DNA from: an uncultured Bacilli bacterium | GTDB taxonomy: Bacteria > Bacillota_I > Bacilli_A > RF39 > UBA660 | Reading direction: 5' to 3' | Length of the DNA: 56,040 nucleotides | Assembly (NCBI GenBank): GCA_947627225.1 | Contig: CANQVB010000002.1 | Coordinates: 1 to 56,040 of the forward strand | Position numbers and translations under genes: made by a program | Notes under the pieces: model-generated | Seen by the model: the letters and a program-made list of their open reading frames with translations, nothing else | Database searches by the model: none | What the model was told of the DNA's origin: nothing | In this document: piece by piece, positions 1 through 56,040 of the stretch | How positions within the stretch are numbered: the stretch's first letter is position 1 | Layout: the number at the start of each line of letters is the position of its first letter

Positions 1-1016
1 GTTTATTCATATTAATAGGAATAGGCGTATTACTTGGAACAAGTTATGCAATGTATCGTGTCACTACGCAAGGAACAAAGAAAGTGTCCATAATAGCAGG
101 GAAATTTCGAGTTACCTTTGAAGAAGGGGAGTATATCAATTTAAAAGATATAGGAACCATGAGCGATAGTGAAGGGAAACAAACAAACCCATATACCTTT
201 ACAATCACAAATGAAGGGACACTAAAAGCATATTACAGAATCACATTAGAAGATGAAAAAGCAATTGGAGAAACAACTTTATTAAATACACAATATTTAA
301 AATATGAATTAAAAAGAGACAATGGAAAAGTAGTAGAAGGAACCGTCAAAGACTTAATTAACTTTGTAGAAGGAGAACCTTTGGAAGTAGGTGCAAAGGT
401 TACCTATGAATTAAGACTCTGGTTAGATGAGAAGACACCCAATAGTGAAATGGGAAAAACCTATCAAAGTAAGGTAGCAGTTTATTCAAGTCAACTACAA
501 AGAGAACTTGCAATCGATAAATTAATGAGAGAGTATTTAAACAGTAAAAGTTATGAAGAAAGCAGTGAAACAGAAAGAAAGAACATGTATGAATTTCCTC
601 ATGAAGCAGGAGTTCAACAAACAGGATGGAGCGATGAAGAATTAAAAGACTATAGGTACATAGGAAAAGTAGGACTCATGTATCCTTCTGATTATGGATA
701 TGCGACAGGAGGAAGGAGCACAATAAACAGAGCAAACTGTTTAACGAAAGAGCTTTACAATTGGAAAAGTGATACAGGCTATAAAGACTGTGCAACAAAC
801 GATTGGTTATATGATAGTATTTACCATCAATGGACTATAGCTCCGCGTTCGAGTTATAGCAGTGGTATGTTCTATAGTAATAGTAATGGTTATGTCTACA
901 CTGATACTGCGAGTGATATATATCTCGGTGTGCGACCAGTTGTATATCTAAAATCAAGTGTCACATTTTCAAAAGGTACAGGGACAAGTAGTGACCCATT
1001 TATTTTTGAAAAATAA
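1..1016 (+). CDS. Hypothetical membrane-anchored extracellular protein; 5' end lies outside the window
   Basis: The frame of ORF 51..1016 stays open back to nt 3 (LFILIGIGVLLGTSYA, a hydrophobic anchor/signal segment), so the true start is upstream of the window. No family assigned. The C-terminal W..APRS...GVRPVVYLK pattern resembles small surface-protein modules. Confidence 0.5.
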   Translation, partial: LFILIGIGVLLGTSYAMYRVTTQGTKKVSIIAGKFRVTFEEGEYINLKDIGTMSDSEGKQTNPYTFTITNEGTLKAYYRITLEDEKAIGETTLLNTQYLKYELKRDNGKVVEGTVKDLINFVEGEPLEVGAKVTYELRLWLDEKTPNSEMGKTYQSKVAVYSSQLQRELAIDKLMREYLNSKSYEESSETERKNMYEFPHEAGVQQTGWSDEELKDYRYIGKVGLMYPSDYGYATGGRSTINRANCLTKELYNWKSDTGYKDCATNDWLYDSIYHQWTIAPRSSYSSGMFYSNSNGYVYTDTASDIYLGVRPVVYLKSSVTFSKGTGTSSDPFIFEK

Positions 1017-1196
1017 AAGAAGGAAGGAAAAGTCTTCTAGAAAAAGGACATTAAAAGGTAACCTCACAACTTATGTTGTAATAGCATGTTTTCTTTTTTC
1101 TATTGTTAAGTTGGTATTCATTTGACATAAAAAAATACTTTTTAATTCTTTGTACGTAGAATATGATATACTAAAGAAAAGAATAAGAGGTGTGAC

Positions 1197-2855
1197 ATGA
1201 TAGAAAATGTACAAATAGAAGTAAAAAGCAAAAAAGTAATGGTTCCAAAGGGAAGTAGTCTATTAGAAATTAGTAAATCATTTCAAGATTTGTGTAAGTA
1301 TCCCATTTTACTTGCAAGTGTTGATGGTGTTTATCGAGAATTAAATTATAAGATAGAGGAAGATGCAAGTATTCTCTTTTTGGATTTAACATCAAGAGTA
1401 GGTTCAAGGACCCATATTGCAGGACTTACCTTTCTCCTTTTAAAAGCAGTTGATGACTTGTATGGAAAAAAAGCAACCCTTTCTGTAGAACACTCTATAG
1501 ATAAAGGGATTTATATCAAGACAGGTTTTCCTCTAACGCAAGAGAAAACGAAAGCAATCAAAGAACAGATGAAAAAGTTGGTAGAAAGCGATTTAGAAAT
1601 TACCAAAATGATGGTAGAACGACTAGATGCCATTCGCTATTTTGAACAAATTGGGGATTTTGCCAAAGCCAAGACAATGGCCTATAATACCAATACATAT
1701 ATTACTCTTTATCGTCTGGATAACCTCTATAACTATTTTTATCATTTTATGCCCCCAAGAACCTCTCTTTTAAAAGACTTTGATGTGACTTATATTGACG
1801 AGAAAGGACTTGTCTTACAATTTCCAACGGTCTATCAAACGGAAGAAATTGCCAAGTATAAGCACCATCCTTTAATGTTTCAAGTTTTTGAAGAAGCAAG
1901 TACTTTTGGAAAACGGTTACACATAGAAACCCTTGCCGATTTAAACGAAGTTGTATCGTATGGAAAAATCAATGAAGTCATTCGAATGGATGATACCTTA
2001 CAGAACAATCGTCTTTTGGAAATTGCCAAAGAAATCACTTTGAAAAGGCCTAAAGTAAAAGTAGTCTTAGTCGCAGGGCCTTCTTCAAGTGGAAAGACCA
2101 CCACAACCAAAAAGCTATGTATGTACTTAAAAAGTTTAGGGTATCATCCTAAAATGCTTTCTATGGATAACTACTTTGTAGACCGTAAAGACAACCCTCG
2201 TCTTCCAAATGGAGAGTATGACTATGAAACGTTTAAAGCTCTTGACCTTTCTTTGTTTGATACCCAGATTGAACAGCTATTAAAGGAAGAAGAAGTGACC
2301 ATTCCTACGTATAATTTCTTTACCGGAAAAAAAGAATTTAAAGAAAAGCTTTCTTTTGAAAAGAACGATATCTTGTTAATTGAAGGAATCCATGCCTTAA
2401 ATGATAAGCTCCTTACGAACATTCCAAGAAGTGCCAAGTACAAGATTTATCTTTCTGCCTTAACCGAATTAAAAATTGATAATCACAATCGTTTTTCAAC
2501 GACAGATAATCGTCTTTTACGAAGAATGGTAAGGGACAATAGAACAAGAGGCTATTCAGTTGAAACAACGCTTTCTACATGGCCCAATGTAAGAAATGGG
2601 GAAGAAGTGAATATTTTCCCATATCAAGATGAAGCAGATGTCATCTTTAATACAGAACTCATTTATGAACTGGGTGTTTTAAAAACCTATGCTGAACCAC
2701 TCTTGTATGCTGTAAAAGAAACATCTCCTTACTACGAAGAAGCCAAACGATTGCTTAATCTAATGCATTTGATTTTACCGATTTCCTCAGAAAATATTCC
2801 AGATGACTCCATTCTAAGAGAGTTTGTTGGAGGAAGCTATTTTGATGCAAAATAA
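1197..2855 (+). CDS. Uridine kinase-family nucleoside kinase with N-terminal TGS-like domain
   Basis: 552 aa. P-loop VLVAGPSSSGKTTTTKKL in the C-terminal half, followed by uridine/cytidine kinase-like motifs (LLIEGIHALN, RDNRTRG). The N-terminal ~280 aa resemble the TGS plus ThrRS second-additional-domain architecture. RBS AAGAGGTG. Confidence 0.7.
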   Translation: MIENVQIEVKSKKVMVPKGSSLLEISKSFQDLCKYPILLASVDGVYRELNYKIEEDASILFLDLTSRVGSRTHIAGLTFLLLKAVDDLYGKKATLSVEHSIDKGIYIKTGFPLTQEKTKAIKEQMKKLVESDLEITKMMVERLDAIRYFEQIGDFAKAKTMAYNTNTYITLYRLDNLYNYFYHFMPPRTSLLKDFDVTYIDEKGLVLQFPTVYQTEEIAKYKHHPLMFQVFEEASTFGKRLHIETLADLNEVVSYGKINEVIRMDDTLQNNRLLEIAKEITLKRPKVKVVLVAGPSSSGKTTTTKKLCMYLKSLGYHPKMLSMDNYFVDRKDNPRLPNGEYDYETFKALDLSLFDTQIEQLLKEEEVTIPTYNFFTGKKEFKEKLSFEKNDILLIEGIHALNDKLLTNIPRSAKYKIYLSALTELKIDNHNRFSTTDNRLLRRMVRDNRTRGYSVETTLSTWPNVRNGEEVNIFPYQDEADVIFNTELIYELGVLKTYAEPLLYAVKETSPYYEEAKRLLNLMHLILPISSENIPDDSILREFVGGSYFDAK

Positions 2856-2869
2856 ATGTCAACTCTTGT

Positions 2870-2898
2870 AGGAAGAATCGACAAGCTTCCTTTTTTTT
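2870..2898 (+). terminator. Rho-independent terminator candidate after the kinase gene
   Basis: AGGAAG-(10 nt loop AATCGACAAG)-CTTCCT followed by T8. It lies inside the 5' extension of the ORF-track gap ORF. Confidence 0.5.
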
Positions 2899-2930
2899 GT
2901 TATAGTGAATTTAGAAAGGATAGTGATAAA

Positions 2931-3941
2931 GTGATTCGAGTAGCAATCAATGGGTTTGGTAGAATAGGAAGACTTTTATTTCGTCTTTTAGAGGAAGAAA
3001 GTGATTTTGAAGTGGTTGCCATCAACGATTTAACGGATGCAGAACAACTGGCTTATCTACTCAAATATGATACTTCACACAGAAGATATCGTGTCGATGA
3101 AATTTCGCATCGTGAAAATGAAATCCTTGTAGGAAATCATGAAATCAAGGTGCTTTCAGAAAAAGATCCAGCAAATCTTCCATGGAAGGCGTTAGAGATT
3201 GATTTGGTACTAGAGTGTACTGGCTTATTTACCTCCAAAGAAAAAGCACAAGCACACATTGATGCAGGTGCTAAAAAAGTACTGATTTCAGCGCCTGCGA
3301 AAGGAGATTTAAAGACAATTGTGTACAATGTCAATCATGAAGACTTAGATGGAACAGAGGAAATCATCTCCAGTGCTTCTTGTACGACGAACTGTCTTGC
3401 TCCTGTTTTAAAAGTCTTGGATGATGCCTTTGGACTAGAACAAGGCTTTATGACAACGGTGCATGCGTATACGAACGATCAAGCAACCTTAGATGTAGCG
3501 CATAAGAAAGGAATCTATGCCCGTCGTGGAAGAGCAGCGAGCGCCAATATCATTCCAGCGTCAACAGGTGCCGCAAGTGCCATTGGACAAGTACTTCCTA
3601 AACTAGAAGGAAAGCTGGAAGGAACTGCCATGCGTGTTCCTGTCACAACAGGATCAGTCATTGACTTAGTCTTGCGCTTTGAAAAACAAGTAAGCAAAGA
3701 AGAAGTCAATGAAGTTTTAAAAAGTCATGTAAATGAAACCTTACAATATACAGAAGACCCAGTTGTATCCAGTGATATTATCGGAGAACGTTGTGGCGCT
3801 TTAGTAGATAGCCTTTTAACCGCTGTTTCCACAGTCGATGGAAAACAACTCGTTAAAGTCGTTGCTTGGTATGATAATGAAATGGGATATTCTACGCAAA
3901 TGATGCGAACTGCAAAATACTGGGTTATGCAGGGAAAATAA
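2931..3941 (+). CDS. gap: Glyceraldehyde-3-phosphate dehydrogenase
   Basis: INGFGRIGR NAD-binding motif, SCTTNCLAP catalytic-Cys motif, WYDNEMGYS. Start moved from 2856 to GTG 2931 (AAAGGA upstream) because the first 75 nt contain the upstream terminator and have no GAPDH homology. Confidence 0.9.
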   Translation: MIRVAINGFGRIGRLLFRLLEEESDFEVVAINDLTDAEQLAYLLKYDTSHRRYRVDEISHRENEILVGNHEIKVLSEKDPANLPWKALEIDLVLECTGLFTSKEKAQAHIDAGAKKVLISAPAKGDLKTIVYNVNHEDLDGTEEIISSASCTTNCLAPVLKVLDDAFGLEQGFMTTVHAYTNDQATLDVAHKKGIYARRGRAASANIIPASTGAASAIGQVLPKLEGKLEGTAMRVPVTTGSVIDLVLRFEKQVSKEEVNEVLKSHVNETLQYTEDPVVSSDIIGERCGALVDSLLTAVSTVDGKQLVKVVAWYDNEMGYSTQMMRTAKYWVMQGK

Positions 3942-3949
3942 AAAAGAGG

Positions 3950-3972
3950 CGTACCAGGTGGTGCGTTTTTTT
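3950..3972 (+). terminator. Rho-independent terminator after gap
   Basis: CGTACC-AGGT-GGTGCG stem (one G-U pair) followed by T7. Confidence 0.6.
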
Positions 3973-3973
3973 C

Positions 3974-4002
3974 TTGCGTTTAAAAGCACTTCGTGGTATA
4001 AT
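3974..4002 (+). promoter_or_regulatory. SigmaA-type promoter candidate
   Basis: TTGCGT-17 nt-TATAAT with an upstream TGn extended -10, 27 nt before ATG 4029. Confidence 0.55.
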
Positions 4003-4028
4003 ATGGATACTTTAAAGGGGGAAGAGGC

Positions 4029-5210
4029 ATGCGTGGAAATAAAAAATCCAGTGCTAAAAAGAATAAAGATTTTGCTGTTCTCATTTCTATCTATGGACTT
4101 ACGGTTTTATCTGAACTTATATCGCTTTTCTTTCTTGCAGGACGTGTGTTTGTAAAAGGAAATCCATATAAAAATGATGTGTTTGATGCGAGAACTTTAA
4201 CATTAAAAGAGGAAGAAATTGAATCCATTCAAGATACATTAAAACAATTTGGAGTAGAAGTATTCGATGAAGGAGACGAAGCCGATTATATACTTTTAAA
4301 TGCAATCTATGAAAATGAAAATTTACTGGAAGTAGATAAAAAATATTTAATGCGATTTTATCAAATGTTGGTTGATAATCCGTACTTAGATAGAGAGTAT
4401 GTCTATTCTATGCTTTCAAAATTAAAGATTGAATATATGAATAGACCAGCAGATGTATGGGAAAAAGTTACAGGTCGTTTTTTCAAAGAGAAAGCGACAG
4501 CTGAAATTTATGATTCTTTAGAAAGTACAAAAGCACATGAGGTCACACATGCCATCTATTCTAAAAACTATGAAAAGTTACCACAGTTTTTTAATGAAGC
4601 AGTAACAACACTCCAAGCAAGCGAATATGATTATGGAACTTCAGATTTTTGGGATTATTCTTACACGTTCGGTGCTCCTTTTGTAAAAGTGCTTTGTGAA
4701 ATGGTAGGCGCAGATACTGTGTTAAAGACATATACATTGGGAGATATGGACATTCTCTATCAAGAAATGGCAAACCTTTATGGAAGTCCCATGGAAGCAG
4801 CACAGTTCCTAGATTTCTTTGAAAGAATTTATACAACATATATCGATACGCAAGATGCTGTATCTATGGAAGCAGAGAAAAAAGATATGGAAAATCTTTA
4901 TGCCAATTATGCGAAAGCTGTTTTAAAGCGAGACGAGATAAAAAATACTTGTAACGCTGTATTTATGGATTATAACTGGAATCTATTTCATTTTATCTTT
5001 AAGGATGTAGAAAGCGATAGCTGTTATGAACCAACACCTGTAGAGAAATATATTAAGTATATTCATGAATATGGGATTGCAAGAAAAGCTTACTTTTCAA
5101 GTGCCTTAAAGGAAACTTGTGTACCTTGTTTCGATATGGATTTTAATAAGGAAATGGTTAGACCAAACCGCATTTTTGGACAAAAACTCTATTTAAAGAA
5201 AAGGAGCTAG
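4029..5210 (+). CDS. Hypothetical N-terminally membrane-anchored protein with HExxH motif (possible metallopeptidase-like)
   Basis: 393 aa. RBS GGGGGAAGAGG. TM segment FAVLISIYGLTVLSELISLFFLAG. HEVTH (HExxH) at about aa 170. No family recognised. Confidence 0.5.
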   Translation: MRGNKKSSAKKNKDFAVLISIYGLTVLSELISLFFLAGRVFVKGNPYKNDVFDARTLTLKEEEIESIQDTLKQFGVEVFDEGDEADYILLNAIYENENLLEVDKKYLMRFYQMLVDNPYLDREYVYSMLSKLKIEYMNRPADVWEKVTGRFFKEKATAEIYDSLESTKAHEVTHAIYSKNYEKLPQFFNEAVTTLQASEYDYGTSDFWDYSYTFGAPFVKVLCEMVGADTVLKTYTLGDMDILYQEMANLYGSPMEAAQFLDFFERIYTTYIDTQDAVSMEAEKKDMENLYANYAKAVLKRDEIKNTCNAVFMDYNWNLFHFIFKDVESDSCYEPTPVEKYIKYIHEYGIARKAYFSSALKETCVPCFDMDFNKEMVRPNRIFGQKLYLKKRS

Positions 5211-5264
5211 GCTCTTTTTTTCTTTGGGTAAAACTGCTATAATGAAGAAAAATGGAGGGATAAT

Positions 5265-6449
5265 GTGAAAACAATAGAATCATTTGATTTAAAAGGAAAG
5301 ACAGTACTGATTCGCTGTGATTTTAATGTACCCATGGAAAATGGAAAAATTGTGGAAGATACCCGAATTACTGCTTCGCTTAAGACGATTCAATATGCAC
5401 TTTCTAAAGATGCGAAAGTAGTATTGCTCTCACATCTTGGAAAAGTAAAAGAAGAAAAAGATAAGGAAGGAAAGAGTCTTGCCCCTGTTGCTAAACGTTT
5501 AGAAGAGTTATTGAAGCGACCCGTACAATTTTTAGCATCCACCAATCATGCGATTGAGAAAGAAAAGGTAGATGCTTTAAAAGAAGGAGATATATTGCTA
5601 CTTGAAAACACAAGATTTGAAGATGTTGATTCTAAGAAGGAAAGTGGAAATGACAAGGAACTTGCACAATTTTGGGCAAGTCTTGCTGATGTGTTTATCA
5701 ATGATGCTTTTGGGACCATGCATCGAAGTCATGCTTCTACTGTAGGGGTTGCTGAATGTTTAAAGGGAAATTGCGGAATTGGCTTTTTGGTGCAGGAAGA
5801 GCTTACGAAATTATCTTCACTTTTTCATCCAGAACAGCCATTTGTTGTGATATTAGGAGGCTCTAAAGTCCAAGATAAAATTGGGGTCATTGAAAAGTTC
5901 GCCCCTTCTTGTTCTAAAATATTAATCGGTGGTGGAATGGCATTTCCTTTTTTAGAAGCGGAAGGATATGAAATAGGCTCTTCGCTAAAAGAGGAAGAAT
6001 CTAGAGAATTTTGCCAAAAAATGCTTGCGAAATACCCAGAGAAAATTGTGCTTCCTGTTGACTTTAATACGGCGAAGGAATTTAAGGAAACAAAAGGCAT
6101 TTGTAAGGATCTAACGGAGTTTGAGTTAGATGATATGGGACTTGATATCGGACCAAATACAATCAAGTTATTCCAAAACCACTTGAAAGATGCCAAGACT
6201 GTTTTGTGGAATGGCCCCATGGGTGTTTATGAATTTCCAAGTTTTCAGGAAGGAACGAAAGAGCTTTTAAAATTTTTAGAAGAGGAAAAAGAAAAAACCA
6301 AAACGGTGATTGGTGGAGGAGACACAGTTGCTTGTGCGAAGAAAAACCATTATGATACCCTTTATCATTTATCTACAGGAGGAGGCGCAACCCTTTCTTA
6401 CTTAGAACAAGAAACATTAGTAGGTCTTGAAGCTATGAAAGAAAAATAA
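5265..6449 (+). CDS. pgk: Phosphoglycerate kinase
   Basis: 394 aa. PGK motifs RCDFNVP, FINDAFGTMHR, GGGDT. GTG start behind GGAGGG. Confidence 0.93.
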   Translation: MKTIESFDLKGKTVLIRCDFNVPMENGKIVEDTRITASLKTIQYALSKDAKVVLLSHLGKVKEEKDKEGKSLAPVAKRLEELLKRPVQFLASTNHAIEKEKVDALKEGDILLLENTRFEDVDSKKESGNDKELAQFWASLADVFINDAFGTMHRSHASTVGVAECLKGNCGIGFLVQEELTKLSSLFHPEQPFVVILGGSKVQDKIGVIEKFAPSCSKILIGGGMAFPFLEAEGYEIGSSLKEEESREFCQKMLAKYPEKIVLPVDFNTAKEFKETKGICKDLTEFELDDMGLDIGPNTIKLFQNHLKDAKTVLWNGPMGVYEFPSFQEGTKELLKFLEEEKEKTKTVIGGGDTVACAKKNHYDTLYHLSTGGGATLSYLEQETLVGLEAMKEK

Positions 6450-6551
6450 AGCAAAACATCCCGTAAATTTCGACAATTCTTGTGCAGGGGACTTGATGAA
6501 AAGAGGAATTCTTGTTATTCTAGAAGAAGAGATAAAAGGAAAGCAAAATTT

Positions 6552-7565
6552 ATGAAAAATATAAAACGAAATACAATCATTATTTTAGTCGTGACAGTAA
6601 TTGTCTTATATTTTGCACTCAAAGACCAATTCGTACAGGTATTTGAGACTTTATTGCGTGTTGATTTAAAGTATATTTTAGTTGCAATCTTGCTTTATTT
6701 TCTCTATATTTTCTTAAGAGCGCTCGTCAATTATGTATCGATTGGAGATAAGAAGAAAGTTTCTTTAAAAGAAGCATTTAAACACAATATTATTACGCAA
6801 TTTTTTAATGGAATTACACCATTTTCAACAGGAGGACAACCGATGGAAGTCTACATGCTTCATGAGCATGGAATCCGTTCCACAAGAGCAACGAATATTA
6901 TCATGCAAAACTTTATTTTCTATCAAGTTGCCCTTGTTCTTTTTGGATTTTGTGCAGTGATTTACAATAAGATTTCTTTGGCAATCCCTTTAAATCCATT
7001 CTTTCGTGGACTCGTAATTCTTGGATTTATTATTAATACCAGTGTTGCTTTGCTTCTCTTTTTTGTGGCGGCATCGAAAAAATTTACAAAGAAAGTTGTC
7101 TTTTTCTTCTTGAAGTTAGGGGCTAAAGTAAAGCTTGTGAAAAACCTCGAAAAACAAAAAGAAGTTTGGGAAGATCGGCTAGAAGACTTTCACCATTACA
7201 CCAAAGAACTAAAAGAAAAGAAAGCTTTATTTCTCTTTGGAGTGCTTACTAACTTTGTCTCTTTGTTCTGTTTCTATGCCATTCCTCTTTTTATTGTCTA
7301 TAGTCTTCATGACTTTACCTCGATTCATTTACTGGAAACTTTGACAGCTTCTGCCTATGTACTCGTTATGGGATCCTTTGTTCCTATCCCAGGGGCTTCT
7401 GGTGGAATCGAGTATGGGTTTGCCTTTCTCTTTGGAAAATTCTTAAAAGGAAGCCGTATGTCTGTGGTACTTTTGATTTGGCGTTTTATTACCTATTACT
7501 TAGGAATGATTGTGGGTGCAATTTGTTTTAATTTTCATCAGAAAAAAGGAAGTGTAAAGGAATGA
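6552..7565 (+). CDS. UPF0104 / lysylphosphatidylglycerol-synthase-TM-like (flippase-like) integral membrane protein
   Basis: About 8 predicted TM helices and the conserved PIPGASGGIEYGF motif. Start moved to ATG 6552 (MKNIKRN). Overlaps the next gene by 4 nt (ATGA). Confidence 0.7.
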   Translation: MKNIKRNTIIILVVTVIVLYFALKDQFVQVFETLLRVDLKYILVAILLYFLYIFLRALVNYVSIGDKKKVSLKEAFKHNIITQFFNGITPFSTGGQPMEVYMLHEHGIRSTRATNIIMQNFIFYQVALVLFGFCAVIYNKISLAIPLNPFFRGLVILGFIINTSVALLLFFVAASKKFTKKVVFFFLKLGAKVKLVKNLEKQKEVWEDRLEDFHHYTKELKEKKALFLFGVLTNFVSLFCFYAIPLFIVYSLHDFTSIHLLETLTASAYVLVMGSFVPIPGASGGIEYGFAFLFGKFLKGSRMSVVLLIWRFITYYLGMIVGAICFNFHQKKGSVKE

Positions 7566-8794
7566 GAATAGGATTATTCACGGATAGTTATCCTCCTTTT
7601 ATTAATGGCGTATCGACGAGTGTTGAGATGCTAAAGAAAGCCTTAGAACAAAAGGGACATACAGTCTACATTGTCACAGTAGGACAGAATGCTTTGAAAT
7701 ATGAATATGATGAAAAAGAAAAGGTGCTTCGAATCCCTGGAGTTCCCGTTGGAATTTATGATTATCGATTAAGCCGAATCTATCCACTGAAAGTCATTAA
7801 TCGGATGAAAAAATGGAACTTAGATATCATTCATTCCCATACAGAATTTGGAATTGGTATCTTTGCCCGCCTTTTTGCGAAGCAAGAAAGTATTCCCCTG
7901 GTGCACACCTATCATACGATGTATGAAGATTACACCCATTATATTACGAAGGGATATTTTGATAAATCTAGCAAGAAAATTGTAGAGTACTTGACGATGT
8001 TTTACTGCGATAAGACCGCTTGTGAATTGATTGTTCCAACAGAAAAAACGTATCGCTTATTCAAAGAAAAGTATCACTATGATAAACCTATCAACATTAT
8101 TCCAACTGGAATGGATGTAGAACGCTTTTTTCAAGAAAATATGGATAAAAAGAAGCTTGCGAAACTAAGAAAAGATTTGAAGATAAAAGCAACAGACTTT
8201 GTAATCCTCTTTGTAGGAAGAATTGCAGAAGAAAAAAACATTCCTTTTCTCTTTCATGTCATGAAGAATCTTGATAAAACTGCGAAGAATGCCAAACTGT
8301 ATATTATTGGGGATGGACCTGATAAAACGAAATATGAAGAAATGGTAAAAAAAGAAGGACTTGCCTCTAAAATTCTTTTTGTTGGAAAAGTTCCTTTTAA
8401 AGAAATGCCACTTTATTATAATCTTGCAGATCTTTTTGTGACAGCTTCTAAAACAGAAACGCAAGGGCTTACTGTCATTGAAGCGATGGCTGCTTCTGTT
8501 CCTGTTTTTGCCATCAATGATGAAGCATTCAAAACCGTAGTGGTAGATGATTTAAATGGAAAGTTATTTGAAACAGAGGAAGAGTTAAAAGATGAGATTC
8601 TTTCTGTGTATAAAGATAGGAAGAACCTAGAGAGAATGAGTGTGCAAGCAAGAATACAAGCGGAAGATTCTTCCTTAGCACATTTTGCAGAAAGTGCTTT
8701 GAAAGTGTACCAACGTGCGATAAAAACGTATAAAGAACGGAAAAATTTTGCAACCACCATTCTCAATCTCTTTCGGAAAGGAAAAGAAAAATAA
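7562..8794 (+). CDS. GT4 glycosyltransferase, alpha-monoglucosyl-diacylglycerol synthase-like
   Basis: N-terminus MRIGLFTDSYPPFINGVSTSV and C-terminal ETQGLTVIEAMA (EX7E-type) are typical of GT4 glycolipid synthases. The usual partnership with a UPF0104 membrane protein is present. Confidence 0.8.
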   Translation: MRIGLFTDSYPPFINGVSTSVEMLKKALEQKGHTVYIVTVGQNALKYEYDEKEKVLRIPGVPVGIYDYRLSRIYPLKVINRMKKWNLDIIHSHTEFGIGIFARLFAKQESIPLVHTYHTMYEDYTHYITKGYFDKSSKKIVEYLTMFYCDKTACELIVPTEKTYRLFKEKYHYDKPINIIPTGMDVERFFQENMDKKKLAKLRKDLKIKATDFVILFVGRIAEEKNIPFLFHVMKNLDKTAKNAKLYIIGDGPDKTKYEEMVKKEGLASKILFVGKVPFKEMPLYYNLADLFVTASKTETQGLTVIEAMAASVPVFAINDEAFKTVVVDDLNGKLFETEEELKDEILSVYKDRKNLERMSVQARIQAEDSSLAHFAESALKVYQRAIKTYKERKNFATTILNLFRKGKEK

Positions 8795-9477
8795 TGCGCT
8801 ACGTTTTAAATTTCAAAAGTAATTTTACCAAAGAAAGTATACTTGCCTATAAAGAAGCCTTAGAAAAACATCCGAAGAAAGATAATGTTATCTTTGCACC
8901 CCCTTTTTGTTTTCTTCCGCTTTTAGAAGGCTACTCACTTGCCAGTCAAGATATCAGTCGTTATCAAGAAGGTGCTTATACAGGAGAGGTGAGTGGAAAT
9001 GCTTTAAAGTCTTTGGGTGTTCGTTATGCCATCATTGGCCATAGTGAAAGAAGAAAATATTTGAAAGAAGATGAAGTTGTTTTTGCCAAAAAAATAGAAC
9101 AGGCTATCGCATCTGGAATTACCCCCATTTACTGTATTGGGGAAACCAAAGAAGAGCATGATTCTGGAAGAACTTTAGAAGCTTTGGAAGGACAGTTGAG
9201 CTTTTTGTTCACCTTTCCACAAGAGATGTGGAAAAAGGTAATTGTAGCCTATGAACCGATTTGGGCCATTGGAACAGGAAAAGCCATTACGCCCAACGAG
9301 TTAGAAAAGATAATCGCTTTTCTAAAAGAAAAGATAGAAGTACCTCTTCTTTATGGAGGAAGTATAAATTCTAGTAATTTAGAACAGTTTAAAACACTTC
9401 CCCATTTAGATGGTTTTTTAATTGGAGGAATGAGTTTAAAAATAGAAGAAGTGCTTTCTCTTCTACAAGAATCGTAA
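8794..9477 (+). CDS. tpiA: Triosephosphate isomerase (short, 227 aa)
   Basis: GHSERR, AYEPIWAIGTG and GGS motifs. The start ATG overlaps the GT4 stop (TAATG). Confidence 0.9.
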   Translation: MRYVLNFKSNFTKESILAYKEALEKHPKKDNVIFAPPFCFLPLLEGYSLASQDISRYQEGAYTGEVSGNALKSLGVRYAIIGHSERRKYLKEDEVVFAKKIEQAIASGITPIYCIGETKEEHDSGRTLEALEGQLSFLFTFPQEMWKKVIVAYEPIWAIGTGKAITPNELEKIIAFLKEKIEVPLLYGGSINSSNLEQFKTLPHLDGFLIGGMSLKIEEVLSLLQES

Positions 9478-9482
9478 AACAA

Positions 9483-9524
9483 GGACAACACTTGTCGTAA
9501 TTCGACAAAAGTTGTCTTTTTTTT
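9483..9524 (+). terminator. Rho-independent terminator after tpiA
   Basis: GACAAC-ac-TTGTCG / CGACAA-aa-GTTGTC, a 12-bp interrupted stem with TAAT loop, followed by T8. Confidence 0.75.
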
Positions 9525-9588
9525 CTCTATCATTTTAAAAAGGGTTGTTATATAATGTAAGTGCGTGTAGTAAAAGGAAGGAGAACAC

Positions 9589-10365
9589 ATGAATAAAATA
9601 AGGGTCTTAATGATTGATGATAACATTGAACTCATCAACATGGTTAAGGAGTATTTTAGTAGTCACGCAAATATCGAAATAGCACTCACAGCCAACAATG
9701 GCGTAGAGGGAATGGAGAAAATTGTAAAAGAAGAAGGAAACTATGATGTCATCTTATTGGATTTAATCATGCCAAAGAAAGATGGTGTTCGTGTCCTTGA
9801 AGAAATGAAAGAAAAAGGATTAGAAAGAAAGGTCATTGTTTTAACTTCGTATAATGCACAGGAAATGATTCAAAAAGTATCTGGTCTTGGAATTAATTAT
9901 TTTATTTTGAAACCGTTTGAACTGACTGATTTAGAAAAAAGAATTGTAGAGTGCATGAAAAATGGAACAGCAGAAGGTGGAACCTTTGATTTGTATCATA
10001 ACAACTTACAAATTTCGATTACCAAGATTCTACATGAACTAGGTGTTCCTTCTCATATTAAAGGGTATCAATATATCCGAGAGGGAATTAGTATTCTTTA
10101 TGAAAACCCAGGTGTTGTAGGAGGAATTACCAAAGAACTTTATCCAGATATTGCCAAAAAGTTTGATACTACAGTATCTCGTGTAGAACGAGCCATTCGT
10201 CATGCGATTGAAGTCTCTTGGAATAGAGGAAACTGGAAATTGATGGAAGAAATTTTTGGACATAGTGTGGATATTGATAAAGCAAAACCCACCAATTCTG
10301 AGTTTATTGTCACTGTCGCCGACAAGCTTAGGTTGGAATATCATAAATTACCTATAGAAGAATAA
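9589..10365 (+). CDS. spo0A: Sporulation master response regulator Spo0A
   Basis: Receiver domain ([18 protein letters not shown]) plus the Spo0A C-terminal DNA-binding signature [43 protein letters not shown]. Confidence 0.93.
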
Positions 10366-10386
10366 GACTTGAAAGGTCTTTTTTTT
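10364..10386 (+). terminator. Weak rho-independent terminator candidate after spo0A
   Basis: AAGAC-TTGAAAG-GTCTT followed by a T-run. Confidence 0.45.
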
Positions 10387-10403
10387 AGTTTCTTGAAAAA
10401 GAA

Positions 10404-10432
10404 TTGCTCATGATCGTTTTTTCTGTTACAAT
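10404..10432 (+). promoter_or_regulatory. SigmaA-type promoter candidate for the repeat-protein array
   Basis: TTGCTC-17 nt-TACAAT, 25 nt upstream of ATG 10458. Confidence 0.5.
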
Positions 10433-10457
10433 AAAAAACAAAAAGGGAGGAACGGTT

Positions 10458-11792
10458 ATGAAAGTAGAACTAATCAAATGGATAAGAAAACATTTAAAGG
10501 AAGAAGAATTTAGCAAAATTGATTTTAAAACACTTCTTGAGTATGATGAAGAAATATCTACGTTCATCTTATCATCTGATGAAGATAAAAGATTATCTTT
10601 GTTAGAATTTTTCGCTTTAAAAGAAGAGAAGAATCCTGTTTATGAGATGTATCAAAAAGATCGTGAAAAGGTAATGAAATTAGGAGAAATCATTCGAGAT
10701 GCAGAAGAAGATTATCAAGCAAAATATGCTTCAGAAACAGCACGAAACAAGGGTGTTTTAGAAAGAAAAGACGGAGTCCAAATTGTAGAAGCAGTTGCAA
10801 ATGCAAAGGGATGGGGTCAAACAATATCTGGAGCAGAGGTTGCTTGTGATGCAGGTGTTTTAAAAAAGAAAAATGCACTTAGATACGTCACATTGCTAAC
10901 AAATGCAAAGAGAGAGTATCAAGCAAGGCATGGAGCTGTTGTTGCACGATGTAGTAAAATTCTAGCAAGAGAAGATGGAGACAAATTTGTAGAAGCAGTT
11001 GCGAAGGCAAAAGGGGATTATCAAGCAAGATATGGAGTAGAGGTTGCTTGTGATGCAGAAGTTTTAAAAAATAAAAATGCACTTGGATACGTCATCTTGA
11101 TAACAAGTGCAGAAAAAGATTATCAAGCAGCATATGGAGCATTGGTTGCTCAAACTGAAGAAATTTTAGCAAGAAAAGATGGAATCAAGTTTGTAGAAGC
11201 CGTTGCAAATGCAAAGGGATGGTGTCAAACAGAATATGGAGCAAAAGTTGCTTGCAATGCAGACGTTTTAAAACATGCAGATGCGTTTAGCTATGTTGCC
11301 CTGATAACAAGTGCAGAGGAAGCTTATCCAGCAAAATATGCTTCTAAATTAGCGTGGAATAAAATTATTTTAGAAAGAGAAGACGGAGCTCAACTCGTAA
11401 GGGCAGTTGCGAATGCAAAAGGAGAGGGCCAAGCAAAATATGGAGTAAGAATCTCTTGCAACGAAGTTGTGTTAGCTAAAGAAGATGCCTTTGATTATGT
11501 GCAAAGTATTGCAAATGCAACGTCAGGAGAAGCTGCAAAGATTGCCACTACACTTTTAGAACGAGCTATCAAATTAGATTATCCAATCTCTAAATCTTTC
11601 ATTCAAAAAGTGGCAGATGGAACGTATACAGAAAAAGCAAAAAAATATTTGGGTGAAAAAATTTTAGCAGAAAGGGAAGCTATTGTTTTTGGTGATAACT
11701 GGGATATTCAACATAAAGAACAGCTGGATGTTTTACTTGCCAAAATGGGACAAAACGAAAGTAAAACCTCAAAAACCTATCAGAAAAAATAA
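10458..11792 (+). CDS. 34-residue-repeat protein, paralogue 1 (8 repeats); unassigned family
   Basis: Start moved to ATG 10458 behind GGGAGGAACGGTT. The N-domain MKVELIKWIRKHLKEEEFSKIDF is shared with three other genes in the window. No signal peptide or TM segment. Confidence 0.8.
   Translation: MKVELIKWIRKHLKEEEFSKIDFKTLLEYDEEISTFILSSDEDKRLSLLEFFALKEEKNPVYEMYQKDREKVMKLGEIIRDAEEDYQAKYASETARNKGVLERKDGVQIVEAVANAKGWGQTISGAEVACDAGVLKKKNALRYVTLLTNAKREYQARHGAVVARCSKILAREDGDKFVEAVAKAKGDYQARYGVEVACDAEVLKNKNALGYVILITSAEKDYQAAYGALVAQTEEILARKDGIKFVEAVANAKGWCQTEYGAKVACNADVLKHADAFSYVALITSAEEAYPAKYASKLAWNKIILEREDGAQLVRAVANAKGEGQAKYGVRISCNEVVLAKEDAFDYVQSIANATSGEAAKIATTLLERAIKLDYPISKSFIQKVADGTYTEKAKKYLGEKILAEREAIVFGDNWDIQHKEQLDVLLAKMGQNESKTSKTYQKK
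10713..11528 (+). repeat. Coding tandem repeat, 8 x 102 bp (34 aa)
   Basis: Back-to-back units with consensus YQAxYGAxVAxxxxxLxxxxxxx(F/Y)Vxx(V/I)xxA(K/E)xx, alternating A (ILAREDGIKFVEAV.NAKG) and B (VLKNKNAL.YVTLITSAEE) subtypes. Confidence 0.85.
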
Positions 11793-11832
11793 CTTCGAAG
11801 CAATAAAAAGTTAAAAAATAGGAGGAACAGTT

Positions 11833-13182
11833 ATGAAAGTAGAACTAATCAAGTGGATAAGAAAACATTTAAAGGAAGAAGAATTTAGCAAAATTGATTT
11901 TAAAATACTTGTTGAATATGATGAAGAAGTATTTACCTTAATCTTATCATCTAAAGAAGAAACAAGATTATCTTTGTTAGAATTTTTCGCTTTAAAAGAC
12001 AAGAACAATCCTGTTTATGAGATGTATCAAAAAGATTCTATAAAGATAATGAAATTAGGAGAAATCATTCGAGATGCAAAAGGGGCCTACCAAGCAGGCT
12101 GTGGCGTAGAACTCGCTTTGAATGAAGTTGTTTTAAAACACGAAAATTCTCTTGAATATATTACCTTGATAACAAGTGCAGAGCAAAATTATCAAGCAAG
12201 ATGTGGAGCAGACGTTGTTCAAAATGGAGAGATTTTAGCAAGAGAAGACGGAATCAAGTTTGTAGAAGCAATTGTAAATGCAAAAGGGGGTTATCAAGCA
12301 AGATATGGAGCAGAGGTTGCTTGTAATGAAGAAGTTTTAAAAAATGAAAAAGCCCTTAGTTATGTTACCTTGATAACAAATGTAGAGGAAGACGATCTAG
12401 CACAATATGGAGCAGAAGTTGCCCAAAATGGAGAGATTTTAGCAAGAGAAGATGGAATCAAGTTTGTAGAAGCCGTTGTAAATGCAAAAGGGTGGGCACA
12501 GGCAAATTATGGAGCACAAGCTGCTCGCAAGGGAATCGTTTTAGCAAATGAAAATGGAGTTCAAATTGTAGAAGCCATTGCAAGCGCAAAAGGTGAACCT
12601 CAAGCACGATATGGCTTTTGCGCCGCTTGTGATAGAACGGTTTTAAAAAATAAGGATGCCCTTAGTTATATTACCTTGATAACAAGTGCAGAGGAGAGCT
12701 ATCAAGCAATATATGGAGAAAATGTTGCGTGCCGCAAAAAAATTTTAGCAAGAGAAGACGGAATCAAGTTTGTAGAAACAGTTGTGAAAGCAAAAAAAGA
12801 AGATCAAGCATACTATGGAGCTGGTGTTGCCTGCAATTGGGCAGTTCTCGCAAAAGAAGATGCCTATGATTACGTTCAAAGTATCACAAACGCAAAAACG
12901 GAAGAAGCTGCAAGCCTTGCTGCTACACTTCTAGAACGAGCTATCGAACTGAATTGCTCAATCTCTAAGACTTTTATTCAAAGAATTGCAGATGGAACTT
13001 ATACAGAAAAAGCAAAAGAATATTTGGGTGAAAAAATAGTAGCAGAGAGGGAAGTTATTGTTTTTGGTGATAACTGGGATATTCAACACAAAGAACAGCT
13101 AGATGCCTTGCTTGCCCAAATGGAACAAAAAGAAAGTCAAATCTCAAAAACCTATCAGAAAAAAATAACTTCAAAGCAATAA
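11833..13182 (+). CDS. 34-residue-repeat protein, paralogue 2 (8 repeats)
   Basis: Same N- and C-terminal domains as paralogue 1. 40-nt spacer with GGAGGAACAGTTATG context. Confidence 0.8.
   Translation: MKVELIKWIRKHLKEEEFSKIDFKILVEYDEEVFTLILSSKEETRLSLLEFFALKDKNNPVYEMYQKDSIKIMKLGEIIRDAKGAYQAGCGVELALNEVVLKHENSLEYITLITSAEQNYQARCGADVVQNGEILAREDGIKFVEAIVNAKGGYQARYGAEVACNEEVLKNEKALSYVTLITNVEEDDLAQYGAEVAQNGEILAREDGIKFVEAVVNAKGWAQANYGAQAARKGIVLANENGVQIVEAIASAKGEPQARYGFCAACDRTVLKNKDALSYITLITSAEESYQAIYGENVACRKKILAREDGIKFVETVVKAKKEDQAYYGAGVACNWAVLAKEDAYDYVQSITNAKTEEAASLAATLLERAIELNCSISKTFIQRIADGTYTEKAKEYLGEKIVAEREVIVFGDNWDIQHKEQLDALLAQMEQKESQISKTYQKKITSKQ
12088..12903 (+). repeat. Coding tandem repeat, 8 x 102 bp
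   Basis: Same 34-aa unit as 10713..11528. Confidence 0.85.
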
Positions 13183-13208
13183 AAAGTTAAAAAATAGGAG
13201 GAACGGTT

Positions 13209-14255
13209 ATGAATGTAGGACCAATTAAGTGGATAAGAAAGAGTCTAAAGAAAAAAGAATTAATCAAGTGGATAAAAGAAAATTTATGGGAAGAAAAAAT
13301 TAGCGAAATTGATTTTAAAACACTTCTTGAATATGATGAGAAAGTCTTTGATTTAATCTTATCGACGGATGAAGGAAAAAGATTATTTTTGTTAGAATTT
13401 TTTGCTTCAAAAGGAAAGAAGAGGCCTGTTTATGAGATGTATCAAAAAGATTCTGAAAGGATAATCAAGTTAGGAGAAATCATAAAGAATGCGAAAGGAA
13501 GGTGTCAAGCAAGCTGTGGAGCAGAAGTTGCTAAAAATGGAGAAATTTTAGCGAGAAAAGATGGAGACAAATTTGTAGAAGCAGTTGTAAACGCAGAAGA
13601 AGATTACCAAGCAGAAAGTGGGGCAGGAGTTGCTTGTGATACAGACGTTTTAAAAAATAAAAAAGCGCTTAGATACGTCACATTGATAACAAATGCAGAG
13701 GAAAAGTATCAAGTATGGAATGGAGCAGAAGTGGCTCAAAATGGAGAAATTTTAGCAAGAGAAGATGGAGACAAATTTGTAGAAGCAGTTGTAAACGCAA
13801 AAGGAGATTGCCAAGCATTGGAAGGAACATACGTTGCTCAGAGGGAAAAAGTTTTAAAAAATAAAAATGCACTTGGATACGTCACCTTGATAACAAGTGC
13901 AGAAGGAGACCAGCAAGCGCTATCTGGAGCAGCGGTTGCTTGTGATGCAGATGTTCTAGCAAGAGAAGATGGAATCAAGTTTGTAGAAGCCATTACAAAA
14001 GCAAAAGGAAAAGACGAAGCAGAATATGGAGCATGGGTTGCCCAAAATGAAAAAATTTTAGCACGAGAAGATGGGATAAAATTTGTAGAAGCATTTGCAA
14101 AGGCAAAGAGGTGGAATCCTATTGCCCAATCTCTAAAGTTTTTATTCAAAAAGTGGCAGAACCAAGAACAGCTAGATGTTCTGCTTGCCCAAATGGAACA
14201 AAATAAAAGTACAATCTCAAAAACTTATCAGAAAAAGGCAACTTCAAAACAGTAA
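13209..14255 (+). CDS. 34-residue-repeat protein, paralogue 3 (6 repeats, rearranged termini; possibly decaying)
   Basis: The N-terminus carries a duplicated IKWIRK/IKWIKE segment. The C-terminal domain is mostly deleted, and a stretch homologous to PISKSFIQKVADG is read in another frame (AQSLKFLFKKWQ). Confidence 0.6.
   Translation: MNVGPIKWIRKSLKKKELIKWIKENLWEEKISEIDFKTLLEYDEKVFDLILSTDEGKRLFLLEFFASKGKKRPVYEMYQKDSERIIKLGEIIKNAKGRCQASCGAEVAKNGEILARKDGDKFVEAVVNAEEDYQAESGAGVACDTDVLKNKKALRYVTLITNAEEKYQVWNGAEVAQNGEILAREDGDKFVEAVVNAKGDCQALEGTYVAQREKVLKNKNALGYVTLITSAEGDQQALSGAAVACDADVLAREDGIKFVEAITKAKGKDEAEYGAWVAQNEKILAREDGIKFVEAFAKAKRWNPIAQSLKFLFKKWQNQEQLDVLLAQMEQNKSTISKTYQKKATSKQ
13503..14114 (+). 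repeat. Coding tandem repeat, 6 x 102 bp
   Basis: Same 34-aa unit. Confidence 0.8.
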
Positions 14256-14265
14256 AAACAAAAAG

Positions 14266-14290
14266 ACAGAGGAAATACTTCTGTTTTTTT
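14266..14290 (+). terminator. Rho-independent terminator ending the repeat-gene array
   Basis: ACAGAG-GAAATAC-TTCTGT followed by T7. Confidence 0.6.
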
Positions 14291-14380
14291 ATGGAGTGAT
14301 AGACTGTATACATTTGATGAGAGCAAACGAAAGTCCGTAACAAAAAAGATTAGTCATTGGAAACTTCTTCCTTTTTAGAC

Positions 14381-14409
14381 TTGACCCCAAAGCAAGAAAA
14401 ATGTATACT
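14381..14409 (+). promoter_or_regulatory. SigmaA-type promoter candidate
   Basis: TTGACC-17 nt-TATACT upstream of the ATPase gene. Confidence 0.5.
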
Positions 14410-14442
14410 TAATTTATAAAATATGTAGGGAGGAAACAATTT

Positions 14443-15714
14443 ATGGAACGAAAAATAACTTATTTTCTAAAAAAGTGGAAAATGGATTTAATTCGAAAAC
14501 CTCTCTTACTGTATGGATCTAAACAAATTGGAAAAACATATACAGCGCTTTCCTTTGGGAAGAATTATTATCGTTCTACCATTTATATCAATACCTCTCA
14601 CAATAAAGAACTCTTAGAACTATTTAAAAAAGAACGCTCAATTGATAAGTTAGCCATTGCTTTTTCTAACATGACGGGTGTTGAATTTTTTAAGGAAGAA
14701 ACATTGTTTATTTTTGATAATGTCGAAGATATAGATATTGTAAAAGGAATCAAGCTCTTTGGATTTGATCGAAACAGTTATCATGTCATTGCAATCACAT
14801 CAAGACTTGATTTGCTTACGCACTTTAAGGGCGAAGAATTTCAATATAAAATGATGAGTGAGATGGATTTTGAAGAATATTTGGTGGCAAGAGGGGAGTT
14901 AGAAGTTGCTAAAAAAATCAGAGATGCTTATAACAAAAGAAAAGGGAATCCATATCATGCGAAAGCAATGGACTTGTTCATGGAGTATTTATTAACAGGA
15001 GGTTTTCCAGAAGCTGTTTTTGCTGCAGTAGAAGAACATTCTTTCACAGAAATTAGTGCCATTCAACAAAAGATATTTGATGTTTATAAAGGGGAACTGA
15101 CGAGAGAAAAGAATTTGATTGATGTCCCAAGAGGACTTGAAGTTATTTATAGTATTCCAGAACAGCTCAAAAAAGAAAATAAAAAGTTTCAATATGGATT
15201 GATTGGTTTTGGACATCGTGCGAAAGAGTATGAAAATATCATACAAAATCTTGTACGAAAACAGCTGGTCTATCGAAGTTATAAGATCAGACAAGTTAAA
15301 TCTCCTTTAAGTAGTTGTAAAGAAATAGAACATTTTAAACTCTATTTTCCAGATGATGGTCTTCTTTCTGTGTCTCTTCATCTTTTTAAAAAGCAACTGT
15401 TAGAAGATGAGGCATACAAAGAGACACTTTATGAAAACCATATCGCAAAGACTTTAGTAGAAGCAGGTTATTCACTTTATTATTACCAGTCCAGTGGAAA
15501 GGCAGAAGTAAATTTTGTAATCCAGAATAGACAAGGACAAGTGATTCCGATTGAAATTGCAACAAGAAGCAACTCGAAAGCCAAGTCGCTTTCCGTATTT
15601 ATGAAAAAATATACAACCCAAGATGCGATTCGGGTGACAGAAAATAATTTGGCTGTTAAAAAGGGAGTTTTCTATCTTCCTCCCTATGCATTCTTTTGTA
15701 TGAAAGATTTATAG
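14443..15714 (+). CDS. AAA-family ATPase of the AAA_14/DUF4143 type
   Basis: 423 aa. Walker A LLLYGSKQIGKTY, a Walker-B-like LFIFDNVED, and a C-terminal EVNFVI...IPIEIA block resembling the DUF4143 nuclease-like module. Confidence 0.65.
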   Translation: MERKITYFLKKWKMDLIRKPLLLYGSKQIGKTYTALSFGKNYYRSTIYINTSHNKELLELFKKERSIDKLAIAFSNMTGVEFFKEETLFIFDNVEDIDIVKGIKLFGFDRNSYHVIAITSRLDLLTHFKGEEFQYKMMSEMDFEEYLVARGELEVAKKIRDAYNKRKGNPYHAKAMDLFMEYLLTGGFPEAVFAAVEEHSFTEISAIQQKIFDVYKGELTREKNLIDVPRGLEVIYSIPEQLKKENKKFQYGLIGFGHRAKEYENIIQNLVRKQLVYRSYKIRQVKSPLSSCKEIEHFKLYFPDDGLLSVSLHLFKKQLLEDEAYKETLYENHIAKTLVEAGYSLYYYQSSGKAEVNFVIQNRQGQVIPIEIATRSNSKAKSLSVFMKKYTTQDAIRVTENNLAVKKGVFYLPPYAFFCMKDL

Positions 15715-15729
15715 AAAGAAGGGACTTAT

Positions 15730-16416
15730 ATGTATCTTGTATTAATAAGACATGGAGAAAGTACGTGGAATAAAGAAAATAGATTTACGGGTTGGACAGA
15801 TGTTTCCCTTACTGAAAAAGGAAAAGAAGAGGCGCATGATGCTGGAAGAAGATTAAATGAAAAGAATATTCACTTTGAGTTTGCCTACACTTCTGTTTTA
15901 AAAAGAGCCATCGATACTCTTACGATTATGAAGGAAGAACTTCAACAAGACTTTGAAGTCATACAAGATTGGCACTTGAATGAAAGACACTATGGTGCTT
16001 TGCAAGGACTTAATAAGGAAGCAACAAGCAAGCAATATGGAGAAGAGAAAGTCTTCCTTTGGCGAAGAAGTTTTGATGTAAGGCCGCCACTTCTTACGAA
16101 AGAAGATGAAAGATATCCTGGAAAAGACGACAAGTATAGCTTCCTTTCCCCGCAAGAAATTCCCCTCGGAGAAAGCTTAGAAGATACGATGACGCGAACC
16201 CTTCCTTATTATATGGAAGAGATTGAACCAAAGTTAAAAAAGGGTCACAATGTTTTGTTAGTAGCGCATGGAAACTCACTTCGTTCCATTGTGAAATATT
16301 TAGAAAATATCAAAGATGAAGAGATTCCACAGTTAGAGATTCCCTATGGTGTACCTTGGATTTATGAATTTGATGCATCCCTTCATCTTCTAAAAAAAGA
16401 GGTCCTTGAAAAATAA
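15730..16416 (+). CDS. gpmA: 2,3-bisphosphoglycerate-dependent phosphoglycerate mutase
   Basis: LIRHGESTWNKENRFTGWTDV and VAHGNSLR histidine-phosphatase motifs. 228 aa. Confidence 0.9.
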   Translation: MYLVLIRHGESTWNKENRFTGWTDVSLTEKGKEEAHDAGRRLNEKNIHFEFAYTSVLKRAIDTLTIMKEELQQDFEVIQDWHLNERHYGALQGLNKEATSKQYGEEKVFLWRRSFDVRPPLLTKEDERYPGKDDKYSFLSPQEIPLGESLEDTMTRTLPYYMEEIEPKLKKGHNVLLVAHGNSLRSIVKYLENIKDEEIPQLEIPYGVPWIYEFDASLHLLKKEVLEK

Positions 16417-16424
16417 AATGGATA

Positions 16425-16454
16425 AGAGAAATTTCGGCAGATTTTTCTCTTTTT
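16425..16454 (+). terminator. Rho-independent terminator candidate after gpmA
   Basis: AGAGAA...TTCTCT stem followed by T4-5. The loop contains TTTCGGCAG. Confidence 0.5.
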
Positions 16455-16458
16455 ATGA

Positions 16459-16487
16459 TTGACGAACCTATGTTTGTACCTTATAAT
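16459..16487 (+). promoter_or_regulatory. dinB promoter with overlapping LexA (Cheo) box candidate
   Basis: TTGACG-17 nt-TATAAT. CGAACCTATGTTTG (16463..16476) matches CGAAC-N4-GTTCG with one mismatch. Confidence 0.55.
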
Positions 16488-16510
16488 AATAGAAAGAAAG
16501 GCGGGATTGG

Positions 16511-17728
16511 ATGCAAAGAATTATTTTTCACATTGATGTCAATAATGCCTTTCTTTCTTGGAGTGCTGTGGATTTATTAAACAAAGGATTCAAACAGGAC
16601 ATTCGAACGATTCCTGCTGTGATTGGTGGAGATGAAACAAAACGAAGGGGTATTGTCCTTGCGAAAAGTCCCGTTGCGAAAAAGTATGGTATCACAACCG
16701 CAGAAACGCTTTATTCTGCAAGAAAAAAGTGTCCCAAGCTTCAGGTTTTTCCTCCTAATTATGCATGGTATCGGAAATGTTCAAAAAATTTAATGCAATA
16801 TTTAAGTACCTATACACCAGAACTAGAACAGTTTTCTATTGATGAATGCTTTCTTGATTTCACAGGAACTTCCTTTTTATATAAGGACTATTTAGAAGTT
16901 GCCGAAAAAATTCGGAAAGAGGTGAAAGAAAAGTTTGGATTTACGGTAAATATTGGGATTGCTTCTAATAAATTATGCGCCAAAATGGCATCAGACTTTG
17001 AAAAACCGGATAAAATTCACACTCTTTTTAAAGAAGAAATCCAGGCAAAAATGTGGCCTCTTCCGGTTGGGGATTTATTTATGGTAGGAAAAAGGACCAA
17101 AGAAAAACTAGAACAGTTGGGTATTTTGACCATTGAAGATTTAGCGAAAGCATCACCATCTTTATTGAAGAAACACTTTAAAAATCAAGCTTCTTTTTTA
17201 CAGGAAGCAGCAAGAGGAATTGATGAGAGCAAAGTTTTGTCGAAAAGGGAACAAAATAAATGTATCAGTGTTTCAGAAACCCTCGACCATGATTATCAAG
17301 ATGGTGGAAAACTCAAAAAAATTCTTTTCTATCAAGCAGAAGAAGTAGGGCGAAGCTTACGAGCTCAGAAAATGTATGCCAAGAGTATTGCCATTACGTA
17401 TAAGAATGCCCTTTTTAAAAATTATTCTCACCAAATGACGCTTTTAAATGCGACCAACGTGACTGCGGAAATTTATAAGTATGCTTGCCTTTTATTTGAT
17501 CAAAGTTGGAAGGAAGATCCGATTAGAAATATAGGAATTCGCTTGAGTGATTTAAAAGCAACCATAGAAGAACAAGTTTCTTTTTTTGAAGTGCCCCGTG
17601 ATGAAGGAGTGAACCGAGTGCAAGATGTGATTGATAAAATGACACAAAAATATGGAAAGGGAACTTTAGTACCTGCGAGTTATAAAGAAGAACAAAGAGA
17701 AAGACAAGAAAAATTAAAAGAAAAGTGA
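16511..17728 (+). CDS. dinB: DNA polymerase IV (Y-family)
   Basis: IFHIDVNNAFLS and SIDECFLD catalytic motifs with Y-family palm/finger/little-finger layout. 405 aa. Confidence 0.88.
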   Translation: MQRIIFHIDVNNAFLSWSAVDLLNKGFKQDIRTIPAVIGGDETKRRGIVLAKSPVAKKYGITTAETLYSARKKCPKLQVFPPNYAWYRKCSKNLMQYLSTYTPELEQFSIDECFLDFTGTSFLYKDYLEVAEKIRKEVKEKFGFTVNIGIASNKLCAKMASDFEKPDKIHTLFKEEIQAKMWPLPVGDLFMVGKRTKEKLEQLGILTIEDLAKASPSLLKKHFKNQASFLQEAARGIDESKVLSKREQNKCISVSETLDHDYQDGGKLKKILFYQAEEVGRSLRAQKMYAKSIAITYKNALFKNYSHQMTLLNATNVTAEIYKYACLLFDQSWKEDPIRNIGIRLSDLKATIEEQVSFFEVPRDEGVNRVQDVIDKMTQKYGKGTLVPASYKEEQRERQEKLKEK

Positions 17729-17748
17729 AAGAAAGGAAGAACAAGAAA

Positions 17749-18213
17749 ATGAAATTAGTTGGAGAAACGCTTACATTTGAAACGATAGACCCAAGCAATC
17801 TGTCCCATCAGAAAGCTTTGCATGCGCTTTCAAAAAGTGGTGGTGATTATCTTGGAAATTTATCCACAGCTGTCATGAATCAAAGGGAAGACAAAATTAC
17901 AGGAAATGACTATCTTGTTTTATCTATGGATAAGATTATAGGATATTTAGGTCTTTCAGCGGAAGTTGAAACCTCCATTGGTAAGACCAGTTCCCTTTAT
18001 TATGGTGTATTAGAAAGCGAATATGGAAAAGGTTACGGGAGTAAAATGTTAAAAGAAATACTTCCTATTTTGAAAGAAAATACGGATTTGAAAGTTTTAA
18101 TAGCAAACGTCGATAAAACAAATCATTATAGCTTAAATACAGTGGCAAAAGCAGGTTTTGTTGCTGCTTTTGAGGATGAAGAAGATATTCAATTTCAAAG
18201 ACATGTCAGATAA
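17749..18213 (+). CDS. GNAT family N-acetyltransferase
   Basis: Acetyl-CoA motif YGKGYGSKML...A.KAGF. Start preferred at ATG 17749 (AAAGGAAG RBS) rather than 17725. Confidence 0.65.
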   Translation: MKLVGETLTFETIDPSNLSHQKALHALSKSGGDYLGNLSTAVMNQREDKITGNDYLVLSMDKIIGYLGLSAEVETSIGKTSSLYYGVLESEYGKGYGSKMLKEILPILKENTDLKVLIANVDKTNHYSLNTVAKAGFVAAFEDEEDIQFQRHVR

Positions 18214-18248
18214 GATGGACAAAATGAAGAGGAACGAAAAGAAAAAAT

Positions 18249-18273
18249 AAAAAAGCACAGATTATGCTTTTTT
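18249..18273. terminator. Bidirectional terminator between convergent genes
   Basis: A-run, AGCA-CAGATTA-TGCT, T-run. Overlaps the stop codon of the minus-strand gene. Confidence 0.5.
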
Positions 18274-18921
18274 GAAGAAATAAACAAATCCAATGCTACC
18301 TGCTGTCAAGAGTCCTAATAACAAAAATAAGTTGATATCTGAAGTGTTTGGATTTTGTGCATCTAAAATTTGTTTGGCAATTGCAGGAGACCATACACTT
18401 TCTCCTCCATTTGTTGGAATTAAAGTAATTCCTACAGGATCAACTTCAATGATGACATACTGAAGGTTGCTACCATCTTCGTTCCAATCAAAAGTATACT
18501 TATAGGTTAAAAAAGTTCCGTTTAAAAGGGCTTTTTTTAGGTTTGCTGGTGTAATTCCTACATAATCGCGATAAGAAGATGCGGAAATTTGTGTCGTTTT
18601 ATTGTCTGGAGTAGTTACCTTAAACTTTGAATCCTTTGCCTCCGTTGGTTCTTGGACTTCAAATCCAATCCATGCAGCTGGTCCAGGTCTTTCCCCTCCA
18701 GCAGCATCCTTATCTTCTTCTAGCATTTTAAAAGTTGCCGCAGAATAGCGAATAGTTGTTGTGTCCCCATTTGTTTGAATGGTTCCTTTCCCAGAAGAAA
18801 GGGAGTCTCCTGTTTCTTGGGTAATATCTTTTACTTCTCCATACTTACCCGCTGCAAAGACAGTTTGAAGTGGTACAAACAAAGCGATTGTAAGCAAAGA
18901 GAAGAATAGAATTTTTTTCAT
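18262..18921 (-). CDS. Cell-wall-anchored surface protein, predicted sortase B substrate
   Basis: Signal peptide MKKILFFSLLTIALFVPLQTVFA. C-terminal NPNTSD, a hydrophobic stretch, then KKA (sorting-signal layout). Confidence 0.75.
   Translation of the reverse strand: MKKILFFSLLTIALFVPLQTVFAAGKYGEVKDITQETGDSLSSGKGTIQTNGDTTTIRYSAATFKMLEEDKDAAGGERPGPAAWIGFEVQEPTEAKDSKFKVTTPDNKTTQISASSYRDYVGITPANLKKALLNGTFLTYKYTFDWNEDGSNLQYVIIEVDPVGITLIPTNGGESVWSPAIAKQILDAQNPNTSDINLFLLLGLLTAGSIGFVYFFKKA
18337..18354 (-). other. NPNTSD cell-wall sorting motif (NPxTx class)
   Basis: Reverse complement reads AAT CCA AAC ACT TCA GAT, 24 aa before the stop. Confidence 0.7.
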
Positions 18922-18980
18922 AAAGTTTCTCCTTTTTTCATAATAGTAATCTAGTCATTTATCGAATGAGGTGGTTCTAA

Positions 18981-19850
18981 GTGAAAAAATATATGACTAT
19001 AGAAGCGTATTTTAAGACACGTGCAATCGATATGGAAAAAGATACCAAAAGAAAAGGGAAACGAATACGATATGTGTTACTTATTTTATGTCTTAGCCTA
19101 ATTGTCTTCTCACTATATACCTTATTAAATTGGTATCTGGATCATTCCAAAATTCGACAAATAAGTACAGAAATTGACAAAAGCATTGTCATCAAAGAAA
19201 AGCAGGAACAAGGGGAACTGGTAAACCCACCACAAGATAAAAGTAGCAACTATTATCAGTATATAAAAGTTCCCTACTATGAAGTGAGCCTTTCCATATT
19301 ATCTACAAAAAATAGCGATACAGTTGGCTTTTTAAGACTTCGAAATACCAAGATTAATTATCCTGTCGTACAAACAACAGATAATGCATATTATTTGAAC
19401 CATTCCTTTGATAAAAGTGAAAATGATGCAGGTTGGATTTTTATGGATTATCGAAATCGTGTCGATACCTTGCAAGATAATACGATTCTTTATGGACATG
19501 CTAGATTAGATGGGACTCTATTTGGTTCCCTAAAAGATACGCTATCTTCTTCGTGGCAGAAAGATCTTGATAATTATGTAATCTTTTTATCGACACAGAA
19601 AGAAAATATGGTCTTTCAAATCTTTTCCATTTATACCATTCAAAAAGAGAGTTATTATATAACCACTACTTTTAAAAGTAAGATGCAAAAGCAGATTTGG
19701 CTGAACACTATGAAAGAAAGAAACACATCATCCATTGATACAGATGTCAATGTCAATGATAAGGTACTTACACTATCCACGTGTCAAGATAATCAAGGTG
19801 GAAGAGTGGTTGTCCATGCAAAACTGATTAAAAAACAAAAGAAGGGTTAG
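18981..19850 (+). CDS. srtB: Class B sortase
   Basis: N-terminal TM anchor, YGH motif, LTLSTC catalytic-Cys motif. GTG start behind GAGGTGG. Divergent from its putative substrate gene. Confidence 0.85.
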   Translation: MKKYMTIEAYFKTRAIDMEKDTKRKGKRIRYVLLILCLSLIVFSLYTLLNWYLDHSKIRQISTEIDKSIVIKEKQEQGELVNPPQDKSSNYYQYIKVPYYEVSLSILSTKNSDTVGFLRLRNTKINYPVVQTTDNAYYLNHSFDKSENDAGWIFMDYRNRVDTLQDNTILYGHARLDGTLFGSLKDTLSSSWQKDLDNYVIFLSTQKENMVFQIFSIYTIQKESYYITTTFKSKMQKQIWLNTMKERNTSSIDTDVNVNDKVLTLSTCQDNQGGRVVVHAKLIKKQKKG

Positions 19851-19910
19851 ATAGAGGAAAATCCCCCAAAAGATGATTGGAATCTTGAGTCAAACACAAA
19901 AAATGAGAAC

Positions 19911-19939
19911 TTGTCAAAGGGCTGTTTTTATGTTATTAT
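19911..19939 (+). promoter_or_regulatory. Strong sigmaA promoter of small RNA copy 1
   Basis: TTGTCA-17 nt-TATTAT with TGn extended -10. Confidence 0.7.
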
Positions 19940-19945
19940 GGATAT

Positions 19946-20055
19946 ATCAAGGGAACTTGCATAAAATAAAAAAAGAGGAACATTTGATTTTAGCAGTGAA
20001 TGTCGCCTCTATGAAAGTGTACGACACTCTAGTAATGAAAGAGTGTCATTTTTTT
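19946..20055 (+). ncRNA. Candidate antitoxin small RNA (about 110 nt), copy 1
   Basis: Runs from the promoter above to the terminator GACACTCT-9 nt-AGAGTGTC plus T7. Convergent with, and overlapping the 3' end of, the 30-aa peptide gene. No reading frame is conserved with copy 2. Confidence 0.6.
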
Positions 20056-20138
20056 ATTATCGCTACCAACAAAGATAGGAGAAATAAAATGATAGCAATG
20101 TATCGAAGAATTCTTATTATAAAAATTCTTTTCTTCAT
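20046..20138 (-). CDS. 30-aa hydrophobic peptide, type I toxin candidate, copy 1
   Basis: MKKRIFIIRILRYIAIILFLLSLLVAIIKK behind AAAGGGGGA-9 nt-ATG. The stop codon is embedded in the shared hairpin. 100% identical to copy 2, whereas the upstream part of the 62-aa ORF-track version is not conserved. Confidence 0.65.
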   Translation of the reverse strand: MKKRIFIIRILRYIAIILFLLSLLVAIIKK

Positions 20139-20338
20139 CTTTATCAATCCCCCTTTCTTGTAAAAGATTGGAGGCAGACACTCAACATCAAATGTTCCTA
20201 CAAAAATCATACGATAAAGAAGAGTATAAAACAATCGAACATGGATGAATTTTGTTATTTTTTATTTCTCAATAAGGTATTTGATACATTTGTCAAAATA
20301 CTTAGGAGTTAAATATTTTGCCATAAACAAAATATAGT

Positions 20339-20560
20339 TTATCTCTTTTTATAAAATTTAATAATCATATTAACAAGTAAAACGCTAATGAGTAAAATTG
20401 AACTTACTAAAAATATAATCATGCACATTACAAACTCCCCCACTGATTCTAAAGCTGATAATCCATATGTGTCATTATTATTTATTAATACAGTAGCAGT
20501 AAAACTTGCAATCAAAAAAATACTGTCTATAATATAAAAAATTCTAAGTTTTTTATTCAT
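20339..20560 (-). CDS. 73-aa two-TM small membrane protein
   Basis: RBS GAGGTGGTGG 4 nt before the ATG. Two hydrophobic helices and a basic tail (KFYKKR). Very AT-rich. Confidence 0.5.
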   Translation of the reverse strand: MNKKLRIFYIIDSIFLIASFTATVLINNNDTYGLSALESVGEFVMCMIIFLVSSILLISVLLVNMIIKFYKKR

Positions 20561-20620
20561 AACACCACCACCTCATATTATACAATGTTTTAATAAAAAA
20601 ACATATAATTAGAAAGCTGT

Positions 20621-20709
20621 AAATAACTCCTTTACATATACTGGATTGTTACCAAACGTGAAGTTCAGAGGAAAAAACAAGATTTGTCAAAAAAACTTTA
20701 AAAAATGCA
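20621..20709 (+). repeat. Intergenic direct repeat X, copy A
   Basis: AAATAACT.CTTTAC.TA.AC.GGATTGTTACCAAACGTGAAGT..AGAGGAAAAAACAAGATTTGTCAAAAAAA is about 85% identical to 21090..21180. Confidence 0.8.
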
Positions 20710-20737
20710 AGCCAAACAAAAATGGAAATAGAGAACC

Positions 20738-20766
20738 TTGTCAAAGAACCATTTTTATGTTATTAT
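20738..20766 (+). promoter_or_regulatory. Strong sigmaA promoter of small RNA copy 2
   Basis: TTGTCA-17 nt-TATTAT with TGn extended -10. Confidence 0.7.
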
Positions 20767-20772
20767 GGATAT

Positions 20773-20887
20773 GTCAAGGGAACTTGCATAAAATAAAAAA
20801 AGAGGAACATTTGATTTTGGCAATGAATGTCGCCTCTAAAAGTTTAGTTTCGACACTCGATCAATGCTGAAAGAGTGTCATTTTTTT
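20773..20887 (+). ncRNA. Candidate antitoxin small RNA, copy 2
   Basis: The 5' 70 nt are nearly identical to copy 1. The terminator stem GACACTC/GAGTGTC is conserved with a different loop, followed by T7. Confidence 0.6.
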
Positions 20888-20970
20888 ATTATCGCTACCA
20901 ACAAAGATAGGAGAAATAAAATGATAGCAATGTATCGAAGAATTCTTATTATAAAAATTCTTTTCTTCAT
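20878..20970 (-). CDS. 30-aa hydrophobic peptide, type I toxin candidate, copy 2
   Basis: Peptide and RBS identical to copy 1. Confidence 0.65.
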   Translation of the reverse strand: MKKRIFIIRILRYIAIILFLLSLLVAIIKK

Positions 20971-21089
20971 CTTTATCAATCCCCCTTTCTTGTAAAAGAT
21001 TGGAGGCAGACACTCAACATCAAATGTTCCTACAAAAATCATACTATAATTGATATTATAAAACAATCGAACATGAATGAATTTTGTTA

Positions 21090-21180
21090 AATAACTTCTT
21101 TACGTACACGGGATTGTTACCAAACGTGAAGTCTAGAGGAAAAAAACAAGATTTGTCAAAAAAATCTCTAAAAAAATGCA
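21090..21180 (+). repeat. Intergenic direct repeat X, copy B
   Basis: See 20621..20709. Lies immediately upstream of the S10 operon promoter. Confidence 0.8.
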
Positions 21181-21200
21181 TAAATTTCACCAAAAAATGC

Positions 21201-21229
21201 TTGTTTTTTCAAAATTCTTATGGTATTAT
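21201..21229 (+). promoter_or_regulatory. S10 operon promoter candidate
   Basis: TTGTTT-17 nt-TATTAT with TGn extended -10. Confidence 0.6.
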
Positions 21230-21236
21230 TTAATAC

Positions 21237-21370
21237 GTGTGACTGCTTAGATGTGGGAGGTTGTCGACACACCAGGTTAAGTTGAAAATAAAATACAACA
21301 ATTTCTGGTGTTTCGGGTGATTCACACGGAGCAAGTCTATACTCGATATAGGCGAAGGGAGGATTTAAGA
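21237..21370 (+). promoter_or_regulatory. Structured 5' leader of the S10 operon
   Basis: About 134 nt with several hairpins (GTGTG...CACAC; CACCAG...CTGGTG) before the GGGAGG RBS. This position matches known ribosomal-protein autoregulatory leaders. Confidence 0.5.
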
Positions 21371-21685
21371 ATGTCAACAGAAAGAATTCGCATCAAATTG
21401 AAAGCATATGATCACAGGGTTCTTGATAACGCAGTTACCAAAATTGTAGAAACAATCAAACGTGGTGGAGGACAAATCTCAGGACCAGTACCCCTACCAA
21501 CTGAAATTGAAAAGTTTACAATTTTGCGTGCTGTACACAAATATAAGGATTCACGTGAGCAGTTCGAAATGCGTACACACAAACGACTTATTGATGTTAA
21601 AAATCCAAGCAAGGAAGTCATTGATGCTTTAGCGCGACTTGACTTACCAAGTGGAGTAGACATCCAAATCAAAACAAACAAATAG
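21371..21685 (+). CDS. rpsJ: 30S ribosomal protein S10
   Basis: [19 protein letters not shown]. 104 aa. Start at ATG 21371 behind GGGAGG. Confidence 0.96.
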
Positions 21686-21697
21686 GAGGAAAAAGAA

Positions 21698-22498
21698 ATG
21701 AAAGGAATCTTAGGTACAAAAAAAGGAATGACCCAAGTTTTTACGAAGAACGGTAAATTGATTCCAGTCACTGTTATTGAAGTAGAACCAAATGTTGTAA
21801 CGCAAATCAAGACAGTGGAAAAAGAAGGCTATGATGCCATTCAATTAGGATACAAAACCGTATCTCCAAAACAAAGTAGTAAACCTAAAATGGGTCATAC
21901 AAAAAAGGCTGGATGCGAACCTAAGCGCTTCTTAAGAGAAATTCGTGGAGTCAACGTGGCTGATTATACTCTTGGACAAACGCTAGATGCATCTGTATTT
22001 ACGGAAGGCGAAATGGTAGACGTGAGTGGAATCAGCAAAGGAAAAGGATTCCAAGGTGTGATTAAACGTCATAACCAAAGCCGTGGACCTATGGGACATG
22101 GTTCACAATATCATCGTGGAGTTGGTTCTCTTGGAACAATGCGACCAATGCACGTATTAAAGGGTAAAAAATTACCAGGTCAAATGGGACATGTTATGAG
22201 AACAGTACAAAACTTGGTTGTTGTAGAAGTGGATATGGAAAACAACTGTCTTCTTGTAAAAGGAAATGTTCCAGGACCAAAAAACAGTTTAGTTTTAATT
22301 CGTACCGCAATCAAAAATCAGGATAAAGTGAAGGAAATGGATGAATTGATTACTTATGTAGAAGAGTCTATTGAACCAGCTGTTACAAATGAGACGACAG
22401 AACCTGTTGAAGCTTCCTCTATACAAGAAGAAGCTGCGGAAACTAAAGAACAAGAAGATACAAACGAATCATCACAAGCCGAAACAACAGAGGAATAA
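21698..22498 (+). CDS. rplC: 50S ribosomal protein L3 with about 57-aa acidic C-terminal extension
   Basis: [15 protein letters not shown] start and a conserved L3 core of about 209 aa, then an E/T/S-rich tail. Confidence 0.95.
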
Positions 22499-22545
22499 AA
22501 TGAAAGCAAAAAACAACACATATTGTGATGAAAGGAGGAATTAGG

Positions 22546-23172
22546 ATGAAAAAAGTAAAACTTTTAGACCTAAAAGGTGAAGAAGTTAAAGAATTAAAAC
22601 TTAATGAAGAAGTATTTGGAATCGAACCAAATCAAAAAGTAATGTATGATGCAGTTATTTTAGCCCAAGCATCATTAAGACAAGGAACACATTCTACGAA
22701 AACACGCGCTGAAGTAAGTGGCGGTGGAAGAAAACCATGGAGACAAAAAGGAACAGGACACGCAAGACAAGGTTCTATCCGTGCTGTACAATGGGTAGGT
22801 GGTGGACGTTATGGAACACCAGTACCACGTGATTATGGCAAAAAAATGAACCGTAAAGAAAGACGCTTGGCTTTAAAAAGTGCCCTATCTGAAAAATTTG
22901 CAAATAATGAAGTTATCGTGATGGAGGAACTGAGTTTCCAAACTCCAAAAACGAAAGAGATGATTACCTTATTAAATACATTAAAGGTAATGGACAAAAA
23001 GGTACTTATCGTAGTAGATACGTTTGATGAAAATGTAATTCTTGCAAGTAGAAACTTACAAAATGTAGCTTTAATTGCAAGAGATGAAATCAACGTGCTT
23101 GATTTAGTCAATGCAGATGTTGTCATCTTTACGGAAGATGCCTTAAACAAAATAGAGGAGGTGCTTAAGTAA
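22546..23172 (+). CDS. rplD: 50S ribosomal protein L4
   Basis: KPWRQKGTGHARQGS motif. Start at ATG 22546 behind AGGAGG. Confidence 0.95.
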   Translation: MKKVKLLDLKGEEVKELKLNEEVFGIEPNQKVMYDAVILAQASLRQGTHSTKTRAEVSGGGRKPWRQKGTGHARQGSIRAVQWVGGGRYGTPVPRDYGKKMNRKERRLALKSALSEKFANNEVIVMEELSFQTPKTKEMITLLNTLKVMDKKVLIVVDTFDENVILASRNLQNVALIARDEINVLDLVNADVVIFTEDALNKIEEVLK

Positions 23173-23453
23173 TGGACGTTAAGTACTTAGAAATTATCAA
23201 AGCACCTGTGATTACAGAAAAATCACAAGATAGAGCAACGCTTGGACAATATGTGTTCAAAGTAGATGCTCGTGCCAATAAAACAGAAATCAAAAATGCA
23301 ATTGAGAGAATCTTTAAAGTCAATGTAAAAGAGATTCGCACACTCAATGTAAAACCGAAAAAAAGAAGAGTGGGACGTTATAGTGGGTATACCAATCGTA
23401 CGAAAAAAGCAATTGTAACCCTAAAAGACGGACAAACCATTGATCTTGGTTAG
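23172..23453 (+). CDS. rplW: 50S ribosomal protein L23
   Basis: 93 aa. Operon position and L23-like sequence (IIKAPVITEKS). Confidence 0.95.
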   Translation: MDVKYLEIIKAPVITEKSQDRATLGQYVFKVDARANKTEIKNAIERIFKVNVKEIRTLNVKPKKRRVGRYSGYTNRTKKAIVTLKDGQTIDLG

Positions 23454-23469
23454 AAGGAGGAAATGACTT

Positions 23470-24300
23470 ATGGCAATTAGAAATTATAAACCTACTACAC
23501 CAGGACGAAGAAAAATGAGTACGTTAATCAATGAAGAGATTACGAAAACAACTCCTGAAAAGAGTCTTTTAAAAACAGTGAAGAAAAACTCAGGTCGTAA
23601 TAACCAAGGAAAAATCACTGTAAGACATCAAGGTGGAGGCGCAAAACGGAAATATCGTATCATTGATTTCAAACGGAATAAATTAGGAATTCCTGGAAAA
23701 GTAGCAAGTATTGAATATGATCCAAATAGAACTGCCAATATTGCGCTCATTAACTATCGTGATGGAGAAAAAAGATATATCTTAGCTCCAAAAGGATTGG
23801 AAGTTGGAATGGAAATTATGGCAGGAGAAACGGCAGATATTAAAGTAGGAAATGCGCTACCACTTATGAATATTCCAGTTGGTACTGTCATTCACAACAT
23901 TGAACTTCGTCCTGGAAAAGGTGGAAGCTTAGCAAGAAGTGCTGGTGCTTCTGCACAAATTCTAGGAAGAGAAGGCGCTTATGTCATGATAAGACTTTCA
24001 AGTGGTGAACAAAGAAAAGTGCTTGGAACTTGTATGGCAACGGTTGGTGTTGTTGGAAACGAAGATGCTGGCCTTGTAAAACTTGGAAAAGCAGGACGCA
24101 AACGTCACATGGGAATTCGTCCTACCGTTCGTGGTTCTGTTATGAATCCGAATGACCATCCACATGGTGGTGGTGAAGGACGTGCACCAGTTGGACGCAA
24201 AGCGCCACTTACACCTTGGGGTAAAAAAGCGCTTGGTCTTAAAACACGAAATAACAAAAGGACGGATAAATTTATTGTTCGCCGTCGTGGAAGTAAATAG
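23470..24300 (+). CDS. rplB: 50S ribosomal protein L2
   Basis: [14 protein letters not shown]; GGGEGR. Confidence 0.97.
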
Positions 24301-24309
24301 GAGGGAATT

Positions 24310-24582
24310 ATGGCAAGAAGTTTAAAGAAAGGACCTTATGTCTTTGATCGATTACTTAAGAAGGTTCAAGAGTTAAATAATACAGGAAAAAAAGAAGTTA
24401 TTAAAACTTGGTCACGTCGTTCTACCATTTATCCTGACTTTATTGGCCACACTTTTGCCGTTCACAACGGGCATGAATTTATCCCTGTTTATGTAACAGA
24501 AGATATGGTTGGACACAAGTTAGGTGAATTTGCACAAACTCGTAAATTCGGTGGACACGGACAAGATAAGAAGAAAAAGTAA
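24310..24582 (+). CDS. rpsS: 30S ribosomal protein S19
   Basis: [11 protein letters not shown]; [13 protein letters not shown]. Confidence 0.97.
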
Positions 24583-24598
24583 GAGGGAGGACAAATAA

Positions 24599-24931
24599 AT
24601 GGAAGCAAAAGCTATCGCAAAATCACTTCGAGTTTCTCCCATTAAAACACGTCTAGTCGTTGATTTAATTCGCGGAAAAAAAGTAAGTGATGCACTGAAT
24701 ATTTTAAATAATATGAACAAAAAGCCAGCAAGGCTAACCAAAAAAGTACTTGATTCAGCAATCGCTAATGCAGTCAACAACAATGGTGCTGATATCGATA
24801 CTTTATATGTAAAAGAAGCAAGAGTGGACGCAGGTCCTGTGATGAAACGAATTTTATTTGATTCACGTGGACGCATCGGACACAAAGACAAAAGAACAAG
24901 TCACATTGTAATCGTTGTGGCAAGTAAATAA
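24599..24931 (+). CDS. rplV: 50S ribosomal protein L22
   Basis: 110 aa. RVSPIKTRLVVDLIRGK. Confidence 0.96.
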   Translation: MEAKAIAKSLRVSPIKTRLVVDLIRGKKVSDALNILNNMNKKPARLTKKVLDSAIANAVNNNGADIDTLYVKEARVDAGPVMKRILFDSRGRIGHKDKRTSHIVIVVASK

Positions 24932-24947
24932 CTGAAGGAGGAGACTT

Positions 24948-25601
24948 ATGGGACAAAAAGTGAGTCCAAATGGACTTAGACTTGGGATCAACAAAGACTG
25001 GGAAGCAAAATGGTATGCCAATAAAAAAGATTTCGCTACTGTACTTGATCGTGATTTAAAAATCCGTAAGTATTTAAGCGAAAACTTAAAGAATGCCGGA
25101 ATTGCCAAAGTCGAAATTGAAAGAACTTCTAAGAAGTGCGAAGTCATCGTACATACTTCAAAACCAGGTGTCATGATTGGACGTGGTGGAGAAGAAATCG
25201 AAAAGTTAAAGAAGCATCTTTCCACAGTTGCAGGAGAACCTGTACAAATTACGATTGCCGACATTAAAAAAGTAGACATCAATGCCCAACTTGTTGCCGA
25301 TTCTATTGCAAACCAAATTTCAAATCGTGCATCCTTCAGAATGGCACAAAAACGTGCAATTCGAAATGCAATGAAAGCAGGTGCGAAAGGAATCAAAACA
25401 CAAGTTTCAGGACGTTTAGGTGGTGCTGAAATGGCAAGAAGTGAAGGGTATACAGAAGGAACAATTCCTCTACATACACTTCGCGCAGATGTTGATTATG
25501 CAACCAGTGAAGCAGATACAACATTTGGAAAAATTGGAGTAAAGGTATGGATTTACAAAGGTGAAATTCTTCCTTCAAAAAAAGGGAATGGAGGTAAGTA
25601 G
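24948..25601 (+). CDS. rpsC: 30S ribosomal protein S3
   Basis: [13 protein letters not shown]; KH domain. Confidence 0.97.
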
Positions 25602-25603
25602 AC

Positions 25604-26026
25604 ATGTTAATTCCATCAAGAACAAAATATCGTCGTGTACATAGACTTCCCTATGAAGGAAAAGCAAGAGGAAATCTAGAATTACACTTCGGAGAATATG
25701 GATTACAAGCCAAAGAAGGTGCTTGGATTACAGCCAATCAAATTGAAGCGGCTCGTGTCGCTATGACACGTTACATGAAACGTGGTGGAAAAGTATGGAT
25801 CAATATCTTCCCACACTTACCACTGACTTCAAAACCAATTGGAACCCGTCAAGGAAAAGGTAAAGGAAACGTAGAAGGCTGGGTTGCTGTGGTCAAAGAA
25901 GGAAAAATCATGTTTGAAATCGCAGGCGTTTCCGAAGAAGTTGCCCGTGAGGCATTACGTCTTGCAAGTCACAAATTACCAATTGCCTGCAAGTTTGTAA
26001 AAAGAGAAAATGGTGGTGATGAGTAA
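25604..26026 (+). CDS. rplP: 50S ribosomal protein L16
   Basis: [11 protein letters not shown]. Confidence 0.97.
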
Positions 26027-26220
26027 TGAAGGTGAAAGAAATTAGAGAAATGACAACTGAGGAAATCAACGAAAAATTAAAAGAATGCAAAGAAGAACTA
26101 TTCAACCTACGTTTTCAACAAGCAACTGGGAACCTAGAAAAACCTTCAAGACTAAGAGACTTAAGACACACCGTCGCAAGATTAAAGACCGTTTTGAAAG
26201 AACGTGAAGAGGCAGAATAA
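26026..26220 (+). CDS. rpmC: 50S ribosomal protein L29
   Basis: 64 aa. ELFNLRFQ motif. Confidence 0.95.
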
Positions 26221-26230
26221 GGAGGATCTT

Positions 26231-26488
26231 ATGGAGAAGAAAAGTCGTGAATTAACAGGAACAGTTGTAAGTTCTAAAAACAATAAGACGATTACTGTTT
26301 TAGTTGAAACATATAAAATGCATCCACTATATCATAAAAGAGTAAAATCTTCTAAAAAGTATAGTGTACATGATGAGACGAATAAAGCAAAAGTTGGCGA
26401 TATTGTACGCATTGTTGAAACACGTCCAATTTCAAAAACAAAGCATTTCTATTTAAAAGAAATTGTAAAAGAAGCAGTTATTCTATAA
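26231..26488 (+). CDS. rpsQ: 30S ribosomal protein S17
   Basis: Start at ATG 26231 behind [21 protein letters not shown]. Confidence 0.95.
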
Positions 26489-26513
26489 CTCTTAAGTAAA
26501 GGAGGAAAAATCT

Positions 26514-26882
26514 ATGGTACAGCAAGAAAGTAGATTGAAAGTTGCTGATAACTCTGGTGCAAAGGAAGTCTTGGTTATCCGTTGTCTTGGAGGAAGTCAT
26601 CGAAAAACAGCAAACATTGGAGATGTTGTTGTAGCAACCGTAAAGCAAGCAATCCCAAATTCCGCTGTTAAAAAAGGAAAAGTGGTCAAAGCTGTTGTTG
26701 TTCGTACACGTCAAGGTGTAAGACGAGAAGACGGAAGCTATATCAAATTTGACGACAATGCTTGTGTTATTATTCGTGAGGATAAAAGTCCAGTTGGAAC
26801 ACGTATCTTTGGTCCCGTTGCCCGTGAGCTTCGTGAAAAAGATTATATGAAGATAGTATCCCTTGCGAAAGAAGTACTATAA
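26514..26882 (+). CDS. rplN: 50S ribosomal protein L14
   Basis: [17 protein letters not shown]. Confidence 0.97.
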
Positions 26883-26892
26883 GGAGGATATG

Positions 26893-27198
26893 ATGAAGTT
26901 AAAAGTTGGAGATAAAGTTGTTGTTATATCTGGTGCTGATAAAGGAAAGCAAGGAAAAATCACGAAAACGTTAAGACAAGAAGACAAAGTGATTGTAGAA
27001 GGTGTTCATGTGGTAAAGAAACATCAAAAAGGAAATGGACAAGAAACAGGAGGCATCTTAGAAATCGAAGCACCTATTCATGTATCCAATGTCATGTTGG
27101 TGGATCCAAAGACCAAAAAAGGAACACGTTTTGGATATACAACAGAGAAAGACAAAAAAATTAGAATCAGTAAAAAATCAAACGAAAAGCTTGATTAG
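26893..27198 (+). CDS. rplX: 50S ribosomal protein L24
   Basis: MKLKVGDKVVVISGADKGK (KOW motif). ATG 26893 preferred for spacing from GGAGG; 26890 is also possible. Confidence 0.93.
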   Translation: MKLKVGDKVVVISGADKGKQGKITKTLRQEDKVIVEGVHVVKKHQKGNGQETGGILEIEAPIHVSNVMLVDPKTKKGTRFGYTTEKDKKIRISKKSNEKLD

Positions 27199-27216
27199 TG
27201 GAAGGAGGGTATTTTA

Positions 27217-27756
27217 ATGAACCGCCTAAAAGAAAAATACTTGCAGGAAGTTGTTCCAAGTTTACAAGAAAAATATAATTATAAGTCAAAAATGGAAGTA
27301 CCAAAACTTGAAAAAATCGTAATCAATATGGGAGTAGGAGATGCAACTACAAATTCTAAATTACTAGATGCTGCTGTCGCAGATCTTACTAAAATTGCAG
27401 GACAAAAGCCAATCATTACCAAAGCAAAAAAATCAATCGCAGGATTTAAGGTAAGAGAAGGACAATCCATTGGATGTAAAGTAACCCTACGAGGTGAAAA
27501 CATGTATACATTCATGGATAAGTTGATTGCAATTGCACTTCCACGTGTTCGTGACTTTAGAGGAGTAAGCCCTAAAGCCTTTGATGGACGTGGAAACTAT
27601 ACAATGGGAATCAAGGAACAATTGATTTTCTCAGAAATTGATTATGATGATGTTGTCAAAGTACGTGGTATGGATATTGTTTTCGTAACAACTGCGAAGA
27701 CAAATGAAGAAGCACATGACTTATTAGCAGGACTTGGAATTCCTTTTAGAAAGTAA
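27217..27756 (+). CDS. rplE: 50S ribosomal protein L5
   Basis: MNRLKEKY...VINMGVGDA. Confidence 0.97.
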
Positions 27757-27768
27757 TTGGAGGATAAA

Positions 27769-27954
27769 ATGGCAAAGAAAAGTATGATTGTAAAAGCAAA
27801 TCGCAAACCAAAATACAAAGTACGTGCATATACGCGTTGTGCCAGATGTGGACGTCCACATGCTGTCATGAGTAAGTTCGGAATTTGTCGTATTTGTTTT
27901 CGCGAATTAGCTTATAAAGGACAAATACCAGGAATTAAAAAATCAAGCTGGTAG
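27769..27954 (+). CDS. rpsZ: 30S ribosomal protein S14, type Z (zinc-binding, 61 aa)
   Basis: CARCGRPH...CRICFRE. Start at ATG 27769 behind GGAGG. Confidence 0.95.
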
Positions 27955-27974
27955 GAAGAAAGGAGAAACAAAAG

Positions 27975-28376
27975 ATGGCTGTAGTAACGGATACCATTGC
28001 AGATATGTTAACACGTATCAGAAATGCAAATCAAATGCGTTATACTGAAGTAGTCGTACCTTCTTCAAAATTAAAGCTTGAATTAGCAAGAATCTTAAAA
28101 GAAGAAGGGTTTATCGTAGACTACAAATTAGAAAAAAACGATGCCCAAGGAACGATTCTTTTAACCTTAAAATATGGGGATAAGAAAGAAAGAGTTATCA
28201 CTGGACTTAAAAGAATCTCAAAACCTGGTCTTCGTGTTTATGTAAAGAATACAGAAATTCCAAAAGTACGGAATGGACTTGGAATTGCAATTCTTTCAAC
28301 ATCAAAGGGCATTATGACAGACAAAGAAGCCCGCAAACAAAATGTAGGTGGAGAAGTACTCGCATACATTTGGTAG
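27975..28376 (+). CDS. rpsH: 30S ribosomal protein S8
   Basis: [13 protein letters not shown]. Confidence 0.97.
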
Positions 28377-28394
28377 TTTAAGGAGGAAAGCAAA

Positions 28395-28925
28395 ATGAGC
28401 CGTATAGGATATCGTAAAATTGAAGTTCCCGCAGGCGTTACCGTAGAACTTGTAGAAAATACAGTGAAAGTAACGGGCCCAAAGGGAAGCTTATCTCATG
28501 TCATGCTAAAAGGAATTAGTATGAAGCAAGAGGAAAATAGTATTACTCTTGATCGAGAGAACGACGCAGCGAAAGCAATGCATGGAACCATGAATGCACT
28601 TCTTCAAAATATGATTATAGGGGTCACGAAAGGCTATGAAAAAAGTCTTGAAATCGTGGGTGTTGGATATCGTTTCAATGTCCAAGGAAGACGCCTTGTA
28701 ATCAATGCTGGATATTCTCATCCTGTAGAACTCCAAATTCCAGAAGGACTTTCTGTAGAAGCACCTAGCAATACAGAAATTACAATCAAAGGAATTGATA
28801 AAGTGCTTGTTGGTGAATTTGCTGCAAATGTTCGAAAGGTTAGAAAACCTGAACCTTACAAAGGAAAAGGAATTCGCTACAAAGATGAACACATCAGACG
28901 TAAAGAAGGAAAGAAAGCTGCTTAA
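28395..28925 (+). CDS. rplF: 50S ribosomal protein L6
   Basis: MSRIGYRKIEVPAGV. Confidence 0.96.
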   Translation: MSRIGYRKIEVPAGVTVELVENTVKVTGPKGSLSHVMLKGISMKQEENSITLDRENDAAKAMHGTMNALLQNMIIGVTKGYEKSLEIVGVGYRFNVQGRRLVINAGYSHPVELQIPEGLSVEAPSNTEITIKGIDKVLVGEFAANVRKVRKPEPYKGKGIRYKDEHIRRKEGKKAA

Positions 28926-28945
28926 GGTAGGAAGGAGAAGAGAAT

Positions 28946-29308
28946 ATGATTCAAAAAAAGTCAAGAAACAGTATGCGTCGTATTCGTCATGAAAGAATCA
29001 GACGTACGATGCAGGGAACCGAAGCCGTACCAAGACTTTGTGTGTTCCGTTCAAACACAGGAATTTATGCCCAAATCATTGATGATACTGCGGCAAAAAC
29101 ACTTTGTTCTGCTTCCTCATTAGACAAAGAATTGAAACTTAAAAATGGAAGTAATGTAGAAGCAGCCAAAAAAGTTGGTGAATTAGTTGCGAAACGCGCT
29201 AAAGAAGCTGGCATTCAAAAAATCGTATTTGATAGAGGTGGATATCTTTATCATGGTCGCGTAAAAGCATTAGCAGATGCTGCACGTGAAAATGGATTAG
29301 AGTTCTAA
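28946..29308 (+). CDS. rplR: 50S ribosomal protein L18
   Basis: [18 protein letters not shown]; [16 protein letters not shown]. Confidence 0.96.
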
Positions 29309-29319
29309 AGGAGGGTATT

Positions 29320-29826
29320 ATGGAAAAAAATCGAAACCCAAAAGAGAAACAATTCGAAGAATTAGTCGTTGAAATCAAAAGCGTTGTCAAAGTCAACAAG
29401 GGTGGTCGTCAACGTCGTTTCCAAGCAGTTGTTGTTATTGGGGATAGAAAAGGACGCGTTGGATTAGGAATCGGAAAAGCTTCTGAAGTTCCTGATGCAA
29501 TCAAAAAAGCAATTCAAGATGCGGAAAAGAATGTGATTAAAATCTCTCTTATTGATGGTAGAACAGTTGCCCATGAGGCAGTTGGACGCAAAGGTGCTGC
29601 CCGTGTTATCATAAAACCTGCGAAAGCTGGTACTGGTGTGATTGCTGGTGGTAGTGTTCGTGCAATTCTAGAACTTGCAGGAGTTCGTGATATTGTTTCA
29701 AAATCATTAGGTGCAAGAACAAAAATCAATATGGCTACTGCCACACTAGAAGCACTTAAATCAATTAAAACTCCAGAAGAAGTTGCCCGTCTTCGTGGAA
29801 AAACAAAAGAGGAGATATTAGGATAA
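29320..29826 (+). CDS. rpsE: 30S ribosomal protein S5
   Basis: [21 protein letters not shown]. Confidence 0.97.
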
Positions 29827-30269
29827 TGAAGTTACATGAATTAGAAAAAAATCCTGGCGCAACCAAAGAACGTCGTCGCGTTGGACGTGGACCAGGAAGT
29901 GGACTTGGAAAAACAAGTGGTAAAGGGCAAAAAGGGCAAAAGGCAAGAAGTGGTGCTTCTATCAATCCAGTTTTTGAAGGAGGACAATTACCACTTTATC
30001 GTCGCTTACCAAAAAGAGGATTTAGTAATGCAATTTTCAAAAAGGAGTATGCTGTAATCAATGTATCTGATTTAAACCGTTTTGAAAATGGAACAGTTAT
30101 TACACCAGCATTATTAAAAGAAACTGGAATGATTAAAAAACAACTTTCTGGAATTAAGGTACTTGGAGGAGGAACTTTAGAGAAAAAAGTAACGATTCAA
30201 GCCCAAAAATTTTCAGAAAGTGCACTAGAAAAGATTAAAGAGAGCGGAAGCAAAGCTGAGGTGATCTAA
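29826..30269 (+). CDS. rplO: 50S ribosomal protein L15
   Basis: [21 protein letters not shown]. Its start overlaps the rpsE stop (TAATG), so no rpmD lies in between. Confidence 0.96.
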
Positions 30270-30270
30270 G

Positions 30271-31536
30271 ATGTTTTCTACGATAAAGCAAATATTCGCG
30301 CCAACCAATCAGGATTTAAGAAAGCGAATTCGCTTTACTCTAGTTGCTCTTGCTATCTTTATTATAGGAACTGGAATCAGAGTTCCTGGAACACAAGATA
30401 TTACGAGCAACCTTGGATTTTTAGAGCTTATGAACTCTATGGGTGGAGGTGCTTTGAAAAGATTTTCAATCTTTGCACTTGGTGTGATGCCATATATCAC
30501 GGCAACCATTGTCATGCAACTTTTACAAGAAGTGGTACCATCCATCAATGAAATGAGTAAGCAAGGACACGTCGGAAGACAAAAAATCAATCAAATCTCA
30601 AGATTCATGGGACTGTTGTTTGCTTTCATCGAAGGGTATGCCTTTTCATTTCTCTTCCTTGGAAACACAGCAAACCCAGCAGAATACTTATACATTACAA
30701 CCATCTTAACAGCAGGAACTGCATTCTTGTTATGGTTAGGAGATCAAATTACACAAAAAGGAATTGGAAATGGACTCAGCTTGATTATCATGGCAGGAAT
30801 CATCGCAACTCTTCCACAAATGTTTATTGATGCATTTAATGGTTTGGTTGTCTTTGATACAGCACAGACCATTACACTTGGAATTGTGAAATTCATTCTC
30901 TTCGTACTGGTTTATTTCTTAATTATCATAGGTGTTATCTATGTCCAAGAAGCAGAGAGAAGAATTCCCATTCAGTATGCAAACAAATCCACAAGTGCTT
31001 ATGGAAAAGCTGCAAGCTTTATGCCAATTAAAGTCAATGCCGCAGGTGTGATTCCTGTTATCTTTGCATCCAGCCTAATTTCTGTCCCAGGAATTATTGC
31101 GCAAGTCATCAATAACGAAGGATTCACATTGTTCGTTCAAAAATACTTGACCTATACAACCCCTGTTGGATTCTTGATTTATGCAATCTTCATTTTCTTA
31201 TTTGGTTATTTCTATACATTCATGTATTTAAAACCAGAAGAGTTTTCGAAAAACTTACAAGAAAATGGTGGCTATATCCCAGGAATTAGACCAGGTGCAG
31301 ATACGAAAAAATACTTGAGTAAAATCCTAGCAAGACTTACGATTCTTGGAGGAATCTTCTTAGTGATTATTGCAGGACTACCCATTGTATTTTCAAGTCT
31401 TACGGATTTACCAACCACTGTATCGATTGGAGGTACTGGACTTTTAATCGTCGTTGGTGTTGCACTGGAGACGTATAAGCAATTGGAAGGAAGTCTACTT
31501 TCCAGAAATTATAAAAAGGGTTATAAGAGAAGATGA
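30271..31536 (+). CDS. secY: Preprotein translocase subunit SecY
   Basis: 421 aa, 10 TM. GVMPYITATIVMQLL. Confidence 0.96.
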   Translation: MFSTIKQIFAPTNQDLRKRIRFTLVALAIFIIGTGIRVPGTQDITSNLGFLELMNSMGGGALKRFSIFALGVMPYITATIVMQLLQEVVPSINEMSKQGHVGRQKINQISRFMGLLFAFIEGYAFSFLFLGNTANPAEYLYITTILTAGTAFLLWLGDQITQKGIGNGLSLIIMAGIIATLPQMFIDAFNGLVVFDTAQTITLGIVKFILFVLVYFLIIIGVIYVQEAERRIPIQYANKSTSAYGKAASFMPIKVNAAGVIPVIFASSLISVPGIIAQVINNEGFTLFVQKYLTYTTPVGFLIYAIFIFLFGYFYTFMYLKPEEFSKNLQENGGYIPGIRPGADTKKYLSKILARLTILGGIFLVIIAGLPIVFSSLTDLPTTVSIGGTGLLIVVGVALETYKQLEGSLLSRNYKKGYKRR

Positions 31537-32192
31537 AAAATATCATAATGATAGCACCCCCAGCAGCGGGGAAAGGAACACAGTCTAATCTTGTTGCAAC
31601 CAAGTACCATATTCCTCATATTTCAACAGGTGATATCTTACGTGAAGTTATGAAGGAAGATAGTGAGATTGGGGAATATGTACTTGAGACAGTCACGAGT
31701 GGTGGACTTGTGAAAGATGAAATTATGTATACATTAATAGAAAAACGCTTAAGTGAAGCAGATTGCGAAAATGGCTACATCTTGGATGGATTTCCAAGAA
31801 ATGTAGAACAAGCCAAGAAGTATGATGAAATACTGGGACGTTTAAATCAAACATTAGGGTATGTAATTGTACTGGATATTGATGAAAAATTACTTGCAAA
31901 ACGAGTAACAGGACGAAGAATCTGTGAAAATTGTAATGCCGTTTATAATATTAATGTAGAAAGCGAAACACCAGAAGTAGAATCCGTATGTGATGTTTGT
32001 GGTGGAAGACTTTACCAAAGAAATGATGACAATTTAGAAGCCTTCCAAAATCGATATCAAGTCTATCTTGAAAAGACAAAACCACTTCTTGCATATTATG
32101 AAGAAAAAAAGAAAGTTTATCGCGTAGATGGTTCATTATCTGTCGATGAGATTTTCAAAGAAATTACGAAAATTTTGGAGGGAAATCAATGA
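31533..32192 (+). CDS. adk: Adenylate kinase (zinc LID type)
   Basis: P-loop APPAAGKGTQ, GFPRN, LID CENC...CDVCGG. Confidence 0.93.
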   Translation: MKNIIMIAPPAAGKGTQSNLVATKYHIPHISTGDILREVMKEDSEIGEYVLETVTSGGLVKDEIMYTLIEKRLSEADCENGYILDGFPRNVEQAKKYDEILGRLNQTLGYVIVLDIDEKLLAKRVTGRRICENCNAVYNINVESETPEVESVCDVCGGRLYQRNDDNLEAFQNRYQVYLEKTKPLLAYYEEKKKVYRVDGSLSVDEIFKEITKILEGNQ

Positions 32193-32938
32193 TTACAATT
32201 AAAAGTGAACGTGAAATTGCACTTTTAAGAAAAGCAGGTAAAATTGTTTATGAAACACATCAATATTTAAAGCCATTGATTCAAGAAGGAATGACAACGA
32301 AGGAATTAGATGCTTTAGGGGAGGCCTTTATTAGAAAACAAGGTGCGACACCTTCTTTCAAAGGATATGAGGGATTTCCCAATGCACTTTGTATTAGTGT
32401 AAATGAGGAAGTTGTTCATGGAATCCCAAGTGATTATGTCCTTCAAAATGGTGATATCGTAACACTCGATATTGGAGCTTGTTATCATGGATATCATGGT
32501 GATTCTGCTTGGAGTTATCCTGTGGGAAATATTTCTAAAGAAAATCAAGCACTTTTAAAGGATACAGAACAAGCACTTTATGAAGGCTTGAAAAGTATTC
32601 ATGAAGGCGCACATATTGGAGATATTGGAGAAGCAGTAGAAAGATATGCGACCTCCCATCACTTAGGTGTTGTGAAAGAATTAGTAGGACATGGTGTTGG
32701 AACTTCTGTACATGAAGATCCTGATGTTCCTAATTATGGAAAGAAAGGAACCGGTCCCAAATTAAAAAAAGGCATGGTGATTGCTGTTGAACCTATGCTG
32801 ACACTTGGAAGTCCAGACATTTATATGGATGCTGAAAATAACTGGACCATAATAACAGACGATGGACGTGCATCCGCACATTTTGAACATACTGTAGTTG
32901 TGACAGAAAATGGATGCGAAATACTAACAGGAGAGTGA
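32189..32938 (+). CDS. map: Methionine aminopeptidase type I
   Basis: 249 aa. VVHGIP, DIGA, GHGVG, EP, EHTV metal-ligand pattern. Confidence 0.94.
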
Positions 32939-32942
32939 AAAG

Positions 32943-33158
32943 ATGGCGAAAGATGATGTAATTGAAATCGAAGGAAAAGTCCTTGAGATTATTCCAGGCG
33001 GTAAATTCAAAGTAGAACTTGAAAATGGACACATTGTGGAAGCTCACGTTTCTGGTAAAATACGAATGAACTACATTCGCATTCTACCGGGGGATACCGT
33101 AATGATTGAATTATCGCCATATGATTTAACACGTGGGCGTATTACCTATCGAAAATGA
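32943..33158 (+). CDS. infA: Translation initiation factor IF-1
   Basis: [13 protein letters not shown]...[14 protein letters not shown]. Confidence 0.96.
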
Positions 33159-33172
33159 AAGGAAGATAAGAT

Positions 33173-33286
33173 ATGAAAGTAAAAGCAAGTGTAAAACCGA
33201 TTTGCGAAAAATGCAAGATCATCAAACGAAAAGGCAAAATTATGGTGATTTGTGAAAATCCAAAACACAAACAAAGACAAGGTTAA
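33173..33286 (+). CDS. rpmJ: 50S ribosomal protein L36
   Basis: Not in the ORF track (37 aa). [37 protein letters not shown], translated by hand. Confidence 0.93.
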
Positions 33287-33302
33287 AAGGAGGTAGATGA
33301 AA

Positions 33303-33671
33303 ATGGTACGAATTAAGGGTGTCGATATTCCAAGCGAGAAACATGTTTGTATTGCACTTACAAGTATCTATGGAATTGGACGAAATCTTGCAAAAACAAT
33401 TTGTAAAGATGCAAAAGTAGATCCATGCAAAAAAGCAGGAGAACTTACACAAGAAGAACAAGTTCGTCTTCGTGATGAAGTGAACAAGTATCTTACAGAA
33501 GGAGACTTACGTCGTGATGTAAGCATGAACATCAAGACAAAGATGGAAATCAATTCTTATGAAGGAACGCGTCATAAAAAAGGACTTCCTGTAAGAGGAC
33601 AAAGAACAAATCGTAACGCACGGACTCGTAAAGGTCGTGGAAAAATCGTTGCAAATAAGAAGAAAGCTTAG
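33303..33671 (+). CDS. rpsM: 30S ribosomal protein S13
   Basis: MVRIKGVDIP. ATG 33303 preferred over 33297 for RBS spacing. Confidence 0.95.
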   Translation: MVRIKGVDIPSEKHVCIALTSIYGIGRNLAKTICKDAKVDPCKKAGELTQEEQVRLRDEVNKYLTEGDLRRDVSMNIKTKMEINSYEGTRHKKGLPVRGQRTNRNARTRKGRGKIVANKKKA

Positions 33672-33690
33672 TGGAAAAGGAGGTTAAAGT

Positions 33691-34074
33691 ATGGCTTATA
33701 AGACAAGAAAAAGAAAAGTAAAAAAGAACGTACCTGAAGGAATTGCTCACATTCATTCCACGTTTAACAATACGATTACAACCATTACAGATAAAGATGG
33801 AAATACAATCAGTTGGGCATCTAGTGGTGCGATTGGATTTAAAGGAAGTAAGAAGTCAACACCGTTTGCAGCAGGAATGGCTGCAGAAAGCGCAGGAAAA
33901 GCAGCCTATGATCTTGGAATGCGTAAAGTAGAAGTTTATGTAAAAGGATTAGGACCTGGACGTGAAACCGCAATTAGATCATTACAAACAGCTGGATTGG
34001 AAATAACAGCAATCAATGATGTTACACCAATTCCACACAATGGATGTCGTCCACCAAAACGCCCACGTGGCTAA
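33691..34074 (+). CDS. rpsK: 30S ribosomal protein S11
   Basis: [13 protein letters not shown]; [12 protein letters not shown]. Confidence 0.97.
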
Positions 34075-34095
34075 TTTATAAGGGAGGTTAGTTTC

Positions 34096-35046
34096 ATGTT
34101 ACAATTTGAAAAACCAGTTTACAAAATAACGGATTATGTAGAGAATAATTTTTATGGAAAGTTCGAATTAGAACCATTAGAAAGAGGATTTGGTACGACT
34201 TTAGGAAATGCCCTTCGTCGTGTTATGCTATCTTCTTTACCAGGAAGTGCAATTTCAAGTGTTAAGATTGAAGGTGTACTTCATGAATTTCAAACACTGG
34301 ATGGTGTTGTAGAAGATGTAACAACAATTATCTTAAATTTAAAGGGTGTTGTTGTTAAAAATCATTCTGAAGAAAGTAAGACCATTCGCCTATCCGCATC
34401 CAAGGAAGGTGTTGTTACGGCGGGAGATATTGAGACAGATTCTGATGTTGAAATCATCAATAAGGACCATGTTATTGCAACACTTGCTAAGGGTGGAAAA
34501 CTAGAGATGGAAATGACCGTTACCAATGGTCGTGGTTATGTAAGAAGCGAAGAAATTAAAAGAATGCTTGATAACAAAAAAGTTGGAGTCATTGCTATGG
34601 ATGCTCTTTATTCTCCAATTGAGCGAATCTCTCATGAAGTAGAAAGTGCCCGTGTTGGACAGAATGAAAACTATGATAAGTTAGTGATGGAAGTATATAC
34701 CAATGGTGCAATTAAACCAGAAGAAGCGATTGCTCTTGCTTCTCGCATCTTGATTGAACATTTCTCTTTATTAACAAACTTAAGTAGTATTGCAGATGTA
34801 AGTGGAATGATGATTGAGAAAACAGAAGATCCAAAAGTAAAAGCACTAGAGACTTCCATTGAAGATTTGGACTTTTCAGTTCGTGCTTACAACTGTTTAA
34901 AACGAGCAGGAATTCATACATTACAAGACTTAGTCAATAAGAGTGAAAATGATATGATGAAAATTCGCAACTTAGGAAAGAAATCACTCAAAGAAGTATT
35001 AGACAAAATCAGAGAATTAGGCCTTGTCCTAAGAGATGATGATTAG
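34096..35046 (+). CDS. rpoA: DNA-directed RNA polymerase subunit alpha
   Basis: 316 aa. ERGFGTTLGNALRRVMLSSLPG. C-terminal domain LDFSVRAYNCLKRAGI. Confidence 0.97.
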   Translation: MLQFEKPVYKITDYVENNFYGKFELEPLERGFGTTLGNALRRVMLSSLPGSAISSVKIEGVLHEFQTLDGVVEDVTTIILNLKGVVVKNHSEESKTIRLSASKEGVVTAGDIETDSDVEIINKDHVIATLAKGGKLEMEMTVTNGRGYVRSEEIKRMLDNKKVGVIAMDALYSPIERISHEVESARVGQNENYDKLVMEVYTNGAIKPEEAIALASRILIEHFSLLTNLSSIADVSGMMIEKTEDPKVKALETSIEDLDFSVRAYNCLKRAGIHTLQDLVNKSENDMMKIRNLGKKSLKEVLDKIRELGLVLRDDD

Positions 35047-35059
35047 AAGGAGGTAAATG

Positions 35060-35425
35060 ATGCCATATAGAAAATTAGGTGTAGACAATAAACATCGTAG
35101 AAGTATGCTTGCAACCCTTACAAAGCAAGTCATCATGAACGAAAGCATTACAACGACAGAAACACGTGCGAAGGAAGTTCGTAAGTTTGTTGATAAAATG
35201 ATTACCTATGGAAAAGATGGAAGCTTAGGTGCACGTCGTAGAGCCCTTGCTTTTGTACACAATGACAAAGAAGTGGTAAATAAAGTATTTAACGATTTAG
35301 CTGTTCGCTATGCCAAGCGAAATGGTGGGTATACCCAAATTTTGAAGTTACAAGAACGTCGTGGAGATGATGCTTTGATGGTAATCTTAAAATTAGTAGA
35401 AGAGGGAAAGGAAGCTAGTAAATAA
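35060..35425 (+). CDS. rplQ: 50S ribosomal protein L17
   Basis: [20 protein letters not shown] 35060 preferred over 35057. Confidence 0.95.
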
Positions 35426-35438
35426 GCTTCCCTTTTTT
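35410..35438 (+). terminator. Rho-independent terminator of the ribosomal cluster
   Basis: GGAAGCT-8 nt-AGCTTCC, then C and T6. The rplQ stop lies in the loop. Confidence 0.75.
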
Positions 35439-35473
35439 AAAGATGAATTTTATGAAGAATATAAGAATCATGA

Positions 35474-35500
35474 AAATTTGCAACAGCTTGTTGCAAATTT
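35474..35500. other. Perfect 12-bp hairpin / near-palindrome
   Basis: AAATTTGCAACA-GCT-TGTTGCAAATTT. On the minus strand it is followed by TTTT. Confidence 0.6.
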
Positions 35501-35505
35501 ACCAA

Positions 35506-35543
35506 GAAAAAGGTGTGTTCGTTTTTAAACTTACACACTTTTT
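35506..35543. terminator. Bidirectional terminator
   Basis: A-run, GTGTGT-14 nt-ACACAC, T5. Sits between convergent rplQ and the N/Q-rich gene. Confidence 0.6.
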
Positions 35544-35575
35544 GATATACCAATAAATGTTATTGTACTAAGTAC

Positions 35576-36466
35576 CTATCTATCGTCACGAAGAGTTTTT
35601 ATCATTGCATCAATAGTATCTTCCATTTCTTTTTGATTATTTTCATTTGCTTCTTCGTTTATAAAACCAATTAACTGAAAAATGGTATCCTCTTTTTTAA
35701 ACGTGTATCCTTTCATCGGTAAATTTAATCTGGTTCCATCATCGTATTCTGATATTATATGTCCTTTAATTTCTAATATGCTAGTTTCATTTACTTTCAT
35801 TTCTTTTGTTTCTTCTACAGATATTGAAGCACACGTTCCTTCAATGTGGGTTCGGGTTATATACTTGAACTTTTCCAATAATTGCATAGGGATATCTTTT
35901 AATTCTGCGTTTTTTTCTTCTCTACTATATGCAATTACATATTTACTATTTTTAAATATTTGAGAAGTACCTTCTTCTATAGATTTTAAATTCGGATAAT
36001 CAAATGCTACTGGTTTACTAGGATCTTTAAAAGTATATACTAAGTCAATATTATTAGTTTTATTATCATCATTATTTACTTCATTCGAGTTTTCATTATT
36101 ATTGTTTAAATTCTCATTAATATTTGCATTTGGGTTATTGTTACTATCTTTTTTATCTTGATTCATAACAAAATATAAAATTATTCCTGCAACAATGATT
36201 AATAGAATAGCTCCTATTATTATGAATAATTTATTATTTTTCTTAGGAGGCTCAAAATTTAAGTTATTATTAATTGGTTGTTGATCATTTGTATCAACTT
36301 GTGGTTGACTATTCAATGTTGGTTGATTCACATTTACATTTTGATTAACTGTGTTATTTAAACCTTGATTGTTTTGTAATGGTTGATGATTAGGTATACC
36401 ATTATTCCCTTGTGTATTCAAATTATTTTGATTTAAGTTATTTTGTTCTTGATTCATTGTATTCAC
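35576..36466 (-). CDS. N/Q-rich single-pass membrane protein, unknown function
   Basis: 296 aa. About 80-aa Asn/Gln-rich N-terminus, TM LFIIIGAILLIIVAGIILYFV, an Asn-rich linker and a C-terminal domain of about 150 aa. Markedly more AT-rich than its neighbours. Confidence 0.6.
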   Translation of the reverse strand: MNTMNQEQNNLNQNNLNTQGNNGIPNHQPLQNNQGLNNTVNQNVNVNQPTLNSQPQVDTNDQQPINNNLNFEPPKKNNKLFIIIGAILLIIVAGIILYFVMNQDKKDSNNNPNANINENLNNNNENSNEVNNDDNKTNNIDLVYTFKDPSKPVAFDYPNLKSIEEGTSQIFKNSKYVIAYSREEKNAELKDIPMQLLEKFKYITRTHIEGTCASISVEETKEMKVNETSILEIKGHIISEYDDGTRLNLPMKGYTFKKEDTIFQLIGFINEEANENNQKEMEDTIDAMIKTLRDDR

Positions 36467-36634
36467 TACCTTCCTATTATTTATTCTACCATAAGAATAG
36501 TGCTTTTAAGCAATTACTTTCTAAAATATACAAATTTATTGATTAAAAATAAAAAGGAAAGTGCCTAGCGTGCTTTTTTTCTTTTCTAAAATAAGTTATA
36601 ATAAAGAAAAGTCTATGAAAAAGGATGGGATTTT

Positions 36635-38059
36635 ATGAAAAACAAAGCCATTACATCAAGAGATGTTGATTTCGCAAAATGGTATACAGATGTTGTCAAA
36701 GCAGCACATCTTGCAGACTATTCCAATGTAAAGGGATGTACTGTTTTTGAACCAAATGGGTATGCTTTATGGGAAAAGATGCAAACAATCTTAAATCAAA
36801 TGTTCAAAGAAACAGGACATCAAAACGTTTATATGCCCCTTTTAATTCCAGAAAACTTAATGCGAAAAGAAGGAGAGCTCATTCAAGGGTTTGCGCCTGA
36901 AGTTGCTTGGGTTACACAAGGTGGTGAGAAAACGTTAGAAGAACGCTTATGTATCCGACCAACCAGTGAGACCTTATTCAGTGATTACTATAGTAACGTT
37001 GTCAAATCTTATCGTGATTTACCTCTTAAATATAACCAGTGGTGCAACGTAATGCGCTGGGAAAAAGAAACACGTCCTTTCCTAAGAAGTCGTGAATTCT
37101 TATGGCAGGAAGGACATACGGTACATGAAACCAAAGAGGAAGCTGAAGAAGAAACCAGAAAAATGCTATCTATTTATAAAGCGTTTTTTGAAGACTACCT
37201 TGCAATTCCAGTGATTACGGGTAAGAAAACAGAAAAAGAAAAGTTTAAAGGTGCCGAATATACACTTACTGTAGAAGCTTTAATGTATAACGGAATCAGC
37301 TTGCAATCTGCGACATCTCATTATTTTGGACAGAAGTTTTCAAAGGCCTATGATATTTCATTTAAAGATAGAAACAATGAACTTTCCTATTGCTACCAAA
37401 CTTCTTGGGGTGCGACAACACGGATGATTGGTGCTTTAATTATGGTGCATAGTGATGACAATGGTCTCGTTTTACCTCCTAAAATTGCCCCTTGCCAAGT
37501 TGTAATCGTTCCAATTCAAACCTCTTCTTCTGTCATGGAACAGGCAAAAGAAATGAAAAAGATTTTGGAAGAAGTGCAAATAAGCGTCCAAATCGATACA
37601 AGTGAGAAATCAGCAGGCTTCAAATTCGCAGAAGCAGAGGTCAATGGAATTCCCCTTCGTATCGAAATTGGAGAAAGAGATTTAAAAGAGGATAAGGTTG
37701 TCGTGACAAGACGCGATACAAGAGAAAAAAAGGAAGTATCTTTAAATGAAGACATTGCTGGCATCATCAAACAAATGCTAGATGCAATGCAAAATGAGAT
37801 GTTCAAACGAGCCCAAGCAAGACAAGAGGCACTAACATTCACCTGTCACTCTTTAGAAGAAGTGAAAGCGCAAATGGAAAAACAACCTGGATTCATTCAT
37901 GCTATGTGGTGTGGGGAAGAAGCTTGTGAAGCAAAAATGAAAGAAATCAAGGGTACCAAATCCCGTTGTATTTTAGAAGATGGAAAAAGAATAGGTGACT
38001 GCTGTGTTGTTTGTGGAAAAGAAGCAAAGCATCATGTTATTTGGGGAATTCAATATTAA
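36635..38059 (+). CDS. proS: Prolyl-tRNA synthetase, archaeal/eukaryote-like short type
   Basis: 474 aa class II aaRS with no bacterial INS editing domain. C-terminal Cys-rich domain ending in Tyr (WGIQY). Confidence 0.9.
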   Translation: MKNKAITSRDVDFAKWYTDVVKAAHLADYSNVKGCTVFEPNGYALWEKMQTILNQMFKETGHQNVYMPLLIPENLMRKEGELIQGFAPEVAWVTQGGEKTLEERLCIRPTSETLFSDYYSNVVKSYRDLPLKYNQWCNVMRWEKETRPFLRSREFLWQEGHTVHETKEEAEEETRKMLSIYKAFFEDYLAIPVITGKKTEKEKFKGAEYTLTVEALMYNGISLQSATSHYFGQKFSKAYDISFKDRNNELSYCYQTSWGATTRMIGALIMVHSDDNGLVLPPKIAPCQVVIVPIQTSSSVMEQAKEMKKILEEVQISVQIDTSEKSAGFKFAEAEVNGIPLRIEIGERDLKEDKVVVTRRDTREKKEVSLNEDIAGIIKQMLDAMQNEMFKRAQARQEALTFTCHSLEEVKAQMEKQPGFIHAMWCGEEACEAKMKEIKGTKSRCILEDGKRIGDCCVVCGKEAKHHVIWGIQY

Positions 38060-38061
38060 AG

Positions 38062-38844
38062 ATGGAAATTTATAATGCGTTAAACGAAGTCAGTGACTAT
38101 ATTGAAGAAAACTTAGAAGGAACCATTTCTTTTGCTAAGATTGCTAAGTTGTTGGGGTGTAATGAAGACTTAGCTTCTCGCTTTTTTGCTTTGTTGACAG
38201 GAACTTCCCTAAAAGAATACATTCGTTCTCGAAGATTGACTTTGGCTGCAAAATACATTTTAGAGGGAAGAAAATGTATGGACGTCGCACTTTTATGTGG
38301 TTATGAACAGGAAGCGTCCTTTGGAAGAGCCTTTAAGAAACAACATGGTATTACCCCTAGTGAATGTAGAGGAAAAAAGCTGAACTTGCATCTCCAACAG
38401 AAATTTCATTTTCAAGTAGACAAGCAGGGACTAAAGACAATTGATGTAAAACTGAAGAAACTTCCAGCACAGGATTTCTACGGGATAAAAAAAGAAGTAG
38501 ATATCAACAAGATTCCGCCTGTCGCCAAACTACTTTGGAAAGAAGTAAAACAAAAAGAATTAAAAGGTGAAAAGAATCTTGTGGGCATTACGATGCATGA
38601 AGTTGGGAAATGTTACTACTGCTGTTGTAGTTCTAAACCAAAGTCTTCTCTTACTAAGATACACTGTCCCAAAGGATTATGGATTAGTCTTTCTACAGCA
38701 AGTAAAGATGGGAGAAAAATCAAAGAAAAAATACAGCAAATTTATAAGGAATCCTATCTAAACCTTGCACCGATAGAACAAGTTCAAATGGAATTAGAGC
38801 TCTATCAAGAGGAGGGGGTAGAATGCCTTGTCTATGTAAGTTGA
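38062..38844 (+). CDS. AraC-family transcriptional regulator with C-terminal effector-binding (GyrI-like) domain
   Basis: HTH region SFAKIAKLLGCNEDLASRFF...GYEQEASFGRAFKKQHGITPSECR. Start moved to ATG 38062. Confidence 0.75.
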   Translation: MEIYNALNEVSDYIEENLEGTISFAKIAKLLGCNEDLASRFFALLTGTSLKEYIRSRRLTLAAKYILEGRKCMDVALLCGYEQEASFGRAFKKQHGITPSECRGKKLNLHLQQKFHFQVDKQGLKTIDVKLKKLPAQDFYGIKKEVDINKIPPVAKLLWKEVKQKELKGEKNLVGITMHEVGKCYYCCCSSKPKSSLTKIHCPKGLWISLSTASKDGRKIKEKIQQIYKESYLNLAPIEQVQMELELYQEEGVECLVYVS

Positions 38845-38876
38845 TAAAATTTGTACGGATTTTATCAACTTTTTTT
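38839..38876 (+). terminator. Strong rho-independent terminator
   Basis: AGTTGATAAAAT-8 nt-ATTTTATCAACT (12 bp perfect) followed by T7. Confidence 0.85.
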
Positions 38877-38893
38877 CATTTTTCTTTGCCATA

Positions 38894-39811
38894 ATGAGTT
38901 TGGTGGTAAAAATGATGACGGAAAAGGAAGAAGAATTTTATAAAAGAACGAGTATCTATACAAATTATGGACCCTATAAAGCGTATTTTAAAAGTTTACC
39001 AGATGATTTAGAAGAACTTACAAAGTTAATCAATGCCCAGTATATTCATAGAGTTGTACTGCAAAAAAGTTACCTGGAACATACGGATATTAGTGGAAAA
39101 TATCCTTGGTACCAATATCGTTTACATGACGATATCCTTTTAACAGCACCCGCAATGACGGCAGAGTTATTTCGACTAGACGAAAGAGGTTTTGTTCATG
39201 GAAGAGAAGATAAACATAGAATCATTGTTACTTGTCGGTATGCTTCAGTCTTACTGGCCTCTATTTTAAAAGCGAAAGGATATATGGCAAGAGTACGATC
39301 TGGTTTTGCGCCTTATGTTACAGGGAAAGAACCGTATCATGATCACTGGATTGTACAGTATTATGAAAAAGAACAAGGAAAGTGGATCAATGTAGATACG
39401 GATGTTTTAGATGGATTTTTTCCAGAATACAAGAATACCAATATTCCTAATGAAGCTTTTATTTTTGCCGCAGATGCTTGGCTAGATGTTCGAAGCGGAA
39501 GAAAAAAGGTAGAGGAGTTTTTACATGGAAATATGCCTGTTGACCTTGCTATGTTAGCCCGTACGGTATTTTTTGATTTTCATGCACTGATGAATGATGA
39601 GATTAGTTATTTGTTTTTTCCAACCTATATCGATCAAGATAAAGAGTTTTATAATCTAACACCAGATGATTTAAAAGAAATTGATGATTTAGCTTTACTA
39701 TTAAAGAATCCAGATGAAAATTTTGATGAAATTCGCTATGACTTTAGAGAAGATAAGAAGTTACGTGCTGTGAATACTCCATTAATGTCAGATAAGGATC
39801 ATTTGGAATAA
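38894..39811 (+). CDS. Transglutaminase-like superfamily protein
   Basis: Cys/His/Asp pattern (TCRYAS ... HDHWIVQYY ... NVDTD). An alternative start at ATG 38912 behind GGTGG is possible. Confidence 0.6.
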   Translation: MSLVVKMMTEKEEEFYKRTSIYTNYGPYKAYFKSLPDDLEELTKLINAQYIHRVVLQKSYLEHTDISGKYPWYQYRLHDDILLTAPAMTAELFRLDERGFVHGREDKHRIIVTCRYASVLLASILKAKGYMARVRSGFAPYVTGKEPYHDHWIVQYYEKEQGKWINVDTDVLDGFFPEYKNTNIPNEAFIFAADAWLDVRSGRKKVEEFLHGNMPVDLAMLARTVFFDFHALMNDEISYLFFPTYIDQDKEFYNLTPDDLKEIDDLALLLKNPDENFDEIRYDFREDKKLRAVNTPLMSDKDHLE

Positions 39812-39867
39812 AGATGGACAGAAACTTTAAAATAGGGTAAGATTCAAGGATGCAAAATTGGTAGTGG

Positions 39868-40998
39868 GTGAAGAAGATGAATGTAGTTGAAATTGCAAAA
39901 CAATTAGTCAATACGAAATTTTATCAGGGAATAAGTAATGAGGCACTTCTAAACGTTTTTAATTCCTATTTTCAGGATGCAACTGAAATCGCTAAAGTGC
40001 AAGATGAAAATGGCTTAACACACCTTGTAGTCGGTATGAACTGTCACTTGCAAGATCTTGATCATGCAATTTTACTTTCAGGACATATGGATACAGTAAA
40101 ACCTGGTGAAAATTGGGATACAGAAGCAAAAGTAGAAGGTGACCTTCTTTATGGATTGGGTTCTAGTGACATGAAATCATTTTTTGCGGCTGTAATTCAT
40201 AACTTTGAAGAAATTAAAAACTTAGAAACACCTGTTGTTCTTTCGATTACCTCTGACGAAGAAACATTGGGAGAAGGAATCAAAGCAGTCACCTCTTTTA
40301 TGGAAGAAAAAAATATACATCCTCAGTATGCTCTTGTTGGGGAACCTACAAAAAATCAAGTTATTACAAGTAACCGTGGAAATTATGTGCATGTTCTTTC
40401 CTTGACCGGAAAAGAATGTCATTCTATGAATCCTTCGAATGGAATCAATGCCCTTTATGCTGCTTCGCATATCATTGGTCATATTGAAAAACTAGAAGAA
40501 GTATATAAAGGACGTGCAACCTTAAACCCTATTTTAGTTGAAGGTGGAAAGATGCCAAATCAAGTCTGTGGAAAATGTTTGATGAAACTAAGTATTAGAA
40601 CTTCTTCTTCTAAAATTCATACAGAAATAGAAGATGCGATTGCGACCAAAGTAGAAGAAATTGCCAAACAATATCAACTTCCTGCTTTTTCCTTTGAAAA
40701 GGTATTTGAACTTTCTGCTTTTGAACAGAAGCCAAGTGATATTAACAACTTCTTGTGTGATTATCTAAATACAAGTGAAGGAGAATATTTAGCAACTACA
40801 GAAGCAGGAGAATTACAAAAGTATGGAATTGAAAACATTACAATTCTTGGACCTGGCAATTTGGATTTAGCCCATAAACAAGGAGAATATTGCGCTTGTT
40901 CACAGTTAAAGTTTTATGATGAAAACTTACCTAAGATGTTACAGGAAATATCTAAAAAGATGGACATACAAAATGAAAAAGGGGGTATGTCAAAATGA
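39868..40998 (+). CDS. M20-family metallopeptidase / deacylase (ArgE/DapE-like)
   Basis: GHMDTV and GSSDMK metal-binding motifs. Start at GTG 39868 or ATG 39877. Confidence 0.7.
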   Translation: MKKMNVVEIAKQLVNTKFYQGISNEALLNVFNSYFQDATEIAKVQDENGLTHLVVGMNCHLQDLDHAILLSGHMDTVKPGENWDTEAKVEGDLLYGLGSSDMKSFFAAVIHNFEEIKNLETPVVLSITSDEETLGEGIKAVTSFMEEKNIHPQYALVGEPTKNQVITSNRGNYVHVLSLTGKECHSMNPSNGINALYAASHIIGHIEKLEEVYKGRATLNPILVEGGKMPNQVCGKCLMKLSIRTSSSKIHTEIEDAIATKVEEIAKQYQLPAFSFEKVFELSAFEQKPSDINNFLCDYLNTSEGEYLATTEAGELQKYGIENITILGPGNLDLAHKQGEYCACSQLKFYDENLPKMLQEISKKMDIQNEKGGMSK

Positions 40999-41300
40999 AA
41001 CAACAAGCAAAGATTTACTTTTTAAAGGAGAAAGGGAATGAAAAAAGATGTTTATATGCGTCCTTTCGGTTTATAAAATATATAGAGGAACTTTCTTTTA
41101 AATGGAAGACGTCTTGGAAAATTTCCATCACAGAAAACAACCCCGTTCAAAAAGATGCAAAAAGCGGTTATCAAACAATTCTCATGGGTTATTATGAAAA
41201 TGAAAACCAAAGCCAAGAATTAAAGTGCCTTTTAGAAGAAGTAGTTGCCTGTGTGCAAAAAGAGTTTCCTGAGATTATAATACAAGTGGAAATCGATTAG
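40995..41300 (+). CDS. Hypothetical protein (101 aa)
   Basis: 4-nt overlap (ATGA) with the upstream gene suggests coupling. No family recognised. Confidence 0.45.
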   Translation: MKQQAKIYFLKEKGNEKRCLYASFRFIKYIEELSFKWKTSWKISITENNPVQKDAKSGYQTILMGYYENENQSQELKCLLEEVVACVQKEFPEIIIQVEID

Positions 41301-41308
41301 GAGAGACT

Positions 41309-41826
41309 ATGTTGGAACTACGAAAAGCGAAGCTAAGTGAGTTAAAAGAACTCAAACAGATTTCACAAGAAGCTGTCGAAAATATGCATGCGAATGGAAT
41401 AGACTTATGGAATGCATACTATCCAGCAGAAGTATTAGAAGAATATATAGAAAAAGAAGAATTATATATTGCAACCTTTAAAGAAGAAATCATCGGTCTT
41501 TTTGCTCTTTCTAAGGAAGAGGAGGGAATAGAATCTTTTGCATGGCAATATGGGAATGAAATGTATTTGCATATCTTTTTAATTCAGGTAAAACATTTAA
41601 AGAAGGGCTATGCCAAAGAGATCTTAAAACTGATAATCCAGTTACTTCAAAAACAAGGATATCTCTCTTTGAGACTTATTGTATTTGATAAAAATATTCC
41701 AGCGTAGCACTCTATGAAAAAATAGGATTTCAAAAAGTAGAAGGCCTCTACAGATTTAAAAATCAGTACAGGAGGGAAGCTCCCAAAACATTTATTGGAA
41801 TGGAATACAAGATTTCAGCGGAATAA
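41309..41826 (+). pseudogene. GNAT N-acetyltransferase disrupted by a frameshift
   Basis: Frame 1 ends at TAG 41705..41707 after ...FDKNIPA. The -1 frame continues SVALYEKIGFQKVEGLYRF...ISAE to TAA 41826, which supplies the missing GNAT C-terminal motif. Confidence 0.7.
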
Positions 41827-41880
41827 AGAGTTACTTTTTTTAAAATTTGAAAAGCTTCTGTGAAAAGTTACTATAGGTAA

Positions 41881-41922
41881 AGACTAGAAATGAAAGAAAA
41901 TAATTTCTAGTCTTTTCTTTTT
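41881..41922 (+). terminator. Rho-independent terminator
   Basis: AGACTAGAAAT-11 nt-ATTTCTAGTCT followed by TTTCTTTTT. Confidence 0.8.
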
Positions 41923-42066
41923 GAAAGCCTAGTATACGGTTCAAATTCGGGAATGGATTATGCTGCTCCAATTTATTTTATAACTAAATTCACGAGACAT
42001 TTCAAAACGGATTGATTGCTTCTTATTCAAGCAAAAGATAAGACTTGAAGAAAGAATAAAAAATAA

Positions 42067-42095
42067 TTGCTTGCTATAATATTGCATGCTATAAT
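42067..42095 (+). promoter_or_regulatory. SigmaA-type promoter candidate for repeat-protein paralogue 4
   Basis: TTGCTT-17 nt-TATAAT. A second TGcTATAAT overlaps at 42072..42080. Confidence 0.6.
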
Positions 42096-42118
42096 AAAGA
42101 ACAACAGGAGGAACGGTT

Positions 42119-44470
42119 ATGAAAGTAGAATTACTGAAATGGATAAGAAAAAATTTAGAGGAAGAAAAAATTAGCAAAATTGATTTTCAAACACTTGTTG
42201 AATATGATGAAAAAGTGTTTGCCTTAATTTTATCTTCTGAGAGGGAAAAGAAACTACCTTTACTGAAATTCTTCGCTTCAAAAGAAGAGGAAAATCCAGT
42301 TTATAAATTGTATCAAGAAAATCCTCTAAAGATAATGAAATTAGGAGAACTCATTCAATATGCAAAAGGAAAAGGCCAAGCAGAATCTGCCTCACAATTA
42401 GCACGGAATAAAGCCATCCTAACAAAAGAAAATGCTCATGAATTTGTTGAACTTATCTCAAATGCAGAAGAAGAGTACCAGGCATTTTATGGTGCAGACG
42501 TTGCCCAATATGAAGCAATTTTAGCACGAGAAGATGGAATCAAGTTTGTAGAAGCAGTTGCGAGGGCAAAGGGAATCAACCAAGCACAAGATGGAGCAAA
42601 AATTTCCAAGAATAAAGCCATTTTAAAAAATGCAGCGGCTCTTAAATGCGTTACATTAGTAACAAGTGCAGAGGAATGGTATCAAGCAGAGTATGGAACC
42701 AAAGTTGCACAATATTATGGTATGCTAGAAAGAAAAGATGGAATCAAATTTGTGGAAACAATTGTAAATGCAAAAGGAAATTATCAAGCAAGATATGGAG
42801 TAGAGGTTGTTAGTGATTTAATTTTAAAAAGCGAAAACACTCTTAGCTATGTTACATTGATAACAAATGCAGAGGAAGACTATCAAGCAGACTATGGTTC
42901 TTATGTTGCTCGTGATGAAGATGTTTTAGCAAGAGAAGGTGGAATCAAGTTTGTAGAAGCTGTTGTAAAAGCAAAAGGGAAAACGCAAGCACAATATGGA
43001 GCAAAAATTGCTCAAACAAAAGCCGTTTTAGCATGGGAGGATGGAGACCAATTTGTAGAAACGATTGCAAATGCAGAGAAAGATTATCAAGCGATATATG
43101 GAGCTGATGTTGCCCAGAACGAAGCCGTTTTAAAAAATGAAAATGCTCTTAAATATCTCAGATTGGTAACAAGTGCAGAAGAGGATTACCAAGCACAATA
43201 TGGAGCAGACGTTGCTCAAAATAGAGAAATTCTAGAAAGAAAAGATGGGGTTCAGTTTGTAGAAGCTGTTGTAAAAGCAAAAGGGAAAACGCAAGCACAA
43301 TATGGAGCAAAAATTGCTCAAACAAAAGCCGTTTTAGCATGGGAGGATGGAGACCAATTTGTAGAAACGATTGCAAATGCAGAGAAAGATTATCAAGCGA
43401 TATATGGAGCTGATGTTGCCCAGAACGAAGCCGTTTTAAAAAATGAAAATGCTCTTAAATATCTCAGATTGGTAACAAGTGCAGAAGAAGATTACCAAGC
43501 ACAATATGGTGCAGTCGTTGCTCAAAATAGAGAAATTCTAGAAAGAAAAGATGGGGTTCAGTTTGTAGAAGCAGTGGTGAACGCAAAAGAAGAATTACAA
43601 GCGAGATACGGTGCAGAGGTTGCTCGTGATGAAGATGTTCTAGCAAGAGAAGATGGGGTCCAGTTTGTAGAAGTAGTGGTAAATGCCGAAGACGAATGCC
43701 AAGCAAGATATGGAGCAACAGTTGCTCATAAAATGGCTAAATTAAAAATAGAAAATGGCCTTGCTATCACAAAGTTAATTACAACAAGCGAAGAAGCAGA
43801 ATATGGAGCAGTCGTTGCTTGCAATGAAGCTGTGTTAGCAAAAGAAGATGCTTTTGATTATATAAAAAGTATTACTCAGGCAAAGACATGGTACCAAGCA
43901 CAATTTGGAGTATCCATTGCTCAAAATAAAGAAATTTTAGCAAGAGAAGATGGAATAAAGTATGTAGAGGCCGTTGTAAACGCTAAAGTATATTATCAAG
44001 CGATGTATGGAACAGCTGTTGCTTGTAATGCAAGTGTTTTAAAAAAAGAAAATGCGCTTAGCTATGTTACTTTGATAACAAATGCAAAGGAAGAATATCA
44101 AGCAGAATATGGAGCAGAAGTGGCTTGCAATGAAGCGGTTTTAGCACAAGAAGATGCCTTTGACTATGTTCAAAGTATCACAAACGCAAAAACGGAAGAA
44201 GCGGCAAAGATTGCAACTACACTCCTAGAACAAGCCGTTTTACTAGACTTTCCAATCTCTAAGACTTTTATTCAAAAAGTCGCAGATGGAACCTATACAG
44301 AAAAAGTAAAGCAATATTTAGATGAGAAAAAAGAAGAAGAAATAAAAAATGCCACTTTTAGTGATGATTGGAATATTCAAAACAAAAAACAATTAGATAT
44401 ACTGATTGCTCAGATGGAACAAGAAAACACAATTTCAAAAACATATCAGAAAAAAGCACCTTCAAAATAA
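42119..44470 (+). CDS. 34-residue-repeat protein, paralogue 4 (18 repeats, 783 aa)
   Basis: Same RBS context (GGAGGAACGGTTATG) and same N-domain (MKVELLKWIRKNLEEEKISKIDF) and C-domain (AAKIATTLLEQAV...FIQKVADGTYTEK) as the 10.4-14.3 kb array. Confidence 0.85.
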   Translation: MKVELLKWIRKNLEEEKISKIDFQTLVEYDEKVFALILSSEREKKLPLLKFFASKEEENPVYKLYQENPLKIMKLGELIQYAKGKGQAESASQLARNKAILTKENAHEFVELISNAEEEYQAFYGADVAQYEAILAREDGIKFVEAVARAKGINQAQDGAKISKNKAILKNAAALKCVTLVTSAEEWYQAEYGTKVAQYYGMLERKDGIKFVETIVNAKGNYQARYGVEVVSDLILKSENTLSYVTLITNAEEDYQADYGSYVARDEDVLAREGGIKFVEAVVKAKGKTQAQYGAKIAQTKAVLAWEDGDQFVETIANAEKDYQAIYGADVAQNEAVLKNENALKYLRLVTSAEEDYQAQYGADVAQNREILERKDGVQFVEAVVKAKGKTQAQYGAKIAQTKAVLAWEDGDQFVETIANAEKDYQAIYGADVAQNEAVLKNENALKYLRLVTSAEEDYQAQYGAVVAQNREILERKDGVQFVEAVVNAKEELQARYGAEVARDEDVLAREDGVQFVEVVVNAEDECQARYGATVAHKMAKLKIENGLAITKLITTSEEAEYGAVVACNEAVLAKEDAFDYIKSITQAKTWYQAQFGVSIAQNKEILAREDGIKYVEAVVNAKVYYQAMYGTAVACNASVLKKENALSYVTLITNAKEEYQAEYGAEVACNEAVLAQEDAFDYVQSITNAKTEEAAKIATTLLEQAVLLDFPISKTFIQKVADGTYTEKVKQYLDEKKEEEIKNATFSDDWNIQNKKQLDILIAQMEQENTISKTYQKKAPSK
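42374..44197 (+). repeat. Coding tandem repeat, 18 units of about 102 bp
   Basis: Units of 34 aa; three units are 32-33 aa. Confidence 0.85.
42951..43572 (+). repeat. Near-identical 306-bp tandem duplication (2 x three 34-aa units)
   Basis: 42961..43266 versus 43267..43572 differ at 3 positions by eye (GAGGAT/GAAGAT; GGAGCAGAC/GGTGCAGTC). Confidence 0.85.
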
Positions 44471-44475
44471 AAGGC

Positions 44476-44504
44476 TTGAAAAAGAAGGAAAAAGAACGTA
44501 TACT
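44476..44504 (+). promoter_or_regulatory. SigmaA-type promoter candidate for the leuS leader
   Basis: TTGAAA-17 nt-TATACT. Confidence 0.55.
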
Positions 44505-44510
44505 AAAATT

Positions 44511-44720
44511 ACATTTGATAAATGTGTGGAAATAGTAGTAACTCTCAATGCTTTGAAAGAGACTCTATGGTTGGTGGAAATAGAGAAAGAACAGGAGTGA
44601 ACTTGATTTCTAAGATACATTTCGGAATAAATCCGTTATCATGAAAAAGATGCATAGACACTATGAAATAAGATGGTACCGCCCAAAGAGTATGGGTTCT
44701 TATGGAAAGGTGTCTTTTTT
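44511..44720 (+). promoter_or_regulatory. T-box riboswitch leader, Leu (CUU) specifier
   Basis: Stem I carries an AGUA element, an AGAGA bulge (44558..44562), a distal stem CTCTAT/ATAGAG with GGUGGAA loop, and GAA-CTT-G in the specifier position (44602..44604). F-box CCGTTA at 44633..44638. T-box core AGATGGTACCGC at 44671..44682. T-run at 44714..44720. Confidence 0.75.
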
Positions 44721-44735
44721 ACTAGGAGGTGTGTG

Positions 44736-45089
44736 ATGAAAGAGCTTATTTTATTTGGAATGACCTTTGTATTTGTCTTTTTGATTTATGAGCTTTTTGT
44801 GGTAAGAAAAGAAAAAAAAGGAAAGTCCAAAAAGAAACCTGTTGAAGTTCGTTATTTAGAAACAAGGTACAAAATCAATTTAAAAGGAAAAGAGTACAAA
44901 CGATTACTGAATCTTGTAAGTGTTGTGAGTGCGTTCGACATTGCCCTTGTTGTAACCATTATCATGGTTGCCAAAAGTTTTATCTTAGAGCTTGTTTTAG
45001 GTGCCTTCTTAACGCTTCCTATTATTCTTGTAAGCTACCATTTAGTTGGAAAAATTTATCAAAAGAAAGGAAAGAAGAAACATGTATGA
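44736..45089 (+). CDS. Small Lys-rich membrane protein (117 aa) between the T-box and leuS
   Basis: AGGAGGTG RBS. Three hydrophobic segments. Its stop overlaps the leuS start (ATGTATGA). Confidence 0.55.
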
Positions 45090-47901
45090 TTTTAGTAAAA
45101 TAGAAAAGAAATGGCAAACTTATTGGAAGGAGCATCAGACATTTAAGACAGATGTGTGGGATTTTAGTAAGCCAAAATTCTATGTGCTTGATATGTTTCC
45201 ATATCCAAGTGGAGTTGGCCTTCATGCAGGGCATGTAGAAGGTTATACTGCGACGGATATTGTCTCTCGCATGAAAAGAATGCAAGGCTATAATGTCCTT
45301 CATCCAATGGGATATGATTCGTTTGGACTTCCTGCAGAACAATATGCTGTCCAGACTGGAAACCATCCCAGTCAATTTACGGAGAAAAACATTGCGTATT
45401 TTAGTGAACAGTTAAATACGCTTGGCTTTGATTATGATTGGAGCAAGATGGTGGCAACCAGTGATCCTAAATTTTATAAATGGACCCAGTGGATTTTTAA
45501 AAACCTTTATCAAGATGGTTATGCGAAGTATGTAGATATGCCAGTCAATTGGTGTGAAGCACTGGGTACAGTTCTTTCCAATGATGAAGTTGTCGATGGA
45601 AAATCAGAACGTGGAGGATACCCTGTTGTTCGCAAGAACATGAAACAACTTTGTATTGACCAACCTGCCTTTGCCGAAAAACTTCTAGAAGGCCTTGAAG
45701 AAATTGATTGGCCAGAATCTACCAAAGAAATGCAAAGAAACTGGATTGGAAAGTCAATTGGTGCCCATGTCACGTTTAAAATTGCAGGACATGAAAAAGA
45801 ATTTACAGTATTTACAACACGTTGTGATACTTTGTTTGGCGCGACTTATTGTGTTCTAGCGCCGGAGCATGCTTATGTGGATGAAATTACCACTGAAGAA
45901 CATAAAAAAGAAGTGGAAGCATATAAACAAGCTTGTGCTTCTAAAAGTGATTTGGAACGGACGGAGTTAAACAAAGACAAGACAGGTGTCTTTACAGGGG
46001 CTTATGCCATCAACCCTGTCAATGAAGAAAAAATTCCAATTTATATCAGTGACTATGTACTGGCAAGTTATGGAACAGGTGCGATTATGGCAGTACCTGC
46101 ACATGATGACAGAGATTATGAATTTGCAAAGAAGTTTGGTATTCCCATTATCCAGGTTCTAGAAGAAGTGACCGGAACACCCCATGAAAATGAGACAAAA
46201 AAGGAATCCATTGTGGCAGTTGTTTACAATCCAAAAACGAAAAAGTATTTAACGATCAATTGGCATGAAAAAGGGGGCCGTCTTTTTATTGGGGGTACAA
46301 GAAAAGAAAACGAAGATGCCTTATCTTGTGCAATTCGTGAAATTCAAGAAGAAACAGGATACAAAAACGTAGAATGCATTGCAGAACTTCCTAAGATAGA
46401 GCACCATTATTATGCTTATAATAAGGACAAGTATTTTGGTATTGAAAGTACAGGTTTCTTCTTCCATTTAAAAGATGAGGAGCAAGTTGAAAAACAATTA
46501 GATGAAGATGAAGTATTCGATGTTGAATGGGTTGATGAAAAGAAAGTAGAAGAAATTCAGGATGAACTACATCAAAAAACGTACCAATATGCCAAAAATC
46601 CAGGTGCCATGACGAAAGATGGAACGCATATCCATTCTAAGTTCTTAAACGGAATGAACAAGCAAGAAGCGATTGATGCAATGGTAAAATGGTTAGAAGA
46701 ACATCACTGTGGAAGTAGAAAAGTAAACTATAAATTCCGGGAATGGATTTTTGCACGCCAAAGATACTGGGGAGAACCTGTTCCGATTGTACACTTAGAA
46801 GATGGTACAGATTACGTTTTAGAAGATGCGGAACTTCCCCTTGTTTTACCAGAACTTGCTGACTATAAAGGACATCATGGAAAAGCACCTTTGGAAAATG
46901 CAACCGAATGGAAGCAATATACGACCAAAGATGGAAGAAGTGGAACAAGGGAGACTTCCACAATGCCAGGAAGTGCTGGTTCTAGTTGGTATTACTTCCG
47001 CTATATCGACCCAGAAAATGAGAAGATATTTTGTGATCCAAAACTAGCAGAGCACTGGCTTCCTGTCGATCTTTATATGGGAGGTCCAGAACATGCGGTA
47101 GGACACTTAATGTATTCAAGGATTTGGAATCGCTATCTTTATGACAAGGGGTTATCTCCTGTCAAAGAGCCTTTCAAAAAGTTAGTCCATCAGGGAATGA
47201 TTTTAGGTGAGAATGGAATCAAAATGGGAAAGCGATATCCAGAGTATGCCATTGATCCAAAAGACATTGCCAAAGAATATGGTGCCGATACACTTCGCTT
47301 ATATGAAATGTTTATGGGGCCTATCGAAGCTTCAAAACCATGGAGTGCAAGTGGCGTAGAAGGGGCTAAGAAATTTATAGACCGTGTCTTCCGATTCTTT
47401 ACAAATCTTGAAAATTTAACCGAAGAAAATGATGGTACTCTTACAAAGATTTATCATCAAACTGTCAAAAAAGTGACCGAAGACTTTGAAAGTCTTGGTT
47501 TCAATACTGCCATCAGTCAAATGATGATTTTTGTAAACGAGTGTTACAAAGTAGGAAAGTGTCCGAAAGAATATGCAGAAAAGTTTATTCAAATGATGAG
47601 TTGTATCACCCCACATATAGGAGAAGAGATTTGGGAACTTTACGGACACAAAGAAACCATTGCCTATGAACCATGGCCTGTTTATGATGAAAAATATTTA
47701 GTAGAAGATGAAAAAGAAATTGCTGTTCAAGTCAATGGAAAAGTAAGAGCAACGATTCTAGTTAAAGAAGAGGATACAGACCAAGAAATTGAAGCAAAGG
47801 CAATGGAAGAAGCCAATGTGAAAAGACACATTGAAGGCAAACAAATTGTAAAAGTAATTGTAATCAAAGGACGAATTTGTAACATTGTCGTTAAGGAGTA
47901 G
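45082..47901 (+). CDS. leuS: Leucyl-tRNA synthetase with inserted Nudix domain (939 aa)
   Basis: [15 protein letters not shown] start, HAGHVEGY (HIGH), CP1 editing motifs, [17 protein letters not shown] in place of KMSKS. Start at ATG 45082 rather than TTG 45046. Confidence 0.92.
46162..46602 (+). other. Nudix hydrolase domain inserted in-frame in LeuRS
   Basis: Nudix box [24 protein letters not shown] (46294..46362 from the second G) fits Gx5Ex7REUxEExGU exactly. Flanked by [18 protein letters not shown] and [11 protein letters not shown]. Confidence 0.8.
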
Positions 47902-47913
47902 GAGGTTCAAAGG

Positions 47914-48810
47914 ATGGGGTTTCAGTACAAATTTGATATCGAAGGAAAAGTCTATGATTTAATTCCAAATTACCCACAAGAAAATACAATTGATTTGAAT
48001 GTACTAAATCAACTTTGTTATCTATTTCGTTATGAGCAAGAAACATACAAAAAGCCAAAACAAAGAGAAGAGGATACCTTTCAAAACTATCAAGGATATA
48101 TAGAACATCTTTTAAAAACAAGGCAAGATGAGATTATTCAAGAAATTCATTGTGGTTGCTATGAAAAAGAGGTCTTACAGCAAATGAAGGGTAGAGAAGA
48201 CATCTTATTTCAATACCTATTTCAAAAAGAAAAATTATCTTTGTCCGCCATGAATGCGCAAAAAATATTTGATTTTTATGCATGCACGGAAAGTGATTGT
48301 AGTAAATCCTTACTATCGCTAGAAGGTGCTATGTTACTAGGTGAAACATGGATGCCCAAAAATCTTGCTATCACACTTTTAAAAAAACAGATGACAAAAG
48401 AAAAAGAACTGAAAACACGCTTTTTAAATGGTCGCATGCTCCTTCTTCTTCGAGGGGAATATAAAAGCAAGATAAAACAAGAAGTCTTAAGAACATATTC
48501 TAATGCGGAGTTTATGGAAGAAAAAAAGAATTTTGAACGGTTTTATAGAGGACTTTCTCTTGCAGTAGCCATTTTACAAGAAACGAAAGTAAATACGGAA
48601 ACTGCATTTAGCTGTCCAAAAGAAGAACCCTTTTGTGAAGAATATGTAGAAGCTTCCAAAATTTTACCCTTGAATACAGGAAACCAGCTTTTACTCAAAA
48701 TGACACGAACGCTTTCTCTTTTAGAAGAAGAGGAAAAGAAAAGAAAACGCCCACTGGTTGTGCCTGTTCATAAAAGACACTATAGCCCATCTTTTCAGGG
48801 AAAAATGTGA
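47914..48810 (+). CDS. Hypothetical protein (298 aa)
   Basis: GGAGG RBS, 12 nt after leuS. No family recognised. Confidence 0.5.
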   Translation: MGFQYKFDIEGKVYDLIPNYPQENTIDLNVLNQLCYLFRYEQETYKKPKQREEDTFQNYQGYIEHLLKTRQDEIIQEIHCGCYEKEVLQQMKGREDILFQYLFQKEKLSLSAMNAQKIFDFYACTESDCSKSLLSLEGAMLLGETWMPKNLAITLLKKQMTKEKELKTRFLNGRMLLLLRGEYKSKIKQEVLRTYSNAEFMEEKKNFERFYRGLSLAVAILQETKVNTETAFSCPKEEPFCEEYVEASKILPLNTGNQLLLKMTRTLSLLEEEEKKRKRPLVVPVHKRHYSPSFQGKM

Positions 48811-48825
48811 AAAAGGAGGATTTAG

Positions 48826-49446
48826 ATGGAAAAAGAATACAATACGAATGTAGAAATCACACGGTATGATGTAGACTGGCTACGCATTAAATCTGCTTGC
48901 ATGACAACGATTAGTAAAATTGCAGGGAGTAAAGAACCATCTATAGAATGGAAGAAAAAATTACTCATCTGTAGGCATTCGCCCATTCGAAGAGGTGAAG
49001 TGAGTTGGAAGTGGGAGGAGATTCCATATGCAATGAGTACCCATTTTGCAAGACACCATGAAGGCTGTGAAAAATTTATAGGAACAGAAAGGGAAGATCG
49101 CACCAATACCCCTCGCGAAGAAAGAAGTCAAATGAATCTAGTTCCTATGGAAATGGATGCGAATTTAAATGCCTTAATGAGCATTTCTGAAAGAAGACTT
49201 TGTATGTGTGCGGATCCAACAACACGCAAATATTGGGAAGCCGTTGTGGATGAAATTAGAAAATATAGTGAAGTGGTTGCTTGGTCTTTGGTACCACAAT
49301 GTGTTCGTTGTGGAGGGTGTGTAGAAATGTTTGGCAATTGTCAATTCTATGCCAATACGATGCAAGGAATTACTTTAGAAGAACAAATGGATGTCATGAA
49401 GCGCTATGACATTTATAACCAAAGGGTGCGAAAGTTAGTCATCTAA
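48826..49446 (+). CDS. Hypothetical protein, possibly a divergent ThyX-fold homologue
   Basis: CRHSPIRRGEVSWKWEEIPYAMSTHFARHH aligns by eye with the ThyX HETPFEH..F.F....P.FV.RQ..RHR segment, but the RHRxxSxxxxSxR motif is not intact. Cys-rich C-terminus. Confidence 0.35.
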   Translation: MEKEYNTNVEITRYDVDWLRIKSACMTTISKIAGSKEPSIEWKKKLLICRHSPIRRGEVSWKWEEIPYAMSTHFARHHEGCEKFIGTEREDRTNTPREERSQMNLVPMEMDANLNALMSISERRLCMCADPTTRKYWEAVVDEIRKYSEVVAWSLVPQCVRCGGCVEMFGNCQFYANTMQGITLEEQMDVMKRYDIYNQRVRKLVI

Positions 49447-49455
49447 TAAGAAGAA

Positions 49456-49490
49456 AAAGATTTCGACAATTTTTGTGGAAATCTTTTTTT
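49456..49490 (+). terminator. Rho-independent terminator
   Basis: AAAGATTTC-13 nt-GAAATCTTT followed by a T-run. Confidence 0.7.
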
Positions 49491-49511
49491 ATACTAGATT
49501 TGGTGAATTCT

Positions 49512-49688
49512 ATGAAAGTAAAATTATTTGATTATGAAGATGAAGTAGATTTAGAAAAAGATATGAACGAATTTTTAGATGATTTAGAAGGGGAAGTCAT
49601 TGACATCAAATACCAAATTAATAGCTTTGCGCAAGGGGAAGAACAAATTTATTCCTTTTCTGCAATGATTATTTACTATCCCAAGTAA
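49512..49688 (+). CDS. Sporulation protein Cse60-like (58 aa)
   Basis: MKVKLFDYEDEVDLEKDMNEFL...VIDIKYQ...EQIYSFSAMIIY matches the Cse60/YteV pattern as I recall it. Start at ATG 49512. Confidence 0.6.
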   Translation: MKVKLFDYEDEVDLEKDMNEFLDDLEGEVIDIKYQINSFAQGEEQIYSFSAMIIYYPK

Positions 49689-49695
49689 AAATAAC

Positions 49696-49726
49696 AAAAA
49701 AACCAACCCTTGATTTAGGATGGTTT
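49696..49726 (-). terminator. Terminator candidate for the minus-strand FemAB gene
   Basis: AACCAACC...GGATGGTT stem (one mismatch), followed on the minus strand by T7. Confidence 0.5.
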
Positions 49727-49751
49727 AAAAGAGAATTTGGAATGACCTATT

Positions 49752-51041
49752 CTAGAGTTTTTCCTTACGAATCATTTTAATTCCATAGTAGTGTGGGAAG
49801 AAGTGCTTTAGGGTTGAATATAAAAAAGTATCTAGAACGTAATCAAACTCTCCCACTAATTCTACCACTTCTCCACCGAAGTTTCGTTTGTAGGCATAGC
49901 TTCCATACATGGGACTATCTTCTCTGAAGTCTCCTGAAATTTCATAGAGATTGTATAGATTATAACCCTGCTCTTTGGCATATCGAATCATTTCATAATG
50001 AAGGGTGACAGAAGCATCTAAATTTTTCCATTCTTCAAAAACTCCACCATGAAGTGAAATGACTTCATTTCCATAGAGAATGAAGAAGTATCCCCCTAAA
50101 AGAATGGTTTCTCCATGTTCTTGTAAAACGGTTTGGTAGGCTTCCTTTTTCTCTTCTAAGACTTGAATGAGGTCTTCTTGTTGGGCCTCTTTTTTTTGAT
50201 AAGTTTCTTCGTTCATGTGAAGAACTGCATCTTTTTGAAACGCACGATTGAAGTAACTTTTTTTCTGTGCTTCAATCTCTTGTTCTAAAGAAGCAATGGC
50301 CTCTTTGGGATGAAGCTCTACGACGACCATTTTTAAAGCATCCTTTGGAAAGGCATCCAGTAAATCTTCATAGTAATGATTGGTGTATTCCAGGGTATGA
50401 TATTTGTCGCTCACTTCTTTCATAATGGCTACAAATTGTGGAAGTTCTTCTTTCTTAAGAAACCGTATTTGAATTCCTTCTCGCGCATTTCGATGAACAA
50501 TTTGCCGAGTCTTTTCGCGCATCTGTTTTTCTAAATCTTCCATACTCTGATTTTGAAGATCAATTGCATAAAGCCATCTAGGTTGTACCATGTTTCGTTT
50601 AAAATCATCCCCAACATGCATAAATCCTAATTTTTCGAGTCGTTCTACAATACGGGTGTTGTCTTTTCCACCTTCTAACAATTCACCATCTTTGTCTCGT
50701 TTATGAAAGGGAAGGTAAGGATCGATTTTTAAGTAAATGCCACGTTTTTCTTTAACAAAACGAGTCACTTCTTTGGTAAAATTTGTAAGCAATTCTTCCT
50801 TGTCATAATCCAGCAAGAAACCACGAGGGGCGTAGAAATAACGCTTTTTAAAAAATTTTGTATCTTGAGAAAAAAGCACCGTCGCTGCCAGGATGTCCTC
50901 TTTTTCTTTATATCCTAAAAAGTAAGGATGCCATCCATCTTTTTCCATAAATTTTGCCCAGTAAGAACTCTGTTGAAAATTATTATGTTGCTGTTTTTCA
51001 GCAAATTCATCAAACTCTTTCTTCTTTAATTCTACAAGCAT
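49752..51041 (-). CDS. FemAB-family peptidoglycan interpeptide-bridge aminoacyltransferase
   Basis: 429 aa. FemAB layout with two GNAT-like halves separated by a coiled-coil insert. FQQSSYWAKF...YAPRGFLLDY...YLYGGVF-type motifs. Confidence 0.8.
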   Translation of the reverse strand: MLVELKKKEFDEFAEKQQHNNFQQSSYWAKFMEKDGWHPYFLGYKEKEDILAATVLFSQDTKFFKKRYFYAPRGFLLDYDKEELLTNFTKEVTRFVKEKRGIYLKIDPYLPFHKRDKDGELLEGGKDNTRIVERLEKLGFMHVGDDFKRNMVQPRWLYAIDLQNQSMEDLEKQMREKTRQIVHRNAREGIQIRFLKKEELPQFVAIMKEVSDKYHTLEYTNHYYEDLLDAFPKDALKMVVVELHPKEAIASLEQEIEAQKKSYFNRAFQKDAVLHMNEETYQKKEAQQEDLIQVLEEKKEAYQTVLQEHGETILLGGYFFILYGNEVISLHGGVFEEWKNLDASVTLHYEMIRYAKEQGYNLYNLYEISGDFREDSPMYGSYAYKRNFGGEVVELVGEFDYVLDTFLYSTLKHFFPHYYGIKMIRKEKL

Positions 51042-51193
51042 AAATGAAAACTCCTTCCCTTTTTATCTTAGCTATTCTATAGTCCATTATACTGGATTTT
51101 TCTTTCTAGAACAACATTTTTTGCAAATCCCTAAACAGTAAAAATGAAGGGAATGAACGCTTGTTATTTTGGAAACAATAGAAATAGCAGTGT

Positions 51194-51222
51194 TTGACTT
51201 GCGTTTTAGAAAACGATATACT
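51194..51222 (+). promoter_or_regulatory. SigmaA-type promoter candidate
   Basis: TTGACT-17 nt-TATACT. Confidence 0.55.
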
Positions 51223-51256
51223 AAACATGAAAACAAAATAAGAAAGAAGGAATAGT

Positions 51257-52525
51257 ATGCTTCAGGAGGTTTCTTTCGAAGAATTTCAAAAATTTGCGGA
51301 AAAAGAGCCCCTTTATACCTTCCATCAAACGAAGGAATGGGCTGAATTAAAAGAAAAAAATGGGTGGAGTCATGTCTTTCTTCTTTACACAAAGGGGAAG
51401 AAAAAAGCAGGAGCGCTTCTTCTTTTAAAGCCACTTTTATTAGGAAAGAAAATGTGCTATAGCCCTAGAGGATTTTTACTGGATTACGAAGACAGAGATT
51501 TGGTAAAAGATTTTACAGATGCACTTAAAACGTATTTGAAAAAGAAAGGTGCTATTTTTGTAAAGATTGACCCCCCGCTTCTTTTAAATGAACGCGATAA
51601 AGAAGGGGCTTTGATAGAAAATGGAATCGACCATCATGATGTTGTTACAGATTTAAAGTCTTTGGGTTATATACACTATGGGTTTCAAAAGGACATTGAA
51701 AAAGAACTCCAACCAAGATGGGTGTTTGTGCTTCCCTTAAAGGATAAGAGCGAAGAAGAACTTTATGCACACTTTGATTCGAGGACAAAAAGGTCTCTTA
51801 AAAAGTGCGAAAAAGAAGGTCTAGTAGTCGAAGAGATGCAGGAAGATGAGATTTCTCTTTTTAAAGCCATTATGGAGCACACTTCAAGTCGTCGTGGTTT
51901 TTTAGATCGTCCGCTTTCTTATTACCAAAACTTAAAAGCCATTTTAAAAGAACATTGTATCGTTTTACTTTGTTATTTAGATTGTAAAAAAGCAAGGCAA
52001 TCTTTAAAGGAACAAAAGGAAGAACAAGAAAAAAAGAGGGAAGCTTGCGACAAGCAGAAAGAAAGCAAAAAATACGAAAAAACATGCCAAGAAATTGAAG
52101 AACGTCTTTCTGGAATTACTGCCAAAATGGAAGCACTTTCAAGCTTAGAAAAGGAAAAAGGAAGTAAAATTTTACTGGGTGGTTCTATGTTCTTACAGTA
52201 TGGAAGAGAAACAACCTATCTTTTTGGAGGGAGTTTTCAAGAATTTATGCAGTATCCAAGCCAGTATCTCATCCAGTGGGAATCGATTCAGAGGGCTTTA
52301 AAAAAAGGATGTACACTTTATAACTTCTATGGTATTGATGGAAACTTTGACACAAAGGGAAAGATGCATGGGATTTATGAGTTTAAACGAGGCTTTGATG
52401 GAGAAGTAAGAGAATATATTGGAGAGTTTGATCTTCCGATTTCTAAAGGGTTTTACCGCCTTTATAAAATCGCCTTTTCTTGTTATAAGAAGATAAAAAA
52501 TCGAGGAACAAAAAAGAAGAGTTAG
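51257..52525 (+). CDS. FemAB-family peptidoglycan interpeptide-bridge aminoacyltransferase (second paralogue)
   Basis: 422 aa. FHQTKEWAELK...YSPRGFLLDY...YLFGGSF. Divergent from the first paralogue. Confidence 0.8.
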   Translation: MLQEVSFEEFQKFAEKEPLYTFHQTKEWAELKEKNGWSHVFLLYTKGKKKAGALLLLKPLLLGKKMCYSPRGFLLDYEDRDLVKDFTDALKTYLKKKGAIFVKIDPPLLLNERDKEGALIENGIDHHDVVTDLKSLGYIHYGFQKDIEKELQPRWVFVLPLKDKSEEELYAHFDSRTKRSLKKCEKEGLVVEEMQEDEISLFKAIMEHTSSRRGFLDRPLSYYQNLKAILKEHCIVLLCYLDCKKARQSLKEQKEEQEKKREACDKQKESKKYEKTCQEIEERLSGITAKMEALSSLEKEKGSKILLGGSMFLQYGRETTYLFGGSFQEFMQYPSQYLIQWESIQRALKKGCTLYNFYGIDGNFDTKGKMHGIYEFKRGFDGEVREYIGEFDLPISKGFYRLYKIAFSCYKKIKNRGTKKKS

Positions 52526-54621
52526 TGTTTTTCTTCAAAATAGAAAGCACCAATCTCTTCTTTTTGAATGTCTTGTAAAATTTCTTCAATATGATGGCGT
52601 TCACTTTTAGAAAGTGGAAAGCAAGAAAGATGCCCTCCATTTGTAAAAAGGTGATAATTCTTTTCGAAGGCAAGCACTTCACGCCAGGAAGAAAGGCCTG
52701 TCTCAAAGCCATTGCTGTAAGCCTCTTTTTCTGTAATGCCTTTATGCTTTCCATAAATGGCTGTATCAACTTGGTTAAAATGCTTACAAACTTCAGGAAC
52801 TTTTTTTGCAGATAATGTAAAGTTTAAGTTATATAAATTGCTGTAAGATTTCACTTTTTCTTTCATTTGATGGAGAATTTTGGTAGCGAGTGTCTCTGTT
52901 TCTTTTTGACTTCTTTTTTGGTTTGTAAGGGAATATAAAGCTTCTTCTAGTCCTACAAAGTGAATGGCAAGCGTTCCATGTTTCAATACTTTTCGAAGAC
53001 GGTCGATATCTTTTAAATTCTTTCCATCTTGCCAGATGTTTTGCAAAAGAAGCAAAGGAAATTGATAACAATGTTTGTTACAAAGTGCTTCAAAATAAGA
53101 AAGGAGAGCATCTTTTGCTAAGTCAAGGGATTGCTCGAGCAAGTCTAAAAAATAGGTTTTGACATCGATTTTGGCATCCTTTGCTTTCTCTTCTTGTGCT
53201 TTGAAAGCAAGTCGTGGTAGATTGATAGAACAAGTAAATAGATTTCCCTTTCCACCCATCACTCTAGCATCCTGTGTTGTTGTATCATCTACAACCCTCC
53301 CACCATCTTGGAAATAGCAAACTTCTGTAGTGGGATCTTCCTTTTTATAAAGGTTTTTGTTCGCCTTCATTTCCAGATTGGTAAATCGAAATTTAGAAGA
53401 GATGAGCGAAAGTGCAAGGTAGCTTTTGGTAAGGTCATAGTTTGGATCCGTTTCCTTACAGTTACAGTTTTTCTTCAGTTTCCACATATAACTAGGTACG
53501 GTGCGCATGTCTTCTTTTTCCACTTCCAAAAGCGTTTCCATAAAAAGTCTTCCTTCTTTTGTTTCGTTTGTACCAAGACCAATAGTAATGATAGGAAAAG
53601 ACATGCCTTTATCATAAATGGAGTTCAGGTTCTTTAAAAACTGTGAAATGGCTTTCTTACATCTTAGTTTAGTTTTCTTTTGTGAAAGAAAAACGACTTT
53701 GCGAAATCCAAGTTGTAGCATTTCTGTCTTTGGATATAAAAGCGAAAGAGTAGATAAATCTGCATCAATGCTTTCAATTTTCTCAATTTCTTTTTCAATT
53801 CGATCCATACTTAAAAAAGCTTTGAATCCTGCATATTCTAAGAAAGAATTCATTTCTTGTAAGAGTGTTTCTTGATAGGTTTTAAGAAGATAAGAAGTGA
53901 CCGCATAATCTAAATTGGAAATCAAGATTTGACCGTATACTGAAGTGGATACAGATTTTAAAAGAAGAACTAGAAAGTCTAAGAATTCTTCGATATTTTT
54001 AGAGGAAGATTCTTTTTCATAAAGTTGAACGCCTTCTTTCTCGAGTCGTTCCACATCCAGTTCTATATTTTCAATGTTTCCAAGTGCAATGGATTCTAGA
54101 TGAGGGATTGCAATCTTTCCAGTATCGATGGCTCTTAAAATTTTTGTCTCAAGTAGATATGCTTTGGCAAACCCTGATGCAATGGTCGTACCGTAATGCA
54201 ACAGTCTTTCTTTGGGGCCCTCTTCTTTTTTTTCATCTTCCTGTGTATTAAGCCCTAATGCTTCAATCGATTTTAAAAATTTATGTTGCTGCTTGGTTAC
54301 AAACGCTTTTCGAGAGGCGCTTCGCTGTTCTCTATAGTTTTGAAAAGAATGAAAGACATCTTGGTATCCCATCTTTTCTAGCGTTTGTTCAATTAAATCT
54401 TGAATATCTTCAATTTGGATGGTTTTTCTCGTCATGTATTCTTGTAGAATCGTCTTTAAAACACTTTCATAGACTTTGTTCACATCTTCTTCTTGGTATG
54501 GATACTCGACGCTGTCAAAAGCTTTTTTGATGGCAATTGCAATTTTTTCTCCTTGAAAGGTGGTTCTTTGACCACTTCGTTTCACGACGACTAAAGTGTC
54601 AAATAATGTCGATTTTTCCAA
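52522..54621 (-). CDS. ATP-cone protein homologous to anaerobic ribonucleotide reductase NrdD but lacking the glycyl-radical C-terminus
   Basis: 699 aa. TTG start behind AGGGAGGTG. ATP-cone VVVKRSGQRTTFQGEKIAIAIKKAF. NrdD-like blocks FPIITIGLGTNE, DPNYDLTKSYLA, GNLFTCSINLPRLAF, FTNGGH. It ends about 25 aa after NGGH, with no CxxC pairs or RVxGY. Confidence 0.7.
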   Translation of the reverse strand: MEKSTLFDTLVVVKRSGQRTTFQGEKIAIAIKKAFDSVEYPYQEEDVNKVYESVLKTILQEYMTRKTIQIEDIQDLIEQTLEKMGYQDVFHSFQNYREQRSASRKAFVTKQQHKFLKSIEALGLNTQEDEKKEEGPKERLLHYGTTIASGFAKAYLLETKILRAIDTGKIAIPHLESIALGNIENIELDVERLEKEGVQLYEKESSSKNIEEFLDFLVLLLKSVSTSVYGQILISNLDYAVTSYLLKTYQETLLQEMNSFLEYAGFKAFLSMDRIEKEIEKIESIDADLSTLSLLYPKTEMLQLGFRKVVFLSQKKTKLRCKKAISQFLKNLNSIYDKGMSFPIITIGLGTNETKEGRLFMETLLEVEKEDMRTVPSYMWKLKKNCNCKETDPNYDLTKSYLALSLISSKFRFTNLEMKANKNLYKKEDPTTEVCYFQDGGRVVDDTTTQDARVMGGKGNLFTCSINLPRLAFKAQEEKAKDAKIDVKTYFLDLLEQSLDLAKDALLSYFEALCNKHCYQFPLLLLQNIWQDGKNLKDIDRLRKVLKHGTLAIHFVGLEEALYSLTNQKRSQKETETLATKILHQMKEKVKSYSNLYNLNFTLSAKKVPEVCKHFNQVDTAIYGKHKGITEKEAYSNGFETGLSSWREVLAFEKNYHLFTNGGHLSCFPLSKSERHHIEEILQDIQKEEIGAFYFEEKH

Positions 54622-54931
54622 AATTTTGACACCTCCCTTTAACTACTCTCATTATAGGTTAAAAAGCTTGATAAATCAAGGTGTTTCTTAAATAAGAATA
54701 AAAAACAGTCAAAAAAAACATTTTGTGAAAAGAAGGCAAAAAACGTTAAAAAAGTGTTATAAAATAAAGAAACGTTGAATTTTATAGAATAAGAAATGCG
54801 TATGTTTTTTTGTAAGATTTTTTGTGTAAATCGAACACAAATAAAAGTTTACAATTAGTAAAAAAAGAAGAAAAAGACAATTTGAAGGCATATAATCGTC
54901 TTAACGCATAAAAAATAAGGGAGTGAATGAA

Positions 54932-56040
54932 ATGACAAAAGTAAAAGAAAAAGAGAAAGTAAAAGAAAAAGAAGTGGTAAAAACAAAAGAAAAGAAACCA
55001 ACAACACGAAAAAAGTATGAGAATCCTAAAATCAACATTATTAAGAAAAATGGAACAAGACAACCATTCGATGGGGCAAAGATTCAAGCTGCCATTGAAA
55101 AAAGTGCAGAACGTGTTATGGTAGATTTGACAGAGGAAGCCAAAGAAGAAGTTGTTCATATTGTCATTGATTTATTAAAAAATCAAACGAGTGATGCAGA
55201 GGTGAGCCAAATCCACAATTGTGTAGAAGCAGCGCTTGAACAAGTAAATCCTTTGGTTGCTAAAAGTTATAGGGAGTATAGAAATTATAAGAATGACTTC
55301 GTTCATATTTTAGATAAAGTCTACAAAAAAGCACAAGCAATCAATTATATTGGGGATAAAGAAAACTCCAATACAGATAGTGCGCTTGTATCAACACAGA
55401 GAAGTTTGGTATATGGAAACTTAAATAAAGAGCTTTATAAGAAATTCTTTTTAACCAAAGCAGAGATTGAAGCTTGTGAAGATGGTTATATTTATGTACA
55501 TGATATGAGTGCAAGAAGAGACACCATGAATTGTTGTTTATGTGATGTTGGTGCTGTCATGAAAGATGGCTTTGAAATGGGAAATCTTTGGTACAATGAA
55601 CCAAAAACCCTGGATACTGCTTACGATGTTATGGGTGATGTCATTATCAACACTGCCGCAATGCAATATGGTGGATTTACAGTGCCAGAAGTAGATACAA
55701 TTCTAACACCATATGCCAAGAAAAGTTACAACAAGTATTATGAAGAATATATGGAAATTACAGGTGGAAGTGATCCATCAAAAGCGGAAGAATATGCCTG
55801 GAAAAAGACACGAAGAGAGTGTGAACAAGGCTATCAAGGTATTGAGTATAAACTGAATACGGTTGGATCTTCCCGTGGTGATTATCCGTTTATTACTTTC
55901 TCATTCGGCCTTGGTACTGGGCGCTTTGCAAAAATGTGCTCGATCGCTATGATGCAGGTCCATCAGGAAGGACAGGGTAAAAAAGGCTTCAAGCGCCCGG
56001 TATTGTTCCCGAAGTACGTATTTTTATATGACGAGAACCT
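54932..56040 (+). CDS. nrdD: Anaerobic ribonucleoside-triphosphate reductase, 3' end outside the window
   Basis: Hand-translated open frame to the window end. K/E-rich N-terminal tail, ATP-cone IIKKNGTRQPFDGAKIQAAIEKSA, YVHDMSARRDTMNCCLCDV, PFITFSFGLGTG. RBS AAGGGAG. Confidence 0.85.
   Translation, partial: MTKVKEKEKVKEKEVVKTKEKKPTTRKKYENPKINIIKKNGTRQPFDGAKIQAAIEKSAERVMVDLTEEAKEEVVHIVIDLLKNQTSDAEVSQIHNCVEAALEQVNPLVAKSYREYRNYKNDFVHILDKVYKKAQAINYIGDKENSNTDSALVSTQRSLVYGNLNKELYKKFFLTKAEIEACEDGYIYVHDMSARRDTMNCCLCDVGAVMKDGFEMGNLWYNEPKTLDTAYDVMGDVIINTAAMQYGGFTVPEVDTILTPYAKKSYNKYYEEYMEITGGSDPSKAEEYAWKKTRRECEQGYQGIEYKLNTVGSSRGDYPFITFSFGLGTGRFAKMCSIAMMQVHQEGQGKKGFKRPVLFPKYVFLYDEN

Follow-up and report, generated by a model that had tools for sequence, protein, structure and literature searches.

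Tandem paralogs built from 34-residue repeats beside spo0A in an uncultured gut Bacilli genome, members of a rare family of probable binding scaffolds

Why do three genes for repeat proteins stand directly behind spo0A in an uncultured Bacilli genome, and what might their products do? The window, the whole 56,040-nucleotide stretch that was analysed (contig CANQVB010000002.1, positions 1 to 56,040), carries these genes, here named A, B and C, consecutively on the plus strand (Table 1). A sequence-only reading of the window had described them as probably cytoplasmic helical-repeat proteins transcribed from their own promoter and had suggested a regulatory link with the Spo0A phosphorelay, by analogy with Rap/RRNPP proteins. 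An open reading frame check reproduced the three genes and the gaps between them (40 nt for A/B and 26 nt for B/C).

Table 1. Positions of the repeat-protein genes and of the flanking and regulatory features in the window
Feature	Position	Strand	Description
spo0A	9589-10365		TIGR02875 match 9e-83
spo0A intrinsic terminator	10365..10386	+	RNAfold hairpin -4.7 kcal/mol (weak), then TTTTTTTT (T8); left edge of inserted block
Array promoter (predicted, sigma-A type)	10404..10432	+	-35 TTGCTC 10404-10409; 17-nt spacer; TG-extended -10 TGtTACAAT 10424-10432; read from sequence
Gene A	10458..11792	+	444 aa; N-domain aa 1-81; 8 x 34-aa repeats aa 82-353 (nt 10701-11516); then C-domain and tail
Gene B	11833..13182	+	449 aa; N-domain; 8 x 34-aa repeats (nt 12076-12891); C-domain 96 aa
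Gene C	13209..14255	+	348 aa; extended N-domain 94 aa; 6 x 34-aa repeats (nt 13491-14102); C-terminal region ~50 aa
Array intrinsic terminator	14266..14290	+	RNAfold -12.7 kcal/mol; stem 7 bp by hand, ~13 bp in the RNAfold fold; then T7
Native promoter of the DUF4143 ATPase gene (predicted)	TTGACC from 14381; TATACT 14404-14409		Promoter scan
DUF4143/AAA_14 ATPase gene	14443-15714		Defence candidate PDC-S01 match 4e-108
Paralog D promoter (predicted)	42067..42095	+	TTGCTT, 17 nt, TGcTATAAT
Paralog D	42119..44470	+	783 aa; same N-domain; 18 repeats (nt 42362-44185); same C-domain and tail; repeat-HMM match 6e-156, 18 units

Genes A, B and C are tandem paralogs that follow one basic plan, an N-domain of ~81 aa, a run of 34-aa repeats and a conserved C-terminal tail. 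Their near-identical start contexts, GGAGGAAC(G/A)GTT ATG, were located at 10446-10453, 11821-11828 and 13197-13204, respectively; position 10404 is only a mechanical TTG start of the open reading frame, overlapping the predicted -35 hexamer, and the true start of gene A is 10458. The N-domain and the back-to-back repeats are common to all three, but the ~87-aa C-domain that had been assigned to each of them is mostly missing from gene C, which retains the final ~30 aa (QLDVLLAQMEQN..KTYQKK) that constitute the conserved tail. Gene C also has a 13-aa N-terminal extension in common with the relative P0001 and belongs to the same subtype; the C-type architecture is thus kept in another genome. 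Gene A lacks the last 5 residues of gene B due to an A-run that is one base shorter. No transmembrane segment or signal-like N-terminus was detected in the products (Kyte-Doolittle maximum, 19-aa window, ≤1.11), which supports the proposed cytoplasmic location. A fourth paralog, D, which the sequence-only reading had not listed, adjoins leuS 28 kb from A-C. Its repeats include 33-aa and 31-aa units, three repeats are internally duplicated, and a terminal-type repeat lies in mid-array. A strong RBS is found at all four genes.

The strict 34-aa periodicity was confirmed by protein self-identity (23-26% at lag 34 versus ~5% at lags 33 and 35), by periods of 102/204 nt in Tandem Repeats Finder and by an in-register layout of ungapped units, with eight in A, eight in B and six in C. 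The alternation of two subtypes that had been described is strict in gene A only, and a third subtype (VLAKEDAFDYVQSI) closes the repeat arrays. The family consensus of the unit is KGxYQAxYAxxVAxNxxVLxRxDAlEiVKxIANA, in which Q6, A7, G/A10, V13, A14, L20 and V29 are conserved and the Gln is the most conserved residue (89%). About eight positions are variable, with broad alphabets that include W, I, L and Y. Differences from unit to unit fall at 4, 8, 12 and 15 in the long helix and at 17/18 and 26/27, where the other two helices begin. The highest pN was found at positions 4, 8, 12, 15, 18 and 31, and the entropy profile was in agreement. Helix N-capping preferences offer a simple explanation for the variability at 16-18.

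AlphaFold2 modeling of the gene B product (pLDDT 87, pTM 0.80) supported the view that these are helical-repeat proteins. Three helices, of ~11, 4-5 and 9 residues, were predicted for each 34-aa unit, and the protein is therefore predicted to be an alpha-solenoid. From the helical periodicity, the variable stripe is probably exposed and the conserved opposite face probably forms the core. The N-domain was modeled with a pLDDT of 93 and matched no fold in the PDB (E > 7). When the PDB was searched with Foldseek, the best matches were almost all TAL effectors (dHax3, AvrBs3), with a probability of 0.8-1.0 and weak scores (E ~1e-3, TM 0.15-0.24, rmsd >20 Å), and no ARM protein was among the best 50.

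Sequence searches agreed with the earlier view that the consensus fits none of the characterised repeat families. The repeat proteins of the window gave no match in Pfam, NCBIfam, PADLOC or PHROG, the 77 relatives gave none in Pfam, and neither single sequences nor profiles matched PDB sequences. The Pfam TPR, Arm, HEAT and HTH models did not match, the TAL_effector and mTERF models did not match even at E ≤ 1, and family profiles retrieved no TALE or mTERF chain from the PDB at E ≤ 10. When 1.84 billion proteins were searched exhaustively with profiles, 107 representative clusters were obtained at E ≤ 1e-3, of which 54 reached ≤ 1e-10. About 60-70 of the 107 are true relatives; they come from gut metagenomes and have this N-domain, the 34-aa repeats and the tail in common. 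The family is rare and unnamed and occurs in uncultured low-GC gut Bacilli. Its members consist of a helical N-domain of ~80-120 aa, 3 to 18 tandem 34-residue units and a C-terminal part in which a helix is followed by an acidic stretch and a short basic tail (..LDxLIxxL..EDIxPxTKVKIK / ..KTYQKK). Most are acidic (median pI 5.3; 47 of 60 members below 6), with net charges of -15 for B and -31 for D, and no strongly basic domain was found in the family.

The array appears to have its own promoter right after the spo0A terminator, as had been proposed: a sigma-A-type element with an extended -10 was predicted there, and the arrangement AATTGCT..17 nt..TGnTAnAAT is common to it and the upstream region of paralog D. 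This promoter is probably active, and the three paralogous genes of the block 10404-14290 would be transcribed together as one sigma-A-type unit. A hairpin equivalent to the spo0A terminator lies at the same place in L001, whose genes run gt-tpi-spo0A-DUF4143-gpm-dinB and leave a gap of ~100 bp; relative to L001, the block is an insertion. In the closest relative, with a Spo0A that is 90% identical, the DUF4143 ATPase gene comes ~100 bp after spo0A, and this gene belongs to the conserved core surroundings of spo0A in the clade. Alignment with L001 and the promoter scan place the right boundary of the insertion between the array terminator and ~14380, at which the native ATPase promoter starts. 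The block would have entered, in this lineage, a slot of variable content bounded by the spo0A terminator and the ATPase gene promoter; this slot is occupied in relatives by AbiD (L002 and L003; PADLOC 3e-62), by a protein of the Fic type (L020; PDC-S04 1e-85) or by an ORF6N protein (L074; PDC-S05 6e-94). Elsewhere, family members lie in eight unrelated genomic contexts, between recA/rny, truA/rplM, trx/parE and similar pairs, mostly in housekeeping surroundings and not in defence islands. Tandem arrays occur in other genomes as well (five genes in L086 and two in L083), and no conserved neighbour gene across these contexts points to a pathway.

The suggested link with Spo0A, in which the proteins would act as Rap/RRNPP-like modulators of the phosphorelay kept beside spo0A for co-regulation, is largely refuted by the test that its proposer had named, because no family member was found within 10 kb of spo0A in 80 related genomes. 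Adjacency in this one genome, the 34-residue period, the cytoplasmic helical repeats, the Firmicute host and a weak spo0A terminator that might permit read-through are in its favor, as is a distant relative (L088) that adjoins an orphan histidine kinase and has many sporulation genes nearby. However, paralog D is located elsewhere in the genome and the remaining contexts have nothing in common with this one; the promoters resemble sigma-A elements, no 0A box lies upstream of the array or of D, and no Phr-like small ORF was found downstream of the array. The analogy itself also fails, as TPR units are helix pairs with a W4-L7-G8-Y11-A20-F24-A27-P32 pattern that is missing from these three-helix units, and neither an HTH nor a conserved link to phosphorelay genes is present. 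We consider such a role very unlikely; the placement beside spo0A is incidental, a chance of location without functional link. The variable slot brings to mind a component of an anti-phage or conflict system, a fast-diversifying sensor or decoy for phage proteins that was gained into a defence hotspot. The AbiD, Fic and ORF6N genes of relatives, the PDC-S01 match of the constant neighbour, the patchy distribution, the tandem paralogs, the unit shuffling and the raised pN/pS in the repeats are consistent with this. But the PDC families are candidates only and the DUF4143 gene belongs to the conserved core; the repeat proteins match neither PADLOC nor PHROG, no fused or adjacent effector domain was found in the 77 relatives, the phage and plasmid collections contained no family member, and most other members lie between housekeeping genes. 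This explanation appears improbable.

The TAL effector fold matches raise another alternative, that of modular sequence-specific nucleic-acid binders, in which the solenoid would wrap DNA or RNA, the variable residues of each unit would touch one or a few nucleotides and unit order would set the target. Like TAL effectors and TALE-likes (RipTAL, Bat/BurrH, MOrTL), the family has a 34-residue period and sets units in variable number between an N-domain and a C-terminal region, here with an acidic stretch and a basic tail. A faint motif, IA(N/S)..G.(Y/K)QA, is shared, and the best, non-significant hhalign register sets IANAKGxYQA on the TALE IASNxGGKQA, with the conserved Gln on TALE Q17, a phosphate contact. 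The hhalign probability was 0.4%, barely over column-shuffled controls, and there is no profile-level similarity, global TM being ≤0.24. TALE units, moreover, have two helices, the second kinked, and vary only at residues 12/13, unlike the three helices and ~8 broad-alphabet positions found here, which do not resemble a two- or three-residue code. The present hosts lack a type III secretion context, and the genes lie among housekeeping genes. Another parallel in unit design is pTERF (prokaryotic mTERF-like), whose members contain 3-11 tandem three-helix units of ~35 aa, are rare in databases and were found only in gut metagenome-assembled genomes, mostly of Bacillota; DNA binding was shown for pTERF1 and pTERF2, and pTERF1 binds ACTNNNAGTC with a Kd of 1.9 nM (Hu et al., 2024, NAR; PMC11417379). 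The two groups are alike in their tandem three-alpha-helix units, gut Bacillota source, rarity and unit order that differs between members. In contrast, pTERF1 has annotated mTERF motifs and a period of 35, whereas the window proteins and 77 relatives have a period of 34 without a Pfam mTERF match, and the present family is mostly acidic; it is set apart from pTERF1 (MBQ3414883.1) by description and not by sequence comparison. A TALE- or pTERF-like role is possible, because the TAL effectors that lead the fold matches bind DNA and pTERF binds it specifically; as an account of the family, given its charge and the weak fold scores, we regard it as unlikely. Functionless decay of an expanding repetitive gene, by selfish duplication or pseudogene formation, might explain the C-domain loss in gene C, the five codons lost in gene A and the high pN/pS in the repeats (~0.65). 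However, none of the four ORFs is interrupted over its 348-783 codons and each has a strong RBS, the C-type architecture persists in P0001, and divergent genomes have conserved the family. Most paralog pairs gave a pN/pS of 0.2-0.6 in the N- and C-domains (the near-identical A/B N-domains gave 1.2), indicating that the genes are under constraint, with purifying selection on these domains; decay is thus scarcely credible.

With moderate confidence, we favor a lineage-specific expansion of a new, mostly acidic cytoplasmic repeat scaffold whose adjacency to spo0A is incidental. The protein would be a modular binding scaffold in which the long-helix stripe and the starts of the other helices are exposed, and stacking of the units would create a long surface, variable unit by unit, that recognises an extended ligand. 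The variable stripe is probably the ligand surface, and the mostly acidic charge makes a protein or peptide the most probable ligand. ARM/HEAT alpha-solenoids such as importin-alpha and beta-catenin offer a parallel: read cyclically, the unit consists of a short helix followed by two longer ones, and the variable residues lie on one face of the longest helix, comparable to the ligand grooves of ARM scaffolds in the cytoplasm. The unit, however, has 34 aa versus ~42 in ARM and 37-47 in HEAT, and hhalign against a typed ARM consensus was negative. A pN/pS below 1 is no demonstration of diversifying selection. The family probably diversifies through tandem gene duplication, duplication of unit blocks and recombination between paralogs.

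Genes A, B and C, located 3' of spo0A (TIGR02875, E 9e-83), constitute a real, ordinary-looking operon of members of a new helical-repeat family. Their tandem arrangement, recognized in the sequence-only reading, was borne out by the open reading frames, by the intergenic gaps of 40 nt (A/B) and 26 nt (B/C) and by the 34-residue periodicity: self-identity of the A-C proteins was 23-26% at a lag of 34 residues versus ~5% at lags of 33 and 35, and Tandem Repeats Finder detected 102/204-nt periods in all three genes. Each start codon is directly preceded by GGAGGAAC(G/A)GTT. The proteins had also been described correctly as lacking signal peptides and transmembrane segments, as A-C contained no hydrophobic segment and no signal-like N-terminus. 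At 10404, however, where the array was said to begin, there is a mechanical TTG start, and it falls on the predicted -35 hexamer. Three further points held in part: the family does include the array of three, but a fourth paralog, D, had been overlooked; the C-domain is common to A, B and D, but gene C is without most of it and keeps the conserved tail; and the alternation of two unit subtypes is strict only in A, with a third subtype closing the arrays.

The array has its own predicted promoter and terminator (see the table), and read-through from spo0A may contribute to its transcription as well. No 0A box was found upstream of the array or of D. Family relatives in other genomes are preceded by sigma-A-like promoters, often with an extended -10 element. 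A search of the whole 56-kb window (1-56040) returned no Rfam family at the gathering score and thus no tRNA, rRNA or riboswitch hits.

Positions of the repeat genes and associated features in the window
Feature	Position	Strand	Description
Inverted repeat TTGTCGTAATTCGACAA	9492-9508		upstream of spo0A
0A-box core TTCGACA	9501-9507		within the inverted repeat
Weak hairpin, then T8	10365-10386		after the spo0A stop codon
Predicted array promoter	10404-10432		TTGCTC, 17-nt spacer, TGtTACAAT; ribosome-binding site next
Gene A	10458-11792	+	444 aa, eight ungapped 34-residue units
Gene B	11833-13182	+	449 aa, eight ungapped 34-residue units
Gene C	13209-14255	+	348 aa, six ungapped 34-residue units
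Terminator	14266-14290		after gene C; -12.7 kcal/mol, stronger than that of spo0A
DUF4143/AAA_14 ATPase gene	14443-15714	+	
Promoter of paralog D	42067-42095		
Paralog D	42119-44470	+	783 aa, 18 units

The AlphaFold2 model of B (pLDDT 87, pTM 0.80) contained three helices per unit, of ~11, 4-5 and 9 residues as assigned by DSSP, which distinguishes the unit from the two-helix units of TPR, HEAT and TALE proteins. Read cyclically, the unit has the topology seen in ARM and mTERF units, two alpha-helices plus a short one. TAL effectors and designed helical repeats made up nearly all PDB matches of the model in Foldseek, and the top TALE matches were weak (E 7e-4 to 1e-2, probability up to 1.0, TM 0.14-0.24, rmsd >20 Å). 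Comparison of the full model with viral structures gave nothing below E 0.1. The N-domain alone was modelled at pLDDT 93; it matched no PDB fold below E 7, and no N-terminal HTH was found. Sequence searches of the PDB with a single protein and with full-length, unit and N-domain profiles yielded only noise (bL27, protein A, designed repeats). The hhalign probability of the unit profile against TALE, TPR, ARM, PPR, ankyrin and HEAT-PBS units was at most 0.4%, the ARM, TPR and HEAT-PBS references being consensus sequences. Together with the lack of any meaningful Pfam or NCBIfam match, this upholds the earlier view that the consensus falls outside the known repeat families considered there. Neither TPR families in the Pfam and NCBIfam output nor Arm/HEAT Pfam models matched the window proteins. 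The kind of protein is already known, namely alpha-solenoid repeat proteins; the family is new, in that no domain model covers it, no relative has a solved structure and the N-domain is novel.

HMMER, run exhaustively over 1.84 billion cluster representatives, returned 107 matches at E <= 1e-3, of which 54 had E <= 1e-10 and 13 had E <= 1e-30. About 60-70 of the 107 have all three family features: an N-domain with the pattern MKKxLLxxLLxxIK...LTDEQIxxIL...IYLYL, units at 34-residue spacing (3 to 17 per protein), and a C-terminus in which ..LDxLIxxL.. is followed by an acidic stretch and a T.VKVKIK-like basic tail (QLDALLAQMEQ..SKTYQKK in the window proteins). None of these ~60-70 relatives bears a name. 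On inspection, the lowest-ranked hits, P0070, P0094 and P0107 among them, were unrelated repeat proteins. Across 77 relatives, no Pfam family was common to more than one member, and isolated weak ARM/HEAT-type matches were confined to single members (CLASP_N, E 0.0012; ARM_TT21_5th, E 0.0075). Scans of the window proteins and relatives with Pfam, NCBIfam, PADLOC and PHROGs found nothing meaningful, PADLOC giving only noise (E ~0.008) for A and D and no hit for B, C and the relatives P0004, P0014 and P0050.

The exact window proteins were absent from a 15-billion-protein collection. Word-indexed searches recovered only P0001, a 375-aa protein of gene-C-like architecture, with the full protein, only P0013 with the N-domain profile, and nothing with a double-unit profile. 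No relative emerged when GTDB genomes, IMG/VR and JGI metagenomes were scanned by pattern, and tblastn against phage and plasmid collections gave no match. P0013, encoded on a 501-bp ENA contig, matches paralog D over the N-terminal 85 residues, after which the frame breaks; public metagenomes thus contain this species only as contigs shattered at the repeat genes. Since short-read assemblies break in repeat genes, as in P0013, the rarity of the family is partly artefactual. We found no paper on this repeat family; the closest report is that on pTERF proteins (PMC11417379).

We examined conservation over 94 units. The most conserved positions were a Gln (89%), the Ala following it (85%), a VA pair, the N/D that precedes the short helix, a Leu within that helix and a V/I of helix three. 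Variability was greatest along an i, i+4, i+8, i+11 stripe on the long helix and at the opening residues of the two remaining helices. Compared across the 40 units that the four window paralogs contain, pN/pS was ~0.67, and pN equalled the synonymous level at positions 4, 8, 12, 15, 18 and 31; in the N- and C-domains of these paralogs, pN/pS was 0.2-0.6. By these overall ratios and this per-position pattern, the genes are under constraint, with one surface undergoing relaxed or diversifying evolution.

Copy number and unit number both vary. A and B share 92% DNA identity over their N-domains. In one other uncultured organism (L086, 8001-17605), five tandem paralogs with 9, 12, 17, 16 and at least 13 units lie downstream of greA, and locus L083 carries two in tandem. 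Paralog D resembles A-C in its N-domain, C-domain, ribosome-binding site and promoter layout, its promoter (AATTGCT..17 nt..TGnTAnAAT) having the form of that upstream of the array. Its repeat array contains an internal three-unit duplication and a terminal-type unit in mid-array. It is flanked on one side by a small GNAT-like ORF and on the other by a small membrane ORF and leuS. The sequence ATAAGACTTGAA upstream of D (42037-42060) is identical to the spo0A stop codon and left terminator arm (10360-10376), which suggests that D was copied from the spo0A-adjacent array along with a little upstream flank. Evolution of the family proceeds by duplication of genes and of blocks of units and by recombination.

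A-D belong to a family of cytoplasmic alpha-solenoids that have one stripe varying from unit to unit and conserved capping domains, and whose copies and units turn over rapidly; we infer that they function as modular binding scaffolds. A protein or peptide ligand is favoured over nucleic acid because the family is mostly acidic: the median pI is 5.3, 47 of 60 members lie below 6, and the net charge is -15 for B and -31 for D. Under the main rival reading, A-D would be programmable TALE/pTERF-like readers of nucleic acid, forming a new class native to gut Bacilli; the variable residues of each unit would contact a defined nucleotide or short step, and the paralogs with 6, 8, 8 and 18 units would read different chromosomal or RNA targets. 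It draws on the pTERF proteins (Hu et al. 2024, PMC11417379), which consist of tandem three-helix units of ~35 aa (3-11 per protein) and are known only from gut MAGs, mostly of Bacillota; the Kd of pTERF1 for ACTNNNAGTC is 1.9 nM. mTERF and pTERF units (two alpha-helices and one short helix, ~30-35 aa) match the family unit. However, pTERF1 (MBQ3414883.1) carries annotated mTERF motifs (PMC11417379), whereas the mTERF motif PF02536 matched neither the window proteins nor the 77 relatives, which on this one feature speaks against pTERF membership, the comparison with pTERF being by description; mTERF chains appeared neither in the PDB profile searches nor among the top 50 fold matches. TALE-likes share tandem units of 33-35 aa with the family, whose units are 34 aa, ungapped in A-C and spaced by 34 throughout. 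Variability in TALEs, however, resides in the di-residue loop 12/13, whereas entropy in the family is high at ~8 positions across the unit. PF03377 gave no match at E <= 1 in the window proteins nor any among the 77 relatives, no PDB TALE chain was retrieved by family profiles at E <= 10, and the hhalign probability against TALE units was 0.4%. The acidic charge of most members also speaks against sequence-specific DNA binding with one unit per base. We consider nucleic-acid reading improbable. A candidate RVD-like code at N15 and the next two residues was rejected, as N/D followed by E/D/P/S/T resembles a helix N-cap.

The position beside spo0A bears on two further roles, in defence and in modulation of Spo0A. 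We investigated the surroundings of the closest Spo0A homologs in 80 loci. These come without exception from MAGs of uncultured gut Bacilli (Clostridium sp. CAG:710 and CAG:417 among them), and the top Spo0A matches, 87-90% identical, are from rabbit-gut MAGs. None of the 80 contained a family member by tblastn with A, B and C or by unit-HMM search of all ORFs. The closest relative (L001) has the order glycosyltransferase, tpi, spo0A, DUF4143 ATPase, gpm and dinB, with ~100 bp between spo0A and the ATPase gene, and when it is aligned with the window, the 3.9-kb block falls precisely into the interval from the spo0A terminator to the ATPase promoter. In other relatives, this slot holds AbiD (L002/L003, 10866-11825), a PDC-S04/SoFic-like Fic protein (L020, 10873-11610), a PDC-S05 ORF6N protein (L074, 4826-5698), or a sulfatase-family protein and several unknowns. 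The ATPase gene itself, a conserved spo0A neighbour in most related genomes, matches the PADLOC defence candidate PDC-S01 (E 4e-108). The slot behaves as a hotspot of integration whose cargo is defence-like, and the array, absent from the spo0A loci of the 80 relatives, is lineage-specific cargo in a slot of varying contents. A defence-related role is suggested by this hotspot context alone. A modulator of Spo0A, as the sequence-only reading had conceived, is not supported: the proposed regulatory link fails on the absence of the family from all 80 loci, an outcome that the sequence-only reading had itself named as refuting. No association with Spo0A or phosphorelay genes is conserved, the contexts elsewhere being unrelated, and no ORF, Phr-like or other, occurs in the 187 nt after gene C. 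The array stands outside the Spo0A circuit, with no evidence tying it to sporulation control, and for sporulation biology the outcome is negative. In other genomes, family members are flanked by recA and rny (L081), by a PTS EIIB gene and an orphan histidine kinase (L088), by thioredoxin and a GyrB/ParE-family topoisomerase gene (L090) and by truA and rplM (L093), while those of L083 follow an AAA ATPase and precede rpsO-pnp; those of the window adjoin spo0A (A-C) and leuS (D); no partner gene is conserved across these contexts and that of L086. A polymorphic-toxin immunity array was also considered and rejected, as no toxin gene is adjacent in any context.

If our reading is right, a strictly periodic alpha-solenoid family, with an N-terminal domain without known fold, lies outside every domain database, is confined to uncultured gut Bacilli with reduced genomes and is growing through duplication of genes and units. 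Were the proteins nucleic-acid readers after all, they would add to the modular recognition scaffolds a new one without sequence relationship to TALE, PUF, PPR or mTERF. Designed binders can take natural repeat proteins of strict periodicity as their starting point, and TALE, PUF, PPR and pTERF were turned into tools after their ligands had been identified. The near absence of such genes from public protein sets, partly as repeats break short-read assemblies, represents a practical blind spot.

Two minor features of the locus were observed. Gene A stops five codons early (..YQKK*, window 11780-11810) because its A-run lacks one base relative to those of B, C and D; its remaining ..TSKQ* codons are legible out of frame within the intergenic spacer. 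Upstream of spo0A, the inverted repeat containing the 0A-box core could either serve Spo0A autoregulation or terminate the tpi-like gene that precedes it.

Follow-up and report, generated by a model that had tools for sequence, protein, structure and literature searches.

A probable type I toxin-antitoxin-like module with a predicted closed toxin mRNA and a 3'-overlapping antisense RNA in uncultured gut Bacilli

[quoted passage not shown] In such a system a short mRNA (150-400 nt) encodes a hydrophobic, membrane-type peptide of ~20-60 aa, and overlap of an antisense RNA with the 3' end of that mRNA is the Gram-positive type I pattern (PMC8594479). The peptide is toxic on over-expression, and its synthesis is blocked by a non-coding RNA that base-pairs with the mRNA. 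The window analysed here, a 56,040-nt stretch of DNA from an uncultured Bacilli bacterium, carries a 30-aa ORF on its minus strand facing a promoter on its plus strand. Do the two form a type I system, as an initial annotation of the sequence had proposed, and, if so, which of the known systems do they resemble? Every sequence feature listed in that annotation is present in the window. Our comparison of homologous loci suggests that the module is probably a chromosomal type I toxin-antitoxin-like unit, and its placement as a new family of a well-known kind is well supported by the sequences.

Distribution of the module and conservation of its peptide

The ~330-nt module occurs in more than 40 loci in MAGs of uncultured gut Bacilli, which stem from gut samples of rabbits, mice or ruminants and are labelled variously Bacilli, Tenericutes or Anaeroplasma. 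Its boundaries are always sharp and its flanks unrelated, with scpAB, several different tRNA genes and rpsJ among the neighbours, and some loci carry tandem arrays. The comparison thereby establishes a multi-copy and variable distribution. Forty-one of the loci come from other genomes. Decayed copies occur as well, and in some copies a truncated or frameshifted ORF lies beside intact RNA elements, although some of these "decayed" ORFs could be homopolymer errors of the MAGs. Because the relatives were retrieved by patterns demanding MKKRIF or a conserved UTR, the sampled diversity is biased. In this AT-rich stretch a single promoter-like match is not significant (16 matches versus 10.1 ± 2.6 in shuffles); the module stands above chance because it is conserved as a whole in the 41 other loci.

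The window itself holds a second copy at 20737-21089 (minus strand), with its ORF at 20970-20881 and the stop at 20880-20878. Its sRNA promoter lies at 20738-20766 and its predicted sRNA at ~20773-20889 (both plus strand). Overall identity between the two copies is ~91%, and it reaches 100% over the 5'UTR and ORF; they differ in the loop of the hairpin, in the linker and in the spacers of the promoters, while stems and hexamers are retained. An exact match of the window's S10 protein is found in one 1.2-kb contig (L001), where a different gene lies upstream, so the region has been rearranged. A neighbouring 73-aa membrane ORF was considered as a third component and rejected, as it has no linkage to the module elsewhere.

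The 30-aa ORF (MKKRIFIIRILRYIAIILFLLSLLVAIIKK; 20138-20049, minus strand, TGA stop at 20048-20046) is conserved in homologs. It is preceded by the strong minus-strand ribosome-binding site that had been noted earlier, a Shine-Dalgarno (SD) sequence GGGGGA at 20153-20148, 9 nt before the ATG at 20138, which reads GGAGG in most homologs. An extended 62-aa ORF starting at TTG was rejected, since the in-frame stretch upstream is broken in several homologs; the ATG is therefore the start. The ORF is intact in 36 of 43 homologous copies and follows the pattern MKKRIF[IV]IK[IV]LRY…VIKK. Codon-position entropies of 0.46, 0.22 and 0.62 (positions 1, 2 and 3) give the order 3>1>2, replacements are conservative (I/V/L/F/M/A-type), and the position of the stop is fixed, yet TGA, TAG and TAA are all in use. 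According to this substitution pattern, the peptide is under coding constraint. It has a cationic N-terminus, a hydrophobic core of ~15 residues flanked by basic residues, and a KK tail, and thus reads as a membrane-type peptide with one short hydrophobic helix. Neither Pro nor Gly occurs in any of the 32 distinct peptides, so there is no PXXXG motif. A hydrophobic peptide of 30 aa on a predicted mRNA of ~236 nt lies within the type I size range given above.

Sequence searches place the peptide in no curated toxin family. Pfam and NCBIfam searches (E ≤ 1) returned nothing beyond noise, and NCBIfam matches such as PRK13682 (E = 0.026) are far below the cut-offs. No Rfam family matched the RNAs at the gathering threshold or at E ≤ 10. 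PADLOC, PHROGs, PDB sequences and IMG/VR viral contigs gave no meaningful match to the module, nor did blastn and tblastn against plasmids and phages; the tblastn search of the peptide against phage records found no match under a low-complexity filter that may have masked the query.

These results bear on whether the peptide is a toxin at all. It might instead be a housekeeping or regulatory micro-protein, a small membrane protein regulated by an antisense RNA. A strongly conserved ORF, a peptide that matches no toxin family and a module found in intergenic regions of the core chromosome but not in the phage and plasmid collections searched would all suit such a role. Less easily explained by it are the multiple copies and tandem arrays at different places in different genomes, the broken ORFs beside intact RNA elements, and an mRNA that appears heavily locked, with closed ends and an occluded SD. 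Since multiple copies, variable sites, broken ORFs and a locked mRNA together make up the pattern of type I toxins (PMC8594479, PMC3834814), we consider a micro-protein unlikely and refer to the peptide below as the putative toxin.

The convergent antisense RNA

The plus-strand promoter, described earlier as near-consensus, consists of a -35 element TTGTCA (19911-19916), a 17-nt spacer and an extended -10 element TGtTATTAT (TG at 19931-19932, TATTAT at 19934-19939), together spanning 19911-19939. Its family form is TTG[TA]CA-17-TGnTATTAT. It is conserved in 41 loci, with the TG in 40 of the 41 and a mean match of 9.5/12, while the spacer sequence has diverged. From this promoter a small RNA of ~111 nt (19946-20056) is predicted, consisting of a 5' hairpin SL1 (CAAG-GGAA-CUUG, 19948-19959), an A-rich linker, a second hairpin SL2 and a terminator hairpin SL3. 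The consensus fold comprises 25 pairs and is 93.4% paired, against 24-40% when the partners are slid; 14 pairs show compensatory changes, a level reached by 0 of 500 shuffles. Across homologs, no conserved ORF lies within the sRNA.

SL3 (20023-20055) is the hairpin with T7 of the initial annotation. Its arms GACACTCT (20023-20030) and AGAGTGTC (20040-20047) enclose a 9-nt loop and are followed by an A and by T7 at 20049-20055; the terminator scanner is silent here because the loop exceeds 8 nt. As had been claimed, the hairpin contains the toxin stop codon, with the G and A of TGA in its 3' arm. It also overlaps two Lys codons, which are the complement of the T-run. In the sRNA orientation SL3 is 97.1% paired, with 4 compensatory pairs; on A4, the antisense strand pairs at 93.5% versus 85.8% for the sense strand, and cells that rely on G·U pairs number 44 on the antisense strand versus 5. 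The stop-codon hairpin pairs better on the antisense strand and is therefore the sRNA terminator, and as no U-run follows it on the toxin strand, it is not a shared bidirectional terminator.

The plus strand could also have been read as coding, either through the 96-aa ORF at 19873-20163 or through an open antisense frame across the toxin ORF. One antisense frame over the 93-nt ORF region is indeed free of stops in 27 of 35 distinct sequences, and L022 has a 101-aa antisense ORF. However, the third positions of this frame coincide with those of the toxin frame, and variation is higher at its second than at its first positions (0.46 versus 0.22), which is atypical for coding sequence. Moreover, the 96-aa ORF is broken in 8 of 35 homologs and in copy 2, where, in line with the earlier observation that it is not conserved there, it is split into ORFs of 74 and 43 aa. 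Such a protein would have to traverse the conserved promoter, the terminator hairpin and the T-run, and it lacks a conserved start or SD. The probability that the plus strand encodes a protein is thus close to nil, and we take the transcript to be a non-coding antisense RNA.

The claim that a type I module has its sRNA converging on the 3' end of the toxin mRNA is therefore supported by comparison. Both sets of promoter hexamers are kept while the spacers diverge, the peptide evolves as coding sequence, the sRNA hairpins covary, the terminator pairs better on the sRNA strand and the plus-strand 96-aa ORF lacks conservation. As for the extent of the overlap, the two transcripts had been proposed to overlap at the hairpin. 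An overlap of the 3' ends is indeed predicted, but it would reach well beyond the hairpin: since the toxin mRNA most likely runs on to its own terminator further downstream, it comes to ~91 nt (19966-20056) and takes in the last three codons and the stop. The putative antisense gene thus has an opposite-strand promoter, covarying hairpins, a predicted overlap of ~91 nt and no conserved ORF.

The toxin mRNA and its closing helix

The toxin promoter lies at 20234-20206 (minus strand), with -35 TTGTTT (20234-20229), a 17-nt spacer and -10 TATGAT (20211-20206). Comparison finds its hexamers at the same place in 41 loci, although the spacer sequence has diverged: TTGTTT is the commonest -35, the -10 is TATAAT in 29 of the 41, and 37 of the 41 have the 17-nt spacer. 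Judged by sequence, this promoter (family form TTGTTT-17-TATAAT) is weak, and the antisense promoter is stronger.

Promoter, hairpin and T-run together delimit a predicted toxin mRNA of ~236 nt (20199-19964), with the transcription start placed near A20199 and the 3' end in a U-tract at 19974-19962. This U-tract (TTTTTTATTTTAT) is nearly invariant in at least 40 loci and unpaired in the minimum free energy (MFE) fold of the mRNA. Its plus-strand complement forms the A-rich, single-stranded linker of the sRNA. Together with a second hairpin it forms a candidate terminator at ~20009-19962, ~80 nt beyond the stop-codon hairpin, and the toxin mRNA most likely continues to this point. The local hairpin averages only -8.7 kcal/mol, which leaves the exact 3' end uncertain; the closing helix described next adds about -21 kcal/mol.

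The predicted fold of the mRNA has an MFE of -72.7 kcal/mol (z = -7.55; 0 of 200 shuffles are as stable), and the consensus fold of 39 homologs is 91.9% paired, versus 42-49% with the partners slid. Its main element is a helix closing the molecule from end to end, which the initial annotation did not mention. The 5' strand of this helix, nt 1-29 of the mRNA (AGGAACAUUUGAUGUUGAGUGUCUGCCUC; 20199-20171), pairs with 20010-19976 in the MFE structure. Among its 25 consensus pairs, 12 show compensatory changes. The helix is 91.7% paired on the mRNA strand versus 84.6% on the other, with 96 versus 23 cells pairing only through G·U, and it is kept in diverged copies with different sequences and different peptides. 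In addition, the SD appears occluded in nearly all homologs, with a predicted unpaired probability of the SD window of ~0.23 (43 homologs). According to the predicted fold, it is blocked by an upstream ACCUCU-type anti-SD, by a CUCCU within the ORF, or by both.

One segment, 19975-20009, thus has three roles: it would serve the toxin mRNA both as terminator hairpin and as 3' strand of the closing helix, and its plus-strand copy is SL2 of the sRNA. We also considered an SD switch, in which the sRNA would free the anti-SD ACCUC of the 5'UTR to close the SD. It was rejected after constrained folding of 43 homologs, where the mean SD unpaired probability is 0.24 in the free mRNA and 0.23 with the 3' region blocked, both being thermodynamic predictions only. 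A translational effect of the sRNA like that of SR4 is therefore not supported by this modeling.

A short, sharply bounded, multi-copy element that often sits beside tRNA genes and has a ~30-bp inverted repeat flanking an ORF also resembles a non-coding, MITE-like mobile repeat, whose inverted repeats would act as terminal repeats of the DNA itself and whose ORF and "promoters" would have no role of their own. Against this, G·U pairs are tolerated in the closing helix on the toxin strand (96 versus 23 cells) and in the stop hairpin on the opposite strand (44 versus 5). These opposite biases therefore point to selection on two different RNAs and not on DNA. In addition, the repeat arms do not include the conserved promoters, a loop interrupts one of the arms, the ORF has a coding substitution pattern and a fixed length, and neither target-site duplications nor transposase genes were seen. 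We thus regard a MITE-like origin of these features as highly improbable and keep to the reading of two RNAs, each with its own helices.

Proposed action and relation to known systems

If the module is a type I system, the weak minus-strand promoter would make the ~236-nt mRNA encoding the 30-aa peptide. This mRNA would be closed by pairing of its first ~29 nt with the ~35 nt just 5' of the U-tract, so that both ends would be buried, and with the SD locked in local pairing it should be stable and poorly translated. The stronger extended -10 promoter on the plus strand would make the ~111-nt non-coding RNA with its three hairpins. Complementarity between this RNA and the mRNA would be perfect over the final ~91 nt of the latter, which hold the stop codon with its hairpin, the 3' half of the closing helix and the U-tail. 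Pairing most likely would start at the complementary loops of the stop hairpin, or between the A-rich linker and the U-rich tail, and then spread, pushing off the toxin 5' end. As in txpA/RatA and bsrG/SR4, RNase III-type enzymes and exonucleases may finally cleave and degrade the long duplex.

SL2 and the toxin 5'UTR are almost identical in sequence, since one and the same 3' segment is complementary to both. With the free U-tail as its toehold, the sRNA could therefore push the 5' strand out of the closing helix, and the mRNA, until then closed and nuclease-proof, would become open and degradable. Because the terminator hairpin also provides the 3' strand of the closing helix, a single 35-nt segment would be used for termination, for closure and for the attack by the antitoxin. 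A cassette of the sRNA promoter, 5' hairpin and A-run is common to at least four unrelated peptides (MKKRIF…, MNTKTF…, MRKSEKY… and MKYFLIL…), which suggests a modular mobile superfamily that settles next to the tRNA and ribosomal-protein genes of gut Bacilli with reduced genomes. Taken jointly, that the antitoxin is a mimic of the toxin mRNA 5' end and that the module belongs to such a superfamily is a tentative reading, which we put forward as possible and not as probable.

The module would add to the type I systems a family from uncultured gut Bacilli. Its natural variants number more than 40, and they covary enough for the two RNAs to be defined, with their ends and folds, before any experiment. 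It suggests that the bsrG-type design, in which the mRNA is closed, its SD locked and its 3' end overlapped by an antisense RNA, arose, or was kept, with entirely different sequences. The set of variants is suited to testing how 3'-binding antitoxins open closed mRNAs. The family may also help in annotating the small ORFs and sRNAs of MAGs, and it offers candidate portable RNA control devices. It leaves current concepts unchanged.

The peptide had been likened to toxins of the Fst, BsrG/BsrE and TxpA classes. This likeness holds for the architecture, which is that of bsrG/SR4, but not for the sequence, which falls in no curated toxin family, nor for the features typical of Fst. In the par system of pAD1, RNA I has its SD in a stem (5'-SL) and its 5' end hidden (5'-UH), and Fst toxins have a PXXXG motif in the transmembrane segment and a charged C-terminal tail (PMC7472228). 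The module resembles this Fst/RNA II system, and Fst/Ldr, in its converging promoters, the intramolecular helix hiding the extreme 5' end, the SD in a stem and the hairpin at the end of the ORF, which gives complementary loops (PMC7472228). Were it of the same type, the two RNAs would share a bidirectional terminator, and the sRNA would also pair through direct repeats with the initiation region to form a stable inactive complex. Instead, the U-run lies on the sRNA side only, the toxin strand has a separate terminator ~80 nt downstream, and the sRNA overlaps ~91 nt including the last codons. There is also no second complementarity of the DRa/DRb type: pairing of the sRNA with the non-overlapped 5' part of the mRNA is no better than that of shuffled sRNAs (mean z = -0.45), so the Fst-like second interaction was rejected, and the only repeat that the 5'UTR and the sRNA region share has inverted orientation, which makes the two alike and not complementary. 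As the peptide lacks PXXXG, has only KK in place of a long charged tail and matches nothing in Pfam or NCBIfam, we consider a par-type mechanism very improbable, and the 3'-overlapping design described above remains our preferred reading.

Pairing between the 5' and 3' ends of a toxin mRNA is also described for hok/Sok and aapA1/IsoA1. Such fold-back pairing (fbi in hok, as cited in PMC3834814; metastable structures in aapA1, PMC6733600) keeps the full-length mRNA compact and translationally inert. The antisense RNA there binds the 5' region and 3' processing activates the mRNA, whereas the antisense RNA of the module is complementary to the 3' fold-back strand itself. Closer in layout are txpA/RatA of the B. 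subtilis skin element and yonT/SR6, which have 3'-overlapping antisense RNAs; RatA and SR6 mainly create an RNase III substrate and so reduce the stability of the toxin mRNA (PMC6562991, PMC8594479). By analogy, this would be the default mechanism of the module, although the TxpA and YonT toxins, of 58-59 aa, are unrelated and no RatA or SR6 homology was found.

The BsrE-G-H group has its asRNA on the 3' side, overlapping the mRNA 3' end (PMC8594479), and for bsrG/SR4 of the Bacillus subtilis prophage SPβ the structure has been probed (PMC3834814). The two systems differ in several respects. Searches of Pfam, NCBIfam and Rfam, libraries that may lack models for some of these families, gave no homology to BsrG/BsrE/BsrH or SR4/SR5, and neither the peptide nor the RNAs have a detectable sequence relation to bsrG/SR4. 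The peptide here has 30 aa with a cationic N-terminus, versus 38 aa, and the module is chromosomal, without phage linkage. In bsrG, a separate SL4 follows the P1 helix, whereas here the 3' strand of the closing helix consists of the two arms of the terminator hairpin, so that terminator and closing helix are mutually exclusive. SR4 is bifunctional, its binding tightening the bsrG SD stem, whereas constrained folding of the mRNA predicted here gave no such tightening when the 3' region was blocked. In architecture, the two correspond closely. As in bsrG/SR4 (and bsrE/SR5), the sRNA gene points toward the toxin gene, and its transcript would cover the 3' part of the toxin mRNA together with the end of the ORF. 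In bsrG, the P1 helix closes the mRNA by pairing nt 1-35 with 232-262, and initial contact is made between the stop-hairpin loop and the complementary loop of the sRNA terminator (PMC3834814). The module likewise has a long predicted helix joining the first ~30 nt to a segment near the 3' end, an SD in a stem, a stop-codon hairpin with a loop that is complementary to the loop of the sRNA terminator, and an sRNA that covers both this hairpin and the 3' half of the closing helix. Therefore, by its 5'-3' closing helix and occluded SD, the module is most like bsrG/SR4 (PMC3834814).

Layout of the module in the window

On the minus strand, an SD sequence, GGGGGA (20153-20148), lies 9 nt upstream of the ATG that opens a 30-codon ORF, MKKRIFIIRILRYIAIILFLLSLLVAIIKK (20138-20049), and the ORF ends at a TGA stop (20048-20046). 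On the plus strand, the antisense promoter consists of a -35 element, TTGTCA (19911-19916), a 17-nt spacer and an extended -10 element, TGtTATTAT (19931-19939). Further downstream, a hairpin with the 5' arm GACACTCT (20023-20030), a 9-nt loop and the 3' arm AGAGTGTC (20040-20047) is followed by A and T7 (20049-20055). The hairpin takes in two bases of the ORF stop codon, and the T-run behind it is the complement of the two Lys codons of the toxin ORF. The initial annotation had described these elements on both strands, including the stop codon within the hairpin, and we find them as described. Module copy 2 (20737-21089) shares ~91% identity with copy 1 overall, with no difference at all in the 5'UTR and ORF (100%). 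The pair is flanked by a class B sortase gene (18981-19850, plus strand) on one side and by rpsJ (21371-21685), which opens a ribosomal-protein cluster, on the other. Promoter-like matches in the AT-rich DNA of the window number 16, against 10.1 ± 2.6 in shuffles, which is not significant alone; the case for the module is therefore a comparative one, made across genomes.

Between the two copies lies a 73-aa ORF (20339-20560, minus strand) for which two TM segments are predicted; it has an SD of its own (GAGGTGG) and an TGTATAAT -10 element. In family searches it drew a single weak match, to the membrane anchor AmaP, which stayed under the cut-off (E = 4.9e-4), and a search near the module in the other loci found it in none. 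Copy 2 is bracketed by a direct repeat of ~86 nt (20620-20705 and 21088-21173, 78-89% identity). The second repeat copy runs on into the rpsJ leader (~200 nt, 21174-21370), which has no Rfam match even in a permissive search. Contig L001 encodes an identical S10 protein, and its positions 618-841 match 21088-21310 of the window (second repeat copy and rpsJ leader) at 99%. There, however, an acetyltransferase gene separates the rpsJ-leader segment from a piece of the module with which the contig ends. The region upstream of rpsJ is thus a hot spot of rearrangement.

Distribution among gut Bacilli

With each species represented by one genome, a scan for the module yielded 39 loci; every one is from an uncultured gut Bacilli MAG (rabbit, mouse, ruminant and human). 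A module HMM revealed extra copies within already known loci. L013 carries a triple tandem array (2951-4158) with a tRNA-Leu gene at its end, L007 a strongly diverged second copy (5672-5984), L022 a diverged second module adjoining the first (3390-3700), and L004 and L014 partial copies. Searches of plasmid, phage and viral-contig collections gave no match to the module. Among called proteins, a search with the extended ORF as query turned up just two, each on a metagenomic contig with different neighbours, scpA/scpB on one and a tRNA-Met gene on the other. In the alignment of 43 module sequences, ~330 nt are conserved and similarity drops abruptly on either side. In ~10 loci (L003, L009, L020, L023, L026, L032, L036, L041 and others), a tRNA gene (for Leu-CAA, Met, Thr or Arg) shares the strand of the sRNA and ends a few tens of bases from the module, directly beside the end that bears the antisense promoter; this suggests a preferred settlement beside tRNA genes.

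Submitters labelled part of these MAGs as Tenericutes, Mycoplasma or Anaeroplasma. The sortase of the window matches TIGR03064 above the cut-off, and its gene is divergent to that of a 219-aa secreted protein (18262-18921, minus strand) whose C-terminus resembles a sorting signal of the SrtB type, with NPNTS ahead of a hydrophobic stretch and a final KKA. By these two proteins the organism is walled, even though related MAGs bear 'Tenericutes' labels.

The peptide and the two RNAs

The ORF of exactly 30 codons is intact in 36 of the 43 copies, with 32 distinct peptides among these. Positions 1-4, 6, 8, 20, 28 and 29 are invariant in this set, which was collected with patterns needing MKKRIF or the conserved UTR, and the remaining positions swap I/V/L/F/M/A/S/T. 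Entropy at codon positions 1, 2 and 3 is 0.46, 0.22 and 0.62. The stop position is constant despite the use of three codons, TGA, TAG (L034) and TAA (L040). UGA is therefore a stop here, and the ORF end first read at TGA holds. Several loci break the reading frame ahead of the ATG, so a 62-aa TTG-extended ORF is not real. In a few copies (L008, L009, L016, L027, L030 and L039), premature stops, frameshifts or in-frame deletions affect the ORF, with the RNA elements intact. Copies 2 and 3 of L013 encode MNTKTFILKVLKLISIILLLSTLLVLAIKK (MNTKTF…), the second copy of L007 encodes MRKSEKYLCSIIILLIIVILIILIKIVPTV (MRKSEKY…), and the second module of L022 has a 23-aa hydrophobic ORF, MKYFLILSLIIIYLLTHCLTFYF, unrelated to the 30-aa peptide. 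This L022 module repeats the antisense promoter, the 5' hairpin and the A-run of the first, and the 5' cassette of the sRNA seems, from such comparisons, to be common to different peptides.

Type I systems usually have an antitoxin promoter stronger than the toxin promoter. Here, the toxin-side promoter has TTGTTT as its commonest -35 element, a 17-nt spacer in 37/41 cases, TATAAT as the -10 element in 29/41 and a TG extension in 12/41, with a mean match of 9.0 of 12. On the antisense side, the -35 element is TTG[TA]CA-like, the spacer is 17 nt in 35/41, TATTAT is the commonest -10 element and the TG extension is present in 40/41 (mean match 9.5 of 12). In both promoters, the hexamers are kept and the spacer sequences diverge freely.

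The predicted sRNA runs on the plus strand from a presumed start at ~19946 to the T-run at ~20055 (~111 nt). Its predicted fold comprises, from 5' to 3', a CAAG-GNRA-CUUG hairpin, an A-rich single strand, stem-loop SL2 and the terminator, SL3. In the antisense-oriented alignment, the 25 consensus pairs are 93.4% paired, against 24-40% with partners slid, and 14 of them show compensatory changes, a number reached in 0/500 shuffles. The terminator stem pairs better on the sRNA strand than on the toxin strand (93.5% vs 85.8%; 44 vs 5 G·U-only cells), indicating that the stop-codon hairpin is selected as the sRNA terminator. No sRNA ORF is conserved among the homologs. Both results support the earlier proposal of a non-coding plus-strand RNA. 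An Rfam search with the sRNA, down to E ≤ 10, matched no family. The antisense frame over 20049-20138 is free of stops in 27/35 distinct homologs and has its third codon positions in common with the toxin frame, which accounts for the long plus-strand ORFs in ORF lists (96 aa in the window, 101 aa in L022). The frame is very unlikely to be coding: its position-1/2 pattern is atypical, it has no conserved start and it would cross promoter and terminator.

On the toxin strand, the stop-codon hairpin is not followed by a U-run, and a nearly invariant T-run, TTTTTTATTTTAT, lies behind a second hairpin ~80 nt downstream. The mRNA is therefore predicted to extend from 20199 to ~19966 and to overlap the sRNA by ~91 nt. 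The 3' overlap anticipated in the initial annotation is thus supported, with a predicted extent beyond the hairpin. The predicted mRNA has an MFE of -72.7 kcal/mol (z = -7.55; 0/200 shuffles as stable), and in the MFE fold nt 1-29 pair with nt ~190-224. The consensus structure of the module alignment holds 70 pairs, which are 91.9% paired (42-49% with partners slid), and 26 of them have compensatory changes (reached in 0/500 shuffles). The long-range helix closing the mRNA contributes 25 of these pairs, 12 of them compensatory, and its pairing reaches 91.7% on the mRNA strand vs 84.6% on the opposite strand, with 96 vs 23 G·U-only cells. The closing helix and the stop-codon hairpin are thus biased to opposite strands, which argues for two different RNAs under selection and against a DNA inverted repeat. 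The ends pair likewise in the diverged copies of L013, L007 and L022; in that of L007 the UTR sequences are entirely different, yet the closing helix is kept. On average, this helix is worth ~-21 kcal/mol, against -8.7 kcal/mol for the local 3' hairpin, with which it shares nucleotides. The SD window is mostly paired (predicted unpaired probability ~0.23), its partners being an anti-SD of the ACCUCU type further upstream and/or CUCCU and UCAUUUUAU inside the ORF, which face the SD and AUG.

Proposed mechanism and relation to known type I systems

At the level of sequence, the comparison establishes the parts of the module, their strands and their geometry. We propose that the closed, SD-locked toxin mRNA would be stable and poorly translated. 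The sRNA would pair with its last 91 nt, with first contact probably made either by the complementary stop-codon hairpin loops, for which bsrG/SR4 is the precedent, or between the A-rich linker and the free U-tail, and would push the 5' strand out of the closing helix. The duplex may then be degraded by RNase III and exonucleases, for which txpA/RatA and bsrG/SR4 provide the model (PMC6562991; PMC3834814). Release of the anti-SD by sRNA binding to shut translation had no effect in silico, and an in silico search for an Fst-like second complementarity of the sRNA to the toxin initiation region found none.

[quoted passage not shown] That the peptide is instead a non-toxic micro-protein under antisense regulation appears improbable, and the remaining alternatives have small probabilities. 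Peptide and RNA have no entry in Pfam, NCBIfam, Rfam, PADLOC, PHROGs or PDB, and our literature search found no paper tying type I systems to these lineages. Judged by its comparative record, the module adds a new family to a known kind of system, and comparison defines it with unusual completeness. It is of interest to RNA and toxin-antitoxin specialists and overturns nothing.

In Gram-positive type I systems, the antisense RNA typically lies on the 3' side and overlaps the ORF end (PMC8594479), and the module agrees with this layout. Fst/par systems are marked by a terminator that serves both directions, by the repeats DRa/DRb and by a toxin with a PXXXG motif (PMC7472228); all three were looked for in the module and are absent. 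In hok and aapA1 the mRNA likewise folds back, but the antitoxin targets the 5' region. The nearest architecture is that of bsrG/SR4, although no sequence relationship was detected and the module peptide is shorter, with a cationic N-terminus. In the probed bsrG mRNA, nt 1-35 form helix P1 with nt 232-262, the SD lies within a stem and the stop codon in SL3 (PMC3834814). Unlike in bsrG/SR4, SD tightening is not predicted for the module, and the terminator hairpin itself provides the 3' strand of the closing helix.

What the first reader, a model, noticed from the sequence alone, without database searches (positions are those of the whole stretch)
46162..46602. Complete Nudix hydrolase domain inserted in-frame into leucyl-tRNA synthetase
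The insertion lies between [20 protein letters not shown] (end of the CP1 editing-domain block) and [13 protein letters not shown]. Bacillus-type LeuRS has, as I recall, only some 15-20 residues there. This ORF carries about 145 extra residues, including [24 protein letters not shown], an exact fit to the Nudix box Gx5Ex7REUxEExGU. The box is flanked by beta-strand-like segments expected of the fold ([18 protein letters not shown]; GFFFHL; FDVEWVD). The ORF stays open, and its 939 aa equals a typical ~805-aa LeuRS plus the insert. I know of no described aaRS with an internal Nudix domain. Possible substrates are Ap4A-type dinucleotides made by aaRS side reactions, aminoacyl-adenylate or other nucleotide signals, but these are speculation.
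Basis: partly seen in the sequence, partly recalled or inferred. Interest (0 to 1): 0.85.

Follow-up and report, generated by a model that had tools for sequence, protein, structure and literature searches.

The report
Nudix hydrolase domain inside leucyl-tRNA synthetase
The enzyme that loads leucine onto tRNA here carries a complete, strongly conserved extra enzyme (a Nudix nucleotide pyrophosphatase) spliced into its proofreading domain, and the searchable literature does not describe this design although hundreds of uncultured gut and CPR bacteria share it, which points to an unexplored link between tRNA charging and nucleotide or RNA-end clean-up.

Summary
ORF 45082-47901 encodes a 939-aa bacterial LeuRS. 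A 147-aa segment (aa 362-508, nt 46165-46605) replaces a 7-residue loop of the CP1 editing domain. The segment is a full Nudix domain: Pfam 50.9 bits against a cut-off of 21.1, an exact Nudix box, and an AF2 model with pLDDT 93.5.

It is not a mis-assembly. At least 494 GTDB species representatives, all uncultured gut Bacilli/"Tenericutes" MAGs, carry it inside leuS. The box is intact in 75 of 80 homologues and dN/dS is 0.04-0.15. Across deep LeuRS divergence the module is more conserved than LeuRS itself.

New findings:
- A second module type (A) occupies the same loop, so four alleles exist (none, A, B, A+B), distributed patchily among close relatives. A syntenic insert-less orthologue exists.
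- Related modules interrupt LeuRS at four or more sites, and IleRS once.
- Free-standing relatives occur mainly in CPR bacteria; 3 of 10 examined lie directly upstream of an aaRS gene (leuS, valS, thrS).

Sequence and fold neighbours are RppH, Ap4A hydrolases and Dcp2. My best guess is an active pyrophosphohydrolase coupled to the synthetase that clears ApnN-type by-products, or alternatively acts on RNA ends. The function is untested. No paper describing this was found.

The parts
45082..47901 (+). leuS: 939-aa leucyl-tRNA synthetase with an internal Nudix domain (stop codon included)
   Evidence: ORF. TIGR00396 scores 982.8 bits, with Pfam tRNA-synt_1, tRNA-synt_1_2 (editing) and Anticodon_1. 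It occupies the same locus as the insert-less orthologue in L082.
45223..45234 (+). HIGH signature (HAGH, aa 48-51) of the synthetic site
   Evidence: invariant in alignment A1.
45814..45831 (+). Thr-rich editing motif TTRCDT (aa 245-250) of CP1
   Evidence: T245, T246, R247, D249 and T250 are invariant in A1, so the editing site appears intact.
46099..46116 (+). Editing-site motif AHDDRD (aa 340-345), containing the conserved Asp, 16 residues before the insertion point
46165..46605 (+). The insert: a 147-aa type-B Nudix module (aa 362-508) replacing the ancestral loop GGDISKE
   Evidence: Delimited by alignment with 798-800-aa relatives. No counterpart in any solved LeuRS; it lies between Tth residues 364 and 379. 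AF2 model of aa 358-512: pLDDT 93.5, pTM 0.88.
46165..46194 (+). Conserved lead-in [10 protein letters not shown], which is also the N-terminus of free-standing relatives ('FG.PH..E')
   Evidence: T5, G6 and E12 are invariant in A2. The same lead-in appears in the free-standing proteins P0136, P0153, P0154 and P0162.
46204..46557 (+). Pfam NUDIX (PF00293) match, aa 375-492
46294..46362 (+). Nudix box [23 protein letters not shown] (aa 405-427); the catalytic residues are R419, E420, E423 and E424
   Evidence: The strict box is present in 75 of 80 insert-bearing homologues.
46402..46428 (+). Family motif HHYYAYNKD (aa 441-449), with Tyr at +16, +17 and +19 after the box, in the putative substrate-recognition 'X-loop'
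   Evidence: H82, H83, Y84, Y85, A86, N88 and K89 are invariant in A2. A conserved Tyr in this loop marks ApnA hydrolases (PMC5389931). This is a lead, not a test.
46606..46653 (+). Return to LeuRS: [16 protein letters not shown] (aa 509-524), homologous to [16 protein letters not shown] of insert-less relatives
47221..47235 (+). KMSKS-equivalent loop, which reads KMGKR here (aa 714-718)
   Evidence: invariant in A1.
44673..45089 (+). Conserved small upstream ORF (138 aa) that overlaps the leuS start and is probably co-transcribed
   Evidence: 76% identical over 117 aa to the gene at the same position in L082. No Pfam hit.

Best explanation
SHOWN. The window encodes the housekeeping LeuRS of an uncultured gut Bacillota bacterium. 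An autonomous, fully folded Nudix domain of 147 aa is inserted in frame into a variable surface loop of the CP1 editing domain, 16 residues after the editing-site motif. The synthetic motifs (HIGH, KMSKS-like) and the editing motifs are intact. The module keeps every Nudix-box catalytic residue and is under strong purifying selection. It belongs to a distinct Nudix subfamily that has been joined to aminoacyl-tRNA synthetases repeatedly: at four or more sites in LeuRS, once in IleRS, and as a separate gene directly upstream of leuS, valS or thrS.

INFERRED. The module is an active pyrophosphohydrolase that works alongside the synthetase. Its nearest characterised relatives by sequence and fold are RppH/NudH, Nudix Ap4A hydrolases and Dcp2. 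The substrate I think most likely is therefore a 5'-polyphosphate-linked adenylyl compound made by the synthetase's own side reaction, in which the enzyme-bound aminoacyl-adenylate is attacked by ATP or another NTP to give Ap4A, Ap3A or Ap4N. The tethered Nudix domain would cleave these asymmetrically (for example Ap4A to AMP + ATP) close to where they arise. That would limit alarmone or Np4-cap accumulation in lineages that may lack ApaH or YqeK. Tethering matters more than a fixed geometry, because the module sits at different places in different LeuRSs.
For: Architecture and reality:
- ORF, profile matches and exact box.
- Insert delimited against insert-less orthologues, one of them syntenic.
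- At least 494 GTDB species representatives carry it, and in all 80 loci inspected it lies inside a LeuRS ORF.

Functional constraint:
- Strict box in 75 of 80 homologues; the five exceptions are single substitutions.
- dN/dS of the insert is 0.04-0.15, against about 0.01-0.14 for the flanking LeuRS.
- Between the two deep LeuRS body clades the module is 63% identical, against 55% (N-terminal body) and 47% (C-terminal body).
- Editing and synthetic motifs are invariant.

Fold: AF2 pLDDT 93.5, pTM 0.88, complete alpha/beta/alpha Nudix fold.

Coupling to aaRS:
- About 100 of the best 150 representatives (50% clusters) matching the module profile are LeuRS or LeuRS fragments.
- Insertion sites lie at LeuRS positions ~362/368, ~207-222, ~237-247 and ~432-481.
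- There is an IleRS with the module.
- Free-standing genes sit 5 bp upstream of a ValRS-like gene, ~580 bp upstream of leuS and 87 bp upstream of a ThrRS-type gene followed by miaA. One more abuts Sua5/TsaC. That is 3 of 10 examined directly upstream of an aaRS gene.

Substrate class:
- Best NCBIfam and PDB sequence matches are RppH, NudB, YtkD and Dcp2.
- Foldseek neighbours are E. coli RppH (including the Ap4A-bound entry 7SP3), Aquifex Ap4A hydrolase (TM 0.69/0.79) and human NUDT2.
- Tyr residues are invariant at +16/+17 after the box, in the loop where ApnA hydrolases carry their signature Tyr (PMC5389931).
- aaRSs are the recognised source of Ap3-5N, and Nudix enzymes (RppH/NudH/IalA, NUDT2, MutT1) are recognised Ap4A hydrolases (PMC7705103).
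Against: - No activity was or could be measured.
- The module does not reach the curated cut-off of any NCBIfam Nudix equivalog; RppH scores 24.9-28.3 bits against 118.
- The best structural neighbour is an uncharacterised E. faecalis Nudix (2AZW), and TM-scores to RppH and Ap4A hydrolases (about 0.6-0.8) are ordinary for any pair of minimal Nudix folds.
- From my own knowledge (Goerlich et al. 1982), LeuRS is not among the strongest Ap4A producers, and Ap4A synthesis would not explain a preference for LeuRS.
- In CPR relatives other 'house-cleaning' domains (Ham1/ITPase, His_Phos_1) are inserted into the same synthetases, and the module also occurs inside an M17 aminopeptidase. That fits a generic fusion rationale.
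- Close relatives manage without the module (P0020, P0024, the P0078 clade), so it is dispensable for LeuRS function.
- Whether these genomes lack YqeK, ApaH or RppH was not tested.
- The orientation of the module relative to the synthetic and editing sites is unknown, because the full-length model failed (pLDDT 50).
Confidence: 0.35

Rival explanations
1. RNA-end-directed Nudix. Like RppH or Dcp2, the module acts on a polyphosphate or cap-like group at an RNA end, and LeuRS (or the neighbouring aaRS) delivers the RNA. Candidate substrates are 5'-triphosphate, Np4- or NAD-capped tRNA or tRNA precursors, or a pyrophosphorylated tRNA 3' end.
For: - The best PDB sequence matches of the type-B profile are the Nudix domains of the decapping enzymes Dcp2 (E = 2e-7), ASFV g5R and AvrM14-A, and also B. 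subtilis RppH.
- NCBIfam hits are RppH and YtkD, 'RNA deprotection pyrophosphohydrolase'.
- Foldseek ranks RNA-bound RppH entries among the top hits.
- The insertion lies in CP1, the domain that binds the tRNA acceptor end (plus established LeuRS structural knowledge).
- Every partner is a tRNA-binding enzyme, and the neighbours include the tRNA-modification genes tsaD, Sua5/tsaC and miaA.
- His_Phos_1 is co-inserted in IleRS and lies adjacent to a free-standing gene. It could remove a residual phosphate.
Against: - Mature tRNA carries a 5'-monophosphate, so no substrate is obvious.
- No RNA-binding extension such as Dcp2 Box B or the RppH-DapF interface was identified.
- All the similarities are below family thresholds.
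- The module sits at several different positions in LeuRS, which argues against a precise geometry relative to bound tRNA.
Confidence: 0.22
2. Piggy-back house-cleaning. The module is a general nucleotide-pool sanitising or salvage pyrophosphatase with no mechanistic tie to leucylation. It is fused into a permissive loop of a constitutively expressed essential protein, which guarantees expression and saves regulatory sequence in small genomes.
For: - In CPR representatives the same synthetases also host Ham1/ITPase (P0245, Candidatus Paceibacterota) and a histidine phosphatase (P0170).
- The module also sits inside an M17 aminopeptidase together with GNAT domains.
- There are multiple insertion sites and tandem copies.
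- The host loop is naturally variable, and solved LeuRSs have only 14 unaligned residues there.
- Seven of ten free-standing genes are not directly beside an aaRS gene.
- Submitters name the free-standing proteins MutT-like.
Against: - About two thirds of the closest 150 cluster representatives are LeuRS. That is far more partner-specific than a random permissive-host model predicts.
- 3 of 10 free-standing genes directly precede an aaRS gene.
- The module is more conserved than the LeuRS body over deep divergence.
- The window lineage is not extremely reduced: it has Spo0A, FemAB and sortase.
Confidence: 0.22
3. A conditionally useful accessory or 'immunity' allele. The module detoxifies a nucleotide-type inhibitor of LeuRS, or repairs a toxin-inflicted modification. 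It is therefore kept as a presence/absence (none, A, B, A+B) polymorphism that is shuffled among related gut bacteria by homologous recombination.
For: - The architecture is patchy on a bootstrapped LeuRS-body tree. Insert-less P0020 groups with B-bearing P0003/P0004 at 90%. The insert-less forms never group together (0 of 300 replicates). A clade mixing A, B and none has 99% support.
- P0020 is P0002-like right up to both junctions, yet carries the same 11-aa loop as the more distant insert-less P0078 clade.
- Two non-orthologous module types (28% identity) occupy the same loop.
- Module clusters do not follow body clades (ARI 0.02-0.08).
Against: - Synonymous divergence inside the module is no lower than in the flanks, even for the most discordant pairs. 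There is therefore no evidence of recent transfer, and long-term constraint explains the 'similar insert, divergent body' pairs.
- No toxin or inhibitor is known.
- PADLOC and other defence libraries were not searched.
- The locus has ordinary housekeeping neighbours.
Confidence: 0.1
4. A non-catalytic module: a ligand-sensing or purely structural, tRNA-contacting domain that has kept a Nudix-like sequence, as in NrtR-type regulators.
For: Five of 80 homologues carry substitutions in catalytic box positions (R to H, EE to AE or EA) and are still maintained. Some divergent LeuRS representatives have no strict box.
Against: 94% keep the strict box, including all the metal-binding glutamates, with strong purifying selection. 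Free-standing homologues of about 160 aa, which cannot be LeuRS structural elements, share the same motifs.
Confidence: 0.08
5. An artefact: a chimeric assembly, a frameshifted pseudogene, or an intein-like selfish insert.
For: None beyond the unusual length.
Against: - Hundreds of independent assemblies from rabbit, ruminant, human, chicken and mouse samples carry it.
- The frame is open, omega is about 0.05-0.15 and GC content is normal.
- The insert begins with Glu and ends Pro-Gly followed by Ala. It has no Cys/Ser/Thr at its first residue and no His-Asn followed by Cys/Ser/Thr at its end, so it is not an intein.
- The Pfam match is NUDIX only.
Confidence: 0.01

Closest known systems
Canonical bacterial LeuRS (T. 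thermophilus 1H3N/2BYT; E. coli 4AQ7)
   Same: The body is full length. TIGR00396 scores 982.8 bits, and phmmer gives E = 1.6e-203 to 1H3N. HIGH, a KMSKS-like loop, the CP1 editing motifs, and the anticodon-binding and C-terminal domains are all present.
   Different: 147 extra residues lie between Tth residues 364 and 379, with no counterpart in any solved LeuRS. KMSKS reads KMGKR. There is no leucine-specific domain.
RppH/NudH and 'asymmetrical' Nudix Ap4A hydrolases (E. coli RppH 4S2X/7SP3, Aquifex 3I7U, human NUDT2 4IJX)
   Same: Minimal single-domain Nudix fold, a complete box, and a Tyr about 17 residues after the box. Foldseek E is 2e-7 to 5e-6 and TM 0.63-0.79. RppH is among the best NCBIfam hits.
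   Different: Identity is 16-20%. Scores are far below the RppH equivalog cut-off (about 25-28 bits against 118). The family-specific motifs (lead-in 'TG.PH.NE', 'HHYYAxNK', 'DELH') are not those of RppH. The module is embedded inside another enzyme.
Dcp2 / g5R / AvrM14 decapping Nudix domains
   Same: They are the best sequence-level PDB matches of the type-B profile (E = 2e-7 to 1e-3, over about 115 residues).
   Different: Only the catalytic Nudix core aligns. There is no regulatory N-terminal domain, and Box B was not assessed. These are eukaryotic or viral mRNA-cap enzymes.
Free-standing ~155-175-aa Nudix proteins of Patescibacteria/CPR (e.g. P0292 Ca. Staskawiczbacteria, P0357 Ca. Paceibacterota, P0380 Ca. 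Nomurabacteria)
   Same: The same subfamily, with the same N-terminal lead-in, box and [FY][YF]A..K..[NW]R motif. Some lie directly upstream of aaRS genes.
   Different: They are separate genes, 19-30% identical to the window module for most members and 38% for P0136. They are uncharacterised, auto-named MutT/NUDIX, and three were named 'leuS' by submitters.
IleRS with an N-acetyltransferase domain (NCBIfam NF040702 'ileS_w_GNAT')
   Same: A precedent, catalogued by NCBI, for a class Ia synthetase carrying an additional enzymatic domain (listed).
   Different: A different synthetase and a different added enzyme. No NCBIfam model exists for the LeuRS-Nudix form.
MutT/nudix family protein of Enterococcus faecalis (PDB 2AZW)
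   Same: The best structural neighbour (E = 1.3e-8, TM 0.74/0.78).
   Different: 18% identity; a structural-genomics entry with no assigned substrate.

Membership tests
Nudix hydrolase superfamily (PF00293) | Profile match above Pfam's gathering score | tested here: met
   50.9 bits inside the whole protein and 54.5 bits alone, against 21.1.
Nudix hydrolase superfamily (PF00293) | Nudix box Gx5Ex7REUxEExGU with the metal-binding Glu residues | tested here: met
   [23 protein letters not shown], aa 405-427. Conserved in 75 of 80 homologues.
Nudix hydrolase superfamily (PF00293) | Alpha/beta/alpha sandwich Nudix fold | tested here: met
   AF2 pLDDT 93.5 and pTM 0.88. 415 PDB matches at E <= 1e-3, and all 50 listed are Nudix proteins.
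Nudix hydrolase superfamily (PF00293) | Divalent-cation-dependent pyrophosphohydrolase activity | not testable with these tools
   Needs an enzyme assay.
Bacterial leucyl-tRNA synthetase (TIGR00396 leuS_bact) | Equivalog profile above the curated cut-off | tested here: met
   982.8 bits against 548.4, in two stretches split by the insert.
Bacterial leucyl-tRNA synthetase (TIGR00396 leuS_bact) | Class I signatures HIGH and KMSKS | tested here: met
   HAGH at aa 48-51. The KMSKS position reads KMGKR (aa 714-718), a variant that is invariant among relatives, including the insert-less ones.
Bacterial leucyl-tRNA synthetase (TIGR00396 leuS_bact) | CP1 editing domain with the Thr-rich motif and the conserved Asp | tested here: met
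   PF13603 scores 210 bits. TTRCDT and AHDDRD are present and invariant.
Bacterial leucyl-tRNA synthetase (TIGR00396 leuS_bact) | It is the genome's (sole) functional LeuRS | tested here: inconclusive
   It occupies the same syntenic locus as the insert-less orthologue and omega is about 0.04. The number of leuS copies per genome could not be counted.
RppH / Nudix ApnA-hydrolase subfamily | Match to the curated equivalog model (NF001936/NF001938) | tested here: not met
   24.9-28.3 bits against a cut-off of 118.
RppH / Nudix ApnA-hydrolase subfamily | Conserved Tyr in the X-loop downstream of the box (Tyr87 of NUDT2; PMC5389931) | tested here: inconclusive
   Tyr at +16, +17 and +19 is invariant. 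Structural equivalence to the signature Tyr was not verified.
RppH / Nudix ApnA-hydrolase subfamily | Hydrolysis of Ap4A/Ap5A or pppRNA | not testable with these tools
   Needs an enzyme assay.
Dcp2-type decapping enzymes | Nudix core plus the Box A/Box B and N-terminal regulatory domain | tested here: not met
   Only the ~115-residue Nudix core aligns. The module is 147 aa in total, with no extra domain.
Inteins (rival class for in-frame inserts in essential genes) | Cys/Ser/Thr at the first residue, a C-terminal His-Asn and a Cys/Ser/Thr at +1; Hint fold | tested here: not met
   The insert starts with Glu and ends Pro-Gly followed by Ala. The fold is Nudix.

The most novel reading that the evidence does not exclude
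A dedicated, previously unrecognised Nudix subfamily is a recurrent partner of editing-type aminoacyl-tRNA synthetases: fused into LeuRS at four or more sites and into IleRS, and apparently operonic with leuS, valS and thrS. In gut Bacilli it exists as interchangeable alleles at one CP1 loop (none, A, B, A+B). This would mean that the synthetase-tRNA complex generates or encounters a specific nucleotide-linked species that must be destroyed on the spot. Candidates are an Np4N alarmone or cap precursor, a capped or pyrophosphorylated tRNA end, or a nucleotide-mimic inhibitor. That would be a new quality-control or repair activity attached to tRNA charging, conditionally advantageous and exchanged by recombination.
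Probability: 0.2. Interest if true: 0.88.

Novelty: new variant of a known kind. Interest (0 to 1): 0.7.

Why it matters
Aminoacyl-tRNA synthetases are among the best-studied enzymes. Catalytic domains added in bacteria are rare, and I found no description of a hydrolase domain inserted into the CP1 proofreading domain. Here the added enzyme is conserved more strongly than the synthetase that hosts it. It recurs independently at several sites and in several synthetases, and it has free-standing relatives placed next to synthetase genes. Together these are the classic 'Rosetta-stone' signature of a functional partnership. If the partner reaction is clearance of Ap4A/Np4N or processing of a tRNA or RNA end, it would tie dinucleoside-polyphosphate or RNA-cap metabolism directly to tRNA charging. 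It would also give an experimentally tractable handle: one protein, simple E-to-Q mutants, and natural insert-less orthologues as controls. It would assign a first functional context to a Nudix family typical of CPR/Patescibacteria and of abundant uncultured gut Bacilli. It also matters for annotation, because these proteins are currently named plain LeuRS, and small CPR Nudix genes are sometimes mis-named 'leuS'.

Tried and rejected
1. The full-length AF2 model from the 14-sequence alignment A1 failed (mean pLDDT 50.4, pTM 0.29).
2. I looked for a T-box or any other Rfam family and found nothing at gathering threshold in the whole window, and no tRNA genes.
3. Recent horizontal transfer of the module between diverged leuS genes looked likely from protein-level discordance. 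The codon-level test did not support it: dS and identical-codon fractions inside the module equal those of the flanks, even for the most extreme pair, P0006/L027. I therefore attribute those pairs to long-term constraint. I keep recombination only as the explanation for the presence/absence pattern among close relatives.
4. P0136 was suspected to be a piece of a split or recoded LeuRS. Reading the locus showed a separate gene between a TsaD-like gene and a ValRS-like gene.
5. An intein or other selfish insert is rejected.
6. A compositional anomaly of the insert is rejected.
7. The taxonomy look-up of 'Candidatus Scybalousia' was unhelpful, because it is a homonym placed in Bacteroidales. Lineage statements rest on record titles only.
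8. The DNA alignment of the junctions with L082 showed no flanking repeats.
9. A first Biopython bootstrap timed out and was redone in numpy.
10. Four literature searches for a synthetase-Nudix fusion and one on LeuRS CP1 insertions found no description. Paywalled literature and InterPro architecture tables could not be searched.


Full report
**1. The observation**

The window has one long ORF at 45046-47901 on the + strand. The ATG at 45082 follows a purine-rich stretch and gives a 939-aa protein.

The protein matches the bacterial LeuRS equivalog TIGR00396 with 982.8 bits against a cut-off of 548.4, in two stretches. Pfam finds tRNA-synt_1, the LeuRS editing domain (aa 219-375), Anticodon_1 and NUDIX PF00293 (aa 375-492). 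NUDIX scores 50.9 bits against a gathering score of 21.1, and 54.5 bits when the insert is scanned alone.

Alignment with close relatives of 798-800 aa that lack the segment delimits it exactly. '[27 protein letters not shown]' in those relatives corresponds to 'QVLE-[147 aa][16 protein letters not shown]' here.

The box [23 protein letters not shown] (aa 405-427) fits Gx5Ex7REUxEExGU. It is the only such box in any frame of the 56-kb window. The insert's GC content (0.351) equals the window mean.

**2. It is real and it is functional protein**

A search with the whole protein returned dozens of 90%-identity clusters of 937-949 aa. They have the same Pfam architecture and come from NCBI, ENA, JGI and Logan assemblies. 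The 80 loci fetched are all uncultured gut MAGs labelled Bacilli, Tenericutes, Mycoplasmatota or Erysipelotrichaceae, from rabbit, ruminants, humans, chicken and mouse. In all 80 the match lies inside a LeuRS reading frame.

Among 80 insert-bearing homologues, 75 keep the strict Nudix box. The five exceptions each carry one or two point substitutions, at the box's first Gly, at Arg or at the paired Glu residues. Pairwise Nei-Gojobori estimates on the fetched DNA give dN/dS of 0.04-0.15 for the insert. The flanking LeuRS gives about 0.01-0.14, apart from one near-identical pair with a noisy 0.28. For the window against its nearest relative L001 the insert value is 0.048.

The LeuRS catalytic motifs (HAGH, and KMGKR in place of KMSKS) and editing motifs (TTRCDT, AHDDRD) are present and invariant. 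An AlphaFold2 model of aa 358-512, built on a 122-sequence alignment, is confident (pLDDT 93.5, pTM 0.88) and shows a complete Nudix fold. Mis-assembly, a pseudogene and an intein are therefore excluded. On the intein, the insert starts with Glu and ends Pro-Gly followed by Ala.

**3. Where it sits**

Against solved LeuRS structures, the window protein aligns up to T. thermophilus residue 364 and resumes at 379. Window residues 363-511 have no counterpart. From established LeuRS structural knowledge, the T. thermophilus editing domain spans about residues 224-417, so this loop lies inside CP1. It begins 16 residues after the conserved editing-site Asp motif.

The window is ordinary core chromosome. 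It holds GAPDH, PGK, TPI, Spo0A, a sortase, the ribosomal-protein operon, ProRS, an M20 peptidase, a GNAT, two FemAB paralogues and NrdD. The insert-less protein P0020, whose body is 87% identical, sits in the same neighbourhood in a rabbit-gut MAG. There ProRS is 82% identical, the small upstream ORF 76%, the downstream ORFs 59% and 85%, and FemAB 66%. The insert-bearing and insert-less genes are therefore orthologues at one locus.

**4. Two module types and four alleles**

Inspecting the homologues revealed a second Nudix module, type A. It reads AKNFIGTGDS...FVMGGIEG..REIxEETGYT...FYAAHKDVNRHITC and occupies the same loop in 948-949-aa LeuRSs. It is 28% identical to the window's type B (hhalign probability 99.2). 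Proteins of 1,102-1,105 aa carry A followed by B. Among the top 120 hits the counts are 81 B (80 by motif, plus P0019 identified by eye), 29 without an insert, 7 A and 3 A+B.

On a neighbour-joining tree of the LeuRS body alone the states are interleaved, and the pattern is robust to bootstrapping:
- Insert-less P0020 groups with B-bearing P0003/P0004 at 90%.
- The insert-less forms never group together (0 of 300 replicates).
- A clade that mixes A, B and insert-less forms has 99% support.

P0020 is P0002-like right up to both junctions, yet has the same 11-residue loop ([11 protein letters not shown]) as the more distant insert-less P0078 clade. A deletion of the module cannot recreate that loop. 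The pattern is best explained by replacement of a short central tract between alleles. That is inference. It was not dated or shown directly.

**5. Constraint or transfer**

At the protein level the module looks discordant with the body:
- Module divergence plateaus at about 0.35 while body divergence runs to 0.6.
- Some pairs have bodies about 45% identical and modules 84% identical.
- Between the two deep body clades the module averages 63% identity, against 55% and 47% for the N- and C-terminal bodies.
- Module clusters do not track body clades (ARI 0.02-0.08).

I then tested the obvious reading, recent transfer of the module, at the codon level, and it failed. In discordant pairs dS in the module (0.6-1.7) is no lower than in the flanks. 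Identical-codon fractions at conserved residues are only marginally above baseline. The most extreme pair, P0006/L027, behaves the same way. The defensible conclusion is that over long periods the module is held under tighter protein-level constraint than much of LeuRS. Ancient transfers cannot be excluded, because dS is near saturation.

**6. A wider association with synthetases**

A profile of the type-B module was searched exhaustively against 1.84 billion cluster representatives. It gave 664 hits at E <= 1e-3. About 100 of the best 150 are LeuRS or LeuRS fragments.

Mapping the modules onto a profile of insert-less LeuRS shows at least four insertion points:

| Site (position in the 799-aa insert-less LeuRS) | Notes |
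|---|---|
| ~362/368 | the window's site, by far the most common, also used in a Candidatus Paceibacterota protein |
| ~207-222 | often tandem |
| ~237-247 | |
| ~432-481 | |

Some proteins carry two or three Nudix modules. Pfam scans of other representatives gave the following:
- P0170 is an IleRS with NUDIX and a histidine phosphatase inserted.
- P0245 is a LeuRS with NUDIX and Ham1/ITPase, from Candidatus Paceibacterota.
- P0177 is an M17 aminopeptidase with two GNAT domains and NUDIX.

Free-standing proteins of about 155-175 aa share the same lead-in and motifs. Where a source names the organism, they are almost all from Patescibacteria/CPR. Three were annotated 'leuS' by their submitters.

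I examined ten free-standing genes in their contigs:

| Context |
|---|
| 5 bp upstream of a ValRS-like gene and just downstream of a TsaD-like gene |
| ~580 bp upstream of an ordinary 807-aa leuS |
| 87 bp upstream of a ThrRS-type gene followed by miaA |
| next to Sua5/TsaC |
| next to a His_Phos_1 gene |
| five with no obvious link |

Three of ten directly preceding an aaRS gene is far above the roughly 1-3% expected by chance. All the partner synthetases seen (Leu, Ile, Val, Thr) are editing enzymes. That is a post-hoc observation.

**7. What the module resembles**

The NCBIfam hits are RppH, NudB and YtkD (a B. subtilis RNA pyrophosphohydrolase). All are far below the curated cut-offs.

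The type-B profile's best matches among PDB sequences are the Nudix domains of Dcp2 (E = 2e-7), g5R, NudB, AvrM14-A and B. subtilis RppH.

Foldseek with the confident model ranks an uncharacterised E. faecalis Nudix (2AZW) first, with TM 0.74/0.78. E. coli RppH follows with many entries, including RNA-bound and Ap4A-bound forms. After those come a putative CTP pyrophosphohydrolase, NDP-sugar and ADP-ribose hydrolases, the Aquifex Ap4A hydrolase (TM 0.69/0.79), human NUDT2 and NudB.

The invariant motif HHYYAxNK places Tyr at +16/+17 after the box. Srouji et al. 2017 (PMC5389931) describe a conserved Tyr downstream of the box, in the X-loop, as the mark of ApnA hydrolases. I could not verify the structural equivalence, so this remains a lead.

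Ferguson et al. 2020 (PMC7705103) list aaRSs as producers of Ap3-5N. They list ApaH, YqeK (Gram-positives) and Nudix enzymes (RppH/NudH/IalA, NUDT2, MutT1) as the degraders.

**8. Mechanism**

Shown: a catalytically complete, autonomously folding Nudix domain sits inside an otherwise intact LeuRS. It is conserved, and the subfamily is repeatedly joined to synthetases.

Inferred: the module is an active pyrophosphohydrolase whose substrate is connected to the synthetase reaction. My estimates:

| Explanation | Probability |
|---|---|
| Clearance of Ap4A/ApnN-type by-products at source | ~0.35 |
| RNA- or tRNA-end-directed activity of the RppH/Dcp2 kind | ~0.22 |
| Generic house-cleaning enzyme fused for expression, suggested by the Ham1 and His_Phos co-insertions and the multiple sites | ~0.22 |
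| Conditionally useful 'immunity' allele, suggested by the allele pattern | ~0.10 |
| Non-catalytic module | ~0.08 |

None of these can be settled in silico.

**9. Novelty**

Four full-text searches looked for a synthetase-Nudix fusion (LeuRS + Nudix; Nudix + aaRS + editing domain; Nudix + tRNA synthetase + Patescibacteria; NUDIX domain + tRNA ligase). A fifth looked for LeuRS CP1 insertions in CPR. None found a description. A 2017 clan-wide Nudix review contains neither 'tRNA' nor 'synthetase'.

NCBIfam has a dedicated model for IleRS with GNAT but none for this architecture. The databases call these proteins simply 'leucine--tRNA ligase'.

The architecture is thus abundant in sequence data and, as far as I can search, undescribed. 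I classify it as a new variant of known kinds, namely LeuRS and Nudix hydrolases. Limits: I could not search paywalled literature or InterPro architecture tables.

**10. Verdict**

The finding is larger than reported. It comprises two module types, four alleles, at least four insertion sites, several synthetases and a free-standing CPR family with synthetase-linked gene order.

Interest is 0.70. The most novel reading not excluded by the evidence is a dedicated aaRS-coupled Nudix quality-control or repair activity with recombining alleles. I give it a probability of about 0.2, and it would merit about 0.88 if true.

Noticed in passing
window 42119-44470 (+): A 783-aa ORF built almost entirely of ~34-aa repeats ('..AEEDYQAQYGADVAQNEAVL..', with YQA recurring every 33-34 or 68 residues). 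It has no Pfam match. Together with its upstream neighbours at about 38-41.7 kb, it is absent from the otherwise syntenic insert-less locus L082.
   Followed up: partly
window 1-56040, especially 44471-45081: No Rfam family at gathering threshold and no tRNA gene anywhere in 56 kb. In particular there is no T-box leader upstream of leuS or proS, which is unusual for a Firmicute aaRS gene.
   Followed up: partly
window 44673-45089 (+): A 138-aa hydrophobic ORF overlaps the leuS start. It is 76% identical over 117 aa to the gene at the same place in L082, so it is a real gene of unknown function, probably co-transcribed with leuS.
   Followed up: partly
window 47221-47235 (+): The LeuRS KMSKS signature reads KMGKR and is invariant across this clade, insert-less members included. 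The enzyme also lacks a leucine-specific domain: T. thermophilus residues 580-650 have no counterpart.
   Followed up: partly
window 47914-48810 and 48826-49446 (+): Two conserved hypothetical ORFs lie immediately downstream of leuS (59% and 85% identical in L082) with no Pfam match. The second is Cys-rich.
   Followed up: no
window 49752-51041 (-) and 51257-52525 (+): Two divergent FemAB-family genes (aminoacyl-tRNA-dependent peptidoglycan bridge synthesis) lie next to the leuS block. FemAB is also present in the syntenic locus L082.
   Followed up: no
P0170 (1,345 aa; Logan contig of 12.6 kb): An IleRS carries both a NUDIX domain (aa 270-396) and a histidine-phosphatase domain (His_Phos_1, aa 665-809) inserted in its body. 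In locus L089 a His_Phos_1 gene sits directly upstream of a free-standing Nudix gene of the same family.
   Followed up: partly
P0245 cluster (1,330 aa; Candidatus Paceibacterota): A LeuRS with a NUDIX module at the window's site and a complete Ham1/ITPase domain (aa 984-1167) inserted before the anticodon-binding domain. NCBI names it 'RdgB/HAM1 family non-canonical purine NTP pyrophosphatase'.
   Followed up: partly
P0177 (1,318 aa): An M17 (leucyl) aminopeptidase with two GNAT domains and a NUDIX module of the same subfamily inserted.
   Followed up: no
P0124, P0126, P0133, P0139, P0144 (LeuRS representatives): LeuRSs with two or three Nudix modules, often in tandem at the CP1 entry (LeuRS position ~209), sometimes with another at ~362.
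   Followed up: partly
P0277, P0278, P0353 (157-162 aa; Parcubacteria, Kaiserbacteria): Small free-standing Nudix proteins deposited under the gene name 'leuS'. This is probably annotation transfer from Nudix-bearing LeuRS entries, and so a propagating mis-annotation.
   Followed up: no
L093 6001-9075 (also L094, L095): A free-standing type-A-like Nudix gene (P0395, seen on 48 contigs) lies 87 bp upstream of a ThrRS-type gene, which is followed by the tRNA isopentenyltransferase gene miaA. It looks like an operon.
   Followed up: partly
window 9589-10365 (+); L082 7357-7530: Spo0A in the window, and a Cse60 spore-protein gene in the related locus, suggest that these uncultured 'Bacilli/Tenericutes'-labelled gut bacteria form spores and have cell walls (the window also has a sortase and FemAB).
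   Followed up: no
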